From NCBI GenBank assembly GCA_026988315.1, contig JALSLJ010000008.1, positions 2,419-66,418 on the forward strand: a DNA stretch of 64,000 nt, read 5' to 3'. Within the stretch, counting starts at the first letter, position 1; every line of letters begins with the position of its first letter. The stretch comes from Sulfurimonas sp. Lineage in GTDB: Bacteria > Campylobacterota > Campylobacteria > Campylobacterales > Sulfurimonadaceae. Both the position numbers and the translations under genes were made by a program. The notes under the pieces were generated by a model. It was not told the DNA's origin. It made no database searches and saw only the letters and a program-made list of their open reading frames with translations. Below, piece after piece: positions 1 through 64,000 of this stretch.

Positions 1-14
1 TACAAAGATACAAT

Positions 15-788
15 ATGTTAAAAAATACTTTAATTATAGACAATGATATCAGATATGTAAATAACTTAAAAAATAAAATAGAAAAAAATTTAAATTTAAC
101 ATATAAAATACATAATGATTTTAACTCAATTGATACGATTGAAGATATTGATGCATATGATCTCTATTTTATTAGACTCAACACTCTAACAATACCACTT
201 ATCGATAAGCTCTCTGATGAGGATAAGATCATAATTGTTTTAACAAACAAGTATGATGATAAAACTCGCAGTATAATTCTTTCTCTTGGTGTAAGTGACT
301 ATATTATCACTGATAATAACTCACACGGAAATATCGCACTTAACATTGTAAACAGACTCATCAATAACTCAAAACTAACAGTTATGCTTGTAGATGACTC
401 CTCTTTAATACTCAACACCTTATCTATCATGCTTGATACCCAAAACCTTAACTATATTCGGTGTAAAAATGGGCAAGAGGCATGGGAGTATCTTAATAAG
501 CCGGATAACAAAACGATTGACCTTGTAATATCAGACTATGAGATGCCCAACATGAATGGATACGAGTTAACAAAACGCATCCGCACAAAATACTCAAAAG
601 AGATTTTACCAATCCTTATACTCTCAGGAACCGAAGAAAATTCTATGATTGCAAAGTTTTTAAAAGCTGGAGTCAATGACTATATACCAAAACCTTTTAT
701 AAACGAAGAGTTTGTCAACCGTGTTGCGAATACACTCACAACCCTTGAATTAAATAGAAAACTAAATCTTACCCATTTTTTTGATTAA
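15..788 (+). CDS. Response regulator with two receiver domains (first degenerate), no output domain
   Basis: C-terminal REC has VDDS, ISDYEMP (acceptor Asp), LSG and KPF; N-terminal REC-like domain is degenerate (IIDND); ORF ends shortly after REC2. Confidence 0.8.
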   Translation: MLKNTLIIDNDIRYVNNLKNKIEKNLNLTYKIHNDFNSIDTIEDIDAYDLYFIRLNTLTIPLIDKLSDEDKIIIVLTNKYDDKTRSIILSLGVSDYIITDNNSHGNIALNIVNRLINNSKLTVMLVDDSSLILNTLSIMLDTQNLNYIRCKNGQEAWEYLNKPDNKTIDLVISDYEMPNMNGYELTKRIRTKYSKEILPILILSGTEENSMIAKFLKAGVNDYIPKPFINEEFVNRVANTLTTLELNRKLNLTHFFD

Positions 789-822
789 CTTAAAGATACT
801 TTAATTCGATATAATCTATTTT

Positions 823-1944
823 ATGAAAATCACTTTATTTATAACTGCCTTTTTAGGTATTTTTATCCTCTTAAATATGTACATATCAAAAAGATTTATA
901 GCCAAACTCGATGTTACAAACAGCACCAAACACTACCTTCATATATTTCTGATTATCAACTTTATCGGTATTATCGGCTATATGCTTGGACGCTACTATC
1001 CACACACTCCGAATTGGCTTTACTTTATACTCTCCTTGCCTATCGGCTTACTTTTTTTACTTTTTTGTACAGCAGTTATTTATGACATCTCAAGAGTTAT
1101 ACTTTCAAAAACTCCCATTTCACAACCAAGAAGAGATTTCTTCAAAAAGTCATTAGATGTTTCATCTTTACTTCTTGCAACATCCCTAAGTGCTCGCTCT
1201 ATCTATGAGGCTAAGTTTGTAAAATTAGAGAGGGTGAATGTAAAGATAAAAGATCTGAAACAACCCTACAAAATAGTACAGTTAAGTGACATACATATAG
1301 GTGGTTTAATAGACAAAGAGTTCATCCAAAGTATAGTGCAAAGAGTGAATGAGCTTCAGCCAGATATTGTAGTTATTACCGGTGATTTGATAGATATTGA
1401 TATATCTTTAGCACACGACACTTTATCAGAGCTTCAAAACTTACAGTCAAGCTATGGGACATATTTTGTTGTGGGAAACCATGAGTATTTTCATGGGGTT
1501 AAAAATATCATACATGCTGTCAATGCCTTAGGGATTAGAGTGCTTGAAAATGAAAACATATATATAGGTGAAGAGGAAAAAGGTTTTAACCTTGCCGGTG
1601 TTTATGATGTTATGGGGTATAGAACGAAAACATACGAACCAGATATAAATGCAGCACTCAACAATCTAAAAAAATCACCCACCATACTGCTAGCACATCA
1701 GCCAAGATATATTCAAGAGGTAAACGATAGTGTTGACTTGATGTTAAGTGGACATACTCACGGCGGACAACTCTACCCTTTTAGATTTTTAGTAAAGCTA
1801 CAACAACCTTACATAGATGGACTGCACCAACATAATGAAGAGTTACAAATCTATGTAAACAAGGGGACAGGTTTTTGGGGACCACCAATGAGACTCGGTG
1901 CTAGTTCTGAGATAACAGAGATAATTATTGAGCCAAAAGTGTAA
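823..1944 (+). CDS. Membrane-anchored metallophosphoesterase (YkuE-like, calcineurin-like fold)
   Basis: Motifs DIHIG, GDLID, GNHE, LAHQP, SGHTHGGQ; hydrophobic N-terminal helices. Confidence 0.9.
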   Translation: MKITLFITAFLGIFILLNMYISKRFIAKLDVTNSTKHYLHIFLIINFIGIIGYMLGRYYPHTPNWLYFILSLPIGLLFLLFCTAVIYDISRVILSKTPISQPRRDFFKKSLDVSSLLLATSLSARSIYEAKFVKLERVNVKIKDLKQPYKIVQLSDIHIGGLIDKEFIQSIVQRVNELQPDIVVITGDLIDIDISLAHDTLSELQNLQSSYGTYFVVGNHEYFHGVKNIIHAVNALGIRVLENENIYIGEEEKGFNLAGVYDVMGYRTKTYEPDINAALNNLKKSPTILLAHQPRYIQEVNDSVDLMLSGHTHGGQLYPFRFLVKLQQPYIDGLHQHNEELQIYVNKGTGFWGPPMRLGASSEITEIIIEPKV

Positions 1945-1960
1945 TGAAAACTTTTGCAAC

Positions 1961-2398
1961 TCAATCTTTTGACAATTTTAAATCCTTTATTATTCTCTTG
2001 AAGCCCTTTTGTACATCCGAACTTGTCACTGCACCCTCTAGATCAATATAATAACTATACTTTAAAGTATTATTTTTTCTTATTTGCATTTTTAAATAAC
2101 TAGAGGGGAAATTTGAAAGTGCTTTTTTTTGAATATTTTGATTACTATTGCAAGTAATCCCAGCTTTTTTTGATACCTCTAATTTGAAGTCACATCGCTT
2201 ATCAAACTGATACAACTCTTGCAATGTAGATGTAATCATCTCATCTTCTCGAAACAGTACCAATCTCAGGCATGGAACTTTTTCCTCAGTGATTTTTCCA
2301 TCAAAAACAACTACCGTAGCATTATCGCTACACCCGCTATAAAAGACAAAAGTAAAAAAGAGGATAAAGATTTTAAAGATGCCCTTAAAGTATTGCAT
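1961..2398 (-). CDS. Hypothetical lipoprotein
   Basis: Hydrophobic signal with lipobox-like YSGC; 145 aa. Confidence 0.6.
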   Translation of the reverse strand: MQYFKGIFKIFILFFTFVFYSGCSDNATVVVFDGKITEEKVPCLRLVLFREDEMITSTLQELYQFDKRCDFKLEVSKKAGITCNSNQNIQKKALSNFPSSYLKMQIRKNNTLKYSYYIDLEGAVTSSDVQKGFKRIIKDLKLSKD

Positions 2399-2417
2399 AA
2401 ATTTCTACGAAAAGTAC

Positions 2418-2678
2418 TTATATCTTATCTGGTACAATATCCACACTTTCTAAAAAGTGACGGAGCCTTACAACTTCATCTTTGGATAAGCTATTTCTAT
2501 GCGACATAACCAAAGAAAACTCCTTATCTTTTAATAAAATTTTTGCCTTATTATGTTTTGTAATCTCCACACTCGCACCATAATGTTCCAAAGCACTCAA
2601 CAACCTTTTCTCATCTATATTTGTTGCTATTGGGTGTTCAAACAGTTTTTGAATTTTTGCTTTGTGTTTTTGACTCAT
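2418..2678 (-). CDS. HicA-like small protein (putative mRNA interferase fold)
   Basis: 86 aa; KHK..I.KLFEHPI..NI...L.S.LEHYGA.VE pattern and C-terminal V..LRHFLE..D..P resemble HicA family. Confidence 0.55.
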   Translation of the reverse strand: MSQKHKAKIQKLFEHPIATNIDEKRLLSALEHYGASVEITKHNKAKILLKDKEFSLVMSHRNSLSKDEVVRLRHFLESVDIVPDKI

Positions 2679-2745
2679 ACGAACTCCTTCAATTATATAT
2701 CTAAAACTATTATACTACTTATTGAATTAATTAGAGGGAAAAAAT

Positions 2746-3429
2746 TTATCGCTTTTTAAAAATAAGAAGTGTTTTATCCTCTGTATCGTAAAGAGAGAAG
2801 GTTTGCTTCTCTACAAGTTTTAAGCCTGAGAGTTTTTGAAAAGTTTTTATTGCATGAAAATACTGGATGATAGTGTCTTGGTATTTCGTGTAGTTTTCAT
2901 CTTCATTTTTAAGAAATAGTGTAAATTTTGTATGGAGCTCATCGTTGATAAATTCAGCATCTACACTTAAGAACTCTTTGTCATTCTCAGAGCTCATAGT
3001 CCCCTCAGCAACATCACTAAAACCATAACGAGTGTTTATATCAGCTATAAATATCCCATCATCATTAAGCTTTTGAGCAATTGCCTCTAAAAACTTCACA
3101 AGAGAATCTTTATCCAAAAAATTGAGTACATCAAAGATTGCAACGATAGCATCATATTTGCCATCTACCTCTGTTACATCTTTACACTCAGCATCCAGAC
3201 CCTGCTCCCTACACTCATCAATCATAACAGCACTCAAATCAACACCCTTGCACTGCACACCATCACTAATGAGGCGTTGCATAAAGCCGCCACGACCACA
3301 TCCAACATCTAAAAGTGTTGTAACATTTTTGTCATCAAGTTCCGAACGGTAAAGATCATATAGGGCTTCTGTAGCCTCTTCAATCCCTAGAAGATGTTCA
3401 GCTTTTGCATAAAGGTCTAAATTGTTCAT
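2746..3429 (-). CDS. Class I SAM-dependent methyltransferase
   Basis: LLDVGCGRG motif I, GVDLS motif II, DVLNFL. Confidence 0.9.
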   Translation of the reverse strand: MNNLDLYAKAEHLLGIEEATEALYDLYRSELDDKNVTTLLDVGCGRGGFMQRLISDGVQCKGVDLSAVMIDECREQGLDAECKDVTEVDGKYDAIVAIFDVLNFLDKDSLVKFLEAIAQKLNDDGIFIADINTRYGFSDVAEGTMSSENDKEFLSVDAEFINDELHTKFTLFLKNEDENYTKYQDTIIQYFHAIKTFQKLSGLKLVEKQTFSLYDTEDKTLLIFKKR

Positions 3430-3430
3430 A

Positions 3431-4057
3431 TTAAGCTTTTTGCTCTGCTTTAATCACTTCATTGATTTTGCCGTAAATATCTAAAACTTCATCTTTTTTG
3501 GCAATATAGCTATTTTTGTTAGCAATCAGATAAGTAGAAGATGTCATGATATCCTCAACCACTTCTAAGCCATTTTGTTTCATAGTTGCTCCAGTTTCAA
3601 CAATATCTACTATCATATCAGCAAGCCCGATAAGGGGAGCAAGCTCTATAGAACCATACAGTTTAATAATCTCAACTGAGACTGCGCGCTCTTCAAAATA
3701 ACGCTTTGTGATATTTACCATTTTAGATGCTACTTTGATATCTGGCTTATTCAGGTCAAGTTTTTCTCCATTTCGCATCCCAATAGAAACCTTACATATA
3801 CCACGCTTTAAATCAAGCAAACGAACAACATCAAGTCCCTGCTCCTCTAATGTATCTAACCCAACCACACCAATATCTGCGGCTTGATGAAACACATAAG
3901 TTGCAACATCTTGATTTCTTACAAGTAAAAAACGAAAATCTGGTGTTTCTAAGATAAGTTTTCTATCATCAAACTTAAAATTCTCACCAAAGATAGTTTC
4001 AAAAATTTCTAGTGTCTCTTTTGCTATTCGACCTTTTGGTAGTGCAACTGTTAGCAT
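3431..4057 (-). CDS. hisG: ATP phosphoribosyltransferase, short form
   Basis: MLTVALPKGRI, GSIELAP, DIVETGATMKQNGL; 208 aa, lacks C-terminal regulatory domain. Confidence 0.97.
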   Translation of the reverse strand: MLTVALPKGRIAKETLEIFETIFGENFKFDDRKLILETPDFRFLLVRNQDVATYVFHQAADIGVVGLDTLEEQGLDVVRLLDLKRGICKVSIGMRNGEKLDLNKPDIKVASKMVNITKRYFEERAVSVEIIKLYGSIELAPLIGLADMIVDIVETGATMKQNGLEVVEDIMTSSTYLIANKNSYIAKKDEVLDIYGKINEVIKAEQKA

Positions 4058-4668
4058 AATTGTGCCTTTTTTATAATCTTTTTCATTCCATTAAATAATA
4101 ACATCTCATCCACTTTGGCAGATGGAAAGACTTTTGCAAATATCTTTGCATCGCCACCAGTTAAAAATATATCCATTTTATGCGACAAAACTTCACTCTT
4201 TAGAGTTTTAAGATACCCATAGCTTATAGCATCTTGGGAATTTTTTGGCATTATATCTAAGTCACACTCAAAATTAAATGAAAAGCTAAGTGCTGGTGAA
4301 ATATTTTTATAAGTTTCACCCATTGCTTTTAATCCAGGATAGATAAAACCACCCTCAAAAACATCACTTTTAACGACATCAACAGTTATGGCACTGCCAA
4401 CATCTACAATAATCCCATCACTTATTGTCTCACAGGCTACTATTCTATCTATGCCCATAGTATCATAATATTTTTGCATATCTATATATGACGCAAGGTT
4501 TATCCAGTTATCTAAATGCTTTAAAATATTGTGCACATCTGCATTGACACAAATATAAAATATTTTTTCTTTTATTGCCAAAGGATTAAAATTGAGAGTA
4601 TCTTCTTTAAAATCAATACCATTTTTAAAAAAATGATACGAGGTATTGCCAATGTCACAAAGAAACAT
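4051..4668 (-). CDS. coaX: Type III pantothenate kinase
   Basis: CDIGNT, MGIDR, VDVGSAITVD, GGFIYPG, LTGGD; start moved to ATG at 4668 (TAATG overlap with upstream gene). Confidence 0.93.
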   Translation of the reverse strand: MFLCDIGNTSYHFFKNGIDFKEDTLNFNPLAIKEKIFYICVNADVHNILKHLDNWINLASYIDMQKYYDTMGIDRIVACETISDGIIVDVGSAITVDVVKSDVFEGGFIYPGLKAMGETYKNISPALSFSFNFECDLDIMPKNSQDAISYGYLKTLKSEVLSHKMDIFLTGGDAKIFAKVFPSAKVDEMLLFNGMKKIIKKAQLC

Positions 4669-4988
4669 TATTGAATTTTCCAACCCTGACTTTTAAATGC
4701 TTCTTTTGCTTTAGAGCACAATGGTGCATCGATAAAAAGAAGCTTATGCTTAAAATTATGTCCACAAAAAAGTGTGAGTTTTGCATAAATTTCTTCAAAT
4801 TTATGCACATCTTTCATAAGTAATCTACTCTTTTGACTTACCGCAAAAATCGCCCAAAAATAACCAGTTGTATCTGTCGCTTTATAAATCTTTATTTTAT
4901 TGCGAACACCTAATTCCTTAGGAGCTATCTCTTGCATTTTTTTATAAATTTTCCCTTTTTTTCTTAGGGAATCTACTACCATTTGCAT
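4668..4988 (-). CDS. Hypothetical protein
   Basis: 106 aa ORF translationally coupled to coaX. Confidence 0.65.
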   Translation of the reverse strand: MQMVVDSLRKKGKIYKKMQEIAPKELGVRNKIKIYKATDTTGYFWAIFAVSQKSRLLMKDVHKFEEIYAKLTLFCGHNFKHKLLFIDAPLCSKAKEAFKSQGWKIQ

Positions 4989-5022
4989 ATCTATTTTAAC
5001 ACCTTTATTTTAAAAATTAAAA

Positions 5023-6087
5023 CTAAAAAAATTCTATCTCATCTTCATCAGCTTCAATTTCACTATTATCTAGCGTCCACATCATTGTAATAGTTTTCAT
5101 ATCATTAATGATTGAGGCATCTAAAAAGTTCAATTCACCATCATTGGCAACTTCTATATCTTCATTCCATTTTTTCAACACAAAAAGAAAACTCTCCAAA
5201 AGCATAAAAGTATTAATCACTTGCTCCTTATCCTCTGGGATAGGATTTTCTTTGAGTGTTATAGAAAAAACACTCATCGCCTTAGCAAGCTCACTAAAAA
5301 ATGAGTAAAAAGCAAGTGTTGAAGCATAGCGACTAAAGCCCTCGCTAATATATGCTATCTCCTCTGTTGATATTTCTTCATTTGAATTGATTACAGCAAT
5401 TACTGCCACATCGATTTCTGTATGCAACTCTTTTAATTCACATATATCATCATTAATAAATTGCTGGATTTGCAAATCCATTGCATCCACAGCATCTTCA
5501 GGAATTTTATTTTCTTCTTTTGTTGAACTTATCTTTGTTTTATAAACCATTGTATCTAACATTCGCAATGTTTTTTCAAGTTCAGCATTTTTTTCTTGCA
5601 ACTCACTGTTTTGTTCTTCTAAACGCAAAGCTAATTTTTCCATAGTATCAACATGCTTAAGAACAAATTTATGATCACTAATAGACTTGCATATTTGATA
5701 AATAGCATGGTTTAATTTTTCCATATCAATAGGTTTTGTTATAAAATTAGCTACCCCAATCTCTATGGCACTTTGAAGATACTCTACCTCATTGTGAGCA
5801 GTAATTAGCAATATTTGTATGTGAGGATCGCTCTTTTTAATCTCTTTGCTCATATCTATTCCATTTAAACCTGGCATATTTATATCGCTAATAATCAAAT
5901 CATATGCTTCTTCACTACTAGCATATCTTTTATACTCAACCAAACCCTCTATCCCATTTATAGCAGTATCAACATGCATAAAATAATTTTCAAATAATTC
6001 AGCCGTACTATTTCTTAAATCATCATCATCCTCAACATAAAGGACACGGAGATCTTTTGTATATTCTAGCAGTAATGCAATATCCAT
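5023..6087 (-). CDS. Response regulator: receiver + coiled coil + unknown helical C-terminal domain
   Basis: LYVEDD, ISDINMPGLNG, LITAH, ITKP; acidic tail EADEDEIEFF. Confidence 0.85.
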   Translation of the reverse strand: MDIALLLEYTKDLRVLYVEDDDDLRNSTAELFENYFMHVDTAINGIEGLVEYKRYASSEEAYDLIISDINMPGLNGIDMSKEIKKSDPHIQILLITAHNEVEYLQSAIEIGVANFITKPIDMEKLNHAIYQICKSISDHKFVLKHVDTMEKLALRLEEQNSELQEKNAELEKTLRMLDTMVYKTKISSTKEENKIPEDAVDAMDLQIQQFINDDICELKELHTEIDVAVIAVINSNEEISTEEIAYISEGFSRYASTLAFYSFFSELAKAMSVFSITLKENPIPEDKEQVINTFMLLESFLFVLKKWNEDIEVANDGELNFLDASIINDMKTITMMWTLDNSEIEADEDEIEFF

Positions 6088-6100
6088 TGTTTTTCCTTAC

Positions 6101-9070
6101 TTAAATTGTATCTTTTAGAGAATTAATAGGTAATTCTATCTTAAAACATGCTCCACTTGCAATATTACTCACATTAAGTTTTCCTGCATGGTGCTCATCT
6201 ATAATAGTTTTTGACATATATAACCCCAATCCCGTTCCATTTTTTTCATGTTTAGTAGAAAAATATGGATCGAATATTTTACTTATAATCTCATCTCGGA
6301 TCCCTCCACCATTGTCACATATCTCTAAAACTACCTTATCTTCGCAATCATATGTATTGATGAGAATAATTGGATTTTTTATCTCTTTTTCTTGAAAGTT
6401 ATCTTGGGCATTTTGTAAGATATTTAAAATAACTTGCATTATCTCCGATTCAAAAAGGGCAATCATTGCTTTACTTTCAAATCTTTTACTTATCTCAATA
6501 TTTTTGTTTTTAAGTGAGCTTTGAATTATCTTTAAAGCTTTATAGAGTGGTGCATGAATGAGAGTTTTTACAGACTCTTTATTTGGTTTGTAAAAGTCTC
6601 TAAAATCATCTATTGTATTTGTCAACAACTGCACATAACTCTCAATATCGCTCAACTTTTCATTAAAATAATAATTACACTTTATAGCCTCTTCCTCTTT
6701 TGAGAGATTATATGTTTGTAACATTATTTTTGTTTTCATATTTATACTCGTAGCAGCAATAGCTCCAAGTGGTTGCCTCCATTGGTGTGCAATCATACTA
6801 ATCATTTCACCCATTTGAGCTAGTTTTGATTGTTGCAGAAGTTGTTGATCTCTATCTTTAATAAGGGTTATATCTGTCGTATATCCAACAAAATTTTCAA
6901 TACTCCCCTCACTATCTCTTACTATGATATTACTATCATGAACCCATTTGACTTTACCGCTTTTTGTATATAATCTATATGGCTCATGTTCAAAATAATT
7001 CACCCCATGCTCAATTGCATCCCTTACCTCTTTTTCTACTTTTTTTATATCATCTTGGTGAATACACTCTTTATAAGAAATTTTACCACTTATAAACTCA
7101 TCTGTTTCATACTCTAGTAAAGTGCTGACACTTTTTGAAACATGAGATACACTCCAACTCTCATCGTTATTCCATTTAAATAAAACTGATGTACCTAAAT
7201 CAAATAAAGAAAGTAAAACATTTTGTTCCGCAGTTCTTTGTTCTACTTTTTCCTCAAGGCTATTGTTAAACCCCTCTAATTCATCAAGTTGCTTTTGAAT
7301 AAGAGTTTTGAGTCTATTTTGCTTCACTAAAAAGAAAAGAATAATCCCTATAATCATAACAAAGAGAAATATTAACTGCCAAATTAAGGTGTAATCATGA
7401 TTATGAGTTATAGTTGCAGATACCCATGAGTTTAATATTTCTCTTTTTTTCGTTTGGGGGATACTATCAATAGCCTTATTGATAATATTTAAGAGCATTC
7501 CATCATCTGCAATGACACCAATCCCTATACCAAAACTTTCAAAATCATTGACAACTTTTAATTTTGCTGAAAAATATTTTTGAATATAGTAAATAGATGA
7601 GAGTGACTGGCCAAAATAGCCAAATACATTCCCTTTAGCTACCATCTCTAAAGCCTCTTTAATGCTTTGAGCTTCTAGTAGTTCCATACCAGGGTATCTG
7701 TTTTTTAGTATATCTTGCAGTGCATAATGCCCTTTAACAATAACATATGTTTCATCTTTGTAATTATCAAAATTGGAGATAAAAGGTTGTTCTATTCTGG
7801 TAGTGAGTGTAAAGAAATCTTCAAGTATTGGTTGCGTCAACTTATAGCGTAGTTTTTTTTCACCTTGTGCTGACATAGTTGGCTTTATATCACACTTTTG
7901 CTCTTGTAATAATTTTACATTCTCATATTTATCTTTTGCATAAATAATTTTAAGATTAACACTCAATTCTTTAGCAATATAGTTTAAATAATCTGCACCA
8001 ATCCCTATAAATTTTCCATCTTTCATAGACTCATATGGAAGCCAATCTGATTTTACACAAACACTCAACTCTTTTTTTTCATTCAAATAAGAGAGTTCCT
8101 CTTGTGTTAAAAATGAGTTTCTATATTTATCATTATCAAAAATAAACTCATCAAAAGAAACTTTTTTATCGACTAAACCTAAGAGATTGTAAACATCATA
8201 AATTTTTTCTATCTTTCTCTCTTCTATGTGACCTAGCTCATGGCTTTGTAAGTATGCTAATTTTTTCAACTCTCGCGCTTCATAAACAAGAGCATCTCTT
8301 GAGAGATTTTGAGAATTATATTTTTGCAAGATAAGCTCTACAGTTTCATCAATGTTCTCAAAAGCATATTGCCAACCTTTTAGGGATGCTTTCGTAAAGT
8401 TTACAGTTCTTTGTTTATGATTTTTAATCTCTTCTTCACAGGTAAATAGTATATCACTATAAAAATCAAATCCATAGTCTCTTGGATTGAATATTTTATA
8501 CGCTATCCCTCTTTGTTTCAGTAAAAATGGTTCACTTGTTATGTAAGAGAGCATTAAATCTGTTTTTTTATTAATTAAATCATTAATATTAAAAGAGTGT
8601 TTCATTAAAGTAACATCTTTTTTTGTAATATGATATTTAGCCGCCATAGCATAGATAGGTGCACTTGTTGACATCTCTTTTGTTATCATGATTTTTTTGC
8701 CAACAAAATCTTCTACTTTTGTTATATTTGAATCTTTAGTTGTAAGTAAAATAGAGGGAGAGAATTGTAAAGTAGCAAACAAAAGGACAACTTTTTTACC
8801 CTCTGCTCTATCTATTATCAGAGAGGAATCACCGACACCATAAGTTGCTCGTTTATCTTCAAGCTCTTGGGTGGGATCTATATTTGCAGAAAATTTCTTA
8901 ATTTCCACATCAAGTCCAGCATCTCTGTAAAAGCCTTTCTCTTTTGCCATATAGTAACCGGCAAACTGGAACCTATCAAGCCAAGAAAGCTGCAAGGAAA
9001 TTTTTTCTATATTTGCAGCCTGCACAAAACTTGAGATAAGCAACAATACAATTACTAAATTTTTAATCAT
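6101..9070 (-). CDS. Sensor histidine kinase (NMT1/THI5-like and PBP sensor domains, TM, PAS, HisKA, HATPase)
   Basis: LQLSWLDRFQFAGYYMAKEKGFY; WLPYE; PAS IHQDD; H-box MIAHQWRQPL; DNGGG; GTGLGLYM. Confidence 0.93.
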   Translation of the reverse strand: MIKNLVIVLLLISSFVQAANIEKISLQLSWLDRFQFAGYYMAKEKGFYRDAGLDVEIKKFSANIDPTQELEDKRATYGVGDSSLIIDRAEGKKVVLLFATLQFSPSILLTTKDSNITKVEDFVGKKIMITKEMSTSAPIYAMAAKYHITKKDVTLMKHSFNINDLINKKTDLMLSYITSEPFLLKQRGIAYKIFNPRDYGFDFYSDILFTCEEEIKNHKQRTVNFTKASLKGWQYAFENIDETVELILQKYNSQNLSRDALVYEARELKKLAYLQSHELGHIEERKIEKIYDVYNLLGLVDKKVSFDEFIFDNDKYRNSFLTQEELSYLNEKKELSVCVKSDWLPYESMKDGKFIGIGADYLNYIAKELSVNLKIIYAKDKYENVKLLQEQKCDIKPTMSAQGEKKLRYKLTQPILEDFFTLTTRIEQPFISNFDNYKDETYVIVKGHYALQDILKNRYPGMELLEAQSIKEALEMVAKGNVFGYFGQSLSSIYYIQKYFSAKLKVVNDFESFGIGIGVIADDGMLLNIINKAIDSIPQTKKREILNSWVSATITHNHDYTLIWQLIFLFVMIIGIILFFLVKQNRLKTLIQKQLDELEGFNNSLEEKVEQRTAEQNVLLSLFDLGTSVLFKWNNDESWSVSHVSKSVSTLLEYETDEFISGKISYKECIHQDDIKKVEKEVRDAIEHGVNYFEHEPYRLYTKSGKVKWVHDSNIIVRDSEGSIENFVGYTTDITLIKDRDQQLLQQSKLAQMGEMISMIAHQWRQPLGAIAATSINMKTKIMLQTYNLSKEEEAIKCNYYFNEKLSDIESYVQLLTNTIDDFRDFYKPNKESVKTLIHAPLYKALKIIQSSLKNKNIEISKRFESKAMIALFESEIMQVILNILQNAQDNFQEKEIKNPIILINTYDCEDKVVLEICDNGGGIRDEIISKIFDPYFSTKHEKNGTGLGLYMSKTIIDEHHAGKLNVSNIASGACFKIELPINSLKDTI

Positions 9071-9161
9071 TAAAATCTCTTAAATCGCTATTTTTATTTG
9101 ATGATAACTAAATAATAATTAATAAAAAATTATTTCCGACTATTATAATATTATTTTATAG

Positions 9162-9605
9162 TTAATTCATAAAATTTGGATATATTTTTTTTATTAAATA
9201 GTATATTTTACATCCCAAACAATAGTTAAACACTAGGTCTAAAAGAGAACAGAATATAAAAATAATAGCTATTGCAAGCGATACAAGGTTGTTGTCTAAA
9301 TAATGTGTAATTATCAATAATCCAACAAACACTAAACCAAAATAAGCGGCTAAGCGTTTTGAACCACCATCTATTAAGACTACTCCTATCTTTAAAATAT
9401 TTTTGAGAAATTTTGATGCTTGAGAAAGAGGTGAATATTTTTTATCAATAAAAAGTTTAATGCTAAAATCTATAAATAAAAAATATAAAATAAATACATT
9501 TGATGCAATAAGGTAAGATACAACCAATAGACTAACAAACAGCGAGTTGATTCTTGAAACATTAGAATCAATATTTTCAAAAGTCATCGGACAAGTGTAT
9601 GACAT
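9162..9605 (-). CDS. DUF4395-family membrane protein
   Basis: Four hydrophobic segments, R-x-A motifs, C-terminal FNYCLGCKIY typical of DUF4395. Confidence 0.75.
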   Translation of the reverse strand: MSYTCPMTFENIDSNVSRINSLFVSLLVVSYLIASNVFILYFLFIDFSIKLFIDKKYSPLSQASKFLKNILKIGVVLIDGGSKRLAAYFGLVFVGLLIITHYLDNNLVSLAIAIIFIFCSLLDLVFNYCLGCKIYYLIKKIYPNFMN

Positions 9606-9739
9606 AAAAAGCCTTTTAAAATTAAATATAAATCGAATTTTAGTGAGATATTCTTAAGTCACAATTATACTATTTTCTTATGTTACTTTTGATTGTCTAT
9701 CTCAGATATGTAAAGAAAATATACTGTGAGTAAAAAATT

Positions 9740-9753
9740 TGATAAATTTATCA
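9740..9753. promoter_or_regulatory. Perfect 14-bp palindrome TGATAAATTTATCA in divergent promoter region
   Basis: Self-complementary; about 30 bp upstream of an extended -10 (TGTTATAAT, 9782-9790) for the efflux operon. Confidence 0.4.
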
Positions 9754-9820
9754 CATTTTACCTATTTGTTTATCGAATATATGTTATAATATACAAATAT
9801 ACTTAATAAATGGAGGAAAG

Positions 9821-11212
9821 ATGCCTAGTAAAAGAAACACTTATGGATCAAAAAAAATACTAGTTTTAATGTTAACGGCACTATTACTAAATGCTTCAGA
9901 TGAAGCACTAACACTAGATAAGGCTTTAGATATTTTAAAGTCTCAAAACCTTGAGATTAAAGCATCTTCTTTAGAGATTGAAGCTACTAAAGCAGAACTA
10001 GAGACGGTTTCAGGGATGAAATGGGGTAAGTTAGACTTTATTCAAGATTTTGCAAATTCGGATGATGCTGGAAATGTATTTGGATTTAAACTAACATCCA
10101 GAGAAGCTACTTTTGGTGATTTTGGAGCCTTAGAATTTATGTCAAGCCAAACAGCTACTGGTTTTCCAAATAGTGCTTATACAACTCCACCTCAAGATTT
10201 AAACTATCCTGATGCCAGAAACTTTTTTCAAACAAAACTAAAGTATGAACTGCCAATATTTACTGGTTTTCAAATAAGCAGCTATACTAATATTATGAAA
10301 TCTATGACTAAGATGAAAAACCTTGAACATAAGCAAGTTATAGATGAAAAAATTTATCAAATCAGAAAAAGCTTTTACGATATGGCTCTTCTTCGTGAAT
10401 CAACTAAGCACTTACATATAATTTTAGCGAATATAGATACTTTAGAGAAGATGACACAAGAGATGATTGCAGTTGGTTATGCCAAAAAAGTTGACCTTTT
10501 AGAAGTGCAAGCTAAAAAAGGCAATGTTTATAGACTTCTTTCTCAAATGGAATCTAACCAAAAACTACTTTATCATTACATTAGTTTTTTACTCAATACA
10601 AATGTAACAAATATAGACACACCATTTGACACTATGGAATTACCGATAATTACTAACGATGATGTCTTGCACAGCAACTTAGATATTCAAAAAGCTTCAA
10701 CTGGCTTAGAAATTAGAAAAAACATGGTAGATGTCAGTGAAGCATCTTACTATCCAATGATTGGTGCTTTTGCAGAGATTGCAACTGCAGATAATTCATT
10801 TTTAGGGGATGCGAGTGATCATATGGCATATACAGTTGGTGCTAGGCTAACATGGAATATTTTTAATGGTGGCATAGATAGTGCAAAGGTTGAAAAATCT
10901 CGCATAGATTATCTTAAAACTCAAACGCAAGTGCAACTAGCAAAAAAAGGGATAGCACTTCAGGTTGATAAAATTAGAACAGAGATACAAAGCCTTGATG
11001 TAGAGATAGAATCATTAGAAAAAGAGTTGGCACTTGCAAATGAGATATATGCTAATTACGAGGGAAGATATAGAGAAAAACTATCCTCTATGAGTGATGT
11101 AATCATAAAACAATCAGAACAAATTCAAAAAATACTGCAACTACAGATGGTAAAAAACAAACGAAATGAAAGAATTTTCGCACTAGAAAAACTAGCAAAT
11201 GGAGGAAAATAA
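9821..11212 (+). CDS. TolC-family outer membrane efflux protein
   Basis: Two OEP-like repeats (YELPIFTGF; LTWNIFNGG); GGAGG RBS; first gene of efflux operon. Confidence 0.9.
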   Translation: MPSKRNTYGSKKILVLMLTALLLNASDEALTLDKALDILKSQNLEIKASSLEIEATKAELETVSGMKWGKLDFIQDFANSDDAGNVFGFKLTSREATFGDFGALEFMSSQTATGFPNSAYTTPPQDLNYPDARNFFQTKLKYELPIFTGFQISSYTNIMKSMTKMKNLEHKQVIDEKIYQIRKSFYDMALLRESTKHLHIILANIDTLEKMTQEMIAVGYAKKVDLLEVQAKKGNVYRLLSQMESNQKLLYHYISFLLNTNVTNIDTPFDTMELPIITNDDVLHSNLDIQKASTGLEIRKNMVDVSEASYYPMIGAFAEIATADNSFLGDASDHMAYTVGARLTWNIFNGGIDSAKVEKSRIDYLKTQTQVQLAKKGIALQVDKIRTEIQSLDVEIESLEKELALANEIYANYEGRYREKLSSMSDVIIKQSEQIQKILQLQMVKNKRNERIFALEKLANGGK

Positions 11213-12000
11213 TGAGAAAACTTTTAATACTTATAGCACTAGGGGCTTCACTAATAGCAGAGACACTTACACTCTCAGGAAGTGTAATTTCAGACAACCA
11301 AAAAATGATTACAAGTCGTTTTATGGGTTTTGTAACGGATGTTAAAGTGTCCGAAGGTGATTTTGTAAAAAAAGATCAACTTCTATATACTATAGACTCA
11401 AAAGAGATAGACTCAGCAATGACACAGGTTAGACTTGGAATATCACAAGCACAACTCTCTCTTCAAATGTATCAAAACCAATATACAAATGTAAAACTAA
11501 ATCTTGAACGCCACAAAAGACTTTTAGAAAAAGATATGGTTTCAAAATTTGAGGTTGAAAACTTAGCACTTGCTGAACAAAACTTAGCAAATATGATAAT
11601 TATCGCTACAAAACAAGTAAAGCAAGCTGAGGCACAATTAGCAGAGGTAAAAAATCAATATAAATACTTAAATATTAAAGCTCCAAACAATGGTGTTATT
11701 GTTGCGAAAAATATTAAAGTTGGGGAGATGGCTATGCCTGGGATGCCAGCTATTGTTTTATCTGACTTAAGTAGTTTAAAAATATCAGCAGAGATAGCTG
11801 AGAGCAATTTAGGGATGATAGAACATGGCAAAAGAGTAACAGTTAATATACCATCATTAAAGTTAAAATCAATCGGAAAAATTACAGCTATCATACCAAA
11901 CTCAAACCCAATGACACATACTTTTAAAATCAAAGTTTCATTTAAAACTCAAAGTAAATCGGTATATCCTGGTATGTATGCCACGATAAACATCGACTAA
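11212..12000 (+). CDS. RND efflux periplasmic adaptor (membrane fusion protein)
   Basis: Lipoyl-like halves (GFVTDVKVSEGDFVKK; IKAPNNGVIV), helical hairpin, beta-barrel. Confidence 0.9.
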   Translation: MRKLLILIALGASLIAETLTLSGSVISDNQKMITSRFMGFVTDVKVSEGDFVKKDQLLYTIDSKEIDSAMTQVRLGISQAQLSLQMYQNQYTNVKLNLERHKRLLEKDMVSKFEVENLALAEQNLANMIIIATKQVKQAEAQLAEVKNQYKYLNIKAPNNGVIVAKNIKVGEMAMPGMPAIVLSDLSSLKISAEIAESNLGMIEHGKRVTVNIPSLKLKSIGKITAIIPNSNPMTHTFKIKVSFKTQSKSVYPGMYATINID

Positions 12001-12009
12001 GGCGATATA

Positions 12010-13602
12010 ATGAATCACACAAAACCTTATGAGCCAAAAGATATCGCTGGTAAGTTAGCAAAAGCTTTTTTACGCAATCCACTTACAGTAGTGCTTGGTA
12101 TATTCTTGCTAGTTATTGGTTATTTATCTCTAATTATTATGCCTCGAGAAGAGAATCCACAAATGGTAGTCAGTGGATCAACTGTTATTGTAGCACTCCC
12201 TGGTGCTAGTGCAGAGGAGATACAAAAAGTAATTGTAAAGCCACTAGAGAGAAAGCTCAAAGAGATAAAGGGAGTTGAGCATATTTATGGGATGGCTATG
12301 GATAATGTCGGAATTGTCAATGCAGCATTTTTTATAGGGGAAGAAAAAGCAGATTCTAATCTAAAAGTATATGATAAAATAATGCAAAACTCCGATATCT
12401 TTCCAAAAGGTGCTATGAATCCCATTATTAAACCACTTGACATTGATATTGACATCCCTATAGTAAGCATTGCATTTTTCTCAAATGATAAAAATATGAG
12501 CAATACAGAACTTTATGATAAAGTAAAAGATATTCAACATCAAATTAATGGGCTTGACAATGTTGCTGTAACAGAGATAAAAGGTGGGAATAAACATCAG
12601 TTTAATATAGAAGTGGATCTACACAAGCTTTCTGGCTATAACCTTTCAATGGGTCAGATTGTTCAAGCTGTTCAAGCACTTTCATATGATGTTCCAGCTG
12701 TAAAAAATAGAACGAGAGATAACCAAATAGTTATGGTAGGTGTAAAAAATGCAATAGAAAGTTCTAAAGATATAGGCAATATAATAGTTGCTGAATATAT
12801 GGGGTCACCAATCTACTTAAACCAAGTAGCAAAAGTAGAAAAATCTTACGATATTCAAAACTTTAAATCTGTCTCCATAAGTGTTAATGATGGAGAAGGT
12901 AACTTTTCACCTTTACAAGAACAAGTAACTTTAACAGTTTCAAAACTTCAAGGTACAAATGCAGTTGTGATTGCAAATGAGGTGAAAGATGAGTTACAGC
13001 TTTATAAATCAGCACTTGCAAAAGATGGAATCAGCTATGTAATTACAAGAAATGATGGTGAAAGAGCAAATGAGGCTGTCAACGAACTTGTTTTCCATCT
13101 TGTGTTGTCTATAGTTATTATTGCTATTTTACTTGTTCTCGTCCTTGGATGGAGAGAATCTTTGATAGTTACATTTACAGTACCTGCTATCTTAGCTATA
13201 ACCCTCTTTGTAGCGTATCTCACAGACCAAACAATAAATAGAATTACTTTATTTGCTTTTTTACTCTCGCTAGGTCTTTTAGTGGATGCCGCTATTATTG
13301 TTATCGAAAATATCCACAGACACTATCACTCTATAGAATCTGACCATGAAGATGTAGATGACTTAATGATAAAAGCAACTGACGAGATAGGACCACCAAC
13401 AAATATAGCAACCCTTGCAATTATTATGACAATGGTTCCAATGGCATTTGTTGGTCAAATGATGGGTCAGTTTATGCAACCTATCCCCGCGAATGTTCCT
13501 GTTGCACTAATAGCTTCACTATTTGTAGCGTATATATTTACGCCATATTTAGCTGTAAGAATGCTAAAAAAACCTGATCACCACAATAAAGGAGGTAAAT
13601 AA
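12010..13602 (+). CDS. RND (AcrB/CusA-like) permease, N-terminal half
   Basis: MPREENPQ, periplasmic domain, TM2-6 with GLLVDAAIIVIENIHRH. Confidence 0.9.
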   Translation: MNHTKPYEPKDIAGKLAKAFLRNPLTVVLGIFLLVIGYLSLIIMPREENPQMVVSGSTVIVALPGASAEEIQKVIVKPLERKLKEIKGVEHIYGMAMDNVGIVNAAFFIGEEKADSNLKVYDKIMQNSDIFPKGAMNPIIKPLDIDIDIPIVSIAFFSNDKNMSNTELYDKVKDIQHQINGLDNVAVTEIKGGNKHQFNIEVDLHKLSGYNLSMGQIVQAVQALSYDVPAVKNRTRDNQIVMVGVKNAIESSKDIGNIIVAEYMGSPIYLNQVAKVEKSYDIQNFKSVSISVNDGEGNFSPLQEQVTLTVSKLQGTNAVVIANEVKDELQLYKSALAKDGISYVITRNDGERANEAVNELVFHLVLSIVIIAILLVLVLGWRESLIVTFTVPAILAITLFVAYLTDQTINRITLFAFLLSLGLLVDAAIIVIENIHRHYHSIESDHEDVDDLMIKATDEIGPPTNIATLAIIMTMVPMAFVGQMMGQFMQPIPANVPVALIASLFVAYIFTPYLAVRMLKKPDHHNKGGK

Positions 13603-15314
13603 TGCTACAAAAAATTGAAAACATTATCTTAAACACAATACAAAGCAAACTCAAAAGAAACCTTGTACTTTTATTGACTCTTGTAGCTTTTATTTTATCT
13701 GTATTGATGATTGCTCCAACTACAATGGTACTTGCAAAAATGCTTCCTGGAAAAAACAATGATACATTTACAATATATACAACCCTTGCAAATGGTAGTT
13801 CAATTGAGCAAACAAATAGAGTAACTAATTGTGTTGTTGGATTTTTACAAAAAGAGAAAGAGATCCTAGATATAGAAGTATTTTTAGGTATGGGTGCCCC
13901 TCTTGATTTTGCAGGGCTTATTAAGGGTTCAGCCTTTAAAAATGCTGAGAATGTTGCAGAGATAGTTGTGAACCTTACAAAAAAACATGATAGAAGTGAA
14001 CCATCATATTTTATGGTTCAAAGATTAAGACCAGCTATTACTGAGAATTGTTCTGCTATTACTCCAAACACTGTTATCTCCTTTGTTGAACCTCCTGCTG
14101 GACCTCCTGTTTTAGCTGCAATCGTTGCTGAAATTTATGGTAGCGATGCAAATGGAATTAGAGAACTAGCAAATAGAGTTTCTGATGTGTTTAAAAGTAC
14201 AGATGGTTTAGTAGATGTTGATATTATGCAAGATGATATTTATGATACTTATGAAATAGTAGTCAACAGCACAAAAGTATCCCGCTCTGGTGTTTCCATC
14301 AAACAACTCAAAGATATACTTTACTTGGCTTTTGAGGGGATGCAGATAGCTGTTAAAAACTCTGATGTTTATGATGATCAGGTTCCTATCTATCTTTCAC
14401 TTAGTAAAGAAAGTAAAAAGTTTACAAACAAAGATATTCGCGCAGTGGAGATGAAGCTCTCATCTCTAAAGCTGATGAATAAAATGGGTATGATGATACC
14501 AATTACTGAACTAGTAACAATCCATGCTAAAAAATCAAATCCTATGATTATGAGTAAAAATCTTGCTCAAATGACCAATGTAGTCGCAGAGACCGATATG
14601 GTATCTCAAGTATATCCACTCATGGATGCTAGAAATGTTATCTTAGACACATTTACTGATACATATGAGATAGAAAAAATCGGGATATACAACCTGCAAC
14701 TTACAGATAAGAGAACTGGAGAAATTTATAAACTCATTTGGGATGGAGAGATGGAAGTAACACTTGATACCTTTGTTGAACTTGGTGGTGCATTTATCGC
14801 AGCACTAGTTCTTATCTTTTTACTAATGGTCATTTACTATAAAAGCTATACACTCAGTGGCATTATTCTCTTAGGTTCTTTTCTCTCAATAATAGGAGTT
14901 ATTATAGGGCATTGGATCATGGATATCTTTACAACAGATACATTCTTCCTCACAGCTACTTCTTTAATTGGATTTATCGCTCTTATTGGTATTAGCTCTA
15001 GAAACTCTCTTCTTCTTATTGATTTTACGAAGTCACTCATGGGTGAAAAAGGGATGCACAAAGCAGAAGCTATCGCTTACGCTACTGCAACACGGGCTAA
15101 ACCGATTTTTCTTACTGCTGCTGCAATTATACTTGCCTCTTCTCTTTTAGCTGGAGATGCAGTATTTGGCGGACTTGGTGTCGCTTTAATGTTTGGAACA
15201 ATAGCAGCTGTTATTGCCTCATTAGTAGTAGTACCTGTACTTTTATACAATGCAGATTTAGAGCGTCATTTCAACTTTCATGATAAAAAATCTGTATCTG
15301 TTTACGAACCGTAA
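13602..15314 (+). CDS. RND (AcrB/CusA-like) permease, C-terminal half
   Basis: TM7, periplasmic domain, GFIALIGISSRNSLLLIDF, TRAKPIFLT; own RBS AAGGAGG and TAATG coupling. Confidence 0.9.
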   Translation: MLQKIENIILNTIQSKLKRNLVLLLTLVAFILSVLMIAPTTMVLAKMLPGKNNDTFTIYTTLANGSSIEQTNRVTNCVVGFLQKEKEILDIEVFLGMGAPLDFAGLIKGSAFKNAENVAEIVVNLTKKHDRSEPSYFMVQRLRPAITENCSAITPNTVISFVEPPAGPPVLAAIVAEIYGSDANGIRELANRVSDVFKSTDGLVDVDIMQDDIYDTYEIVVNSTKVSRSGVSIKQLKDILYLAFEGMQIAVKNSDVYDDQVPIYLSLSKESKKFTNKDIRAVEMKLSSLKLMNKMGMMIPITELVTIHAKKSNPMIMSKNLAQMTNVVAETDMVSQVYPLMDARNVILDTFTDTYEIEKIGIYNLQLTDKRTGEIYKLIWDGEMEVTLDTFVELGGAFIAALVLIFLLMVIYYKSYTLSGIILLGSFLSIIGVIIGHWIMDIFTTDTFFLTATSLIGFIALIGISSRNSLLLIDFTKSLMGEKGMHKAEAIAYATATRAKPIFLTAAAIILASSLLAGDAVFGGLGVALMFGTIAAVIASLVVVPVLLYNADLERHFNFHDKKSVSVYEP

Positions 15315-15348
15315 AACTAAACTATTTGGTTTGGTTGAAGGAGAAGAG

Positions 15349-15374
15349 ATAGACCTCTTTTACAAGAGGTCTAT
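15349..15374. terminator. Hairpin between convergent genes (putative bidirectional terminator)
   Basis: ATAGACCTCTT-TTAC-AAGAGGTCTAT, 11-bp perfect stem. Confidence 0.7.
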
Positions 15375-15384
15375 TACGAAAAGA

Positions 15385-16998
15385 CTATAGGTGAGCGTAA
15401 TTAACGCTGAGACAAGCTTCAAGAGTTTTGAGTTCATTAAGTACAGCATCATTAACAATATCATCCACTAAAATAACCGCTAATGCCTGAGAGTCAGCAT
15501 TTCTAGCTAATGAAAAGTCAGAAATATTTACACTATTGTTAGCAAGGATAGATCCAATACTCCCAATAACACCTGGAACATCACTATTTTTAAATAAAAT
15601 CATATCACCTTTTAATACCACTTCAATATCAAAACCATCAATAGCAACAATGCGTTGAATATTATCATCAAAGATAGTAGCACTTATTATAGTTGTACCC
15701 TCAGCAGTAGTAAGCTTAATAGTAATTAAATTTTTATATACAGATGACTCATTAAGAGATTCTGATTCTATCTTAATCCCTTTTTCTTTTGCAACAAACT
15801 CTGCATTAACATAATTTATAGTATCGCCACTATTGTGACTCATAGCTCCAACAGCAACGAAAGTAGAAAGAGATTCAACATAATTAGAAATCTCGCCCTG
15901 TCCACTTACTTTAATTGCAATGATTTGAGATTTATTCATCTGCGATGCTAAGAAACCAATTTTTTGTCCCATTTGTAAAAATGGTTTTACAAAGGCTGGG
16001 ATAGAGCTCTCATCTATTGGCAAGTTCATAGCGTGGGCAAATGAGATGCCTTTAGCAGCTTCAATAGCATTTTGTGCTGCTTGAGTTCCAATATTATACT
16101 GAGACTCAAATGTATTGGCACCTAAGTGAGGTGAAACACAGATATTATCAAGCTCTAATAATGGATGATCTATTGCTGGTTCCTTATTAAAAACATCTAT
16201 TCCTGCAAAACGGATTTTTCCAGATTTTAAATTATTATAAAGTGCTTCTTCATTATAAAGGCCACCACGAGCACAGTTGATTACAACCACACCATCTTTC
16301 ATTTGAGCAAATTCAGCTTCATCAATCATATTGAATGTTTCTTGATTTTTTGGAGTGTGTATTGTGATAATATCACAAGCTAAAATATCTGCAAAATCTT
16401 TCGTATAAGTCATATCTAAATCTGTAACTTTAGATGGCTGGATGTAAGGATCATATGCAATAATATCCATTTCAAAAGATGCAGCACGCTTAGCTACGCG
16501 TGAACCTATGTTACCAAAACCGATAACACCAAGTTTTTTACCCTTCATCTCATGCCCATACCACTTCTCTCTTTTCCAAACTCTCTCGTTTTTAAGATGG
16601 TTATGTGAATATGGAAACATTCTCATACATGAAAGCATATGTGTCATTGTAAGTTCTACTGCTGCGATAGTATTAGCGGTTGGAACATTCATAACAATGA
16701 TACCCTCTTTTGAACATCCTGGGATGTCAACATTATCCACACCAACACCAGCACGGACAATCGCCTTCATGTTTTTAGCTGCTTTAATAAACTTATCATC
16801 TATATCAGTGGAACTTCTAGTTATTGCAACATCAGCATCTGCAATAATATCTAAAAGCTTTACCTTATCTTCATTAGCAGCCATAATAAAGTTTATATCT
16901 TTATCATTACGAAGCATCTCTAATCCAGCTTCATGGATATGGTCACAAACTACTACAGTATATTTTTTTACCCCTAGGGTATTTGTTTCACGGCTCAT
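15385..16998 (-). CDS. serA: D-3-phosphoglycerate dehydrogenase (long form with ACT domain)
   Basis: RAGVGVDNVD, GVIGFGNIG, NCARGG, SPHLGANT, C-terminal DVPGVIG ACT domain. Confidence 0.97.
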   Translation of the reverse strand: MSRETNTLGVKKYTVVVCDHIHEAGLEMLRNDKDINFIMAANEDKVKLLDIIADADVAITRSSTDIDDKFIKAAKNMKAIVRAGVGVDNVDIPGCSKEGIIVMNVPTANTIAAVELTMTHMLSCMRMFPYSHNHLKNERVWKREKWYGHEMKGKKLGVIGFGNIGSRVAKRAASFEMDIIAYDPYIQPSKVTDLDMTYTKDFADILACDIITIHTPKNQETFNMIDEAEFAQMKDGVVVINCARGGLYNEEALYNNLKSGKIRFAGIDVFNKEPAIDHPLLELDNICVSPHLGANTFESQYNIGTQAAQNAIEAAKGISFAHAMNLPIDESSIPAFVKPFLQMGQKIGFLASQMNKSQIIAIKVSGQGEISNYVESLSTFVAVGAMSHNSGDTINYVNAEFVAKEKGIKIESESLNESSVYKNLITIKLTTAEGTTIISATIFDDNIQRIVAIDGFDIEVVLKGDMILFKNSDVPGVIGSIGSILANNSVNISDFSLARNADSQALAVILVDDIVNDAVLNELKTLEACLSVNYAHL

Positions 16999-17477
16999 TA
17001 CACTTCCTCTTTATACGGCTTAATAGTTGCCGAAATTTGATAATTTTTTAAAACTTTAACGAGAGAGTTTAGCTTGTTTACACTCTTAGAAAAAACAAAT
17101 AACTCTACACCGTTTTTATCTTTTTTAAGAGAATATCTAAACTTATGTTGCTTTAATTCTTCTTTTAGGCAAAATAGTTGATATGGATCTAAAAAAGAGG
17201 CTGATAACTTATATAATGTATCAGTAGAAATTGTCTCAATTAAATCTACATTTACATAGATTTCATTAACAGGATAAAAATATCCTAATCTCTCTGTCTT
17301 GGAAAAATGGTTCAGCCAAATCTTCTTTGGCTTATCTTGAACTATTTCACTCTTATAGGTCAAGGGTTCCATCTCAACAAACTCCTCTGAGGAGTTTATT
17401 GAAATCAAAAAAAGGACAATAAAAATGGCAACACCCAGTGTTAAGACTGGTGTAAACCACTTTAAAACCTTTTGCAT
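16998..17477 (-). CDS. Hypothetical membrane-anchored protein
   Basis: N-terminal TM helix; sits between rpsA and serA as in other Campylobacterota. Confidence 0.75.
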   Translation of the reverse strand: MQKVLKWFTPVLTLGVAIFIVLFLISINSSEEFVEMEPLTYKSEIVQDKPKKIWLNHFSKTERLGYFYPVNEIYVNVDLIETISTDTLYKLSASFLDPYQLFCLKEELKQHKFRYSLKKDKNGVELFVFSKSVNKLNSLVKVLKNYQISATIKPYKEEV

Positions 17478-17482
17478 TATGG

Positions 17483-19141
17483 TTACTTGAATTTATCTTT
17501 TATCAAGTCACCTAGAGAATGTGATTGAGTATCATTAATCTCTTCAAGTAATGCTTGATTTTTGATATAGTCTAACTTTTTCACAGAAAGACGGATACGA
17601 TCACGACGAGTATCGATAACTGCTATTGCAGCTTCAATCTCTTGTCCAACTTCTAACTCTTCTTTTACAAGTGGAGACAAATCTTCATCACGAATCAGTG
17701 CATCAACACCATCGTTTAACGATACAAAAACACCAAAATCTTTAATGTCACGGATAGTCCCTTTTACAACGGAATTTACTTTATTTTCAGTAGCAAATTT
17801 ATCTATCGGGCTTTCTAAAAGAGTTTTACGATTTAAAGATATTTTTTGATCTTCAGAGTTAATCTTAGCAATTTTAACTTCCACCTCTTCACCAGATTTC
17901 AGAACATCCTTACATTTTGTATTTTTATCCCAAGAGATATCTTGATTATGCAATAAGCCCTCAACACCATCAATACGAACAAAAGCACCAAAATCAGTTA
18001 AAGATGTAACTGTACCAGTTACAATATCACCCTCATTATATTTTTTCAAAAACTCATCAAAAGGTTTTGGTAAAAGTCTTTTGAGTGAAACACGCAGCTT
18101 GTGAGTATTTGGATTAATTTCGATAACTTCAACATCAATCTCTTCACCAACAGTTAAATAATCGTTAGGATTTTTAACATTTTTATTCCAAGTAATTTCT
18201 GAAATATGTAAGAAACCTTCTATATCATTTCCTAAATCAACAAATACACCATAAGCTTCAATATTTGAAACAGTTACAGTAATAGTGTCACCCTCATCCA
18301 ATTCACTCTCAACTTCTGCCCATGGATCTGGAAGAACAGCTTTTATAGATAAAGAGAGATGTCTTTTATCTTTGTCATAAGAGATAGCCTTAACTGTTAC
18401 AACATCACCCTCTTTATAAAGTTTAGATGGATTAACAGGACCTTTATAGCTAATTTCATTATAATGGACTAAACCATCTACCCCACCAACATCTACAAAC
18501 ATACCGTAGCTAGTAATCTTTTTTATAGTACCTTCAACGATAGTATCTTCTTCCATCAGCTTGTCAATAATCTCTTTTTTTTTCTTACGCTCTTCATTAA
18601 ATAATTTACGACGAGAAACAACAATAGAGTTTTCAACTGGATCAATTTTAACAACTTGAGCCTTAATCTTACGACCTACTACATCATCACTATCTTTAAA
18701 CGCTGCTAAAGAACGAGGCATAAAGAAAGAAACATCATCAGCTTCAACGACATATCCACCACGATTTTTCTTAGTAATAATACCTTCAATAATCACATCT
18801 TCAAAGTTTTCTTTATTTGCATCAATAAAGTCAATAGTTTTTTGTTGCTCTAAAACCTTTTTGTAAGATATTTTAGGACGCTCATTATAGTATCCCATTA
18901 CCATTACTTTAATTTTATCACCTGTGGCAAACATTAGTTCTCCGTTTTCACCACGGATCTCATCAAGATATATAATACCTTCTAACTTATCACCAACACC
19001 AACTAATGCTCTATTTTCATCCTCTTGGATCTCAACAATTTCACCCTCTACGATGCGACTTGTTTCTTGCTTTTTTTCACTTGCAGCAAACATCTCTGCA
19101 AAATTTTCTTCTTCTTCAAATGATTCGTTATCGAACGCCAT
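17483..19141 (-). CDS. rpsA: 30S ribosomal protein S1
   Basis: Repeated S1 domains (YGMFVDVGGVDGLVH, FGAFVRIDGVEGLLH). Confidence 0.98.
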   Translation of the reverse strand: MAFDNESFEEEENFAEMFAASEKKQETSRIVEGEIVEIQEDENRALVGVGDKLEGIIYLDEIRGENGELMFATGDKIKVMVMGYYNERPKISYKKVLEQQKTIDFIDANKENFEDVIIEGIITKKNRGGYVVEADDVSFFMPRSLAAFKDSDDVVGRKIKAQVVKIDPVENSIVVSRRKLFNEERKKKKEIIDKLMEEDTIVEGTIKKITSYGMFVDVGGVDGLVHYNEISYKGPVNPSKLYKEGDVVTVKAISYDKDKRHLSLSIKAVLPDPWAEVESELDEGDTITVTVSNIEAYGVFVDLGNDIEGFLHISEITWNKNVKNPNDYLTVGEEIDVEVIEINPNTHKLRVSLKRLLPKPFDEFLKKYNEGDIVTGTVTSLTDFGAFVRIDGVEGLLHNQDISWDKNTKCKDVLKSGEEVEVKIAKINSEDQKISLNRKTLLESPIDKFATENKVNSVVKGTIRDIKDFGVFVSLNDGVDALIRDEDLSPLVKEELEVGQEIEAAIAVIDTRRDRIRLSVKKLDYIKNQALLEEINDTQSHSLGDLIKDKFK

Positions 19142-19253
19142 TACCTATCCTCTTGTTACATAAAAATTGTCGTGATTATATCTAAAGTATGATTATCTAA
19201 ATATTAAACATGAAGTAATTTAAGGATAAAAAGGATAAAAGTCTATAAAGGAG

Positions 19254-20087
19254 TTATTTATTAACATTATCTTCTATGAAATTAACAACATTTTGAATAA
19301 TCCAGTCTGGAGTAGAAGCACCAGCACTCACTCCACAAAATGATTTATCTCTAAACCATTCAATGTTTAAATCTTTTTCATCTTCTATATGATAACTATT
19401 GTGACAATTATCACGAGAAATACTAAAAAGTTGTTTGGTATTTGATGAGTTTTTTCCACCAATAATTATCATAACATCAGCTTTTGTGGAAATTTTTTTA
19501 ACAGCTTCTTGATTCTCAAAAGTTGCATTGCATATGGTATTAAAAACTCTTACCTCTTTGTATCTCGGTATTAGATAATTGGCTATCTCCATATAATCTT
19601 CAACTTTTCTGGTTGTCTGTGCAACTAAGGCAATTTTATCTTTGAGTTTTAAATCTTCTATATCTTTAGTGCTAGTGACAACTCTAGCTCCATAAGTAGC
19701 ATATGACTTTACACCTTTTATCTCTGGATGTGCTTCATCACCAAAAATAATTATGTCGTAACCCTCCTCACTCATCTCTTGACAAATTTGTTGCGGCTTA
19801 GTTACATAGGGGCAGGTCGCATCTACAACTTCTACTTTAGTATCTCGAAGTTCTTGAAGTTCATTTTTCGGTATTCCATGTGTACGGACTATCGCTTTTT
19901 CACCAGCTTTAAAGCTTTTATGATTATCTGTTAAACCAACTTTAAAATCTTTTTCAAGCCTCTCAATCTCTTTGGAATTGTGTATAAGTGCACCATATGT
20001 AGAAGCGTTAACATTCTCTTCTGCTATCTTAATTGCACGCTTAACACCAAAACAAAATCCATAATTTTCAGCAAGTTCTATCTTCAC
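19254..20087 (-). CDS. ispH: 4-hydroxy-3-methylbut-2-enyl diphosphate reductase
   Basis: GFCFGVKRA, DATCPYV, NTICNAT, SSNT, GASTP. Confidence 0.98.
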   Translation of the reverse strand: MKIELAENYGFCFGVKRAIKIAEENVNASTYGALIHNSKEIERLEKDFKVGLTDNHKSFKAGEKAIVRTHGIPKNELQELRDTKVEVVDATCPYVTKPQQICQEMSEEGYDIIIFGDEAHPEIKGVKSYATYGARVVTSTKDIEDLKLKDKIALVAQTTRKVEDYMEIANYLIPRYKEVRVFNTICNATFENQEAVKKISTKADVMIIIGGKNSSNTKQLFSISRDNCHNSYHIEDEKDLNIEWFRDKSFCGVSAGASTPDWIIQNVVNFIEDNVNK

Positions 20088-20105
20088 TATATTTGTCTCT
20101 CTTGT

Positions 20106-21386
20106 TTACTTTAATTCTATATTTGTAATTTTTTGCAATAGTTCAAAAAAGTTTGGAAATGATGTATTGATACAGTCTAAATCAGTTACTTCCATGCCAC
20201 ATCTAAGTCCAGCGATTATAAAACTCATAGCAATTCTATGATCACCATCACTATCAACTGTAGCACTTTTCAATTCGCCACCAACAACCTTATAACCATC
20301 TTTATACTCATGAACTTCAATACCACAAGCTCTTAAACCTTCTACAACAGTAGAAATTCTATCAGACTCTTTCACACGAAGTTCCTCTGCATTTTTGATG
20401 ACACTTTCACCCTCTGCACAAGCAAATGCGATTGAGAGTACAGGAAGTTCATCTATAAGCCATGAGATATTATCTTCTACAGTAATAGCATGAAGCGGAG
20501 CATACTTGACATATATATCCCCTATTGGTTCATATTTATTATCAGTCAATTCGTATCTAATATCTGCACCCATTCTTTCTAAGGCTTTAAAAGCTTCTAT
20601 TCGAGTAGGGTTAAGAGTAATTCCTTGTAAAACAATATCTGAATCGGGAGTTACAGCCGCTGCAACCGCAAAGAAAAATGCACTTGATGGATCAGCAGGA
20701 ACTCTAATGGTTAAAGGGGAAAGAAGTTCTTTCATAGGAGCGATAGTAGTTTTCAATCCATCTACTTGTATATCTGCACCCATCCCTTTTAGCATTCTCT
20801 CCGTATGATCACGAGAAAGTTCCGGTTCAGTGTAAGTACAAGTTCCATCAGCATGAAGAGCTGCTAGTATCATACATGATTTCACTTGTGCAGATGCTAT
20901 CTTACTCTCATAATCAAAAGCTTTCAGTGAAGCTCCTCTGATACTTAGTGGCGCTAAATTTGAATCTTCTCTTCCATCAATTATTGCACCAATTTCACGA
21001 AGTGGATTAGTCACACGCTTCATGGGACGCTTACGCAAGTATTTGTCACCAGTTACAACGAAGTGGCCATTCGCTGAACTCAATAAACCACAAAAAAGTC
21101 TCATCCCTGTTCCAGAATTTCCACAATCAAGAATTTCAAATGGTTCTTTTATCCCATCAGAACTAATTGTAATCACTTCACCATCATCTACAACAGTCGC
21201 ACCAAGATTTTTTACTATCTTTAAAGAGTTTAAAGTATCTTCTGCTCTTAAAAAGTTTGTAATTTCTGTAGTACCTGATGCTAGCATAGCAAACATAGCA
21301 CTTCTATGTGAAATTGACTTATCAGGAGCTATCTTCTCAATACTCAGTGAAAATTTTTGCGCGGGACTTACTATAACTTTACTCAT
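20106..21386 (-). CDS. aroA: 3-phosphoshikimate 1-carboxyvinyltransferase
   Basis: DKSISHR, GNSGTGMRL, SAQVKS, RVKESDRI, DHRIAM. Confidence 0.98.
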   Translation of the reverse strand: MSKVIVSPAQKFSLSIEKIAPDKSISHRSAMFAMLASGTTEITNFLRAEDTLNSLKIVKNLGATVVDDGEVITISSDGIKEPFEILDCGNSGTGMRLFCGLLSSANGHFVVTGDKYLRKRPMKRVTNPLREIGAIIDGREDSNLAPLSIRGASLKAFDYESKIASAQVKSCMILAALHADGTCTYTEPELSRDHTERMLKGMGADIQVDGLKTTIAPMKELLSPLTIRVPADPSSAFFFAVAAAVTPDSDIVLQGITLNPTRIEAFKALERMGADIRYELTDNKYEPIGDIYVKYAPLHAITVEDNISWLIDELPVLSIAFACAEGESVIKNAEELRVKESDRISTVVEGLRACGIEVHEYKDGYKVVGGELKSATVDSDGDHRIAMSFIIAGLRCGMEVTDLDCINTSFPNFFELLQKITNIELK

Positions 21387-23716
21387 CTAAGTCCAATACC
21401 TAATTCACTTTGAAGGGCTTTTACAATAGCATCCATGGATGAAGTAATATCATCTTCTTCAAGAGTTTTATCATCGGATTGAAGTATAAAACGGATTGAT
21501 AAACTCATATTCTCACCCAAAGATTCATCAAAATATTTATCAACGGGATAAAAATCAATCAACTCTGCACTAGCATTTGAGTTAATAACACTCTTCACTT
21601 TCTCATAGCTCATCTCTTTAGGCATTATAATACTCAAATCTCTCGTTGATGCTTGATATTTAGATATTTTTTTAGCCGTTTTGAGTCCATAAGGAAGTTT
21701 ATCAAAGGAGAGTTCACATACAAATGTAGTATCTAAATCATAACTCTTTTCAACACCTGGATGCACTCGAAAGATTTCACCTACAATCTCACCATTGATG
21801 AGAATCTCTGCACTCTGATAAATATGAGATAAACTATGCTTAGTCTTCGCCTCTCTTAACTCAAACGCTCCAATAACATCGGAGAGTTTCTGTGCAAATA
21901 TACCAAAATCAACTGTAGCTGGTTTACCTGCATTTGAAAGGTTTTCATTCTCTTTATTTCCAGAAAAAAGCATCGCCATTCTCAAAGACTCTTCTCTTGA
22001 TGCATTAAATACAGAACCAATTTCAAAAAGTTTAATACAAGCGTATCCATTTTTAGCATTTAATGATGCTGCTTTTAGAAGGCCCGTTAAGAGTGTTGAG
22101 CGTAATGTATCAAGTGTATTTACAATTGGATTTAAAAGTTCTAACTCTTCTTTAGTAGTTTCAAATCCATATTTTTGAAGAATTTTTTTCTCATCAAAAA
22201 CAAAATGTACACTTTCAAAAAATCCTGTGTTTGCGGCACGATGTCTAAAGGTACGCTTCTTTTTATATGCATAATAATCATCCCCTAGCCTATTGTCTTC
22301 CGTAAAAGTGAAGGGTTTTGATGGAATATTATCAATCCCAACCATACGCACTATCTCTTCAATAATATCTTGCTTGTTGACAATATCATGACGAAAACGC
22401 GGAACAGATATAACAAAACTATCAGATTGTGATTTATTTGTGTTGAAACCAAGGTTTTTCAATATTTTAGTGATTTTAACCTTGTCAATATCAGCACCTA
22501 TAATATCATCAATCTCCCCTTTACTAATGCTTACAATATTGTTTACATAGGAATCACAATACTCTATACTTCCACCAAAAACTGATGATGTAGAGTTGTT
22601 TTCAATAATATCTAAACAAAAATTAAGACCCTGATTTAATTCAGGCTCACTTCCTCTGGATGTTTTATAATACATTGGACCAGAAGGGATTTTATTTACA
22701 GACATTTTTTTTGAAATAACATCTGGTGCTATATAACTAGCTTCAATTAAAACGGTACCCTCAGTATAGGTTACTTTTGAAATGTCATCTTGAATAATTC
22801 CTATTGTAGAGGCTTTATCTTTAAACTTAACACAAGCATAACCATTCTCATCTTCATACAGCTCTATTTTGGCTACACTCTTATTTTCTTCACAGAAAAA
22901 CTCATAATTATATGCTCTTAGAATAACACCACTGCTATGTGTAGCATATAGCATAATTGATTCTATGTCTGATTTTCTTGTATCTTCAATTTGAGCAAGT
23001 CTCAGTTTTACCATAAATGGTAAATGCAAATTCTTTAACTCTATAGCTCTATATCTTAGGTTTACATTCAAATCTTTATCGTGATGAAGACTTAGTATTC
23101 TGCCAATTCCTATTCTTCTATCTTCATTCTCATTGAAATTATTCTCTTTGAGTGGTCTATCAAATGCTGCACTTAAATCTCGTGCCACACCTCTAACACT
23201 CAAACAATCACCCCTATTTGCCGTAAGTTCTATCTCAATTAAATCATCGTTGAATGATGAGTTTTCACACACCTCACCACCTAATATATAAGAACCTACA
23301 CTCGCATCTAATTCTATTATGCCATCATCTGTATCTGCAAGTCCTATCTCACTTGCTGAACAAATCATCCCCTCACTCTCAACACCACGAAGTTTTACAG
23401 GTTTTATCACAAGTCCACTTGGCATTACAGCACCAATTGTTGCAACAACAACATCCAAACCAACACGAATATTTGAAGCGCCACAAACTATTTGACGAAT
23501 ACTTGTTCCAATATCTACTTTACATACATTTAATTTATCAGCATCTGGATGTTTTTCACACTCTATTACCCTTCCAAATATAATTTTTTTTGGAACTTCG
23601 TATCTGTGAATTTTATCAACTTCTAAACCAATAGAGTTGAATGTCTTAACGATATCTTTGGTTGATATACCTTTTAAATCTATCCACTCTTCTAGCCAAC
23701 TTCTAGTAACTATCAT
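21383..23716 (-). CDS. pheT: Phenylalanine--tRNA ligase beta subunit
   Basis: [23 protein letters not shown]5 domain, C-terminal FDX-ACB. Confidence 0.98.
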
Positions 23717-24705
23717 TGAAACTGCTCCAACAACTTAATATCTCCCTCAAATAAAGAGCGTAAATCACCAATTTGATGAATTAACATTGCAAACCTTTCA
23801 ACTCCTAAACCAAAAGCATAGCCACTTACATTTTTATACTTAACCGCTTCAAATACATTTGGATCAACAATACCACATCCCAAAACTTCTAACCAGCCAG
23901 TTTTAGAACACACACGACATCCATCGCCTTTACAAAATACACATGAGATATCAACCTCTGCTGATGGTTCTGTAAAAGGGAAGAAAGAGGGGCGAAAACG
24001 CACCTCGATATCACCAAACATATACTTCAAAAAATCTTCCAATATATATTTTAGATTTGCAAATGAGACTTTGCCCTCTTCATCCACTAATAGCCCCTCA
24101 ACCTGATGAAACATAGGGGTATGTGTCAAATCATAATCACGACGAAAAACTGCACCAGGAGCTATCATACGGATAGGAGGCTTTGTATGCATCATAGTTC
24201 TTATCTGAACTGGTGAAGTATGAGTACGAAGTAGCATCTCATCTTTAAAGTAAAAAGTATCCTGCATATCTCTTGCTGGGTGATATTTTGGAAGATTTAG
24301 TGCTTCAAAGTTATTGAAATCATCTTCTACCATATTACCTGTTTTTACAGAAAAATTCATAGCAGAAAAATATTCCACTATCTTATCCATTGTCTCCATA
24401 ACTGGATGTAAGGCACCAGCCTGACTTTTAGAACTAAAAAGTGAAACATCTATAGATTCAGCTTTCATTGCAACTTGCAGTTCTAAAGTTTGTAAAGTTA
24501 TTTTTTTTGCTGTTAACTCATTCATAAGTGCACTTTTATGAGTATTTAAATCTTTTGCTATTTGTGCTTTTTGCTCATTTGGGGCACTTTTCATCTTAGC
24601 AAATTCTTGTGCTAAGACACCCTTTTTTCCAAATACAGATATGCGAATCTCTTCTAGTTTTTCAACATTCTGTGCTTCTTTTATTGCATCGTACCACTCT
24701 TTCAA
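23713..24705 (-). CDS. pheS: Phenylalanine--tRNA ligase alpha subunit
   Basis: [36 protein letters not shown]. Confidence 0.98.
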
Positions 24706-24857
24706 ATAGAGGCTCCATAATTGTTAGGTGCTATATATAAAACAACACCCTCTTAAATTTTAATATGGATTATAGTCAAAATTGTTTTACATATAGCTTC
24801 ATTAATTATTTTATATGCTACAATTGTAGATATTTAGTTTAAATAAAAGGAAAAAAG

Positions 24858-25214
24858 ATGTGTTTATTTTGTAAAATAGTAAATCAGGAGATACCCTCAA
24901 ATATAATTTTAGAAGATGATGATTTTATCGCTTTTCATGATATTAATCCAAAAGCACCAGTTCATATTTTAGCAATTCCTAAAATTCATGTAGATAGCTT
25001 CAATGAAGCAAGTGCAGATTTAATGGGGAAAATGAGTAGTTTTATACAAAAAATAGCACAAGAAGTTAACATAAACGAGAGTGGCTATAGAGTCATTACT
25101 AACATTGGTGATAATGGTGGGCAAGAGATAAAACACCTGCATTTTCATGTTTTAGGTGGTGCAAAACTTAAATGGGGACACTTTAGCGATGCAGATCCGA
25201 AAGGTCATTTTTAA
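24858..25214 (+). CDS. hinT: Histidine triad nucleotide-binding protein
   Basis: CLFCKI, GQEIKHLHFHVLGG HIT motif. Confidence 0.92.
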   Translation: MCLFCKIVNQEIPSNIILEDDDFIAFHDINPKAPVHILAIPKIHVDSFNEASADLMGKMSSFIQKIAQEVNINESGYRVITNIGDNGGQEIKHLHFHVLGGAKLKWGHFSDADPKGHF

Positions 25215-25218
25215 GCGA

Positions 25219-25243
25219 TTCTAAAAGTTAAATACTTTTAGAA
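25219..25243. terminator. Hairpin between convergent genes
   Basis: TTCTAAAAGT-TAAAT-ACTTTTAGAA, 10-bp AT-rich stem. Confidence 0.55.
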
Positions 25244-25244
25244 T

Positions 25245-25709
25245 TTAAGAGGGGCAACTCTCTATCTCACCCATATCTATCGTAGTGCCGCCACCAGAAA
25301 TTATCTCTTCTTTTTCGCGAATCAATTTTCCATTGTGAGTGATAGAGTAAGTTATAGCTGTTGTATCTCTTATAGTATTTATGGTTGAACAATATGTCTC
25401 TAATGATGCCATAACCCAACGAGCAGCTGTTTCATCATCACCGTCTGAGTTAAAGCTATATGTTAAATGCAGAGTGTTAAATTTACATGGATGTTCTTCG
25501 TTTCTTACAGCCTCACCATCAACTACTAAATCAGTTACTGATTTACCTTGATTTTTTGGTATTAAAATAATATCAGTAGCACTACAAGTGATAATAGCTG
25601 ATAAAAAATACTCAATAGGTGAGATTACTGGACAATCAATTATAAAACTGCTTTTGGAAGTTTTTGCTTCAAACTTCATACCATCTTTATGTGTGATGCT
25701 TACTTTCAT
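25245..25709 (-). CDS. OsmC-family protein
   Basis: SPIEYFLSAIITCSATD and LETYCSTINT, OsmC/YhfA Cys pattern. Confidence 0.85.
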   Translation of the reverse strand: MKVSITHKDGMKFEAKTSKSSFIIDCPVISPIEYFLSAIITCSATDIILIPKNQGKSVTDLVVDGEAVRNEEHPCKFNTLHLTYSFNSDGDDETAARWVMASLETYCSTINTIRDTTAITYSITHNGKLIREKEEIISGGGTTIDMGEIESCPS

Positions 25710-25716
25710 TATCTAA

Positions 25717-27096
25717 CTATCCTTCTAAAAAAGTTTTAAATTGTTCTAACTGCTCTAGGGTTCTTGCAGTTGATGTACCACCTACAGATGTTCTTGCATT
25801 CATAGAGTTTCTTAAAACTAAAAACTCCAATACATCTTCGTTAATTCTAGAGTCTATCTCTTGAAGATATTTAAGTTCTATGTCGCTTAAATCAATCTTT
25901 AACTCTTCACTTTTTGCAACTGCATGTCCCGTAATAAAGTGAGCTTCTCTGAATGGAATACCACATTTTTCAACCAAGTAATCTGCTAAATCTGTTGCAG
26001 CCAAATGCCCAACAGAACAAGCACTCTCCATATTGTGAGCCTTTACTTCCATAGTCTTTATAGCTTCTTTTAAAATTTCTAGGGATATTAATGCTGTTTC
26101 AACGGAATCAAACACACCCTCTTTGTCCTCTTGAGTATCTTTGTTATAAGCAAGTGGCAGACCTTTCATAACAGTTAAAAGACCCATCAATGAGCCATAA
26201 ACACGACCCGTTTTTCCACGCAAAAGTTCTGGAACATCTGGATTTTTCTTTTGTGGCATAATCGAGCTACCTGTTGAGTATTCATCACTTAGCTCTACAA
26301 AAGCAAACTCATAACTTGACCACATCACTAGTTCTTCTGAAAGTCTTGAAATATGCATCATCATCGTTGAGATATTAAATAAAATTTCTAATGCAAAATC
26401 TCTGTCACTCACTGTGTCTAAACAATTTACACTTACACTATCGAAGCCAAGAAGCTCTGCAGTCATATCTCTATCTACATTGTGTGGAGTTCCCGCTAAT
26501 GCAGCACATCCCAAAGGAGATACATTATTTCTTTTATATGAATCTTTAAATCTTACAATGTCACGCTTAAACATAGAGAGGTAAGCACCTAAATGAAAAC
26601 CAAAATTTGTTGGTTGCGCGTGTTGCAAGTGAGTCATTCCAGGGATAAGAGTCTCAGTATGCTTCTGGGCAACTACTAAAATCTCTTTCATTAAAAGTTT
26701 AAGAGCTTCAACGATATCCAAATTTCTCTTTAATACAAAACGGCGAAAATCAACCGCAACTTGATCATTTCTGCTTCTTGCTGTATGAAGTTTTTTACCA
26801 GCATCACCAATGATGGCAGTTAAGCGTTTCTCTATCGCCATATGAAGATCTTCATCTGAGATATTCCACTCAAACTTATTAGATTCTATCTCATTTTTTA
26901 CCTGATTTAAGCCATCTGTAATGAGACGAAATTCCTCAGTAGTTAAGATTTCCTGTTTTGTGAGCATCGCTGCGTGAGCAAGCGAGCCTTCAATATCTTC
27001 AATGTATAATTTTTTGTCATACATGATTGAAGCATTAAATTGGTCTAATAAGCTTGAAGCGCTCGCATTAAAACGCCCTGACCACATTTTATCCAT
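25717..27096 (-). CDS. argH: Argininosuccinate lyase
   Basis: [37 protein letters not shown]. Confidence 0.98.
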
Positions 27097-27167
27097 ATTT
27101 TCTCCAATATATAAAAGTTCGGTATTTTAGCTAAATTAAATGATATAACAAAGAAATAAAATTATTA

Positions 27168-28985
27168 TTACATCAATTGATACTCATTAAACAACTTATC
27201 ATCTAAGTCCCATAAACCTTTCTCTTTTAATGATTCAACAACACTCTTTGTGCAATCAACATCATCGGGCCACTCACGAGTGAAACCATCGAGTGAAGTT
27301 TTATTTGTTCCATCTATTCCCACCATCAATCCAGAGATAAATATATCTCTTTGTGCGTCCATATTGTTTGTAACACGCCAAATAATCATATATGAATTGT
27401 TCACATCATTTTTTTCCACATCAACAAAAACTACGATGCGTATATATGTACTCAGTGTAACTAAAGCTTCAAAATACTCTTTAACTGTTTTTGTTTTATT
27501 TAAAGAAATAACTGTAATTGGATTTTTAGTTCTTCTCATAAACTGATGCAAATCAACTGCATCAGGGATAAGCTCTTTTACCTCTTTAAGTAACTCTTCA
27601 TCACCTAAAAGTTGTGGAGCTTCCACTTTATTTGCTGCTGTAGCATCAATACCTAGTTTGCCACCAACTAATGTTTCAGGGGAGGAGTGATCAAGCGCAT
27701 CTAATATTCCCTCTGATATAAACATAGATTTTGGTGTAAATCTATCTAGTATATATGTTGCAAATACCTCGTAATTATCAAGTCTTGGTCCATTTTCATC
27801 TACAAAAATTGCATGTTTTACAAAACTCATCTGTCCTGCACCCCAAAAAGCGTGCATAAATTGTTTTGCATGACCTTTATAGTGTGGTTGCATTTTTGCT
27901 AAAATTAAATTATGAAAACCACCATTTTCTGGCATATGATAATCAAGCAAATCAGGTACAGTAGTTTTTAATAATGGAAAAAATATTTTCCCTGTAGCCC
28001 AACCCATATACTTATCTTCAAGAGGTGGCTTACCAACAACAGTTGCTAAAAAGACTCTGTCTTTTTTAGTTGTTATTGCACTCACTTCCATAACCGGGTA
28101 CGGCTCTTCAAGAGTATAATATCCAGTATGATCACCAAATGGACCTTCGGTTTTTAATTCACTCGGATCAATCCAACCCTCTATTACATAGTCTGCGTCT
28201 TCTGGGACACAAAGCGGTGTAGTTATTGATTGAACTAATCTTGCTGGTTGTTTTTTTATAAGCCCATACATGAGAAGTTCATTTACCCCATATGGGAGAG
28301 GTGCAGTTGCACACCAAGTATAGAGTGGATCTCCACCAATAGCGATACTTACAGGCATTTTTTTACCAGCTTTTTGATACTGATCAAAAAAGTGAGAGCT
28401 ATCTTTATGTATTTGCCAATGCATCCCTAAATGGTTTTTATCATATACTTGCAGCCTATACATCCCAACATTTACCAATTGACCATCAAAACTTTGTGTA
28501 TATACCTGACCCATCGTAATAAATGGTCCACCATCTTGTTCCCAAGTTGTCAAAACAGGAATGTCTAAAAGATTAATATCATCATTAAGGTACTCAATCT
28601 CTTGACACTTTCCCTTACCTTTTAGTCTTTTAGGAAAAATATTTTTTAATGCAAAAAGGTCACTTGCCATTGAAAGTTTTTCACCAAAGCTAGCGGGTGG
28701 TTTCATATGTAAAAGTTTTGTTATCTCATCTGCTATAGATTCTATAGTTCTGCCAAAGAGAAGTTCACATCTTTTATATGAACCAAAAACATTCATCAAA
28801 ACACTTTCATCAAACTTTTTACCACTTTTTTTGTCTATTACATTAGTAAAGAGAAGTGCTTTACCACCATCTTTTTTCTTCACCTCCGCATAAGCTAAAT
28901 GCGGTATCTCAAGATATATATCAAGTGCATCATCAATAACTCGAATCTCATTCTCTTTCGTTAAAAGTTTGATCGTTTTTTTCAT
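27168..28985 (-). CDS. UbiD-family menaquinone biosynthesis decarboxylase (MqnL-like)
   Basis: NVGMYRLQ, EGPFGDHTGYY, GKPPLED, DALDHSS, KLGIDAT. Confidence 0.92.
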   Translation of the reverse strand: MKKTIKLLTKENEIRVIDDALDIYLEIPHLAYAEVKKKDGGKALLFTNVIDKKSGKKFDESVLMNVFGSYKRCELLFGRTIESIADEITKLLHMKPPASFGEKLSMASDLFALKNIFPKRLKGKGKCQEIEYLNDDINLLDIPVLTTWEQDGGPFITMGQVYTQSFDGQLVNVGMYRLQVYDKNHLGMHWQIHKDSSHFFDQYQKAGKKMPVSIAIGGDPLYTWCATAPLPYGVNELLMYGLIKKQPARLVQSITTPLCVPEDADYVIEGWIDPSELKTEGPFGDHTGYYTLEEPYPVMEVSAITTKKDRVFLATVVGKPPLEDKYMGWATGKIFFPLLKTTVPDLLDYHMPENGGFHNLILAKMQPHYKGHAKQFMHAFWGAGQMSFVKHAIFVDENGPRLDNYEVFATYILDRFTPKSMFISEGILDALDHSSPETLVGGKLGIDATAANKVEAPQLLGDEELLKEVKELIPDAVDLHQFMRRTKNPITVISLNKTKTVKEYFEALVTLSTYIRIVVFVDVEKNDVNNSYMIIWRVTNNMDAQRDIFISGLMVGIDGTNKTSLDGFTREWPDDVDCTKSVVESLKEKGLWDLDDKLFNEYQLM

Positions 28986-28996
28986 AGTGTAATCTC

Positions 28997-29956
28997 TTAT
29001 AATCTTTGTGGCATCTCATCTTTAAATGCAATTTTTTCAGCGTCTTTAAGTAACTCTAAAGCGCCAGCTTCAATCATTTTATAAGCAAGTTGTGCACCTA
29101 AATCTTTAGACTCATCAACATTTACTATAACTTTTTCTTGCATAATATTTGTGCCGTCTGGATAACCTAACATTACTCTAAAAGTTACTTTATTTTCATT
29201 TATTACTGCATTACAAGCAACAGGAGCAGAACATCCAGCTCCTATTTTAGAGATAAAATCTCTCTCTATTTGCGTACAGATAAATGTGTCTAAATCTTTT
29301 AAACTCTCGGCTATCTCTCTAACCTTTTCATTTCCGCAAACTATCTCAATACCAAGAGCAGCTTGCCCCATTGGAGGTATCATCATATCAAGTGATAATT
29401 TTTCAGTATATGGAATATCCTTGAGCAAATCTAATCTGTGAAGACCTATCCATGCTAAAATAATTGCATCATATTGCCCTTCACCTAGCTTTCTAAGTCT
29501 TGTATTTACATTACCGCGTAAATCTTTTACTATTAAATCAGGGCGTTGTTGCAAAAGTTGCATTCTTCTTCTTAAACTTGTTGTCCCAACTACTGCACCC
29601 TGTGGCAACTCTTCAAGGTTAGCATATTTATGAGAAAGAAAAACATCACTCTGGTCTTGTCTTTGTGTAACTGCAACAAGCTCTAAACCCTCAGGTATAT
29701 ATGTTGGAACATCTTTTAAACTATGCACTGCAATATCTGCATTACCAGCCAACATCTCATCTTCAAGCTCTTTTGTGAAATGACCCTTACCACCAATAAG
29801 TGCTAGTGGTTTATCTAAAACCTTGTCGCCATTACTTACTATTTTGTTTAGTTCAACTTTTACCTCAGGATAAGTTGCTTCTACTCTAGCTTTGATGTGA
29901 TATGCCTGCCAAAGCGCTAAGTCTGATACTCTTGTTGCAATTGTTAATGTATCCAT
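28997..29956 (-). CDS. hemC: Hydroxymethylbilane synthase
   Basis: IATRVSDLALWQ, AVHSLKDVP, GTTSLRR, LRGNVNTRL. Confidence 0.98.
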   Translation of the reverse strand: MDTLTIATRVSDLALWQAYHIKARVEATYPEVKVELNKIVSNGDKVLDKPLALIGGKGHFTKELEDEMLAGNADIAVHSLKDVPTYIPEGLELVAVTQRQDQSDVFLSHKYANLEELPQGAVVGTTSLRRRMQLLQQRPDLIVKDLRGNVNTRLRKLGEGQYDAIILAWIGLHRLDLLKDIPYTEKLSLDMMIPPMGQAALGIEIVCGNEKVREIAESLKDLDTFICTQIERDFISKIGAGCSAPVACNAVINENKVTFRVMLGYPDGTNIMQEKVIVNVDESKDLGAQLAYKMIEAGALELLKDAEKIAFKDEMPQRL

Positions 29957-29958
29957 CC

Positions 29959-30798
29959 CTATTGAACCTTTTTATATTTTTTCTTTGATTTATCTACTTT
30001 TCCATCAAAATACATTGTAGGAGTTCCTTGAACCATAAGCTTATCAGCCATTTTTTGATCATAATCATAATGTTTCATAACAGCAGATGATTGTAAGTCT
30101 GATGGTTTTATATCTGCTTTGATCACCTTATTGAAAGCTTTTAAAATCTTTTTAACATCGCGTTCTTTTGAGTCCACTTTTACTTTATAAAGGTTAAGCA
30201 CAACATCTTTATGACCTTTAAGCTCTGCTGCTATTGCAGCTTTGCTAAGCTCAACTGCCGCTGGATGTAGTGATGCAAGAGGAAGATGGAAATAATAAAT
30301 TGCAAATTTATCTGTTTGCTTTTTCATCTCGTTTATAGCTTTAGGGACAAAGTCTCTACAAAATGGACATAGTGGATCTGAGAAAATTACAACTTTATGT
30401 TTTGCATTAGCATTACCATAAATTAAATTCTCTTTTTTGTAATACTCATCTTTAAACTTTGGTGCTATTAAATCTTTTAAACTATTACCAGATGCAATAT
30501 CTATGAAGTCTTGCGTTAAAATATCACCATTTGAGAACCAAATCATTTTTTGATTAATTGTACGATTTTTAGGCTTTGCTTTAACGGTAGCGTTCATATT
30601 AACTATGTAAGCATCCCAACCTTTTAACTTCTCTACAGCGATTTTATCTTTTATCTTAACTTTTAAAGAGACTATATTTGGATTTGCTTTAAATTTTTCT
30701 TCTAAAAATTTCTCAATTGTTCTATCAGAAGAACTTGCCGGGAGTAAACTACTTAATAGTAGAGTTGTCGTTAATAATTTCAACATCAATGACATCAT
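29959..30798 (-). CDS. Periplasmic thiol:disulfide oxidoreductase (DsbA/DsbK-like)
   Basis: Signal peptide, SDPLCPFC active site, QGTPT cis-Pro loop. Confidence 0.88.
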   Translation of the reverse strand: MMSLMLKLLTTTLLLSSLLPASSSDRTIEKFLEEKFKANPNIVSLKVKIKDKIAVEKLKGWDAYIVNMNATVKAKPKNRTINQKMIWFSNGDILTQDFIDIASGNSLKDLIAPKFKDEYYKKENLIYGNANAKHKVVIFSDPLCPFCRDFVPKAINEMKKQTDKFAIYYFHLPLASLHPAAVELSKAAIAAELKGHKDVVLNLYKVKVDSKERDVKKILKAFNKVIKADIKPSDLQSSAVMKHYDYDQKMADKLMVQGTPTMYFDGKVDKSKKKYKKVQ

Positions 30799-31177
30799 TA
30801 TCCTTTTGTATATTATTTTGTTTTTGATTTGTTTTACAACTACCTGATTTTACATTATAACGGTTAACAAGCATACTTGTTAAGACGCTAAACTGCAATA
30901 AAAGTCCAATTATGTCTGTTAAAAAACCAGGAACAATTAATAATACAGCCCCAAGAAGAGTAAAAAGATTTAAATTTTGAAATTGTTGCAGGTCTATGCA
31001 GTTATATGAGACAGCATTTAAATTCTCTCTTATCGTATTTCTAAAGTTTATTAATATCGATACACCTATAAAAGCACTCATTATTATTTCTAAAAAAGTC
31101 AATAAACCACCAAGATATGATGAAAGGTTTACAGATATTATAACCTCTAAAAATAGGTAAATTAAGAAATATATCAT
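30749..31177 (-). CDS. fxsA: FxsA-family membrane protein
   Basis: LLIVPGFLTDIIG motif. Confidence 0.85.
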   Translation of the reverse strand: MIYFLIYLFLEVIISVNLSSYLGGLLTFLEIIMSAFIGVSILINFRNTIRENLNAVSYNCIDLQQFQNLNLFTLLGAVLLIVPGFLTDIIGLLLQFSVLTSMLVNRYNVKSGSCKTNQKQNNIQKDNDVIDVEIINDNSTIK

Positions 31178-31179
31178 TA

Positions 31180-32883
31180 TTATATAAGTTCCATAATCTT
31201 TGCAAAAATTTCATCTTTATTTACAGATGTTTTCTCTTTAGTTTTTCTATCATATATTTGAACAAGCCCATTTACTAACTCTTTTCCAATAATAACAGTA
31301 TATGGAAAACCTATAAGCTCGGCATCTTTCATCTTAAAGCCAAATCTCTCTTTTCTATCATCAAGTACAACTTCAATGCCTAATTCCTGAAGTTTGGCAT
31401 ATAACTCTTCGCCTAGTTCTAATTGCTCCGAATCTTTAATATTTGAAATCATTACATTAACCATATAGGGGGCTGTTGCTTTTGTCCATATACAGCCATA
31501 TTCATCATGATGTTGTTCTATAATTGCTGCGACCAATCTACTTACACCCATCCCGTAAGTTCCCATCTCAAATGGTTTTGCTTTTCCATTTTCATCTAAA
31601 AACTCTGCTTTTAATGCTGATGAGTAAGTTGTACCTAGTTTAAAGATATGCCCTACTTCTATCCCTTTTGTAAGCTTAAGCTTTCCGCAACATTGAGGAC
31701 ACATATCACCCTCTTTTACCTCTGTAATATCTTCATAGTAAGCCACTTCACTTAAAATAGCCATATCTACACCAAGATAATGATAATCTAACTCATTTGC
31801 ACCACAAATCATCTCATCTGCATACTGAAGATCATTGTCTATTACATGTTTCGCTTTGTCTTGATCAAGTGGTCCTATAAAACCAGGAACCAATCCTATC
31901 TCCCTTAGCTCCTCTTCACTCACATCTAGTATTTCTAATGCATCCGTTGCTTTTATCGCTTTAGCTTCTTGCAAGTTATGAGTCCCACGCATAAAAAATA
32001 AAACTATCTCTGTTATATCTTCATAAACAACTTTTTTAGCTACACATTTTACTGTATAAAAGCTATCAACTTCCAGATAAGAGGACAAGTCATCTATACT
32101 TTTTATATCTGGTGTTCTGAATTTTTTAAACTCAACACCTGGAGCCTCTGGCGGGTTGTAACCACGGCCTTTTTTTGCAGCTTCAATGTTAGCAGCATAT
32201 TTACATTTAGAACACATTGCAATAGTATCCTCACCAGAATCCGCAATAACCATCAACTCTTTAGAGCCACTGCCTCCAATTGCACCACTATCAGCTTCAA
32301 CGACTCTAAAATCAACTCCAAGTCTTTTGAGAACTCTTTTATATGCTTTTTCCATAGCATCAAATTCTCTATCTAAATCCTCTGTAGTAGCATGAAAACT
32401 ATACCCATCTTTCATGATAAATTCGCGACCACGCATAAGTCCAAATCTAGGTCTCGCTTCATCTCTGAATTTTGTTTTAATCTGATAGAGATTTACTGGA
32501 AGTTGCTTGTAGCTAGTTATACGATTGCGAACCATATCAACCATCATCTCTTCATGCGTTGGTCCAAGTACAAAAAGATTTTCTTTTCTATCATGCAATC
32601 TTAGAAGTTCTTTACCAAACTTATCAATTCTGCCACTCTCTTGCCATAATTCTGCAGGAGTAACAAAACTAAGTTCAACCTCTTGCGCACCAGCACGATT
32701 CATCTCTTCGTTGATAATATTTTCAATCTTTTTAATAACACGCTTTGCTAATGGCATATAGTTATATAATCCACTCGCAACTTGAGAGATAAACCCAGCG
32801 CGGGAGAGATAGATATGACTAGCTAGAATAGCATCCGAGGGAGCCTCTTTAGTTGTTGGTATAAATGCTTTTGATCTTCTCAC
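31180..32883 (-). CDS. proS: Proline--tRNA ligase
   Basis: GPTHEE, FRDEARPRFGLMRGREF, GIEVGHIF; GTG start. Confidence 0.98.
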   Translation of the reverse strand: MRRSKAFIPTTKEAPSDAILASHIYLSRAGFISQVASGLYNYMPLAKRVIKKIENIINEEMNRAGAQEVELSFVTPAELWQESGRIDKFGKELLRLHDRKENLFVLGPTHEEMMVDMVRNRITSYKQLPVNLYQIKTKFRDEARPRFGLMRGREFIMKDGYSFHATTEDLDREFDAMEKAYKRVLKRLGVDFRVVEADSGAIGGSGSKELMVIADSGEDTIAMCSKCKYAANIEAAKKGRGYNPPEAPGVEFKKFRTPDIKSIDDLSSYLEVDSFYTVKCVAKKVVYEDITEIVLFFMRGTHNLQEAKAIKATDALEILDVSEEELREIGLVPGFIGPLDQDKAKHVIDNDLQYADEMICGANELDYHYLGVDMAILSEVAYYEDITEVKEGDMCPQCCGKLKLTKGIEVGHIFKLGTTYSSALKAEFLDENGKAKPFEMGTYGMGVSRLVAAIIEQHHDEYGCIWTKATAPYMVNVMISNIKDSEQLELGEELYAKLQELGIEVVLDDRKERFGFKMKDAELIGFPYTVIIGKELVNGLVQIYDRKTKEKTSVNKDEIFAKIMELI

Positions 32884-34172
32884 TTTTGCCCTTTTAACAT
32901 TTGTTCACACTTGTATCTTTCTGGTATTTTCGTATTTTCATCATTCACTAAAAACTGTAAAGTAGCAGATACTGAATCACCATTGGACTCATGAGATACA
33001 CATCTCATCTTTTGAGTCATATCATGTAAAAATCTTTTTAATGCTTGTTCACACATTTTTTTGGCTTGAGCCTCATACTCTTTTGGAATATATCTATTTT
33101 TCACAGCTCTACCACTCTCAACATTTGCTGCTAGATATGCCTTTTGATATATCTCTTTGATCATTGGTTCAACATCCAAAGTGTTTAACCATTCAAAAAA
33201 CTGAACTACTGCTCTACCGATAATAGAATGAGCAGCTCTTGCACTATCTTCTCTTAGTCCCATATTTTCAGTTACTATTGTTTTTAAATCATCAATTTGA
33301 TAAAGGTTTATCCTTTCACCTTTATGGTACTCAATATCTCTTGGAAGTGCCATATCAAACCAATATCTATCAAAATCGCATGGTTCTATAATATCATCCG
33401 TAACTATAGCTTCATGTGCTCCTGTAGCAGTAAAAAGGATAGGAAATTCATTGACCACTTCACCGAGTTTTCCATAGTCAATCACTTTTGCATTACATTC
33501 TCTTGCTAAAATTTCTGCTTTTGCTCTAGTTCTATTCATGATATAAACATCTGCACCAGAAGTTATCAAATGTTTAGCACTAATTTCAGACATTTCACCC
33601 ACACCAATAATTAAGGCTTTTTTCCCTTTTAAATCTTCCAAAACAGATTTTAATTTTGAGACAGCTACACTAGCAATTGAAACTGGTTTTGATGATATAT
33701 CTGTAGCATTTCTTACTTTTGCAGCACATTTAAAAGCACTATGCATTGTACGAGAAAGTTTTTGACCACAAAATCTATTTTCAAGTGAAAATTTAAAAGC
33801 ATCTTTCATCTGTCCAACTATCTGAGTTTCCCCAACAACCATAGAATCTAATGAACTAGCTACACTAAAGATATGATGTATTGCACTACTATCATCAAAA
33901 ACATCTGCCCTACCCTCAAGCTCCTCTATAGAGATTCCTGCCCGTTTAACAAGAGCAGCAAATATATGCTCAGTAGCCTTAGCTATATCACTACAGCTAC
34001 AAATAACTTCCATTCTATTGCATGTGGAAAGAAGTATGATTTCATTTATATCCTCACACTCACTTAACTTTGTCAAACAAGCACGCTGTGAATCTGGATC
34101 TGGATATGACAACTTTTCTCTAACTTCCAATGGAGAGTTTTTATGTGTAAAACTTATGGTTAAATAGTGCAT
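32880..34172 (-). CDS. hemA: Glutamyl-tRNA reductase
   Basis: LSTCNRME, LDSMVVGETQI, IGVGEM, DMALPRDI. Confidence 0.97.
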   Translation of the reverse strand: MHYLTISFTHKNSPLEVREKLSYPDPDSQRACLTKLSECEDINEIILLSTCNRMEVICSCSDIAKATEHIFAALVKRAGISIEELEGRADVFDDSSAIHHIFSVASSLDSMVVGETQIVGQMKDAFKFSLENRFCGQKLSRTMHSAFKCAAKVRNATDISSKPVSIASVAVSKLKSVLEDLKGKKALIIGVGEMSEISAKHLITSGADVYIMNRTRAKAEILARECNAKVIDYGKLGEVVNEFPILFTATGAHEAIVTDDIIEPCDFDRYWFDMALPRDIEYHKGERINLYQIDDLKTIVTENMGLREDSARAAHSIIGRAVVQFFEWLNTLDVEPMIKEIYQKAYLAANVESGRAVKNRYIPKEYEAQAKKMCEQALKRFLHDMTQKMRCVSHESNGDSVSATLQFLVNDENTKIPERYKCEQMLKGQK

Positions 34173-35059
34173 TAGTAACTTCTTTTTATCATGGTTTTTA
34201 AAATTTCAACAAGCTCTTGGTCATCTTTAACAGCCTGCATTGCCTCATTGGAAAGTTTTGTAGCTAGTTCAAAAGAGCGCTCAATACTCTTATGTTCTTT
34301 CATCATCTGCTTAATCCACAGAATCTCTTGTTCATCTAAAGGTCTTGCGTGAAGATTTTCTAGTTTGAGCTTATCATCCGAGTTAATTGCCTCATGGAGA
34401 TAGATGTAAGGAAGCGTACATTTTCCCTCTACAAAATCATTCATAGCAGGTTTTCCTAGAGTTGCTGAGTCAGATGTGATATCCAAAATATCATCAATTA
34501 TTTGAAATGAAAGCCCTAGGTTTCGCCCATAAATTCCATAAGATTTTGAATCTTTTCCAGCCAAAATAGCTGATGAAATTGCTGCTGCTTCTATCAGTGT
34601 TGCAGTTTTGAGATAGAGCATATATAGATACTTAGCTTCATCATTGTTAAAAGACTCAGCCATTTTCACATCTTGCATCTCACCTTTAGAGAGTGCAGTA
34701 ACAGACGAGGCTACAACGCTTGCTACACTCCTATCAAATTCAACCAACTCTGTAAACGCTTTAGAGTAAAGTATATCTCCTAGCATAACTGCTGTTTTGC
34801 TATCTTCAGTTGCATTTACAGAAGCGACACCTCGTCTTAGTGTTGCCTCATCAATCACATCATCATGAAGCAAACTAGCAGCGTGGATAAGTTCTACAAT
34901 TGCAGCTAAAAGCGGTGCTTTATCATTATGTGGAGCTATTTTTAAAATCAGTTTTGCTCGAAGTCTTTTACCACCTGAGAGCATCCCAAAAAGACGAGTC
35001 ACTTCGTCATAATCTATCTCTTTAATTAACCTTGCAATTTCACTCTCAACTCTTTGCAT
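34172..35059 (-). CDS. Polyprenyl diphosphate synthase (IspB-like)
   Basis: GGKRLR, LLHDDVID and FQIIDDILD aspartate-rich motifs. Confidence 0.93.
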   Translation of the reverse strand: MQRVESEIARLIKEIDYDEVTRLFGMLSGGKRLRAKLILKIAPHNDKAPLLAAIVELIHAASLLHDDVIDEATLRRGVASVNATEDSKTAVMLGDILYSKAFTELVEFDRSVASVVASSVTALSKGEMQDVKMAESFNNDEAKYLYMLYLKTATLIEAAAISSAILAGKDSKSYGIYGRNLGLSFQIIDDILDITSDSATLGKPAMNDFVEGKCTLPYIYLHEAINSDDKLKLENLHARPLDEQEILWIKQMMKEHKSIERSFELATKLSNEAMQAVKDDQELVEILKTMIKRSY

Positions 35060-35068
35060 TATACCTCT

Positions 35069-35485
35069 TTAACCATTTTTTAAATATTTTAAACTAATTT
35101 GTTCCTGCTTATCAGACAAAAAAAGCTCAAAAACAGCTTCATTTGTCTCAAATTTAAACTCTTTAAATTTAACTAGCATATAGGGGACATTATAGAAATC
35201 TGCACCTCGACTTTTCAGTTCAAGTCTAAAGCTACGATTTGAATGTCTTAGATAGAGTACATTTTGTGCGACAATTTTATCATAAGACCTAAAAACAACT
35301 AATCCACCATTTTTATACAAAGTCCAACTAAATTTAAAAAGTTTTTCAATTTTGCCATATTTTACAAGAATTTTCTTTTGCTCATCCTTTTTTAGAGATA
35401 TTTCTACAATATCTCTAAAATCATTGGCATAAATATTACTTATGCAAATAAAAAGAATAATAAAAACTTTTATTATGGATTTCAA
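35069..35485 (-). CDS. Hypothetical exported protein
   Basis: Signal peptide-like N-terminus (TTG start); within operon. Confidence 0.65.
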   Translation of the reverse strand: MKSIIKVFIILFICISNIYANDFRDIVEISLKKDEQKKILVKYGKIEKLFKFSWTLYKNGGLVVFRSYDKIVAQNVLYLRHSNRSFRLELKSRGADFYNVPYMLVKFKEFKFETNEAVFELFLSDKQEQISLKYLKNG

Positions 35486-35492
35486 AACTAAC

Positions 35493-35783
35493 TTATTCGC
35501 TCTTTGAAACTATCTCACCCATAAGCTCTATACTTAAACTCTTTGTTTTGCTCTCAACCGCATCACGATTTTCCATCATAAAGATATCAATAATTTTACC
35601 ATAATCGTCACCTAGTTTCTCTTCGAGAACCATCTCTAAGGCAGCCCTTCTTTTCATAAAGTTCTCTAAATCAAATCGAACTACATCGTTATTAGCATTA
35701 AAAATTATATCCATCAACTTACTAACTGGTGAACCTAAAAACACATCATCTTCATCTTCAAAAAGTGCACTATATTTTGACAT
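35493..35783 (-). CDS. DUF2018-family protein
   Basis: F.GSPVSK..DIIFNAN...V; C-terminal GEIVSKSE. Confidence 0.75.
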   Translation of the reverse strand: MSKYSALFEDEDDVFLGSPVSKLMDIIFNANNDVVRFDLENFMKRRAALEMVLEEKLGDDYGKIIDIFMMENRDAVESKTKSLSIELMGEIVSKSE

Positions 35784-35855
35784 TTAACTATTCCTTAATT
35801 TTATATTTTTAGATTATATCATCACTAAAACAATATTAAATCATCTTTTAGTATT

Positions 35856-37328
35856 CTATAAAAATTTTAAAATTTCTGTTTCAATATCTTCTTTTTCAAT
35901 AATGCTTTTTTGAATTACCTCTTTGTTAAACAACTCTTGAATCATTAGTGGAATCTTAACATTTGCCTCTTTTGCAATTGACTCTAAGGCTACTAAATCC
36001 TCTGCATCTATCTCACCTGTTAAAGCATTTGCAATTACAGGTGAAAATTTCGTCCACTCAGCAGTTGAATATACAATAGTTTTAACATCAGGATTAGAGA
36101 TACTTTCATAAGATTTAAAGCAGGTAGCAGTATGAGGATCCATAAGATAAGAATCATTTACAAATGTATCTTTAATATACTTTTTACCCTCATCACCATT
36201 ACAAAAATCCGCATCAAATACCTCTTGAAGTTTTGCCAACTCATCGGCACTCAACTCATAAACATCTTTTTGCTCTAAGTCTTGCATTAACTCTTTCGTT
36301 CTCACCTCTGCAAACATATCAAATAAAACTCTCTCAACATTTGAAGATTTTAAAATATCCATTGCTGGTGAAGTTGTACCTACAACACTCTCCCCCCTTA
36401 TATCATACTTACCTGTTTGAATTAATCTTGTTAAAACATTGTTTTCATTTGATGAGATGATAATCTTAAGAACAGGGAGTCCCATTTTCATAGCATAATA
36501 TCCACCAAGAGCATTACCAAAATTTCCACTTGGAACATTTAAGTACACTTTTTCACCCATTGTAGTAGCACCTTGACGCACTAATTCTAAGTAGCTATGA
36601 ATATGGTAGATAATTTGAAAAATAATTCTTCCAAAATTTACTGAGTTGGCAGCAGATAATGAAATATGTTTTTCTTTTAATGCTGATTTAAAATCATCTG
36701 AGGCTAAGAGTCGTTTTAAAGCACTTTGAGCATCATCAAAAACACCGTTAATGCCGATAACTTTTAGATTTGATGCATCCTCTGTAACCATCTGAAGCCT
36801 TTGAACATCTGAGGTGCCTCCATCAGGGTATAAACATACCACTTGCACATTATCACGATTTTTAAAGGTCTCTAGTGCAGCGGGACCTGTATCTCCACTT
36901 GTTGCAGCAAGAATTAAATAATTTTCGTTATTTTTCTGAGCAATTGAAGAGAGCACTACACCAAAGGGCTGCAATGCCATATCTTTAAATGCACGAGTTG
37001 GACCATGGTAAAGCTCACTTACATAAAGATTCTCTTTTACTTTTACAACTGGAACTGGATTTGAAGAATCATCAAAGTTGTCATATAAACTTAAGGCTTC
37101 ATCTATTACACTTTGATCTATATCTATCTCAAAACGAGACAACATATCTGAAGCTAACGCTCTATATGAGGAGTTTAAATGCTTATTTAAAAACTCCATT
37201 CCAAGTTCTGGAAGTGTCTCTGGTACATATAGACCTCCAAAAGAGGCAATTGGGCTTAAAATGGCTTGGGAAAATGTAACACTTTGAGGTTGAGTATCAT
37301 CACATCCGCGTGTTTGAATAAAGTTCAT
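35856..37328 (-). CDS. thrC: Threonine synthase
   Basis: ELYHGPTRAFKD (PLP Lys), ATSGDTG, NSVNFGRI, PSGNFGN, DPHTA. Confidence 0.97.
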   Translation of the reverse strand: MNFIQTRGCDDTQPQSVTFSQAILSPIASFGGLYVPETLPELGMEFLNKHLNSSYRALASDMLSRFEIDIDQSVIDEALSLYDNFDDSSNPVPVVKVKENLYVSELYHGPTRAFKDMALQPFGVVLSSIAQKNNENYLILAATSGDTGPAALETFKNRDNVQVVCLYPDGGTSDVQRLQMVTEDASNLKVIGINGVFDDAQSALKRLLASDDFKSALKEKHISLSAANSVNFGRIIFQIIYHIHSYLELVRQGATTMGEKVYLNVPSGNFGNALGGYYAMKMGLPVLKIIISSNENNVLTRLIQTGKYDIRGESVVGTTSPAMDILKSSNVERVLFDMFAEVRTKELMQDLEQKDVYELSADELAKLQEVFDADFCNGDEGKKYIKDTFVNDSYLMDPHTATCFKSYESISNPDVKTIVYSTAEWTKFSPVIANALTGEIDAEDLVALESIAKEANVKIPLMIQELFNKEVIQKSIIEKEDIETEILKFL

Positions 37329-37384
37329 ATGTTTCTCTTCATTAATTTTTTTGCAATTATATCAAATTGTCTATAAAACTTCTA

Positions 37385-38608
37385 TTACTTAAAAAGTCTT
37401 ATTGGATTAATATGATAAGACTTTTGAGTAACTTCAAAGATTAGTTCATCAGCTACTCTACCTATTGTATAACCTTTCTTAATTTTTTTTCCTTTTTTAA
37501 TACTCGAATGAATTTTTGAAAGATTTGCATAGATGGTATGCAATCCATTTTTATGCTCTACAATCACTATATTATCTAAAACTGCTGTCTTATCTGCGTA
37601 AATAACCTTTCCATTAAAAACAGTTTTCACTTTGGCATTTGCTTTTTTAGGCTTTAAAGATATAGATTCATTAAACACTTTAATGCCATAAATCGGATCT
37701 GTGTAGGTTCCATATTTTTTAGTGATAGTATATGAATCAAGTGGTGCTATCGTTTTTTTTCCCCTATATTTTTTTGTTTTTGTTTTTTGATAACTGCTTC
37801 CATGTTTTTTTACTTTTGGTAAATCTTTATCAGTTACTATTTGCTTTGCCGCAAAAGCTTTTTTTCTTGCTGCTTCCTCTTTCGCTTTTTTGCGTTCATC
37901 TATTTTAATAATATTTAGTTTACTCAAAGTTTTTTTAAGGGCATCTTGTTTTTTGAGGACTTTCTTTAAGTCTTTTTTATACGCCAATTTTGATTTTTCA
38001 AGTTTTTTCAGTAGTTTCTTATTCTCTTTTTGAGTTTGTTCCAACTTCTGCTTCTTGGCTTCAATAGTTGCAATTTCTACTTCAAGGAAACTTGCATCTA
38101 TATTTAATTTATCTATATTTTTTGAATTTTGAAAAAACTTAGCATTTAGTCTGTTTGCCTTTTCTTTTGATCTTTTTAACATCTCGTTTAAGACTTCAAA
38201 CTCTATTAATGATTCTTCACTCACACTATATTCCTCTTCTAGTATAATAAAAAGTGAAACACTTTGAGCAATTGTAAACACCAACTCTTCTTCTATTTTT
38301 TCCTGATCTTTTTTTAAATTTGCTTGAGAAGATTGTAATTTTTTTAATTTTTCGATATTAGACTTATATATATTCTCTTTTTGGTCCAATTCTAAAACAA
38401 GATTTTGCAAAAACTTTTGTTGTTTTAAAATTTTTTGTTTTTGTTTTAAAATAGCTCTTGCATTATTTGACATTTTTTTATTTATGATGTTTTTATTTTT
38501 ACTAAATGAGCTTAGTTTATTGTTTGTATTTTTTATTTTTTGATCTATATCACTCTTTGCATCAAGAAGCATGAATGCAAAAATGAAAATTATAATTAAT
38601 CGAATCAT
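37385..38608 (-). CDS. envC: Murein hydrolase activator EnvC-like (coiled coil + degenerate M23)
   Basis: Long coiled coil, M23-like C-terminus lacking Zn ligands; follows ftsEX. Confidence 0.8.
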   Translation of the reverse strand: MIRLIIIFIFAFMLLDAKSDIDQKIKNTNNKLSSFSKNKNIINKKMSNNARAILKQKQKILKQQKFLQNLVLELDQKENIYKSNIEKLKKLQSSQANLKKDQEKIEEELVFTIAQSVSLFIILEEEYSVSEESLIEFEVLNEMLKRSKEKANRLNAKFFQNSKNIDKLNIDASFLEVEIATIEAKKQKLEQTQKENKKLLKKLEKSKLAYKKDLKKVLKKQDALKKTLSKLNIIKIDERKKAKEEAARKKAFAAKQIVTDKDLPKVKKHGSSYQKTKTKKYRGKKTIAPLDSYTITKKYGTYTDPIYGIKVFNESISLKPKKANAKVKTVFNGKVIYADKTAVLDNIVIVEHKNGLHTIYANLSKIHSSIKKGKKIKKGYTIGRVADELIFEVTQKSYHINPIRLFK

Positions 38609-39417
38609 ACTTCTTCTTTATGTCCTAAGACAATCAATGATGCTAAAAGTATAGATAAAGTTATGGCGATCACTAAGAGAAATAAAAAGTCATTTACAGG
38701 ATTAAACATTTGCACCTCTATCCCTACATCACTAAAGTGCTGTAATATCCAAGTGCTTGATGATATATATGCAAATACTATAAAGGCGAGAACACTCGCT
38801 ATAAGAGCGTCAACAATGGATAAGCGAAACAAAACAGCTGAACGAAGCCATACTGGCGCACCAAATAGCCCCATAACATTCATCCTTTCACTATGATTAA
38901 ACTGCCATATTTTCAACTCTTTAAATATAAGTAAAATTGTAACCACCAGCATAGAGATAGAAAAAACAGTTATAACACCTTTAAAAAGGAGCAGTAGTTT
39001 GTATGTTGTGTCATGAGTATGTGAAAAATCTTCCACTTTTTTTATGTTTTTGTTTTTTAGTAAATCTTGTGTTAGTTCATTTATTTCATCCGGAGTTGGA
39101 AAGTATTTTAATTTTAACTTATAAAATTTAGGAAGAGTAAGTTTTAATAACTCTGTATTTTTTGGTGATATATTTGCATTTAATCTTTTAATTATTCCGT
39201 CTGGCTCTAGCTCTGTGACACTGGAAATAATTTTATTTATACCTAAAAGAGTTTTATCAGTTAACCTTTTTTGACTCACAACAACCACTGAATAGTTATT
39301 AGCCAACTTCTCCTTATAAGCATCTATAGATCTATCAGCAATTATAAAAACTTGTATAGAAAATAAAATACTTAGGAGTGCGATTATCAACGAAAGATGG
39401 TTTTTAATTGACTTCAT
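38605..39417 (-). CDS. ftsX: Cell division permease FtsX
   Basis: MGLFGAPVWLR motif, four TMs, follows ftsE; start set at MKSIKNH. Confidence 0.88.
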   Translation of the reverse strand: MKSIKNHLSLIIALLSILFSIQVFIIADRSIDAYKEKLANNYSVVVVSQKRLTDKTLLGINKIISSVTELEPDGIIKRLNANISPKNTELLKLTLPKFYKLKLKYFPTPDEINELTQDLLKNKNIKKVEDFSHTHDTTYKLLLLFKGVITVFSISMLVVTILLIFKELKIWQFNHSERMNVMGLFGAPVWLRSAVLFRLSIVDALIASVLAFIVFAYISSSTWILQHFSDVGIEVQMFNPVNDFLFLLVIAITLSILLASLIVLGHKEEV

Positions 39418-40075
39418 GGATGCTCCCATACTCTATATGAAAATGTTTATAGTCAACATTGATACTCTCTGGGATATGGTGTGTCACCACTACAATAGTG
39501 GTATTGAGTTGTGATTTTGCACCCTCAAGTAAATTCCAAATTAACTGTGATGAATAATCATCTAGGTTTCCAGTAGGTTCATCAGCTAAGATAAGAATAG
39601 GGTTATGAGCAAGGGCTCTTGCCATTGCAACTCGTTGCTGTTCTCCACCACTAAGTTCAAGTGGATATTTTCCAGATTGATGATTCAATCGTACATGTTT
39701 TAAAAGCTTTTGCACCTGAGATTGGGTTATACTTTTATCGTATCCATTGATTATAAGTGGAAGCATAATGTTTTTCTCAATTGTCCACTCTTTAATGAGT
39801 TTATAATCTTGAAAAACTATACCGATATGTCGTCTTAGAAAATTGAGTTTTGACTTTAAAACACCTTTTAATTCAACGCCTCCAACGATTAAACTGCCCT
39901 GTTTTGGTTTTAATGCTCCATAAATTGATTTTAATAGAGTCGATTTTCCACTACCACTTGCACCTGTTATAAAAACAAAATCACCAGAGTTTATAGAAAA
40001 ATTTACCTGATTTATAATAGTTTCGTTATTTGAATATGACAGAGATAAGTCTTTAGCCATAATAACTTTATCCAT
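39404..40075 (-). CDS. ftsE: Cell division ATP-binding protein FtsE
   Basis: [33 protein letters not shown]. Confidence 0.93.
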
Positions 40076-41240
40076 TCAAAACTCCATCTAAAAATTTATG
40101 CGCTTTTAAATTGCTTTTAGATTTTAATGGTAACCTTGGATAATAAGTAGCTTTTTTATCTCTTAGAATAATATAAAGATGTTCTGGTCTGTCAAAACTC
40201 CCTAACGACACACGAGCCATCACCCCATCTTCTAAATTATAAACTCTCTCAAAGTGAATAAACACACTCTCTAGTTTATTAATAACGCCATGTAACTCTA
40301 AAAACTTCTCTTCACTGAGTGTAACTTCTGAAAAACTAAAATCACCCTCTATTTGTAACTCTACAGACTTCTCTTCATTAAGCATTGTTAAATCATAAAT
40401 ATTCTTTTCCATTTTTTTCCATCTATCTTCATACTTGGAACTGATAGCAATATCTTTATTTTTATTGATATGAAGAGTAGTTTTGTTAAATGCGATAAAT
40501 GTCTCATAGGAATAAGCATAATAGTTCTCACTATCTGTACGAAGCTCTAGTTGTCCGCCAACCTTTAAAACTCTTCTTGACTCTTCAATAAATGTAGTTG
40601 AGATAACTCTACGATGGGGTTTTTTATCCCATGGAACTGGAAAATGCACATAAATATTGCCAACAATATTTGATGGCACTAACTCCATAAAAAGTCTAGC
40701 ATCATAGTCTAAAACTAGTAGATTATCTAAATTTTGAATACTCACTTGTTTTAAGACTTGCTCAATAGAAGGTCTATGAATCTCAATACCTATAAATAAT
40801 ATATCTGGATTTTGTGCAGCTTGATGTAAAAGATGCCTACCTGAACCAAAACCAACCTCTATTCTCACCTCTTTATCAGTTGGAAAACTCTCTACAAAAT
40901 AGTTTATACTCTTCAGAGCTCTCACCTCTTCTAAGTGCACATTTTTTTGATTATGAGGAACATTTGAAGATAAAACTTCCATATCTGATACTTTTGCATA
41001 GGAGAGTAAGGCTTTATGAACATTAAAGATAGAAGCTGGTCTTGTCAGTTTATCTGATTTTAAAAGTCTTTTTCCCTTCTCATCCCGTACAAGTAAAAAA
41101 AACTCATCATTCTCAACTCTAACTGAGATGAGCTTTTCATCATCATGGTTGGCATTTTGTGCAATGAAGTTAAAAGTAACTCCATCTTGAACTGTAGGAA
41201 ATTTTATCTCTTTAAATTTATCTATATGTAAGTGTGGCAT
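40068..41240 (-). CDS. trmB: tRNA (guanine-N7)-methyltransferase
   Basis: [32 protein letters not shown]. Confidence 0.95.
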
Positions 41241-41255
41241 TCATTCTCATTCTAT

Positions 41256-42635
41256 TTAAAAATCTTGAGTAGGCGTAATCACCTCTTCTTCTATTATTTC
41301 TACTTCTTCAACTACAGGCTCTACTGCTACATCATTATTATTAACTGGAAGAATTGTAGTTTTATGCACCTTAACTACTGGTAGCTGTTTTTTTGATTTT
41401 AGCTCAACTTCTGTACTTGGTTCGGACTTTAAAGAGTTTGAATCTACAGCATAGACAGTATAAAAATATGTTGTATCTGGCAATATTTTATCGTCTATAA
41501 ATTGCTTGTCAGTTATGTTTACAAACTCTTCACTTACCTCATCTATCCAACTTGTTTTATATCTTTTCACTACAGTATAAGAGGTAGTTCTTGGATCTAC
41601 TTTGCTCCAAATCAATTTCACTGTATTATCCCTCATTTGAGCTTCAACAATTGCTGGTGCGTTTGGCTTTAGCAGAGTTAAACCTTGAATAGATTGTTCA
41701 CCATGCTTACTTTCTAAACCATCTTGATCAACTGTACTCACTCTAAAAAAGTACTGTTTTCCATCCTCTTCTACTACATTTACAAAACTATTACTTGTAA
41801 CTTTAGCAATTAGCTCATAACCACTCTCTACTTTTTCTGATCTATAAATATTATAATGGGAAAAATCTTTAATGGTTGCTTTTTCCCATTCAAGTTTTAT
41901 CTGCTTAGGCAAGTTTCTACTAACTTTGATATTTGTAATCTCTTTTGGAAGTGCCTTTGTTGTAATTTTTACACTTTGACTTGGAGTTGAAGTTATCCCG
42001 TCAAATGTTACTACTTTGATGCGATACTTGTAAGTATGCTTATCTTTTAATTTAGTATCAATATACTCAGCATTCAGCCTACCCTTAACTGTAGCAATAT
42101 CACTCCAAAAAGAATCTTCTAAAGCACTTCTTTGTATCACATAAGCTTTTACTTTTTGATTTGAGTGTGGTCGCCATAAAATTTTTGCGCTTCTTGGCAT
42201 ATTTGTTATACTACTAATCCAAGTAACAGATGCTAGAACAGGGAGAGAATTTACAATTACTTTTTTACTTTTAAGTGATTCTGCTTCATCACTATAAGTT
42301 TTAAAGTAGTAAGTATATCTACTATCTGGTTCTATATCTGTATCTAAATAATGGGTAGCAAAGCGGTTCTCTACCGTAGCATAATATGTTGCCTCTTTTG
42401 CTTGAGAGTCTGGGCTTCGTTTATAAACATACACACCTTTAACTTTAGTATCTTTGATACTTTTCCACTCAAAGGCTATAGCATTCATATCTACTATAAC
42501 TCCATGTTTTGTTAACTCTACGATTTGAAGAGTTTTATCAATCACAGGTTCTTTATGTGGTGCTGGTTTTGCGACACATCCACTAAGAATCAGTAGTGAA
42601 ACTGTGCACAATGTTGCTAGTGTCCATAACTTCAT
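41256..42635 (-). CDS. Fibronectin type III domain lipoprotein
   Basis: Lipobox LSGC; four repeats of W...Y.IYRS...Y.Y.V..V...G..S. Confidence 0.88.
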   Translation of the reverse strand: MKLWTLATLCTVSLLILSGCVAKPAPHKEPVIDKTLQIVELTKHGVIVDMNAIAFEWKSIKDTKVKGVYVYKRSPDSQAKEATYYATVENRFATHYLDTDIEPDSRYTYYFKTYSDEAESLKSKKVIVNSLPVLASVTWISSITNMPRSAKILWRPHSNQKVKAYVIQRSALEDSFWSDIATVKGRLNAEYIDTKLKDKHTYKYRIKVVTFDGITSTPSQSVKITTKALPKEITNIKVSRNLPKQIKLEWEKATIKDFSHYNIYRSEKVESGYELIAKVTSNSFVNVVEEDGKQYFFRVSTVDQDGLESKHGEQSIQGLTLLKPNAPAIVEAQMRDNTVKLIWSKVDPRTTSYTVVKRYKTSWIDEVSEEFVNITDKQFIDDKILPDTTYFYTVYAVDSNSLKSEPSTEVELKSKKQLPVVKVHKTTILPVNNNDVAVEPVVEEVEIIEEEVITPTQDF

Positions 42636-43554
42636 TTATTTGCTCCGTATTAAATTTTTTTGTTATATAGGTACTCATTGTTTCATCAAGTTTTGCACTA
42701 AAAGATACTTTCTCTTTTGTATTTGGATGTATAAAATAAATTATGTAAGCATGAAGCAAAATTCGTTCCGATTTCTCTTGTTTTGGGGCAATTCCATAGA
42801 TATGATCACCTATGATATGTCGATTTATACTCTCTAGATGTACGCGTATTTGATGTGTTCTTCCAGTAAAAAGTTTACATGCTACAAGTTGATTTTTTTC
42901 ATCATTTGAAAATGCTAAGTTTTTAAACATAGTTTTTGCGTATTTACCATGTTCTGTAGAAGCCATTTTCAGTCTATTGTGCTGGCTTCTTGATATATGA
43001 GACTCAATCTCAGTAATATCATCTTTTAATGGTGGCGTTAACACAGCAACATAGTAACGACCCATGCTTTTGTCTTGAAGTTGTTCTGATAAAAATTCAT
43101 GCGCTTCATTATTTTTAGCGATAACCATAGTTCCACTTGTACCTTTGTCGAGCCTATGAACTATTCCATGCCTCTCTTCACCACTAATTGTTGAGAGTCT
43201 AATACCTTTGTGTTTCAACCAATCAACTAAAGTAGCCTCTTTTACACTTGGTGCTGGATGTACAGTTATCCCGCTTGGTTTGTTTATCACTAAAATATCA
43301 TCATCTTCATATAAAACTTCTACATCAAAATCAACTTCAAGAGCTGCCTCTTTTTTAGGATAAGGAAATTCTACTCTAATATTTTGTTCTAGTTTTAGCT
43401 TCACTCCTGGACGAGTTACAAGTTTTTCTTCTATATAAACACACTCTTGTTTTATCAGTTGCGAAATCTGCGAGCGTGTTTGCCCTATTTGTGATGCTAA
43501 AAAAGTATCTAGCCGTTCAACGCTTGTACTTATATAATTTTTTATTTCTCTCAT
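42583..43554 (-). CDS. rluD: RluA-family pseudouridine synthase with S4 domain (RluD-like)
   Basis: RLD S4 start, NKPSG, HRLDKGTSG, GRTHQIRVH. Confidence 0.9.
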   Translation of the reverse strand: MREIKNYISTSVERLDTFLASQIGQTRSQISQLIKQECVYIEEKLVTRPGVKLKLEQNIRVEFPYPKKEAALEVDFDVEVLYEDDDILVINKPSGITVHPAPSVKEATLVDWLKHKGIRLSTISGEERHGIVHRLDKGTSGTMVIAKNNEAHEFLSEQLQDKSMGRYYVAVLTPPLKDDITEIESHISRSQHNRLKMASTEHGKYAKTMFKNLAFSNDEKNQLVACKLFTGRTHQIRVHLESINRHIIGDHIYGIAPKQEKSERILLHAYIIYFIHPNTKEKVSFSAKLDETMSTYITKKFNTEQINEVMDTSNIVHSFTTDS

Positions 43555-43578
43555 ACCTATCCTTAAATAATTGACAGC

Positions 43579-43587
43579 ATTTTAGCA
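43579..43587 (-). promoter_or_regulatory. Extended -10 (TGCTAAAAT) for rluD operon
   Basis: TGn-TAnAAT pattern 25 bp upstream of rluD start. Confidence 0.5.
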
Positions 43588-43730
43588 TAATTTGAGAACG
43601 ATGCTCATAAGTGCCACTCTATATCACGCTAAACAATCAATTTATTTTGTAACTATTATGTCTTCAAATTAATACCTTATCGTATCTTTAGCTATGTAAA
43701 CTTCCGTGTTAAAAATTTAAGGAGAAATAA

Positions 43731-45482
43731 ATGAAGAAATATATTTTACTATCAATAGCAACTGCTGCTGCATTAACATTTGCAGGATGCTCAGATGATA
43801 ATAATGACAATGACGGTGCTGCATTGGCATCAACAATCTCTTTTTCTGAGGTTAAAGTTCCAGAAACTGACGCTGAAAAAAGATCGATTTTAGCTTCAGA
43901 CACAGTAACTATCAATGGGGTTGATCATTCTATTAGCTACAACACTATTATTAGAAGTGGTGATATTTTAAATGGCAACACCTATGGTCTTATCTATGAT
44001 AAAAATGGAAGTCCTGTTATAGAAACTGATGGTTCACAAATGGTAAGTGTGTCAAGTGACTTTGCATCTTTATTGCCAATTGGAAATAAATTGTTTATGG
44101 TTTCTCATTTTGAAACTCGCCCTGCAGCTATGTATATTACTGAGCTAGACCAAGATGAAGCAACTGGCAAACTAACTGCTCTTAACACTAAAAATATTGA
44201 TTTTAGTGCTTTTAATGGTCTTTGGGTTCCTTGTGCTGGTTCAGTAACACCATGGAATACACACTTAGGTAGTGAGGAATACCCTCCAAATGCAGCTGCA
44301 ATTGATGAAAATGGATATATTGATAGTTATTATGAGCCTATGGCTAATTATGTTGGTGGTGATTTAACTGCTCTTAATCCTTATGACTATGGTTGGGTAC
44401 CAGAGATAGAAGTTCTTGATGAAAATGGAAATGTAAAAGTTCAAAAACACTATACAATGGGTAGATTTGCACATGAATTATCTTATGTAATGCCAGATAA
44501 AAAAACAGTATATCAATCAGACGATGGCACAAATGGCGTATTTTACAAGTTTGTAGCAGATACAGCAGGAGATTTATCAGCTGGAACACTTTACGCTGCT
44601 AAATGGAATCAGACATCTAGTGTAGGTGGCGGAACTGCTAACATCACTTGGGTTGATTTAGGTCATGCTACAAATGAAGAGATTAAAGCAGCACTTGATG
44701 CTAAGTATAAATTTGGGGATATTTTTACAGTAGCAGATAGAAATACTGATAACACTTGTCCAACAGGTTTTATACCATCTAACTGGGCTTATAAAAACGA
44801 ATGTTTAAAAATCAATGATGGAATGGAGAAAATTGCTTCGAGATTAGAAAGTGGAAGATATGCTGGTATGATGGGTGCTACAACTGAGTTTTCTAAGATG
44901 GAAGGTATCACTTACAACCCTCAAAACCATGAGATGTATATGGCTATGAGTCGTACTGAAAAAGGGATGGAAGATTACAAATACGATAATCAAACAGAAG
45001 ATAAATATGATAAAGGTGGTCCAAACCATATCAGACTTCAAGAGAGAAATCATTGTGGTGTTGTATATAAAATGGCACTTGATGGATACAATATAACCAC
45101 TATGGAGTCTTTGGTGGAGGGTGAAGGTATGGAAGCAGATGCTTCTGGAAATACATGTAGGCTTGATAAAATATCAATGCCTGATAATGTAACATTTATT
45201 CCAAATACAGATACGCTTATCATAGGGGAAGATACATCTTACCACCAAAATGATATGATTTGGGCATACAACCTTACAAGTAAAAATTTAACTCGTATCC
45301 AAACTACACCATATGGAAGCGAAACTACTTCACCGTACTATTATCCAAATATTAATGGATTTGGTTATCTTACAAGTGTTGTACAGCATCCTTTTGGAGA
45401 GAGTGATCAAGATCAACTCACAAATCCTGATGAAGCAAAAGCTTATACTGGATATATAGGACCATTCCCTGTTATCAAGTAA
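43731..45482 (+). CDS. phoX: PhoX-family (DUF839) alkaline phosphatase, lipoprotein
   Basis: SHFE, CAGSVTPWNTHLGSEE, GRFAHE, SDDG, KMEG, PDN, IGED, ETTS, VQHP; lipobox FAGC; RBS AAGGAG. Confidence 0.88.
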   Translation: MKKYILLSIATAAALTFAGCSDDNNDNDGAALASTISFSEVKVPETDAEKRSILASDTVTINGVDHSISYNTIIRSGDILNGNTYGLIYDKNGSPVIETDGSQMVSVSSDFASLLPIGNKLFMVSHFETRPAAMYITELDQDEATGKLTALNTKNIDFSAFNGLWVPCAGSVTPWNTHLGSEEYPPNAAAIDENGYIDSYYEPMANYVGGDLTALNPYDYGWVPEIEVLDENGNVKVQKHYTMGRFAHELSYVMPDKKTVYQSDDGTNGVFYKFVADTAGDLSAGTLYAAKWNQTSSVGGGTANITWVDLGHATNEEIKAALDAKYKFGDIFTVADRNTDNTCPTGFIPSNWAYKNECLKINDGMEKIASRLESGRYAGMMGATTEFSKMEGITYNPQNHEMYMAMSRTEKGMEDYKYDNQTEDKYDKGGPNHIRLQERNHCGVVYKMALDGYNITTMESLVEGEGMEADASGNTCRLDKISMPDNVTFIPNTDTLIIGEDTSYHQNDMIWAYNLTSKNLTRIQTTPYGSETTSPYYYPNINGFGYLTSVVQHPFGESDQDQLTNPDEAKAYTGYIGPFPVIK

Positions 45483-45498
45483 AATCAGGGTTGCCTCA

Positions 45499-47166
45499 AT
45501 GAAAACTTTTATGTTTTTAGCTTTGCCACTTTTATTGTTACTAGTCTCATGTTCAAATGAGACTAGTGACGAAAGTGCGATTATAGATATAAAAAATCGC
45601 TCCCTTGTAAACTCAGCTGCAAATATTCCAAGCCAATGCTATACAAAAACAGAAGATGAAAACGGCAAAGTATATAACCCCTGTTTCAACTGTCATATCT
45701 CCTCGGTAGAACCAAACTTTATAGATGATGTAAATTTACAAGAAGAGTATGCTTTTAAAGAGTATGCTAGAAAAAATCATTGGACAAACCTTTTTAAAGA
45801 TAGAACGAAAGATGTCTTAAAAATAAGTGATGAGGAGATATTAGAGTATATTCGGGAGAGTAACTACTTTGGAAGTAAAAATGAATTTCTATTGGCCGAG
45901 AAACTCAAAAATTTACCTGATGAATGGGATATAGATGGTGATTCCAAATGGGATGGATATATCCCTGATTGCTACTATAACTTTGACAATGAAGGGTTTG
46001 ATAGAGGAGAGTCTGGCGAATATACAGGGTGGAGAGCCTTTGGCTATTACCCTTTTTTAGGAACCTTTTGGCCTACAAATGGCTCAACTGATGATGTACT
46101 CATAAGGCTTCCGATAGACTTTAGGATAGATGTAAATGGTGTTTTTGATTTAGAAGTATATAAAATAAACCTTTTAATAGTTGAGACACTTATAAAACAA
46201 AAAAGCATTAAAACTTTTGAGATAGATGAAATGAAATATGGGGTTGATTTAGACAAAGATGGTAATTTCTCAATTGCTAATCAAATCACATTTGATTACG
46301 ATCCAAGAAATGGGATAGATATGTATTATGTAGGAATGGCAAACAAAAAGGAACACAAGATAGCTGCTGGACTCTATCCAAAAGGAACAGAATTCCTTCA
46401 TGCTGTTTATTATATAGATATAGACGATAACAACTCCATAAAAATGGCTTCAAGAATGAAAGAGTTAAGATATGCAAAAAAAGTTAGCTGGGCAACTTAT
46501 ACCAATCATAAAACATTATGGCTAGATGAGCTAAAAGAAGCAGATGTATTTCCTGATAGACTAGAAGTTTTTATTGGTGATGCTGAAAGAGGAATAAGCA
46601 ATAAAAGGGGCTGGAGATATCAGGGATTTATTGAAGATGAACATGGGGAGCTAAGACCTCAAAGTTATGAAGAAAATCTTTTATGTATTGGATGTCATGC
46701 AAATATTGGAGCCATAGCTGATTCAACTTTCGTTTATCAAAGAAAATTTGAACACGATACATTTCAAAACGGATGGTACCATTGGAGTCAAAAAGACTTA
46801 CAAGGAACAAAAGAACCAACAACTCCTGATGGAAGAAATGAATATTCACTATATTTAAAAGAAAATGGTGCTGGAGATGAGTTTAGAGAAAATGATGAAG
46901 TGATAGAAAAGTTTTTTAATGAAGATGGTTCACTAAAAGATATAGAGCTTCAAAAGCTCAACCAAGATATAACACATCTTATATTTCCAACACAACAAAG
47001 AGCTTTAAATCTAAATAAGGCATATAAAATTATCGTAAATGAACAAAGTTTTGTATATGGAAGAGATGCAACAATAAGACCTGTTAAAAATGTCCATAAA
47101 AAGCTAGATTTTGAGCAAAGTACGAAGATTGACAATCCTATAGAATACAGCAACAGTAAAATATAA
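45499..47166 (+). CDS. Uncharacterised di-heme c-type cytochrome lipoprotein
   Basis: Lipobox LVSC; CFNCH (45682-45696) and CIGCH (46684-46698); two DxDxD(G) motifs. Confidence 0.8.
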   Translation: MKTFMFLALPLLLLLVSCSNETSDESAIIDIKNRSLVNSAANIPSQCYTKTEDENGKVYNPCFNCHISSVEPNFIDDVNLQEEYAFKEYARKNHWTNLFKDRTKDVLKISDEEILEYIRESNYFGSKNEFLLAEKLKNLPDEWDIDGDSKWDGYIPDCYYNFDNEGFDRGESGEYTGWRAFGYYPFLGTFWPTNGSTDDVLIRLPIDFRIDVNGVFDLEVYKINLLIVETLIKQKSIKTFEIDEMKYGVDLDKDGNFSIANQITFDYDPRNGIDMYYVGMANKKEHKIAAGLYPKGTEFLHAVYYIDIDDNNSIKMASRMKELRYAKKVSWATYTNHKTLWLDELKEADVFPDRLEVFIGDAERGISNKRGWRYQGFIEDEHGELRPQSYEENLLCIGCHANIGAIADSTFVYQRKFEHDTFQNGWYHWSQKDLQGTKEPTTPDGRNEYSLYLKENGAGDEFRENDEVIEKFFNEDGSLKDIELQKLNQDITHLIFPTQQRALNLNKAYKIIVNEQSFVYGRDATIRPVKNVHKKLDFEQSTKIDNPIEYSNSKI

Positions 47167-47181
47167 ATAGAGGAGTACATT

Positions 47182-48642
47182 ATGAAAAAGATACTATTTG
47201 CAACTTATATGGCTGTCATATTTATTGGTTGCAGTTCAGATGTTACTACAGAAAATAATCTCGATGATAATAATGATACAAATAATACTAATTTCACTGT
47301 CCAGCCTACAAAAGAAGCCAATAACCCTATAGATATACAAAATGGCGAAAAGCTATTTGTAGCGAACTGTGCAACTTGTCATGGGGGAGATGCTAAAGGG
47401 AAAACTGGACCTAATATTGTAGGAATTACTAGCCAAAATATATCTGATGAAATATTAGGAAACTCTGCTATGGTTTTTATGCAAGGTTTGTTTTCAGAGG
47501 AAGACTATAGAGTGATGGCAGTTTTTTTAGATGAATTAGAAAGAAAAGATGGTGGAGTAGATGAATTTTCACAAGAGAGGGCTATCCTCGGAGAAAAACT
47601 TTATTTCGATAAAAACTTATCTTCAACAAGATCTATATCCTGTGCTACTTGCCATAACCCTTTGCAGGCCTTTATTGACAATAGGTTTGACTCTAATCCT
47701 GTTTATGGAGCACTCTCAGTTGGTGATGACAATACAACACTAGGTGGAAGAAATTCTCCAACTGTAGCGTACGCAAAATTTATACCAGATTTTTTAAAAA
47801 TTGATGAAGACACATACATTGGTGGGCAATTTTGGGATGGAAGAGCAAATAATTTAAAAGAGCAGGCAAAGGGACCATTTTTAGATGCTGCAGAGATGAT
47901 GATGCCCAATGAGTCTGCTGTTGTGTCGAGAGTTAAGGAAAACCGAGATTATATTGAAGAATTTCAAAATTTATATGGAGATGATATCTTCAATAACGAT
48001 GAAAAAGCATATGATGCCATTGCGGAAGTTATAGCAGAATATGAAAAAATACCTGAAATTTCTCCGTTTAATTCTAAGTATGATAGAAGTAAATTACCTT
48101 ATTATCATATAGACCATTATGAGATGACTGATCAAGAAAAGTACGGTTATCTTTTATTTTTTTCAGATGAAACACACTGTAAATCATGCCACACTACAAG
48201 TTCTGCTACAGAATCATCGATAGAAACTTTTACAAATTCGCACTATGAAAATATTGGTATCCCAAAAAATATTGAAGCTTTACTAGCAAGAGACGGCAAT
48301 ACAGACAAGATAGATTTAGGTTTAGGGGAAGATATAAACGAAAGTAAGCACTATGGAAAATTTAAAGTTCCTACTCTTAGAAATGTCGCGGTTACTGCAC
48401 CTTATATGAGTAATGGAGTTTTCAAAGAGCTAAAAACAGTTATAAAGTATTTTGACTATATGGCAGGAAATGGGCATCCTATAAATCCTGAGACAAACCA
48501 GCCATGGAGAGAAGCAGAGGTAAATAGTACAATCAATCATGAAACATTAAAAACTCTAAAGCCATTAACTGATGAAAAAATAGATGCACTAGAGAGCTTT
48601 TTAAAATTGTTGACCGATAAAGAGTATGAAGGGTTGCTATAA
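47182..48642 (+). CDS. bCcP/MauG-superfamily enzyme with extra N-terminal cytochrome c domain (three CXXCH), lipoprotein
   Basis: Lipobox FIGC; CATCH, CATCH, CKSCH; RNSPTV, GGQFWDGRA, SKYD, FKVPTLRNVAVTAPYM, INPET..W..AEV, LTD..YE.LL. Confidence 0.92.
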   Translation: MKKILFATYMAVIFIGCSSDVTTENNLDDNNDTNNTNFTVQPTKEANNPIDIQNGEKLFVANCATCHGGDAKGKTGPNIVGITSQNISDEILGNSAMVFMQGLFSEEDYRVMAVFLDELERKDGGVDEFSQERAILGEKLYFDKNLSSTRSISCATCHNPLQAFIDNRFDSNPVYGALSVGDDNTTLGGRNSPTVAYAKFIPDFLKIDEDTYIGGQFWDGRANNLKEQAKGPFLDAAEMMMPNESAVVSRVKENRDYIEEFQNLYGDDIFNNDEKAYDAIAEVIAEYEKIPEISPFNSKYDRSKLPYYHIDHYEMTDQEKYGYLLFFSDETHCKSCHTTSSATESSIETFTNSHYENIGIPKNIEALLARDGNTDKIDLGLGEDINESKHYGKFKVPTLRNVAVTAPYMSNGVFKELKTVIKYFDYMAGNGHPINPETNQPWREAEVNSTINHETLKTLKPLTDEKIDALESFLKLLTDKEYEGLL

Positions 48643-48666
48643 TCACACAAACAAGAACAAATATTA

Positions 48667-48675
48667 TGCTACAAT
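48667..48675 (+). promoter_or_regulatory. Extended -10 (TGCTACAAT) for rodA
   Basis: TGn-TAcAAT 28 bp upstream of rodA TTG start. Confidence 0.5.
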
Positions 48676-48703
48676 TTCATGATTTTAAATTGGAGTTGCC
48701 CAC

Positions 48704-49816
48704 TTGTGGAGATTAGATAAACGCATTTTAGCTCAGTTTGACTTTATATCTATTATCTTAATTATCCCACTTGTCATAACTTCAAACTGGCTCATAGGGG
48801 AAGTGGTTCCTGCCCTTGCTCAAAAGCAAACGGCTTATGTTGGCGTTGCTATCATAGCTTTTATATTTGTATTTTTTCTCCCCATTCGTAGAATGAGTTG
48901 GCTTATTCCTCTTATTTATTGGATTAATATTGGATTGTTGTTAGCAGTTGAGTTTTTTGGTCACTCTAGGCTTGGTGCTCAAAGATGGATAGATATCCCT
49001 TTTGTAAATGCCACCATACAGCCATCAGAATTTGTAAAACCAGCTCTTATCCTTATGCTTGCGTATCTCATACATAAAAACCCACCACCTCTTCATGGAT
49101 ACAGAATAAAAGATTTTTTATATATTAGCGGTTACATTCTTTTGCCATTTATTTTGATAGCAAAAGAGCCTGACTTAGGAACTGCTTTGGTACTTTTACT
49201 TATCGGGTATGGCGTACTTTTTTTTATAGGGGTGTATTGGAAGATCTGGGCTACAATTGTAATTACTATCTTACTTCTTTCACCCCTTGCATATAAATTT
49301 TTGCTCCATGACTATCAAAAAATAAGAATCAATGACTTTTTAAGTGAGAAGCCCTCGTATCATGTGCAACAATCGATTATTGCTATTGGCTCAGGGGGAT
49401 TAACTGGAAAGTCTAAAGATGAAGCGACTCAAACACAGATGAGATTTTTACCAATCGCTACAAGTGATTTTATATTTGCTTTTTTAGTGGAACGAACTGG
49501 ATTTTTAGGTGCTTTAGCAATAATACTCATCTATGTAATGCTCATACTGCATCTTCTTAGTTTAAGCATATTTAACACTGATTACTATATAAAGGTAGTA
49601 ACTGTAGCTATCTCTTTTATGATTTTCATATATATGGGAGTTAATATCTCCATGACAATTGGATACGCCCCAGTTGTGGGGGTTCCATTGCCCATGTTTA
49701 GTTATGGGGGGAGTAGTTTTTTAAACTTTATTATCCTTTTTGCTATTATGCAAAACCTCATCGCTTTTAGATTTAAAGATATGTATGATGGACGCGGAAC
49801 TAAGAGCTTTTTATAA
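48704..49816 (+). CDS. rodA: Rod shape-determining protein RodA (SEDS family)
   Basis: GAQRWI, QPSEFVK, EPDLGT, QQSIIAIGSGG, TDF-like TSDFIF, PMFSYGGSS. Confidence 0.95.
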   Translation: MWRLDKRILAQFDFISIILIIPLVITSNWLIGEVVPALAQKQTAYVGVAIIAFIFVFFLPIRRMSWLIPLIYWINIGLLLAVEFFGHSRLGAQRWIDIPFVNATIQPSEFVKPALILMLAYLIHKNPPPLHGYRIKDFLYISGYILLPFILIAKEPDLGTALVLLLIGYGVLFFIGVYWKIWATIVITILLLSPLAYKFLLHDYQKIRINDFLSEKPSYHVQQSIIAIGSGGLTGKSKDEATQTQMRFLPIATSDFIFAFLVERTGFLGALAIILIYVMLILHLLSLSIFNTDYYIKVVTVAISFMIFIYMGVNISMTIGYAPVVGVPLPMFSYGGSSFLNFIILFAIMQNLIAFRFKDMYDGRGTKSFL

Positions 49817-49825
49817 AAAGCTCTT
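49802..49825. terminator. Inverted repeat overlapping rodA stop (putative bidirectional terminator)
   Basis: AAGAGCTTTTT-AT-AAAAAGCTCTT between convergent genes. Confidence 0.6.
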
Positions 49826-50560
49826 TTATTTAGACACTCTGTTATACACTGAAGCATTCATATCAAAATCTACTGAAATAGTATAATCTCCATCATATTG
49901 AGTTGAAACAAGCAAGTTGTTTATACTCCCTATAAGATGCGTTATATTTCCATCTTTTTCTACGCTAGTAACCTCAACATCATAACTTGTAAAGTGAGTC
50001 AGTTCTACACCACCACTCTTATAGTATAAAAAATCGCTACTATATGTTCCTGTTGTTGGATTATCTTTGGAAAAATTATCTATTGTAAAATGTAAAAGTT
50101 TTGTTTGATCAGAACTCCAAATAATATTCTCAAATGCTTGAACATCTATACTATCATCATCAATAAGTGTATAAGGGAGAAATTCATTGAGATAGTTTGT
50201 ATCTGTAGTTTTTGTCATGGATACAAAAGACTCTGTTACGACAGAACCAGAAGATTCTACACTCACATTAAAATCACCTGTTTTATTATAAATGTATTGA
50301 GCATATGTTTCTAATCCAACATTAAATGTATCAGTAACAGTATCTCCATCATTAGTAGTAACTCTCCCATCAACAACATCACCATCTACGACATCATCAA
50401 GCAAATCTGTTGGATCACTGTTATCATCAACAGAGCTATCTGATACCTGCTCTTGATCAGCAGTTGTATTATTAGTATCTTCATTCGTTGTATCTTCACT
50501 ACATCCACTTATAAAAAGCATCAACATTAAACTCACAATTAGGTTTAACACAGTTTTCAT
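49826..50560 (-). CDS. Hypothetical acidic lipoprotein
   Basis: Start MKTVLN at 50560 with AAGGAAG RBS; lipobox ISGC; Asp/Thr/Asn-rich linker; beta-rich C-terminus. Confidence 0.75.
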   Translation of the reverse strand: MKTVLNLIVSLMLMLFISGCSEDTTNEDTNNTTADQEQVSDSSVDDNSDPTDLLDDVVDGDVVDGRVTTNDGDTVTDTFNVGLETYAQYIYNKTGDFNVSVESSGSVVTESFVSMTKTTDTNYLNEFLPYTLIDDDSIDVQAFENIIWSSDQTKLLHFTIDNFSKDNPTTGTYSSDFLYYKSGGVELTHFTSYDVEVTSVEKDGNITHLIGSINNLLVSTQYDGDYTISVDFDMNASVYNRVSK

Positions 50561-50635
50561 TTTGACTTCCTTGTATATCATTTCATACAAGTATAAAATA
50601 TAATCATTGCTTTTTCATTGCAAAATAATAATTTT

Positions 50636-51319
50636 CTAAATATTTAATCTATATCCAAATGAGTGAATAGTTTCTAAAAACTTGTGATTTAGTTTTGAAC
50701 GAAGTCTGCTAACAAGTGCTCGTCTCGTGTTTTCATTAGTGTTTTTATCTGGCCATATTTCATATTCTATTGTATCGATGGAGACAACTCCATTCTTTGT
50801 GTTTACTAGTAGTTTCAAGAGTTGTTTTTCACGCTTTGTTAAGTGTATAGATACCCCGCTATGTATCAATTCACATGAATCACTCACATAAGAAAATTCA
50901 CTATCAAACATAACATCTCCTATCATCTCATCTCTTAATTCGTCATTTTTTCTTCTTGAACTTCTTGTTGCTATCTGTATGGCGACAAGAAGTTCTTTAC
51001 GATTAAAAGGCTTGATAAGATAAGCGGTAGGATCTGTCTCAATAGCGCGTTGTAGAGTCTCATCATCACTAAATGCACTTATATAAATCACAGGAATTTC
51101 CTTCACTTTTTTAATTTCACTTGCACAGGTGATTCCATCCATATCACCTTTTATATAAACATCCATCAAGATCAAATCAATATCTTCATTTTTTACTACT
51201 TCCAATGCACTCGTAGCATCTGAGACAATTTTAACAACCCTATCACCTAGTCCACTGATAAAGGTTTTAATCTCTAAAGCAACTAAACTTTCATCTTCAA
51301 CTATCAATATATTTTTCAT
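50636..51319 (-). CDS. Response regulator with OmpR-type winged-helix output
   Basis: IVEDE, LMDV, IKPF; LTKREKQLL...VSRLRSKL...GYR. Confidence 0.92.
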   Translation of the reverse strand: MKNILIVEDESLVALEIKTFISGLGDRVVKIVSDATSALEVVKNEDIDLILMDVYIKGDMDGITCASEIKKVKEIPVIYISAFSDDETLQRAIETDPTAYLIKPFNRKELLVAIQIATRSSRRKNDELRDEMIGDVMFDSEFSYVSDSCELIHSGVSIHLTKREKQLLKLLVNTKNGVVSIDTIEYEIWPDKNTNENTRRALVSRLRSKLNHKFLETIHSFGYRLNI

Positions 51320-53169
51320 AATGTAAACTCTATTTTATAATCTAATCCACTACCATTTGCAATGCCAAGAGTGCCTTCTAATTGCAACTCTACTAAGGTT
51401 TTAACCAATGTAAGCCCTAAAGTATTTTTATCAAGGGATGCTTCATCAAAACCTTGCCCATTATCGCCAATGTTGAGTAAATATATATTAGCATTTTTTA
51501 CTAAACTTATCTTGATTATATTTTTATCTTTGTGTTTATTGTGCTTAATCGAGTTAGTAACTAATTCATTTACAATAAGCCCTATATAACTAGCTTCTCT
51601 TAGTGGAATATGGATATCTGCTATCTTTATATCTATTGTAAAATTTCTGCTATTTCCAAATCCTACCTCCATATCTTCACAAAGTTCGTTTATATACTCA
51701 TTCATATCAATGTACTCTAAATTATCTTTTATATATAAAAGCTCATGTGTTCTTGATATCGCTCTTATGCGTCCATCGAGCTCTTCAAACTTCTCTTTAA
51801 TCTTTTCTTGTTTGCAATTATTCGCTTGTATCCTTATGATTGATAGAATAAGTTGCAAGTTGTTTTTAATTCTGTGATGCAACTCTTTTAATAAAACTTT
51901 TTTACTCTCCAAAGCGTTATAAAGATCTTTTGTTTGGATATCTATCTCTCTTTGAATTAGAACTTGCCTTTGTTCTAGCTCATGAACGAGAGCAGCATCC
52001 ATCCTATCTTTTTCTTTACTGAGTAAGATATATCTATCTGTAAATGCTAAAGATAAAACTAAGGCTTCCAGTGCTGTTGAATACATAATAAGATTAGGAA
52101 AGTCCTGCATAACAGAGATAAGACCAAGTCCATCTAAAATCATCAGGATAAAACCCACAACTAAAACACTCCATCCAGCAATGAAAAAACGCGCCTGTTT
52201 ATAGCCATCGAGATATATACGAACTCCAGCATAAATGTTAAATATTACAAATAAAAGACCAGTTAAGATTCCAACCTCTGGATAGTAAAAGAGTTGTGTA
52301 CCAAAAATAGGTATCTCAATAATAGCTATGATAATGATGTATTTATAAAACTTATCGATACTTGGATAGTTTGCTGTATTTAAAAAACTTCGGGCAAAAA
52401 GTGCTGCCATAATATACATCGTATTTACTTTTAAAAGGACAATGAGGTTATCTATATAGATAAAATCTGCAGAGAAAAAAAGTGGTGAGATTCCCAAGTA
52501 TGTAATTTGTTGAAAAACAAGAGCACCTAAATAAAGACCATAAAAGAGATACGATTTATCTTTTGTGTAGAGATAAAGCAAAAGATTATATAAAAATAAG
52601 GCAATAATAATTCCTATAAAAATCATTATCAAAGTTTGTTGCATGTGGTCTTCATGTAAAAAGAGCTCTTTGTCTTTCAAGAATAGTCCAAATCTAAGTG
52701 CGGTTGTCTCATTCTTTACCTGTAAATAGTAAATTTTTTTGCTTTTAGCATCTAGGTGTATTTCAAAAAAAGGCTGGATATTATGCTGTAGTTTGGAAAC
52801 ATGAAGCATCCCCCTAGTCTCTTTTTTATTATCACAATATAAAACTACCTCTTCTAAAAGCGGGTTATACACCACAAGTATTTTTGATATTTTTTCATCT
52901 GTAGTATTTTCAAGTACAAATTTAACCCAAACAACCTCATCTTTTACAAAACCTAAATTTATATGCTCTGTATCATTTTTTAAAAAGTCTGCATGTTCTT
53001 TTATTTCTAAAAATTTCAAATTTGCTTTATCTATATAAATTTCACTATTTTGTAAAATGCTTTGATTTGTTTGAGCTATATTTATACTATTTGCGTACAA
53101 TAGATTGGAAAATATAAAAATAATACTGAAGTACCTAAAGAGTATGCAATAATGTTTCAAAGAGTTCAC
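51316..53169 (-). CDS. 7TM-DISM sensor histidine kinase (HisKA_2 type)
   Basis: DISMED2-like WVKF periplasmic domain, seven TMs, ELHHRIKNNLQ H-box, DNGQG, LGL. Confidence 0.92.
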   Translation of the reverse strand: MNSLKHYCILFRYFSIIFIFSNLLYANSINIAQTNQSILQNSEIYIDKANLKFLEIKEHADFLKNDTEHINLGFVKDEVVWVKFVLENTTDEKISKILVVYNPLLEEVVLYCDNKKETRGMLHVSKLQHNIQPFFEIHLDAKSKKIYYLQVKNETTALRFGLFLKDKELFLHEDHMQQTLIMIFIGIIIALFLYNLLLYLYTKDKSYLFYGLYLGALVFQQITYLGISPLFFSADFIYIDNLIVLLKVNTMYIMAALFARSFLNTANYPSIDKFYKYIIIIAIIEIPIFGTQLFYYPEVGILTGLLFVIFNIYAGVRIYLDGYKQARFFIAGWSVLVVGFILMILDGLGLISVMQDFPNLIMYSTALEALVLSLAFTDRYILLSKEKDRMDAALVHELEQRQVLIQREIDIQTKDLYNALESKKVLLKELHHRIKNNLQLILSIIRIQANNCKQEKIKEKFEELDGRIRAISRTHELLYIKDNLEYIDMNEYINELCEDMEVGFGNSRNFTIDIKIADIHIPLREASYIGLIVNELVTNSIKHNKHKDKNIIKISLVKNANIYLLNIGDNGQGFDEASLDKNTLGLTLVKTLVELQLEGTLGIANGSGLDYKIEFTL

Positions 53170-53235
53170 TACTTTTTTTTACATTATGTTATATAAATAT
53201 TTCTTTTTTGGGCTTAAATGATAAAAAAATAACTA

Positions 53236-53745
53236 GTGAGGATTGGTATAACAATGTTTCAAAAAAAACTAGAATTTATCTTCTTAAGTATCATAGCTAT
53301 CTCTCTTATGATACTTGCAAAAAATTATTACGATAATTATAGTTATAATAACAATGAAATTTCAGATGAATATAAAAGACTCATCATAGAAAAAGAGCAA
53401 GAGATACTTCACTTGATGCAGCAAAATTATGGTTTTGCATTTAAGGTTCCACTTATCATATCTGATGAGTTTACAGGGCGAGTTTATGGAGTCACCTCTT
53501 ATGTAAATGGTGAGATAAAAATATACCTCAACAAAAAAGTTATGAGAGAGAGTATGGAGTATGTCATAGACAGTGTTATCGCACATGAATATGCCCACGC
53601 CCTCATGTTTAAGCAAGGATACCTTTACTCTGGTGATGATGGTCACTCAGCACTATGGCAACAAACCTGTGTAAAACTAGGTGGAGTAAACTGTGCGCAG
53701 TATGTTGATAATCACGACATCGTTATGGGGAAACTACCATTTTAA
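53236..53745 (+). CDS. SprT-like zinc metalloprotease with N-terminal TM
   Basis: IAHEYAHAL and GHSALW; true start may be ATG at 53254. Confidence 0.82.
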   Translation: MRIGITMFQKKLEFIFLSIIAISLMILAKNYYDNYSYNNNEISDEYKRLIIEKEQEILHLMQQNYGFAFKVPLIISDEFTGRVYGVTSYVNGEIKIYLNKKVMRESMEYVIDSVIAHEYAHALMFKQGYLYSGDDGHSALWQQTCVKLGGVNCAQYVDNHDIVMGKLPF

Positions 53746-53754
53746 GTACCTTTC

Positions 53755-53789
53755 CAAAAATAACACCAACTCCAGTGGTGTTATTTTTG
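53755..53789. terminator. Bidirectional terminator hairpin
   Basis: CAAAAATAACACCA-ACTCCAG-TGGTGTTATTTTTG, 14-bp perfect stem between convergent genes. Confidence 0.8.
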
Positions 53790-53810
53790 ACTCAAGATAT
53801 ACATTGTCTC

Positions 53811-54224
53811 CTATTTTTTTGAGATAAGCTCTCTCATTTTAAGAGTAAAATCTCTTGAGTTGACACCACCGTCGATTCTATCTATCTTACTCTCGTGTTT
53901 ATTTAAAAAATGAAATGTAGGTGTACCAATGTAAGCTAGTCTATCGGGAACATAATCATCATTAATATCTAAGTGTACACCAACAAAATCTTTGTTGAAC
54001 GCATCAAGAACATCATCATTCTCAAATACTATATCCTTCATATACTCACAAGCGGGACACCCCTCTTTACTTAGCATCACCATTACAATTTTATTCTCTT
54101 TTTTTGCTTTTAGAAACGCCTCATCGTATTGCATCCATTGTATCTCTGCAAAAAGTGAAGTGGCAAGCATACTTATAATTACAACTATTTTTTTTACCCC
54201 TAAAGTACTCATTTTACTGCTCAT
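53811..54224 (-). CDS. Exported thioredoxin-fold protein (SoxW/DUF255-like)
   Basis: Signal peptide, GCPACEYM, GTPTF. Confidence 0.85.
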   Translation of the reverse strand: MSSKMSTLGVKKIVVIISMLATSLFAEIQWMQYDEAFLKAKKENKIVMVMLSKEGCPACEYMKDIVFENDDVLDAFNKDFVGVHLDINDDYVPDRLAYIGTPTFHFLNKHESKIDRIDGGVNSRDFTLKMRELISKK

Positions 54225-54351
54225 ATTTCATCCTTTTTATAATTGGTATCTCTAAAGTTCATTATCTTATCATAAATTTAACACTTTTTTGTTAGAATGC
54301 TTGCAACGAAATATAAAGATGATGAAATACAGACTAGAATGGGGTTTTTTA

Positions 54352-54573
54352 ATGATAGACTTAGATACTACAATATGTGTATGCAATGACTTAAGCATAA
54401 AAGATATAGCCAAATGTATTAAAGAAAATGATATTAGCACACTTGAAGAGCTTCTTGAAAATGATGTTTGCCCTGTGGGTGATAAATGTGAATCATGTAT
54501 AGATGAGGGGTTTGATAATGACGGACTAAATCTCCCCATGGTTCTCAATATGGTTCAAAAAAAAATAGTATAA
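54352..54573 (+). CDS. BFD-like [2Fe-2S]-binding protein
   Basis: ICVCN...GDKCESC; start moved to MIDLDT. Confidence 0.75.
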   Translation: MIDLDTTICVCNDLSIKDIAKCIKENDISTLEELLENDVCPVGDKCESCIDEGFDNDGLNLPMVLNMVQKKIV

Positions 54574-54601
54574 ACACACTTAGAATTGCTAGGATAAAAA
54601 A

Positions 54602-55405
54602 TTGAGATATGCATACATGGTTTTTTTGCTTTTTTTTATATTTGGGATTTCTGGATGTAGTTCAAAAAGCATAGAAAAACCACAAGAGACAGCTTTACTC
54701 CAAGAGAAAACTTTAGCGCAGGATGAAGAGTTTGATGATGAGTTTCTCCAAGAGTTTGAAGATGAGATGGAAGTGGAAGAGATTTACGATCCATTCAACA
54801 GCTACAATCGAATGATGACTCGCTTTAATGATGGTTTGTTTGAGTATGTTCTAATCCCTGTAGCCAAAGGTTATAAACTAGTTGTTCACCAAGAGATAAG
54901 AGAAAGTGTCGATAATTTTTTTCACAATCTTTATTACCCCTCGCGAGTTGTCAACAACCTTCTTCAAGGTAAGTTCTCAAACGCTTCAGAGGAGACAGGT
55001 AGATTTATTATTAACAGCACTATCGGTATTTTAGGATTATTTGATGTTGCAAAAAAGAAATTTAATTTAAACGAACATGATGAAGATTTTGGTCAAACCT
55101 TAGGGTTTTATGGTGTTGGAAGTGGTCCTCATATCGTTTTACCACTTTTAGGACCGTCAAACTTAAGGGATACACTGAGTATGTATCCAGATTCATTCCT
55201 CAACCCTATTGATTATACTGAGCGAGAGTGGTATACTCTGAGCGATACTTTAGAAGAGTATATAGCATTAAGAACTTATGAGCAATTAAACAGCACTTCA
55301 CTCAACATTAATGAGTATGAAAAATTAAAAAAAGATGCGGTGGATTTGTATCCATATTTAAGAGATATATATGAGCAGTATAGAGAAAAACAGATTAGGG
55401 AGTAG
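54602..55405 (+). CDS. mlaA: MlaA/VacJ-family lipoprotein
   Basis: Lipobox SGC, DPFNSYNR, RFIINSTIGILGLFD, EDFGQTLG, LPLLGPSNLRD. Confidence 0.93.
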   Translation: MRYAYMVFLLFFIFGISGCSSKSIEKPQETALLQEKTLAQDEEFDDEFLQEFEDEMEVEEIYDPFNSYNRMMTRFNDGLFEYVLIPVAKGYKLVVHQEIRESVDNFFHNLYYPSRVVNNLLQGKFSNASEETGRFIINSTIGILGLFDVAKKKFNLNEHDEDFGQTLGFYGVGSGPHIVLPLLGPSNLRDTLSMYPDSFLNPIDYTEREWYTLSDTLEEYIALRTYEQLNSTSLNINEYEKLKKDAVDLYPYLRDIYEQYREKQIRE

Positions 55406-56026
55406 ATGATGAGGAACACAAGAAATGGGGTTTGGCTTAAAAAAGTATTTATCAGTATCTTTGTAATGGGCTGTATATTTTCGCAAACTTTAGTAGCAGA
55501 TGAACAAGCAGACTTAAAAAAACATTTTTTACATCTCATAGATAAAATCACTCTAATAGTTAAAGATAAAACACTCTCCAAAGAGATAAGAAACACCAAT
55601 ATAGTAGATGTACTCACACCAACATTTGATTTTGAACTTATGGCAAAACTAAGCCTAGGTAAAAGATGGAAACAACTCTCAAAAGAGGATAGAAAAAGAT
55701 TTATTACACTCTATGTAAAAAGGATGGAGCAATCATACTCCTCAAAACTCGATTCGTATAGTGATGAAAAAGTTGAAATAAAAGAGTTGCTACAGCCTAA
55801 AAAAAATAGAATTATCTTAATAACAGACCTTGTAAACAAGGATGAAAAGTTGGAGATAAAATATAAATTTTATAAGCCAAAAAAACAAAAAAAATATAAA
55901 GACACTTGGCTTATCTATGATGTAGAGATTTTAGGCATAAGTATTCTTAAAGCTGATAAAGCACAATTTAAAGAGTTCTTAAGAACAAAAACCATACACG
56001 AACTCATGGATGTATTGGTTAAATAA
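55406..56026 (+). CDS. mlaC: MlaC/Ttg2D-family phospholipid-binding protein
   Basis: FDFELMAKLSLGKRW, WLIYDVEILGIS, QF. Confidence 0.9.
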   Translation: MMRNTRNGVWLKKVFISIFVMGCIFSQTLVADEQADLKKHFLHLIDKITLIVKDKTLSKEIRNTNIVDVLTPTFDFELMAKLSLGKRWKQLSKEDRKRFITLYVKRMEQSYSSKLDSYSDEKVEIKELLQPKKNRIILITDLVNKDEKLEIKYKFYKPKKQKKYKDTWLIYDVEILGISILKADKAQFKEFLRTKTIHELMDVLVK

Positions 56027-56031
56027 CTAAT

Positions 56032-58548
56032 ATGCTAAAAAATCTTTATATAAATTACATATTTAAATATCCAAAACTGCTACTATCTTTTATTGGAATC
56101 TTTGTACTTATAATGGTATTTTTTGCCTCTAAACTAGAGATAGATGCAAGTGCAGAGACACTTCTCTTAGAGGGAGATAAAGATTTAGCATTTAACAGAG
56201 AAGTATCTAAAAGATTTGAGAGTGCAGGTTTTTTAATTGTAACCTATAGTGTAGAAGATGATCTCTTAAACCAAAAAAACATCGACAATATTAAAACACT
56301 CACCAAAAAGCTCCAAACACTTGAGATTGTAGAATCAATTCACTCTATAGTAAATGTGCCACTCTTAGAATCGCCACCAAGACCTATCCAAGAGTTTGTA
56401 GATGATATCCAAACACTTCAGTCACCAAACATTGATAAAGAGCTAGTACGCAAAGAGTTTTTAACAAGCCCCCTCTATAGTAAAAACTTAGTAAGTGAAG
56501 ATTTTAAGACAACAGCATTTTCTTTGAATCTCAAACGCGATGACAAATATTTTACGCTTTTAAAAGATAGAGATAAATATACACAACTTAAAAAAGAAAA
56601 AACACTCACAAAAGAGGAAAAAAAGAGTTATGCTCAGGCACAAATAGCACTCAAAAACTATAGAGATATTATGAGAGAGAAAAACCATAACTCCATAGTC
56701 AAAATCCGAAATATTTTAAATACATTTGAAAAGAAACATAGCACAATAAAACTGCATCTCGGTGGAGTAGATATGATTGCCGATGATATGGTTGAGTTTG
56801 TAAAGTACGACCTCAAAACCTTTGGATTTGTAATATTATTTTTGCTTATCATAATTTTATATATACTTCTTAAAAAGCTTAGGTGGGTGCTTATAGCCCT
56901 CTCTATCTGTACGATTTCACTCATCATCACCAGTGGTCTTTTAGGTCTTTTTGGTTGGGAGATAACTGTAGTCTCCTCAAACTTCATCTCCCTACAGTTA
57001 ATCATGAATATGTCTTTAGTGGTACACCTCATCGTAAAATATAAGGAGCTTTACTTTCAACATCCAGACCATGCACAAAAAGATTTACTCCTTGATACAG
57101 TGACATCTATGGCAAAACCCTCATTTTTTGTAGTAATCACCACCATTGCAGGATTTAGCTCTTTAGTATTTAGCAATATCTTGCCTATTATAAACTTTGG
57201 TTGGATGATGAGCATTGGGCTGATTGTTTCACTCCTTACAACTTTTATATTGTTCCCAATTTTTTTGCTTTACTTTGATAAACATGAGATAAAGAGTGCA
57301 AAAGAGGTAGATATCCCCTTTACATCCAGAGTGGCAAAAATCGCCTATAACTATAGAAAAACCATTCTTGTATTGAGTTTTTTCGTTCTAGTATTTTCTA
57401 TCACAGGAGCCAAACAGCTTCGAGTTGAAAACAGTTTTATAGACTACTTTAAAAAAAGCACCCAAATCTACCAAGGGATGGCGCTTATTGATCAAAAACT
57501 TGGAGGCACTACACCACTAGATGTTATTATAACATTCAAAGAAGAGAGTGATACAATAGAGTCTGTGCAAGTTGTAGAGGAAAAATCTAATGATGAGTTT
57601 GAGGAATTTGATGATTTTGCAGATGAGTTTGAAGAGACAAGCGAAGATAAAGAGCGCTACTGGTTCACTCAGGCTAAACTTCAAAAGATAAAACAAGTTC
57701 ATGATTATCTTGATTCTCTTGAGCCTATAGGAAAAGTATTGTCCCTCTCCACCATGGGTGAAATTATTAAAATCCTAGATGGGGGCAATGAGGCAGACAG
57801 TTTAACTCTGGCGCTTCTCTATAAAGAATTACCACAAGAGTACAAAAAAATTATCCTCTCCCCATATATTAATATTGAAACAAATCAGGTAAGAATCTCC
57901 GCTAGGGTGATTGATTCGCAAGAAAATCTACAAAGAGATAAGCTATTAAAAAAGATAAATAAAGATTTGCAAGAGATGCTCAACCCAAAATACGAAGAGT
58001 ATAGAGTATCAAACCTTTTAGTGATGTACAACAATATGCTTCAGTCCCTTTTTAACTCACAAATCAAAACTATAGGGATAGTAGTTCTCATACTTTTTGT
58101 TATGTTTTTAGTTCTTTTTAGGAGCCTAAAAATTGCTACAATCGCTATAATTGCCAATACTATCCCCGTTGGTGTAATATTTGGTTTTATGGGATGGCTT
58201 AACATCCCACTAGATATGATGACCATCACCATAGCCGCCATAAGTATAGGGATTGCAGTTGATGACACCATACACTATATCCATAGATTTATCTTAGAAC
58301 ATACACAAACCAATGACACAAAAGCCTCTATATTTAACGCTCACGCAAGCATAGGAACAGCGATGTTTTATACCTCCACCATCATTATGGTTGGGTTTTC
58401 CATTTTAGTTTTATCAAACTTTATTCCAACTATCTATTTTGGATTATTAACAATGATAGCGATGTTTATGGCAATTGCGGCTGACCTTTTACTATTGCCT
58501 GTTTTACTCTTACTTTTTTATAAACCAAATAAGGCAAAGCAAGCATGA
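56032..58548 (+). CDS. MMPL/RND-family transporter
   Basis: Two MMPL repeats; TTIAGFSSL, LGGTTPLDV, GIAVDDTIH. Confidence 0.9.
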   Translation: MLKNLYINYIFKYPKLLLSFIGIFVLIMVFFASKLEIDASAETLLLEGDKDLAFNREVSKRFESAGFLIVTYSVEDDLLNQKNIDNIKTLTKKLQTLEIVESIHSIVNVPLLESPPRPIQEFVDDIQTLQSPNIDKELVRKEFLTSPLYSKNLVSEDFKTTAFSLNLKRDDKYFTLLKDRDKYTQLKKEKTLTKEEKKSYAQAQIALKNYRDIMREKNHNSIVKIRNILNTFEKKHSTIKLHLGGVDMIADDMVEFVKYDLKTFGFVILFLLIIILYILLKKLRWVLIALSICTISLIITSGLLGLFGWEITVVSSNFISLQLIMNMSLVVHLIVKYKELYFQHPDHAQKDLLLDTVTSMAKPSFFVVITTIAGFSSLVFSNILPIINFGWMMSIGLIVSLLTTFILFPIFLLYFDKHEIKSAKEVDIPFTSRVAKIAYNYRKTILVLSFFVLVFSITGAKQLRVENSFIDYFKKSTQIYQGMALIDQKLGGTTPLDVIITFKEESDTIESVQVVEEKSNDEFEEFDDFADEFEETSEDKERYWFTQAKLQKIKQVHDYLDSLEPIGKVLSLSTMGEIIKILDGGNEADSLTLALLYKELPQEYKKIILSPYINIETNQVRISARVIDSQENLQRDKLLKKINKDLQEMLNPKYEEYRVSNLLVMYNNMLQSLFNSQIKTIGIVVLILFVMFLVLFRSLKIATIAIIANTIPVGVIFGFMGWLNIPLDMMTITIAAISIGIAVDDTIHYIHRFILEHTQTNDTKASIFNAHASIGTAMFYTSTIIMVGFSILVLSNFIPTIYFGLLTMIAMFMAIAADLLLLPVLLLLFYKPNKAKQA

Positions 58549-59744
58549 TACAAGAGGTAAACCTAACTGTAAAACCAGAGTTTACTACACAGTACCAAGA
58601 TGGCTATCCACTCATCTCAAAAGAATCGGTAGTTGATTGGAGTAAGGTGAAAGAGGAAGGTACAATTATCAACCTTTTTACTCAGACAAAAAAGTTTATC
58701 ATCAAAGGGTATCATGGCATCCAAAACAAAGGCTATGGCTGGATATTGACTCACAATCAAGATGAAAAGATAGATGTAGAATACTTTGCGAAAAAGATAG
58801 ACTCCGCCATACAATACAGAGAAGATTTTTACAATGACAATGCCACAACCGCTTTTAGAGTTTTTAATGGTGAGGGTGATGGTATAGGTGGTTTAACTAT
58901 TGACCACTTTAATGGCTATTATCTTCTCACTTGGTACTCTATAGGTATTTATGCGTTTAAAAGCACAATTTTAGAAGCACTTAAATCATCAGTTTCATAC
59001 AAGGGAATTTATCAAAAAAAGAGATTTGACACAAAGGGTATGTATCTTGATGATGCAGATGATTTTATCTGTGGAGACAAAGCAAGTGAACCTTTAATCG
59101 TAAAAGAAAATGGTGTAAATTTTGCGATTTACTTAGATGATGGTGCGATGGTAGGTGTGTTTTTAGACCAAAGAGATGTGAGAAAGACTATCCGTGATAA
59201 ATATGCAAAAAATAAAACTTTACTCAACACCTTCTCTTATACAGGGGCATTCTCAATCTTTGGAGCTATCGGCGGTGCAAGAAAAACAACAAGTGTCGAT
59301 CTAGCAAAAAGAAGCCTCCCTAAAACAAAAGAGCAATTTAGTGTTAACTACATAGACCCCGAGTCTCAAGATATAATAGTTGAAGATGTATTTAATTACT
59401 TTAAATATGCTGTAAGAAAAAAACTCTTATTTGATATAGTAGTGCTAGACCCACCAAGTTTTGCAAGGTCAAAAAAACATACATTTAGTGCATCAAAAGA
59501 TTATGTAAAACTTTTAAAAGAGGCTATCCAAATTACCAGTAAAGATGGTGTCATTGTAGCATCTACAAACTCTGCTAACTTTAATATGATGAGATTTAGA
59601 GATTTTATCCACAAAGCATTTAAAGAGTTGCATGGAAAGTACAAGGTTGAGGAGAGTTTTTCACTCCCAAAAGATTTTAAGGTAAATCCTAAGTTTAAAG
59701 AGGGTGATTACCTCAAAGTTGTTTTTATAAGAAAGCTAAAGTGA
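58545..59744 (+). CDS. RlmI/YwbD-family rRNA methyltransferase
   Basis: PUA-like N-terminus, NGEGDGIGGLTID, FLDQR, LNTFSYTGAFS, LDPPSF. Confidence 0.92.
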   Translation: MIQEVNLTVKPEFTTQYQDGYPLISKESVVDWSKVKEEGTIINLFTQTKKFIIKGYHGIQNKGYGWILTHNQDEKIDVEYFAKKIDSAIQYREDFYNDNATTAFRVFNGEGDGIGGLTIDHFNGYYLLTWYSIGIYAFKSTILEALKSSVSYKGIYQKKRFDTKGMYLDDADDFICGDKASEPLIVKENGVNFAIYLDDGAMVGVFLDQRDVRKTIRDKYAKNKTLLNTFSYTGAFSIFGAIGGARKTTSVDLAKRSLPKTKEQFSVNYIDPESQDIIVEDVFNYFKYAVRKKLLFDIVVLDPPSFARSKKHTFSASKDYVKLLKEAIQITSKDGVIVASTNSANFNMMRFRDFIHKAFKELHGKYKVEESFSLPKDFKVNPKFKEGDYLKVVFIRKLK

Positions 59745-59770
59745 TTCAACTCTCTTATCATTAGCAATTA

Positions 59771-59793
59771 TATTCTGGGTCAAGCCCAGAATA
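59771..59793 (-). repeat. REP-like hairpin 1
   Basis: TATTCTGGG-TCAAG-CCCAGAATA; minus strand reads GTT-ATTCTGGG-CTTGA-CCCAGAAT. Confidence 0.7.
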
Positions 59794-59795
59794 AC

Positions 59796-59920
59796 AGCCA
59801 TTCCATCACTCTGAATCACTCCAGCACAATGAGCCATTCCATCACTCTGAATCACTCCAGCACAATGAGCCATTCCATCACTCTGAATCACTTCAGCACA
59901 ATGAGCCATTCCGTCACTCT
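59796..59920. repeat. 36-bp tandem repeat, three full copies plus a partial
   Basis: AGCCATTCCATCACTCTGAATCACTCCAGCACAATG at 59796, 59832, 59868 (one C>T) and a partial at 59904; no spacers. Confidence 0.95.
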
Positions 59921-59938
59921 AAACTTGATTTAGAGTCT
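59913..59938 (+). repeat. REP-like hairpin 2
   Basis: GTC-ACTCTAAA-CTTGA-TTTAGAGT; same loop and stem ends as hairpin 1, opposite orientation. Confidence 0.7.
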
Positions 59939-59968
59939 AGTTCATAATTTATAGTAAATAATCAAACC

Positions 59969-60637
59969 TTATTTACCTACAGTACCACTATCAATTATAT
60001 CTTCATCACTAAAGCTAAGCTGCTTTTGATACTCACCAGTTGAGTGACCACTGAATGCTCCTATGAGTTGATTTTCTTGAGCCTTATCAAGTTTTCCTGA
60101 TGATATTGCATCGAGCATTTTTTCTGCAATTTTCACACGAGCATCATTCTCTTTTTGATAAAAATATTTTTGTAGGTTATCATTATAAGCACGCAGTTTA
60201 TCCTCACGCCTCTTTTTAAAATAGTAAAAAATAAAAAAACAACTCACAACAATAAGCAGAGCTAAAATCAACATCAAGTAGCGTTTAAGTTCCATGTTAT
60301 TCATCTGCTCATTTTGTTGCATCTTTTGCTCAAACAGAGCTTGTTCTTTCTCTATAGCGAGTGCAATCTTTTGTTTTTCAAGTTCAGCCTGCAGGCGAAT
60401 CTTTTCAAGCTCTTTTTCTTTTTCTATTGTAGCTAACTCTTTTTTTGATTGCAATAGAGCTAACTCTTTTTGAGTTTGAGCTGAGAGTTTTTGAAGTTGA
60501 ATCTCTTTAGATTCTTCCACTTTTTTTGTAAAATCTGCTTTTTGTGTTGCAATTAACTTTGCCTTGTCTTCTTCAGATGTAAGAAAATCACAACCACTAA
60601 AAAGAAAAATAAATGCTATTAAATATATATATTTCAT
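59969..60637 (-). CDS. Hypothetical lipoprotein with coiled coil and internal TM helix
   Basis: Lipobox FSGC; E/K/Q-rich coiled coil; YLMLILALLIVVSCFFIFYYF followed by KKRR. Confidence 0.75.
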   Translation of the reverse strand: MKYIYLIAFIFLFSGCDFLTSEEDKAKLIATQKADFTKKVEESKEIQLQKLSAQTQKELALLQSKKELATIEKEKELEKIRLQAELEKQKIALAIEKEQALFEQKMQQNEQMNNMELKRYLMLILALLIVVSCFFIFYYFKKRREDKLRAYNDNLQKYFYQKENDARVKIAEKMLDAISSGKLDKAQENQLIGAFSGHSTGEYQKQLSFSDEDIIDSGTVGK

Positions 60638-60656
60638 ACTTATATATTATCTTAAT

Positions 60657-60962
60657 TTAGCTTATTTTTTTAAACTTATCTTCTAAAAATAAAAACATTT
60701 TAGATGTGTAGTGCATTGGTACAAACCACACAAAAATACCAACAGGTAAACTAAAAACTATACTAAAACCATTTGCTTTTAAAAAATCACCAGTTAAATA
60801 AATCACATAAAAAGCAAAAAATGTGATACAAACACCAACAAGCCATTTAAAAAAAACCACAATGACAAAAACAGTACCAAATTTTTTCATATTTATAACT
60901 GCGTAGTAAATTATTCCACACAAAACAATGAGCAGTGCGAGGTATGCTATTATATCTTCCAT
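60657..60962 (-). CDS. Hypothetical membrane protein
   Basis: 101 aa, three hydrophobic segments. Confidence 0.6.
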   Translation of the reverse strand: MEDIIAYLALLIVLCGIIYYAVINMKKFGTVFVIVVFFKWLVGVCITFFAFYVIYLTGDFLKANGFSIVFSLPVGIFVWFVPMHYTSKMFLFLEDKFKKIS

Positions 60963-61072
60963 GTGCGTATTGTAACTAAATATCTAATGTCCTCATCTAT
61001 TAAACAAAAATTTTAAGCAACATATCATCAATTTTTCCCTACTCTACAGAAAATTTAAATGAAAGAACAATT

Positions 61073-62995
61073 ATGTCAAATAGATTAGAAAAAGAAGATA
61101 GTCCCTACCTCCAACAACATAAAGAAAACCCAGTTGATTGGTGGCCTTGGTGTGATGAAGCATTTGAAAGAGCCAAAAAAGAAAACAAAGCTATATTTAT
61201 AAGTATAGGGTACTCCTCTTGCCATTGGTGTCATGTTATGGAAGAGACAGTGTTTGAAAATCATGAATGTGCAGATATTTTAAATGCTAGTTACATCTGT
61301 ATCAAAGTTGACCGTGAAGAGAGACCAGATATAGACAAGCATTACCAAGAGGTGCATATGTTGCTTAATCGCCGCCCTGGTGGATGGCCAACCTCTATCT
61401 TTTGCACTCCTCAAAATAAGCCATTTTTTGCAGGTACTTACATCCCACCTGAGTCAAGACAAGGGAGCATTGAGGGGATGGGTTTTATAGAGCTTACAAA
61501 GCTCATAGCATCTAAAATAGCAGAAAATGATCCAAAACTTTTTGAAAATGCAGAGGAGATAGAGAAATTTCTAGACCATAAAGAGTATCCAAAAGAGGCT
61601 ACCGTTTTAAAAGAAGATATAGTAAAAAACTTTATGATTCAAGTAAAAAACAATTATGAAACTGCAGATGGCGGATTTTCAGTTGCACCAAAATTTCCAC
61701 ATGCTTCAACACTAAATACACTCATAACTATAGACAGACTCTATAATGATAAAGCTGCTAAAGCTATGGTGGTGCATACTTTAAACTCTATGAGAAAAGG
61801 TGGGATGTATGACTTAATAGATGGTGGATTTTGCCGTTACTCCGTTGATAGCAACTGGAGAGTTCCACATTTTGAAAAAATGCTTTATGATAATGCCCTA
61901 CTTTGTGATGTTTACACTCAAGCATACCTCACATATAAAGATGATAGTTACTTAGAAACCGCGAAAGAGATAGCTGATTTTTGGTATAACTTTATGAGCG
62001 AAGATGAGCTGTTTTACTCTGCTAGTGATGCTGATAGTGAAGGTGAAGAGGGAACATACTTTATATACACATATCCAGAGGTATATGATACTTTAGTCCA
62101 AAATGGCTACAAAGATATTGATAGTATCTTAGATGAACTCGAAGTTACTCATGAAGGAAATTTTGAAGGTAAAAATATAATCAGACTTGAGAGTGGTGAA
62201 AAACCTCCATATTTCAAGGGTCTAAAAACATTACTTCAAAATTTAAGAAAAAAAAGAATTTACCCTTTTATAGATAAAAAAATTCAAACTTCGTGGTCGA
62301 GTATGATGATACACTCTCTATTTAATCTTGGTGCTATCGATAAAACATACAATAAAAAAGCAGTAAAAAATTTAAATGCTCTACTTAAAACTATGTATAT
62401 AGATGGCACACTGTACCATACGACACTCATACATAAAACTCCAAAAATAGAAGCATTTTTAGAAGACTATGCATTTTTAGCACAAGCTCTTATAGCTGCT
62501 TACAAATTTACACAAGATGAGATCTACCTTATTAACGCCCAAAGATTTGTAAACAAAGCCTTAGAGGAGTTTTATAATAAGGGTGAATGGAACTTCAGCA
62601 ATGGAGAGTTTATAACCAAAGCTGAAACCTCTGATAACACCTACACAAGTTCTGTCAGTGTGATGGTGGATGTTCTTCTATCATTAGGAACTCTACTTGA
62701 AGATGAAAAATATACGCACTTTGCTTTTAAAACGCTAGAGTATAATTCTTATAATTTAGGCAGAAAGCCTATCTACTCTCCATATATGCTCAAGCAGATG
62801 TTTCGATACATCAAAGGTGATAAAACAATAAAATCCAACCTTGATAATTTAAACAGCAATAGCTATAAGCTGAGTTCTTTAAGCTACCCCTTTATTCAAC
62901 TCAAACAAAGCGAAGATAAAAACTTCATCGTTTGCGGAGATAAAAGCTGTTTTGCAAACACAGATGATATAGATGCGTTAAACGAAATTATATAA
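61073..62995 (+). CDS. YyaL/SPATA20-family thioredoxin domain protein
   Basis: [52 protein letters not shown]. Confidence 0.93.
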
Positions 62996-63076
62996 AGCTT
63001 GACTCGTCAATGCTATCTTGATAAAATAGAGATTCAAAATCAGATATAATGTGATGAAATACTATAAGGAGAAATT

Positions 63077-63181
63077 ATGAAAGCAATATTTTTAGCTACT
63101 TTAATAGCGCTGAGTACACTTACAATGTTTACAGCTTGTGAAAAACCAGACTATCAACATCCACTGCATAGAAGTAAGTAA
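63077..63181 (+). CDS. Small lipoprotein, 34 aa (not in ORF track)
   Basis: MKAIFLATLIALSTLTMFTACEKPDYQHPLHRSK; RBS AAGGAG, TATAAT at 63045-63050, lipobox FTAC, downstream hairpin. Confidence 0.75.
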   Translation: MKAIFLATLIALSTLTMFTACEKPDYQHPLHRSK

Positions 63182-63208
63182 CTCTCTATACTTCAAACTT
63201 AGATATAC

Positions 63209-63236
63209 ACTACACATACCCTTAAATATGTGTAGT
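63209..63236. terminator. Hairpin between small lipoprotein and yebC
   Basis: ACTACACATA-CCCTTAAA-TATGTGTAGT followed by a T-tract. Confidence 0.7.
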
Positions 63237-63252
63237 ATTTTTTAGAGGTGCC

Positions 63253-63963
63253 CTATACTAAATTAGTAAAAACTTTTTGAACATCCTCGTCATCGTCTAA
63301 TCTTTCAAGTATTTTATCAATGTCAGCATGATGCTCTTGAGATAACTCAATAGGTGTGTTTGCCATTCTCTCTAAGTGAGCCTTAGTGATCTCAATACCC
63401 ATCTCCTCTAAAGCCCCATTGAGAGTTCCAAAGCTAGTATAATCACCTGTTATAATTACGATACCCTCCTCCTCTTCTATCTCTTCAAGTCCAGCATCAA
63501 TGAGCTCTAGCTCTAACTCTTCTATATCCATCCCCTCTTGCAGAGGAAATTCTATAACCGCTTTTCTTGAAAACATAAACTCCAATGAACCATTTGTCAA
63601 TAGCTCTCCACCCTGCTTAGTAAGTATATTTTTTACATTGGCTACTGTTCTTGTGTTGTTGTCAGTTGCACACTCTATAAATATCAAAACACCATGAGGA
63701 GCTTTTCCCTCAAAGTTTACCTCAAGCATACTTGCGGTGTCTTTTGCCGATGCTCTTTTGATAGCTGCTTCAATATTATCTTTTGGCATATTCTCAGCTT
63801 TTGCATTGAGTATTGCTGTACGAAGCTTAGAGTTCATATCGGGGTCACTGCTACCCTCTTTTGCCGCCATTGTAATAATTTTTCCTAATTTTGGAAACAA
63901 TTTTGACATTGCTCCCCATCTTTTCATTTTTGATGCTTTTCTATATTCAAACGCTCTACCCAT
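63253..63963 (-). CDS. yebC: YebC/PmpR-family DNA-binding transcriptional regulator
   Basis: [42 protein letters not shown]. Confidence 0.95.
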
Positions 63964-64000
63964 AAAACTGTTCCTTTATTTTCTAATACTAACGAGATTA

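What the first reader, a model, noticed from the sequence alone, without database searches (positions are those of the whole stretch)
47182..48642. MauG-like enzyme with an extra N-terminal heme and altered key residues
Seen: CXXCH at C63, C154 and C333. The two C-terminal hemes lie in a domain whose motifs (GGQFWDGRA, FKVPTLRNVAVTAPYMSNGVF, INPETNQPWREAEV, LTDKEYEGLL) track Paracoccus MauG as I recall it, more than canonical CcpA. The inter-heme Trp (MauG W93) is kept. The surface Trp just before the second CXXCH (MauG W199, W-N-C-R-L-C-H) is absent here (ETHCKSCH). At the distal-ligand position (MauG FYNKY, Y294) the protein reads YFDYM, so the ligand could be Tyr or Met. Known: the tri-heme peroxidase YhjA also has an added N-terminal heme, but it is a CcpA-type enzyme. 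Inference: a distinct subfamily with a different substrate and a built-in electron donor.
Basis: partly seen in the sequence, partly recalled or inferred. Interest (0 to 1): 0.7.

Follow-up and report, generated by a model that had tools for sequence, protein, structure and literature searches.

The report
Three-haem MauG-like partner of PhoX phosphatase
This gene encodes a lipid-anchored three-haem enzyme, a small cytochrome c fused to a MauG-type two-haem oxidant, that almost always sits behind a phosphate-scavenging PhoX phosphatase and an unstudied two-haem cytochrome, so it probably serves that iron-dependent phosphatase and not peroxide detoxification or methylamine metabolism.

Summary
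ORF 47182-48642 encodes a 486-aa lipoprotein with three CXXCH motifs (C63, C154, C333). Residues 134-486 match Paracoccus MauG far better than any peroxidase: phmmer E 2.6e-80, model TM 0.93, 41-42% identity. CcpA matches at about 1e-20 and YhjA at TM 0.55. W93 is kept (W218) and W199 is absent. The Y294 column holds Phe (F424), flanked by invariant Y423 and Y426.

New here:
- The three-haem form is one clade (SH-aLRT 99) nested among two-haem MauG-like lipoproteins.
- 13 of 14 three-haem loci lie next to a phoX-like / PF27085 (Aq_1262) two-haem gene pair. None of 105 two-haem relatives does (p about 2e-16).
- The operon carries a Pho-box-like repeat, also found upstream of pstS in the same genome.
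- The window's own subclade has a five-residue signature around the third haem: W218, H332, Y423, F424, Y426.

It is not a true MauG: there is no mau context and it scores below the TIGR03791 cut-off. It is not CcpA/YhjA-type either. The likeliest role is a peroxide-driven oxidant wired to the Sec-exported, Fe(III)-dependent PhoX module. This is inferred, not shown. Published hints exist for Flavobacterium PhoX/MauG-like and for BthA/phosphatase. I rate it a new variant of a known kind.

The parts
43648..43661 (+). Pho-box-like direct repeat TGTAAC-N5-TGT, 70 nt upstream of the phoX-like start codon
   Evidence: locates it. One site alone is at chance level (1.8 expected per 64 kb). The same TGTAAY-N5-TGT lies upstream of 17 of 70 related phoX-like genes, against 0.011 expected per upstream region. 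The full repeat lies 40-50 nt upstream of pstS, a porin gene and a divergent SBP/ABC pair in this genome.
43731..45482 (+). phoX-like lipoprotein (583 aa, lipobox FAGC20, no twin-arginine motif); the only PhoX-family gene in the genome
   Evidence: Pfam PhoX PF05787 E 2.5e-29. A profile against P. fluorescens PhoX (3ZWU) gives E 1.8e-14, with C168 aligned to the Fe-ligand Cys179 and the EE, DD and QHP motifs kept. It is the single PF05787 hit in the genome.
45499..47166 (+). PF27085 (Aq_1262) two-haem lipoprotein (555 aa; CFNCH at C62, CIGCH at C396)
   Evidence: precomputed PF27085. Both CXXCH motifs are invariant in 36 sequences. The AlphaFold model has pLDDT 88.6 and no significant PDB fold match; the best weak matches are cytochrome P460 and c'-beta.
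47182..48642 (+). Three-haem MauG-like lipoprotein (486 aa), the finding itself
47323..47550 (+). N-terminal class I cytochrome c domain (residues about 48-123); haem 1 bound by C63/C66/H67, with invariant Met97 as probable sixth ligand
   Evidence: Pfam Cytochrome_CBB3 and Cytochrom_C cover residues 52-116. CXXCH and Met97 are invariant in 43 three-haem sequences.
47641..47655 (+). Haem 2 CXXCH (C154-H158), equivalent to the MauG C31-H35 peroxide-binding five-coordinate haem
   Evidence: Alignment. The distal-pocket residues Q103, P107 and E113 and the Ca-site residues N66, T275 and P277 are invariant in all 120 relatives.
47833..47835 (+). W218, equivalent to the MauG inter-haem W93; Trp only in this subclade and a few others, His in most relatives
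48175..48192 (+). H332 plus the haem 3 CXXCH (C333-H337), equivalent to MauG N200 and C201-H205; the W199 position just before it lacks Trp
48448..48462 (+). Y423-F424-D425-Y426-M427, the distal-ligand segment of haem 3 (MauG F293-Y297); F424 sits at the Y294 column
   Evidence: It lies at the C-terminal end of predicted helix 417-427.

Best explanation
The gene encodes a periplasm-facing lipoprotein. A His/Met class I cytochrome c domain (haem 1) is fused to a MauG-type two-haem domain (haems 2 and 3).

It is the last gene of a phosphate-starvation operon: phoX-like, PF27085 two-haem cytochrome, then this three-haem protein.

Proposed mechanism:
1. H2O2 (or another oxidant) reacts at five-coordinate haem 2 (H158, with distal Q228, P232 and E238).
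2. Oxidising equivalents are shared with haem 3 through W218.
3. Electrons are drawn in through the fused haem 1 from the neighbouring PF27085 cytochrome and/or directly from the PhoX metal site.
4. The net effect is a peroxide-driven oxidant. It makes or keeps the two irons of a Sec-exported PhoX in the Fe(III) state that its Fe2-oxo-Ca3 cofactor needs, in a microoxic, sulfidic vent habitat.

The fused haem would take the place of the surface Trp199 that MauG uses as a hole-hopping relay.

Shown: architecture, MauG-type fold and pocket residues, clade structure, gene linkage, Pho-box-like site, and the Sec/lipoprotein export signals of the PhoX partners.

Inferred: the direction of electron flow, the oxidant, the high-valent chemistry, and the claim that the PhoX iron is the final target.
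For: - MauG-type domain: phmmer E 2.6e-80 against about 1e-20 for CcpA; model TM 0.93 and 41% identity to 3L4M, BthA 0.68, YhjA 0.55.
- Peroxide-pocket and Ca-site residues are invariant.
- Haem 1 has an invariant CXXCH and Met97.
- Tight operon: gaps of 16 and 15 nt, and no terminator predicted between the three genes.
- Linkage: the three-haem gene is next to Aq_1262 and/or PhoX in the window and in L001, L002, L004, L014, L015, L017, L081, L095, L121, L122, L123, L125 and L126. It stands alone only in L120.
- None of 105 two-haem relatives is so placed. Fisher p = 1.8e-16.
- PhoX-like and PF27085 are adjacent in nearly all of 80 GTDB loci.
- The PhoX partners lack Tat motifs (72 of 73) and 56 of 73 have a lipobox. 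Classical PhoX enzymes are Tat substrates.
- P0121 keeps the Fe-ligand Cys.
- The Pho-box-like repeat is shared with pstS. In L002 the cassette follows pstCAB-phoU directly.
- Literature: all Flavobacterium phoX genes share an operon with a MauG-like gene, both are strongly induced by phosphate depletion, and PhoX alone was inactive in a heterologous host (PMC8812569, PMC8115612). bthA always lies downstream of a putative purple-acid phosphatase gene (PMC6405878).
Against: - Most PhoX/PF27085 pairs do without it. Only 4 of about 65 GTDB loci with room carry the three-haem gene. 13 of 22 Campylobacteria genomes with PF27085 have no MauG-like clade member at E <= 1e-60. It therefore cannot be an obligate maturase.
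- One three-haem gene (L120) has no PhoX within 6 kb.
- There is no biochemical or expression data for this clade. The only runs found are DNA.
- The Y294 ligand column is Phe here, so MauG-like bis-Fe(IV) chemistry may not apply.
- A fused electron-donating haem would quench a high-valent state, which fits plain peroxidase turnover as well.
- The Pho-box call rests on motif position and recurrence, not on binding data.
Confidence: 0.5

Rival explanations
1. It is an ordinary periplasmic hydrogen-peroxide reductase. The fused cytochrome c is simply a built-in entry point for respiratory-chain electrons, a functional analogue of three-haem YhjA. It is co-expressed with PhoX only to protect the peroxide- and sulfide-sensitive Fe/Cys cofactor or the cell surface.
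For: - The peroxide pocket is intact.
- His/Met haem 1 is a typical electron-transfer domain.
- BthA, also MauG-like, turns over H2O2 catalytically (PMC6405878).
- The gene is dispensable for most PhoX/PF27085 pairs.
Against: - The genome already has five canonical CCP genes.
- The strict linkage of the three-haem form to PF27085/PhoX (13 of 14 against 0 of 105) is hard to explain by general detoxification.
- The domain is MauG-type, not CcpA/YhjA-type.
Confidence: 0.22
2. It is a true MauG-style protein-modifying enzyme. It installs a covalent modification in a neighbouring protein, either in PhoX or in the P460-like haem domain of PF27085, for example a cross-link or a hydroxylated or oxidised residue.
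For: - It has the closest structural and sequence kinship to MauG of any solved protein.
- MbnH and MauG both modify the product of an adjacent gene (family knowledge).
- PF27085 shows weak cytochrome P460 / c'-beta similarity. P460 cofactors carry a peroxide-dependent cross-link (my recollection of the literature; not checked here).
- Lidbury et al. propose a cofactor-generating role for the Flavobacterium homologue.
Against: - Most PF27085 and PhoX partners occur without this enzyme, so no essential modification can depend on it.
- W199, the relay residue needed for MauG's remote catalysis, is absent.
- The Tyr ligand column is Phe.
- A fused electron-donor haem is not expected in a maturase.
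Confidence: 0.15
3. The three proteins form a periplasmic redox enzyme system and not a hydrolase with helpers. The PhoX-like metal site oxidises a reduced phosphorus compound such as phosphite, or another substrate, and the five haems carry the electrons away.
For: - There are five haems for one 'hydrolase'.
- Control appears to be of the Pho type.
- The PhoX-like protein is very distant from characterised PhoX (single-sequence E 0.006).
- PF27085 is sometimes fused to cytochrome-d1-type propellers.
Against: - There is no direct evidence.
- The PhoX metal-ligand motifs are conserved, which fits hydrolysis.
- The terminal MauG-type domain is built to consume peroxide, not to feed a respiratory chain.
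Confidence: 0.05

Closest known systems
MauG of Paracoccus denitrificans (TTQ biosynthesis enzyme; PDB 3L4M)
   Same: - Two-haem c domain: 41-42% identity, model TM 0.93.
- His-ligated peroxide haem with Gln, Pro and Glu in the distal pocket, and the Ca-site residues.
- Inter-haem Trp (W218).
- C-terminal helices.
   Different: - An extra N-terminal His/Met cytochrome c domain and a lipid anchor.
- No W199.
- Phe at the Y294 column.
- No mau operon or MADH.
- Far below the TIGR03791 cut-off.
- Sits in a phoX operon.
Flavobacterium johnsoniae Fjoh_2477, the MauG-like gene of the phoX operon (Lidbury et al. 2020, 2022)
   Same: - A MauG-like haem protein co-operonic with a lipoprotein PhoX and tied to phosphate starvation.
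- Its function is unproven.
   Different: [quoted passage not shown] No PF27085 partner and no fused cytochrome c is reported.
- I could not fetch its sequence, so its kinship to this clade is untested.
- Two-haem relatives with 39% identity or more to P0001 are never next to PhoX, which points to an independent association.
BthA of Burkholderia thailandensis (PDB 6NX0)
   Same: - A MauG-like two-haem enzyme always encoded beside a putative iron phosphatase gene.
- It forms bis-Fe(IV) and also turns over H2O2.
   Different: - 26% identity, TM 0.68.
- Ser replaces the inter-haem Trp.
- It has a Tyr ligand.
- Its partner is a purple-acid-type phosphatase, not PhoX.
- It has no fused cytochrome c.
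YhjA of Escherichia coli (three-haem peroxidase; PDB 9QDT)
   Same: Three c-haems, with an extra N-terminal haem domain ahead of a CCP_MauG two-haem unit.
   Different: - YhjA falls with the canonical bCCPs.
- 21% identity, TM 0.55, rmsd 10 A.
- By family knowledge, YhjA is anchored in the membrane and is fed by quinol.
- Here the extra domain is a class I cytochrome c on a lipoprotein, and the catalytic unit is MauG-type. The architectures are convergent.
MbnH (PDB 6E1C; TIGR04039)
   Same: - Best-scoring NCBIfam model (E 2.4e-42).
- A MauG-like enzyme that acts on the product of the neighbouring gene.
   Different: - 145 bits against a cut-off of 363.
- 24% identity, TM about 0.71.
- No MbnP neighbour.

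Membership tests
MauG (TTQ biosynthesis enzyme, TIGR03791) | Scores above the curated equivalog cut-off | tested here: not met
   83.9 bits against a cut-off of 443.85
MauG (TTQ biosynthesis enzyme, TIGR03791) | Two-haem CCP_MauG fold with a His-ligated five-coordinate haem and the Gln103/Pro107/Glu113 pocket | tested here: met
   Model TM 0.93 to 3L4M. H158, Q228, P232 and E238 are aligned and invariant. This is at sequence and model level only; haem coordination was not observed.
MauG (TTQ biosynthesis enzyme, TIGR03791) | Tyr294 as axial ligand of the six-coordinate haem | tested here: not met
   F424 occupies the column. Tyr is at -1 and +2. Whether either Tyr ligates cannot be told from sequence.
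MauG (TTQ biosynthesis enzyme, TIGR03791) | Trp93 between the haems | tested here: met
   W218
MauG (TTQ biosynthesis enzyme, TIGR03791) | Surface Trp199 relay to the substrate protein | tested here: not met
   Thr at the aligned position, within a 2-residue insertion; no Trp nearby
MauG (TTQ biosynthesis enzyme, TIGR03791) | Encoded in a mau cluster with methylamine dehydrogenase subunits | tested here: not met
   The neighbours are phoX-like, PF27085 and rodA. PF02975 gives no hit in the genome, but the control genomes were also silent, so the whole-genome negative is weak.
Canonical bacterial di-haem cytochrome c peroxidase (CcpA type) | His/Met electron-transfer haem, with the Met at the column of MauG Y294 | tested here: not met
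   Phe is at that column. The nearby M427 is Arg in two subclade members.
Canonical bacterial di-haem cytochrome c peroxidase (CcpA type) | Groups with characterised CCPs by sequence and structure | tested here: not met
   E 1e-22 to 1e-13 against 2.6e-80 for MauG. The genome's five CCPs form the outgroup. TM 0.6-0.78 at 22-28% identity.
YhjA-type three-haem peroxidase | An N-terminal extra haem domain joined to a CcpA-type unit, homologous along the whole length | tested here: not met
   Three haems are present, but Foldseek to 9QDT gives TM 0.55, rmsd 10 A and 21% identity. YhjA lies in the canonical cluster.
MbnH family (TIGR04039) | Scores above the curated cut-off, with an MbnP partner gene | tested here: not met
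   145.2 bits against a cut-off of 362.85. No MbnP-like neighbour.
Three-haem, PhoX/PF27085-linked MauG-like clade (defined here) | An N-terminal His/Met cytochrome c fused to a MauG-like domain, a lipobox, and a gene next to PF27085 and/or phoX | tested here: met

The most novel reading that the evidence does not exclude
The three-haem protein and PF27085 together would be a dedicated extracytoplasmic 'metallo-activase'. It would use peroxide and a chain of five haems, with a fused haem replacing MauG's tryptophan relay, to oxidise Fe(II) in a Sec-exported apo-PhoX and build or repair its Fe(III)2-oxo-Ca3 cofactor outside the cytoplasm. This would be a Tat-independent route to an active iron phosphatase. 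It would also give a physiological job to the wider class of MauG-like enzymes that sit beside iron phosphatases (BthA, Fjoh_2477). In the window's subclade, the remodelled third haem (W218, H332, Y423, F424, Y426) would carry a non-canonical axial ligation tuned for this task.
Probability: 0.25. Interest if true: 0.8.

Novelty: new variant of a known kind. Interest (0 to 1): 0.6.

Why it matters
PhoX is one of the most abundant phosphate-scavenging enzymes in the ocean, and its iron requirement links the phosphorus and iron cycles.

Two papers noted that MauG-like haem enzymes sit beside extracytoplasmic iron phosphatases: PhoX in Flavobacterium and a purple-acid phosphatase beside BthA in Burkholderia. 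Neither explained why, and the function of BthA is still open.

This clade adds a third version that is genetically cleaner:
- The haem enzyme has gained its own cytochrome c.
- It is found essentially only beside PhoX and a second, uncharacterised two-haem cytochrome.
- The operon appears to be under phosphate control.

That makes the question 'what do MauG-like enzymes do for iron phosphatases?' directly testable with three small secreted proteins.

For haem chemists, the subclade offers a natural variant. The Tyr ligand column is Phe while the inter-haem Trp is regained, which tests what is needed for bis-Fe(IV) formation.

Tried and rejected
- True MauG: rejected. It scores below the TIGR03791 cut-off, has no mau context, lacks W199 and has no Tyr at the 294 column.
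- CcpA/YhjA type: rejected by sequence, tree and fold.
- MbnH: below the cut-off and no MbnP neighbour.
- Met427 as the obligatory sixth ligand: unlikely, because it is Arg in P0008 and L017.
- A one-residue register shift that would put Y423 at the Y294 position: considered. The distance to the downstream INPET anchor is the same as in relatives. The ungapped alignment keeps the conserved (H/Y)-M-(A/S)-G block, so the swap reading is preferred. This is unresolved without coordinates, which the tools do not return.
- PhoX-MauG fusion proteins as 'Rosetta stone' evidence: none among ten long representatives. Those were fusions to FA_hydroxylase, GSDH and subtilase.
- PDB sequence and fold searches for PF27085: no significant match.
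- RNA-seq support for the operon: only DNA runs hold the sequence.
- Literature on Aq_1262 / PF27085: none in the held library.
- The C-terminal extensions of long PF27085 forms are propellers, not copies of the fused cytochrome c.
Full report
**1. The observation**

ORF 47182-48642 (+) is open and encodes 486 residues. It has a GAGGAG ribosome-binding site 7 nt upstream and a lipoprotein signal peptide ending in FIGC17. It has three CXXCH motifs, at C63, C154 and C333.

Pfam finds a small cytochrome c domain (residues 52-116) followed by CCP_MauG. Against all PDB sequences, residues 134-486 match Paracoccus denitrificans MauG at E 2.6e-80. BthA follows at 1e-35, canonical di-haem peroxidases at 1e-22 to 1e-13, and MbnH at 2e-18.

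An AlphaFold model (mean pLDDT 83.7) superposes on MauG 3L4M at TM 0.93, rmsd 1.9 A and 41-42% identity. The corresponding values are TM 0.68 for BthA, 0.55 for the three-haem YhjA, and 0.6-0.78 for CcpA-type enzymes.

The printed chain index equals standard MauG numbering: C31, C34 and H35 fall at the known haem site. On that numbering:
- H35 = H158.
- W93 = W218.
- Q103, P107 and E113 = Q228, P232 and E238.
- H205 = H337.
- W199 has no counterpart. The segment reads FFSDETHCKSCH, with a two-residue insertion and no Trp.
- F293-Y294-N295-K296-Y297 = Y423-F424-D425-Y426-M427.

**2. What kind of protein it is**

Among the 120 best 90%-identity clusters in the large protein collection, 43 have the third, N-terminal CXXCH. 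Nearly all start with a lipobox.

A maximum-likelihood tree of the two-haem domain puts all three-haem sequences in one clade (44 rows, SH-aLRT 99). This clade is nested among two-haem MauG-like lipoproteins. Paracoccus MauG is sister to the whole group, and the five ordinary CCP paralogues of this genome form the outgroup. The fusion with cytochrome c therefore arose once.

At 50% identity the three-haem clade collapses to three or four representatives among 1.84 billion proteins. It occurs in 2 of 401 sampled Campylobacteria genomes. It is real but uncommon.

The fused domain has an invariant CXXCH and an invariant Met (M97), the pattern of a His/Met class I electron-transfer cytochrome.

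The peroxide-pocket residues (Q, P, E) and the Ca-site residues (N66, T275, P277 equivalents) are invariant in all 120 relatives.

**3. The altered residues**

The Y294 column is Tyr in 106 of 110 relatives and His in three. It is Phe in all members of the window's own subclade: 10 clusters plus L001, L014, L015, L017 and L081, with 100% support.

A systematic scan for subclade-specific residues returns eight positions. Five of them surround the third haem and the inter-haem path:
- W218, where 101 of 110 others have His.
- H332, where others have Asn. This is the residue just before the haem 3 CXXCH.
- Y423, where others have Phe.
- F424, where others have Tyr.
- Y426, where others have His.

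M427 is Arg in two subclade members, which argues against obligatory His/Met ligation.

Y423 or Y426 (both invariant), or an open coordination site, are more likely than Met. The segment lies at the C-terminal end of predicted helix 417-427. The tools do not return coordinates, so distances to the iron could not be measured.

One nuance is that the 'kept' Trp93 is not a family trait. Most relatives have His there. A separate Arcobacteraceae two-haem group has the exact MauG pattern W...F-Y-N/D-K-Y.

**4. Context, the main new result**

The gene is the third of three co-directional lipoprotein genes separated by 16 and 15 nt, and no terminator is predicted between them.

The first gene (43731-45482) is a PhoX-family protein (Pfam E 2.5e-29).
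- A four-sequence profile aligns it to P. fluorescens PhoX at E 1.8e-14.
- C168 sits on Cys179, the thiolate Fe ligand of the PhoX Fe2-oxo-Ca3 cofactor (the ligand role is from my knowledge of Yong et al. 2014; the numbering was checked).
- The EE, DD and QHP motifs are kept.
- It is the only PhoX gene in the genome.

The second gene (45499-47166) belongs to PF27085 (Aq_1262).
- It has two invariant CXXCH motifs.
- Its confident model (pLDDT 88.6) has no significant structural neighbour. The best weak hits are cytochrome P460 and c'-beta.
- No paper in the held library mentions the family.

*Searching from PF27085.* There are 167 relatives in GTDB species genomes. They occur in Campylobacterota, Thiomicrorhabdus, Thiodiazotropha, Sedimenticola, Lamprocystis, Desulfocapsa, Leptospiraceae, Caldithrix, Rhodobium and Thioclava. 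A phoX-like gene is adjacent in almost every locus with room. PhoX/PF27085 is thus a widespread core pair. The three-haem gene follows it in only four of about 65 such loci.

*Searching from the three-haem side.* The gene lies next to PF27085 and/or PhoX in 13 of 14 loci. These are the window, L001, L002, L004, L014, L015, L017, L081, L095, L121, L122, L123, L125 and L126. L120 is the exception.

None of 105 two-haem relatives is so placed (Fisher p = 1.8e-16). Many of those sit in DHOR-imelysin-FA_hydroxylase clusters, and one is followed by a fur-family gene.

The fused cytochrome c is therefore diagnostic of the PhoX/PF27085-linked form.

**5. Regulation and export**

A direct repeat TGTAAY-N5-TGTAAY lies 40-50 nt upstream of pstS (PBP_like_2), of a neighbouring porin gene, and between a divergent binding-protein/ABC-ATPase pair in this genome.

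The shorter pattern TGTAAY-N5-TGT lies upstream of 17 of 70 related phoX-like genes, against 0.011 expected per region. It also lies at 43648-43661, 70 nt before the window's phoX-like start. That one site is at chance level on its own.

In L002 the cassette directly follows pstCAB-phoU. Phosphate-starvation control is thus likely, though it is inferred from motif position and not from binding data.

Of 73 PhoX partners of PF27085, 72 lack a twin-arginine motif and 56 have a lipobox. Classical PhoX enzymes are Tat substrates that leave the cytoplasm folded (literature, for example PMC4148689, listed). A Sec-exported PhoX must acquire its Fe(III) cofactor outside the cytoplasm. The organism comes from a hydrothermal-vent metagenome, where iron is mostly ferrous.

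**6. Literature**

Lidbury et al. report three things (PMC8115612; PMC8812569):
- In all Flavobacterium genomes the lipoprotein phoX shares an operon with a MauG-like gene (Fjoh_2477).
- Both genes are strongly induced by phosphate depletion.
- PhoX alone was inactive in Pseudomonas putida. The authors suggest the haem protein is needed for a cofactor.

Rizzolo et al. report that bthA, another MauG-like gene, always lies downstream of a putative purple-acid phosphatase gene, and they propose that BthA oxidises that partner (PMC6405878).

Neither idea has been tested. Neither paper describes a three-haem form or PF27085.

Earlier notes of this scan describe the same PhoX/PF27085 pairing, and PhoX with MauG-type partners, in other genomes. 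I used them only as leads. The pairing was re-derived here independently.

**7. Most likely mechanism**

- Shown: a MauG-type peroxide-reactive two-haem unit with a fused His/Met cytochrome c, encoded with and only with the PhoX/PF27085 module, under probable Pho control.
- Inferred: peroxide reacts at haem 2. Oxidising equivalents pass via W218 to haem 3. Electrons enter through haem 1 from PF27085 and/or the PhoX iron site. The system thereby makes or keeps the PhoX irons ferric. The fused haem would replace MauG's Trp199 relay.

Most PhoX/PF27085 pairs lack this gene, so it must be an accessory oxidant route and not an obligate maturase. I put about 0.5 on this reading.

The rivals are:
- A plain peroxidase co-expressed for protection (0.22).
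- A true covalent-modification enzyme (0.15).
- A redox enzyme system acting on reduced phosphorus or another substrate (0.05).

**8. Membership and novelty**

- It works like, and is folded like, MauG, but it fails four MauG criteria: the equivalog score, the Tyr294 column, Trp199 and the mau context.
- It fails the criteria for CcpA, YhjA and MbnH as well.
- It belongs to an uncharacterised, monophyletic three-haem branch of the bCCP/MauG superfamily.
- The general theme of a MauG-like enzyme beside an iron phosphatase has been noticed in the literature.
- Three things appear undescribed in the library searched: the fused-cytochrome architecture, its exclusive link to PhoX/PF27085, and the remodelled third-haem site.
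- Verdict: a new variant of a known kind, of moderate to high interest.

Noticed in passing
window 45499-47166; loci L014-L093: PF27085 (Aq_1262) is a two-haem protein family with no solved relative and no literature. It lies next to a phoX-like gene in nearly all of 80 loci from at least seven phyla or classes, mostly sulfur-cycling bacteria. Its second haem sits in a beta-sheet domain with weak cytochrome P460 / c'-beta resemblance.
   Followed up: partly
L076:6854-9808; L067:2480-5569: Long PF27085 forms carry C-terminal beta-propellers. One is a Cytochrom_D1-type domain (Pfam E 1e-68). Another is a PD40/TolB-like propeller with a third CXXCH.
   Followed up: partly
P0124, P0130, P0138, P0139; P0125, P0131; P0128: MauG-like domains of this family are fused in other proteins to FA_hydroxylase (a di-iron membrane enzyme family), to GSDH-type propellers and to a subtilase. 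Free-standing two-haem relatives usually follow DHOR-imelysin-FA_hydroxylase genes (26 of 78 metagenome loci).
   Followed up: partly
L122:1172-13626: One metagenome contig carries PhoX (993 aa), PF27085, the three-haem gene, PhoX and PF27085, then an AhpC-TSA/Redoxin gene on the other strand, then a third PhoX gene, all within 13 kb. Its three-haem protein has His at the Y294 column.
   Followed up: no
genome contigs C64:31106, C64:32410, C87:7956-8026; window 43648-43661: Candidate Pho box of this organism, TGTAAY-N5-TGTAAY. It lies 40-50 nt upstream of pstS, of a Porin_5 gene and of a divergent Tat-signal binding-protein / ABC-ATPase pair.
   Followed up: partly
relatives P0011-P0120 (alignment): About 90% of the closest MauG-like relatives have His rather than Trp at the inter-haem position (GGQFHDGRA). 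That residue is considered critical in both MauG and bCCPs.
   Followed up: no
genome contigs C10, C95, C64, C1, C14: This 2.19-Mb vent genome carries five further CCP_MauG genes (open frames of 310-363 aa) besides the three-haem one.
   Followed up: no
window 49826-53169 (- strand): Downstream, on the opposite strand, are a 254-aa protein with no family match, an OmpR-type response regulator and a 7TMR-DISM histidine kinase. Any link to the cassette was not examined.
   Followed up: no
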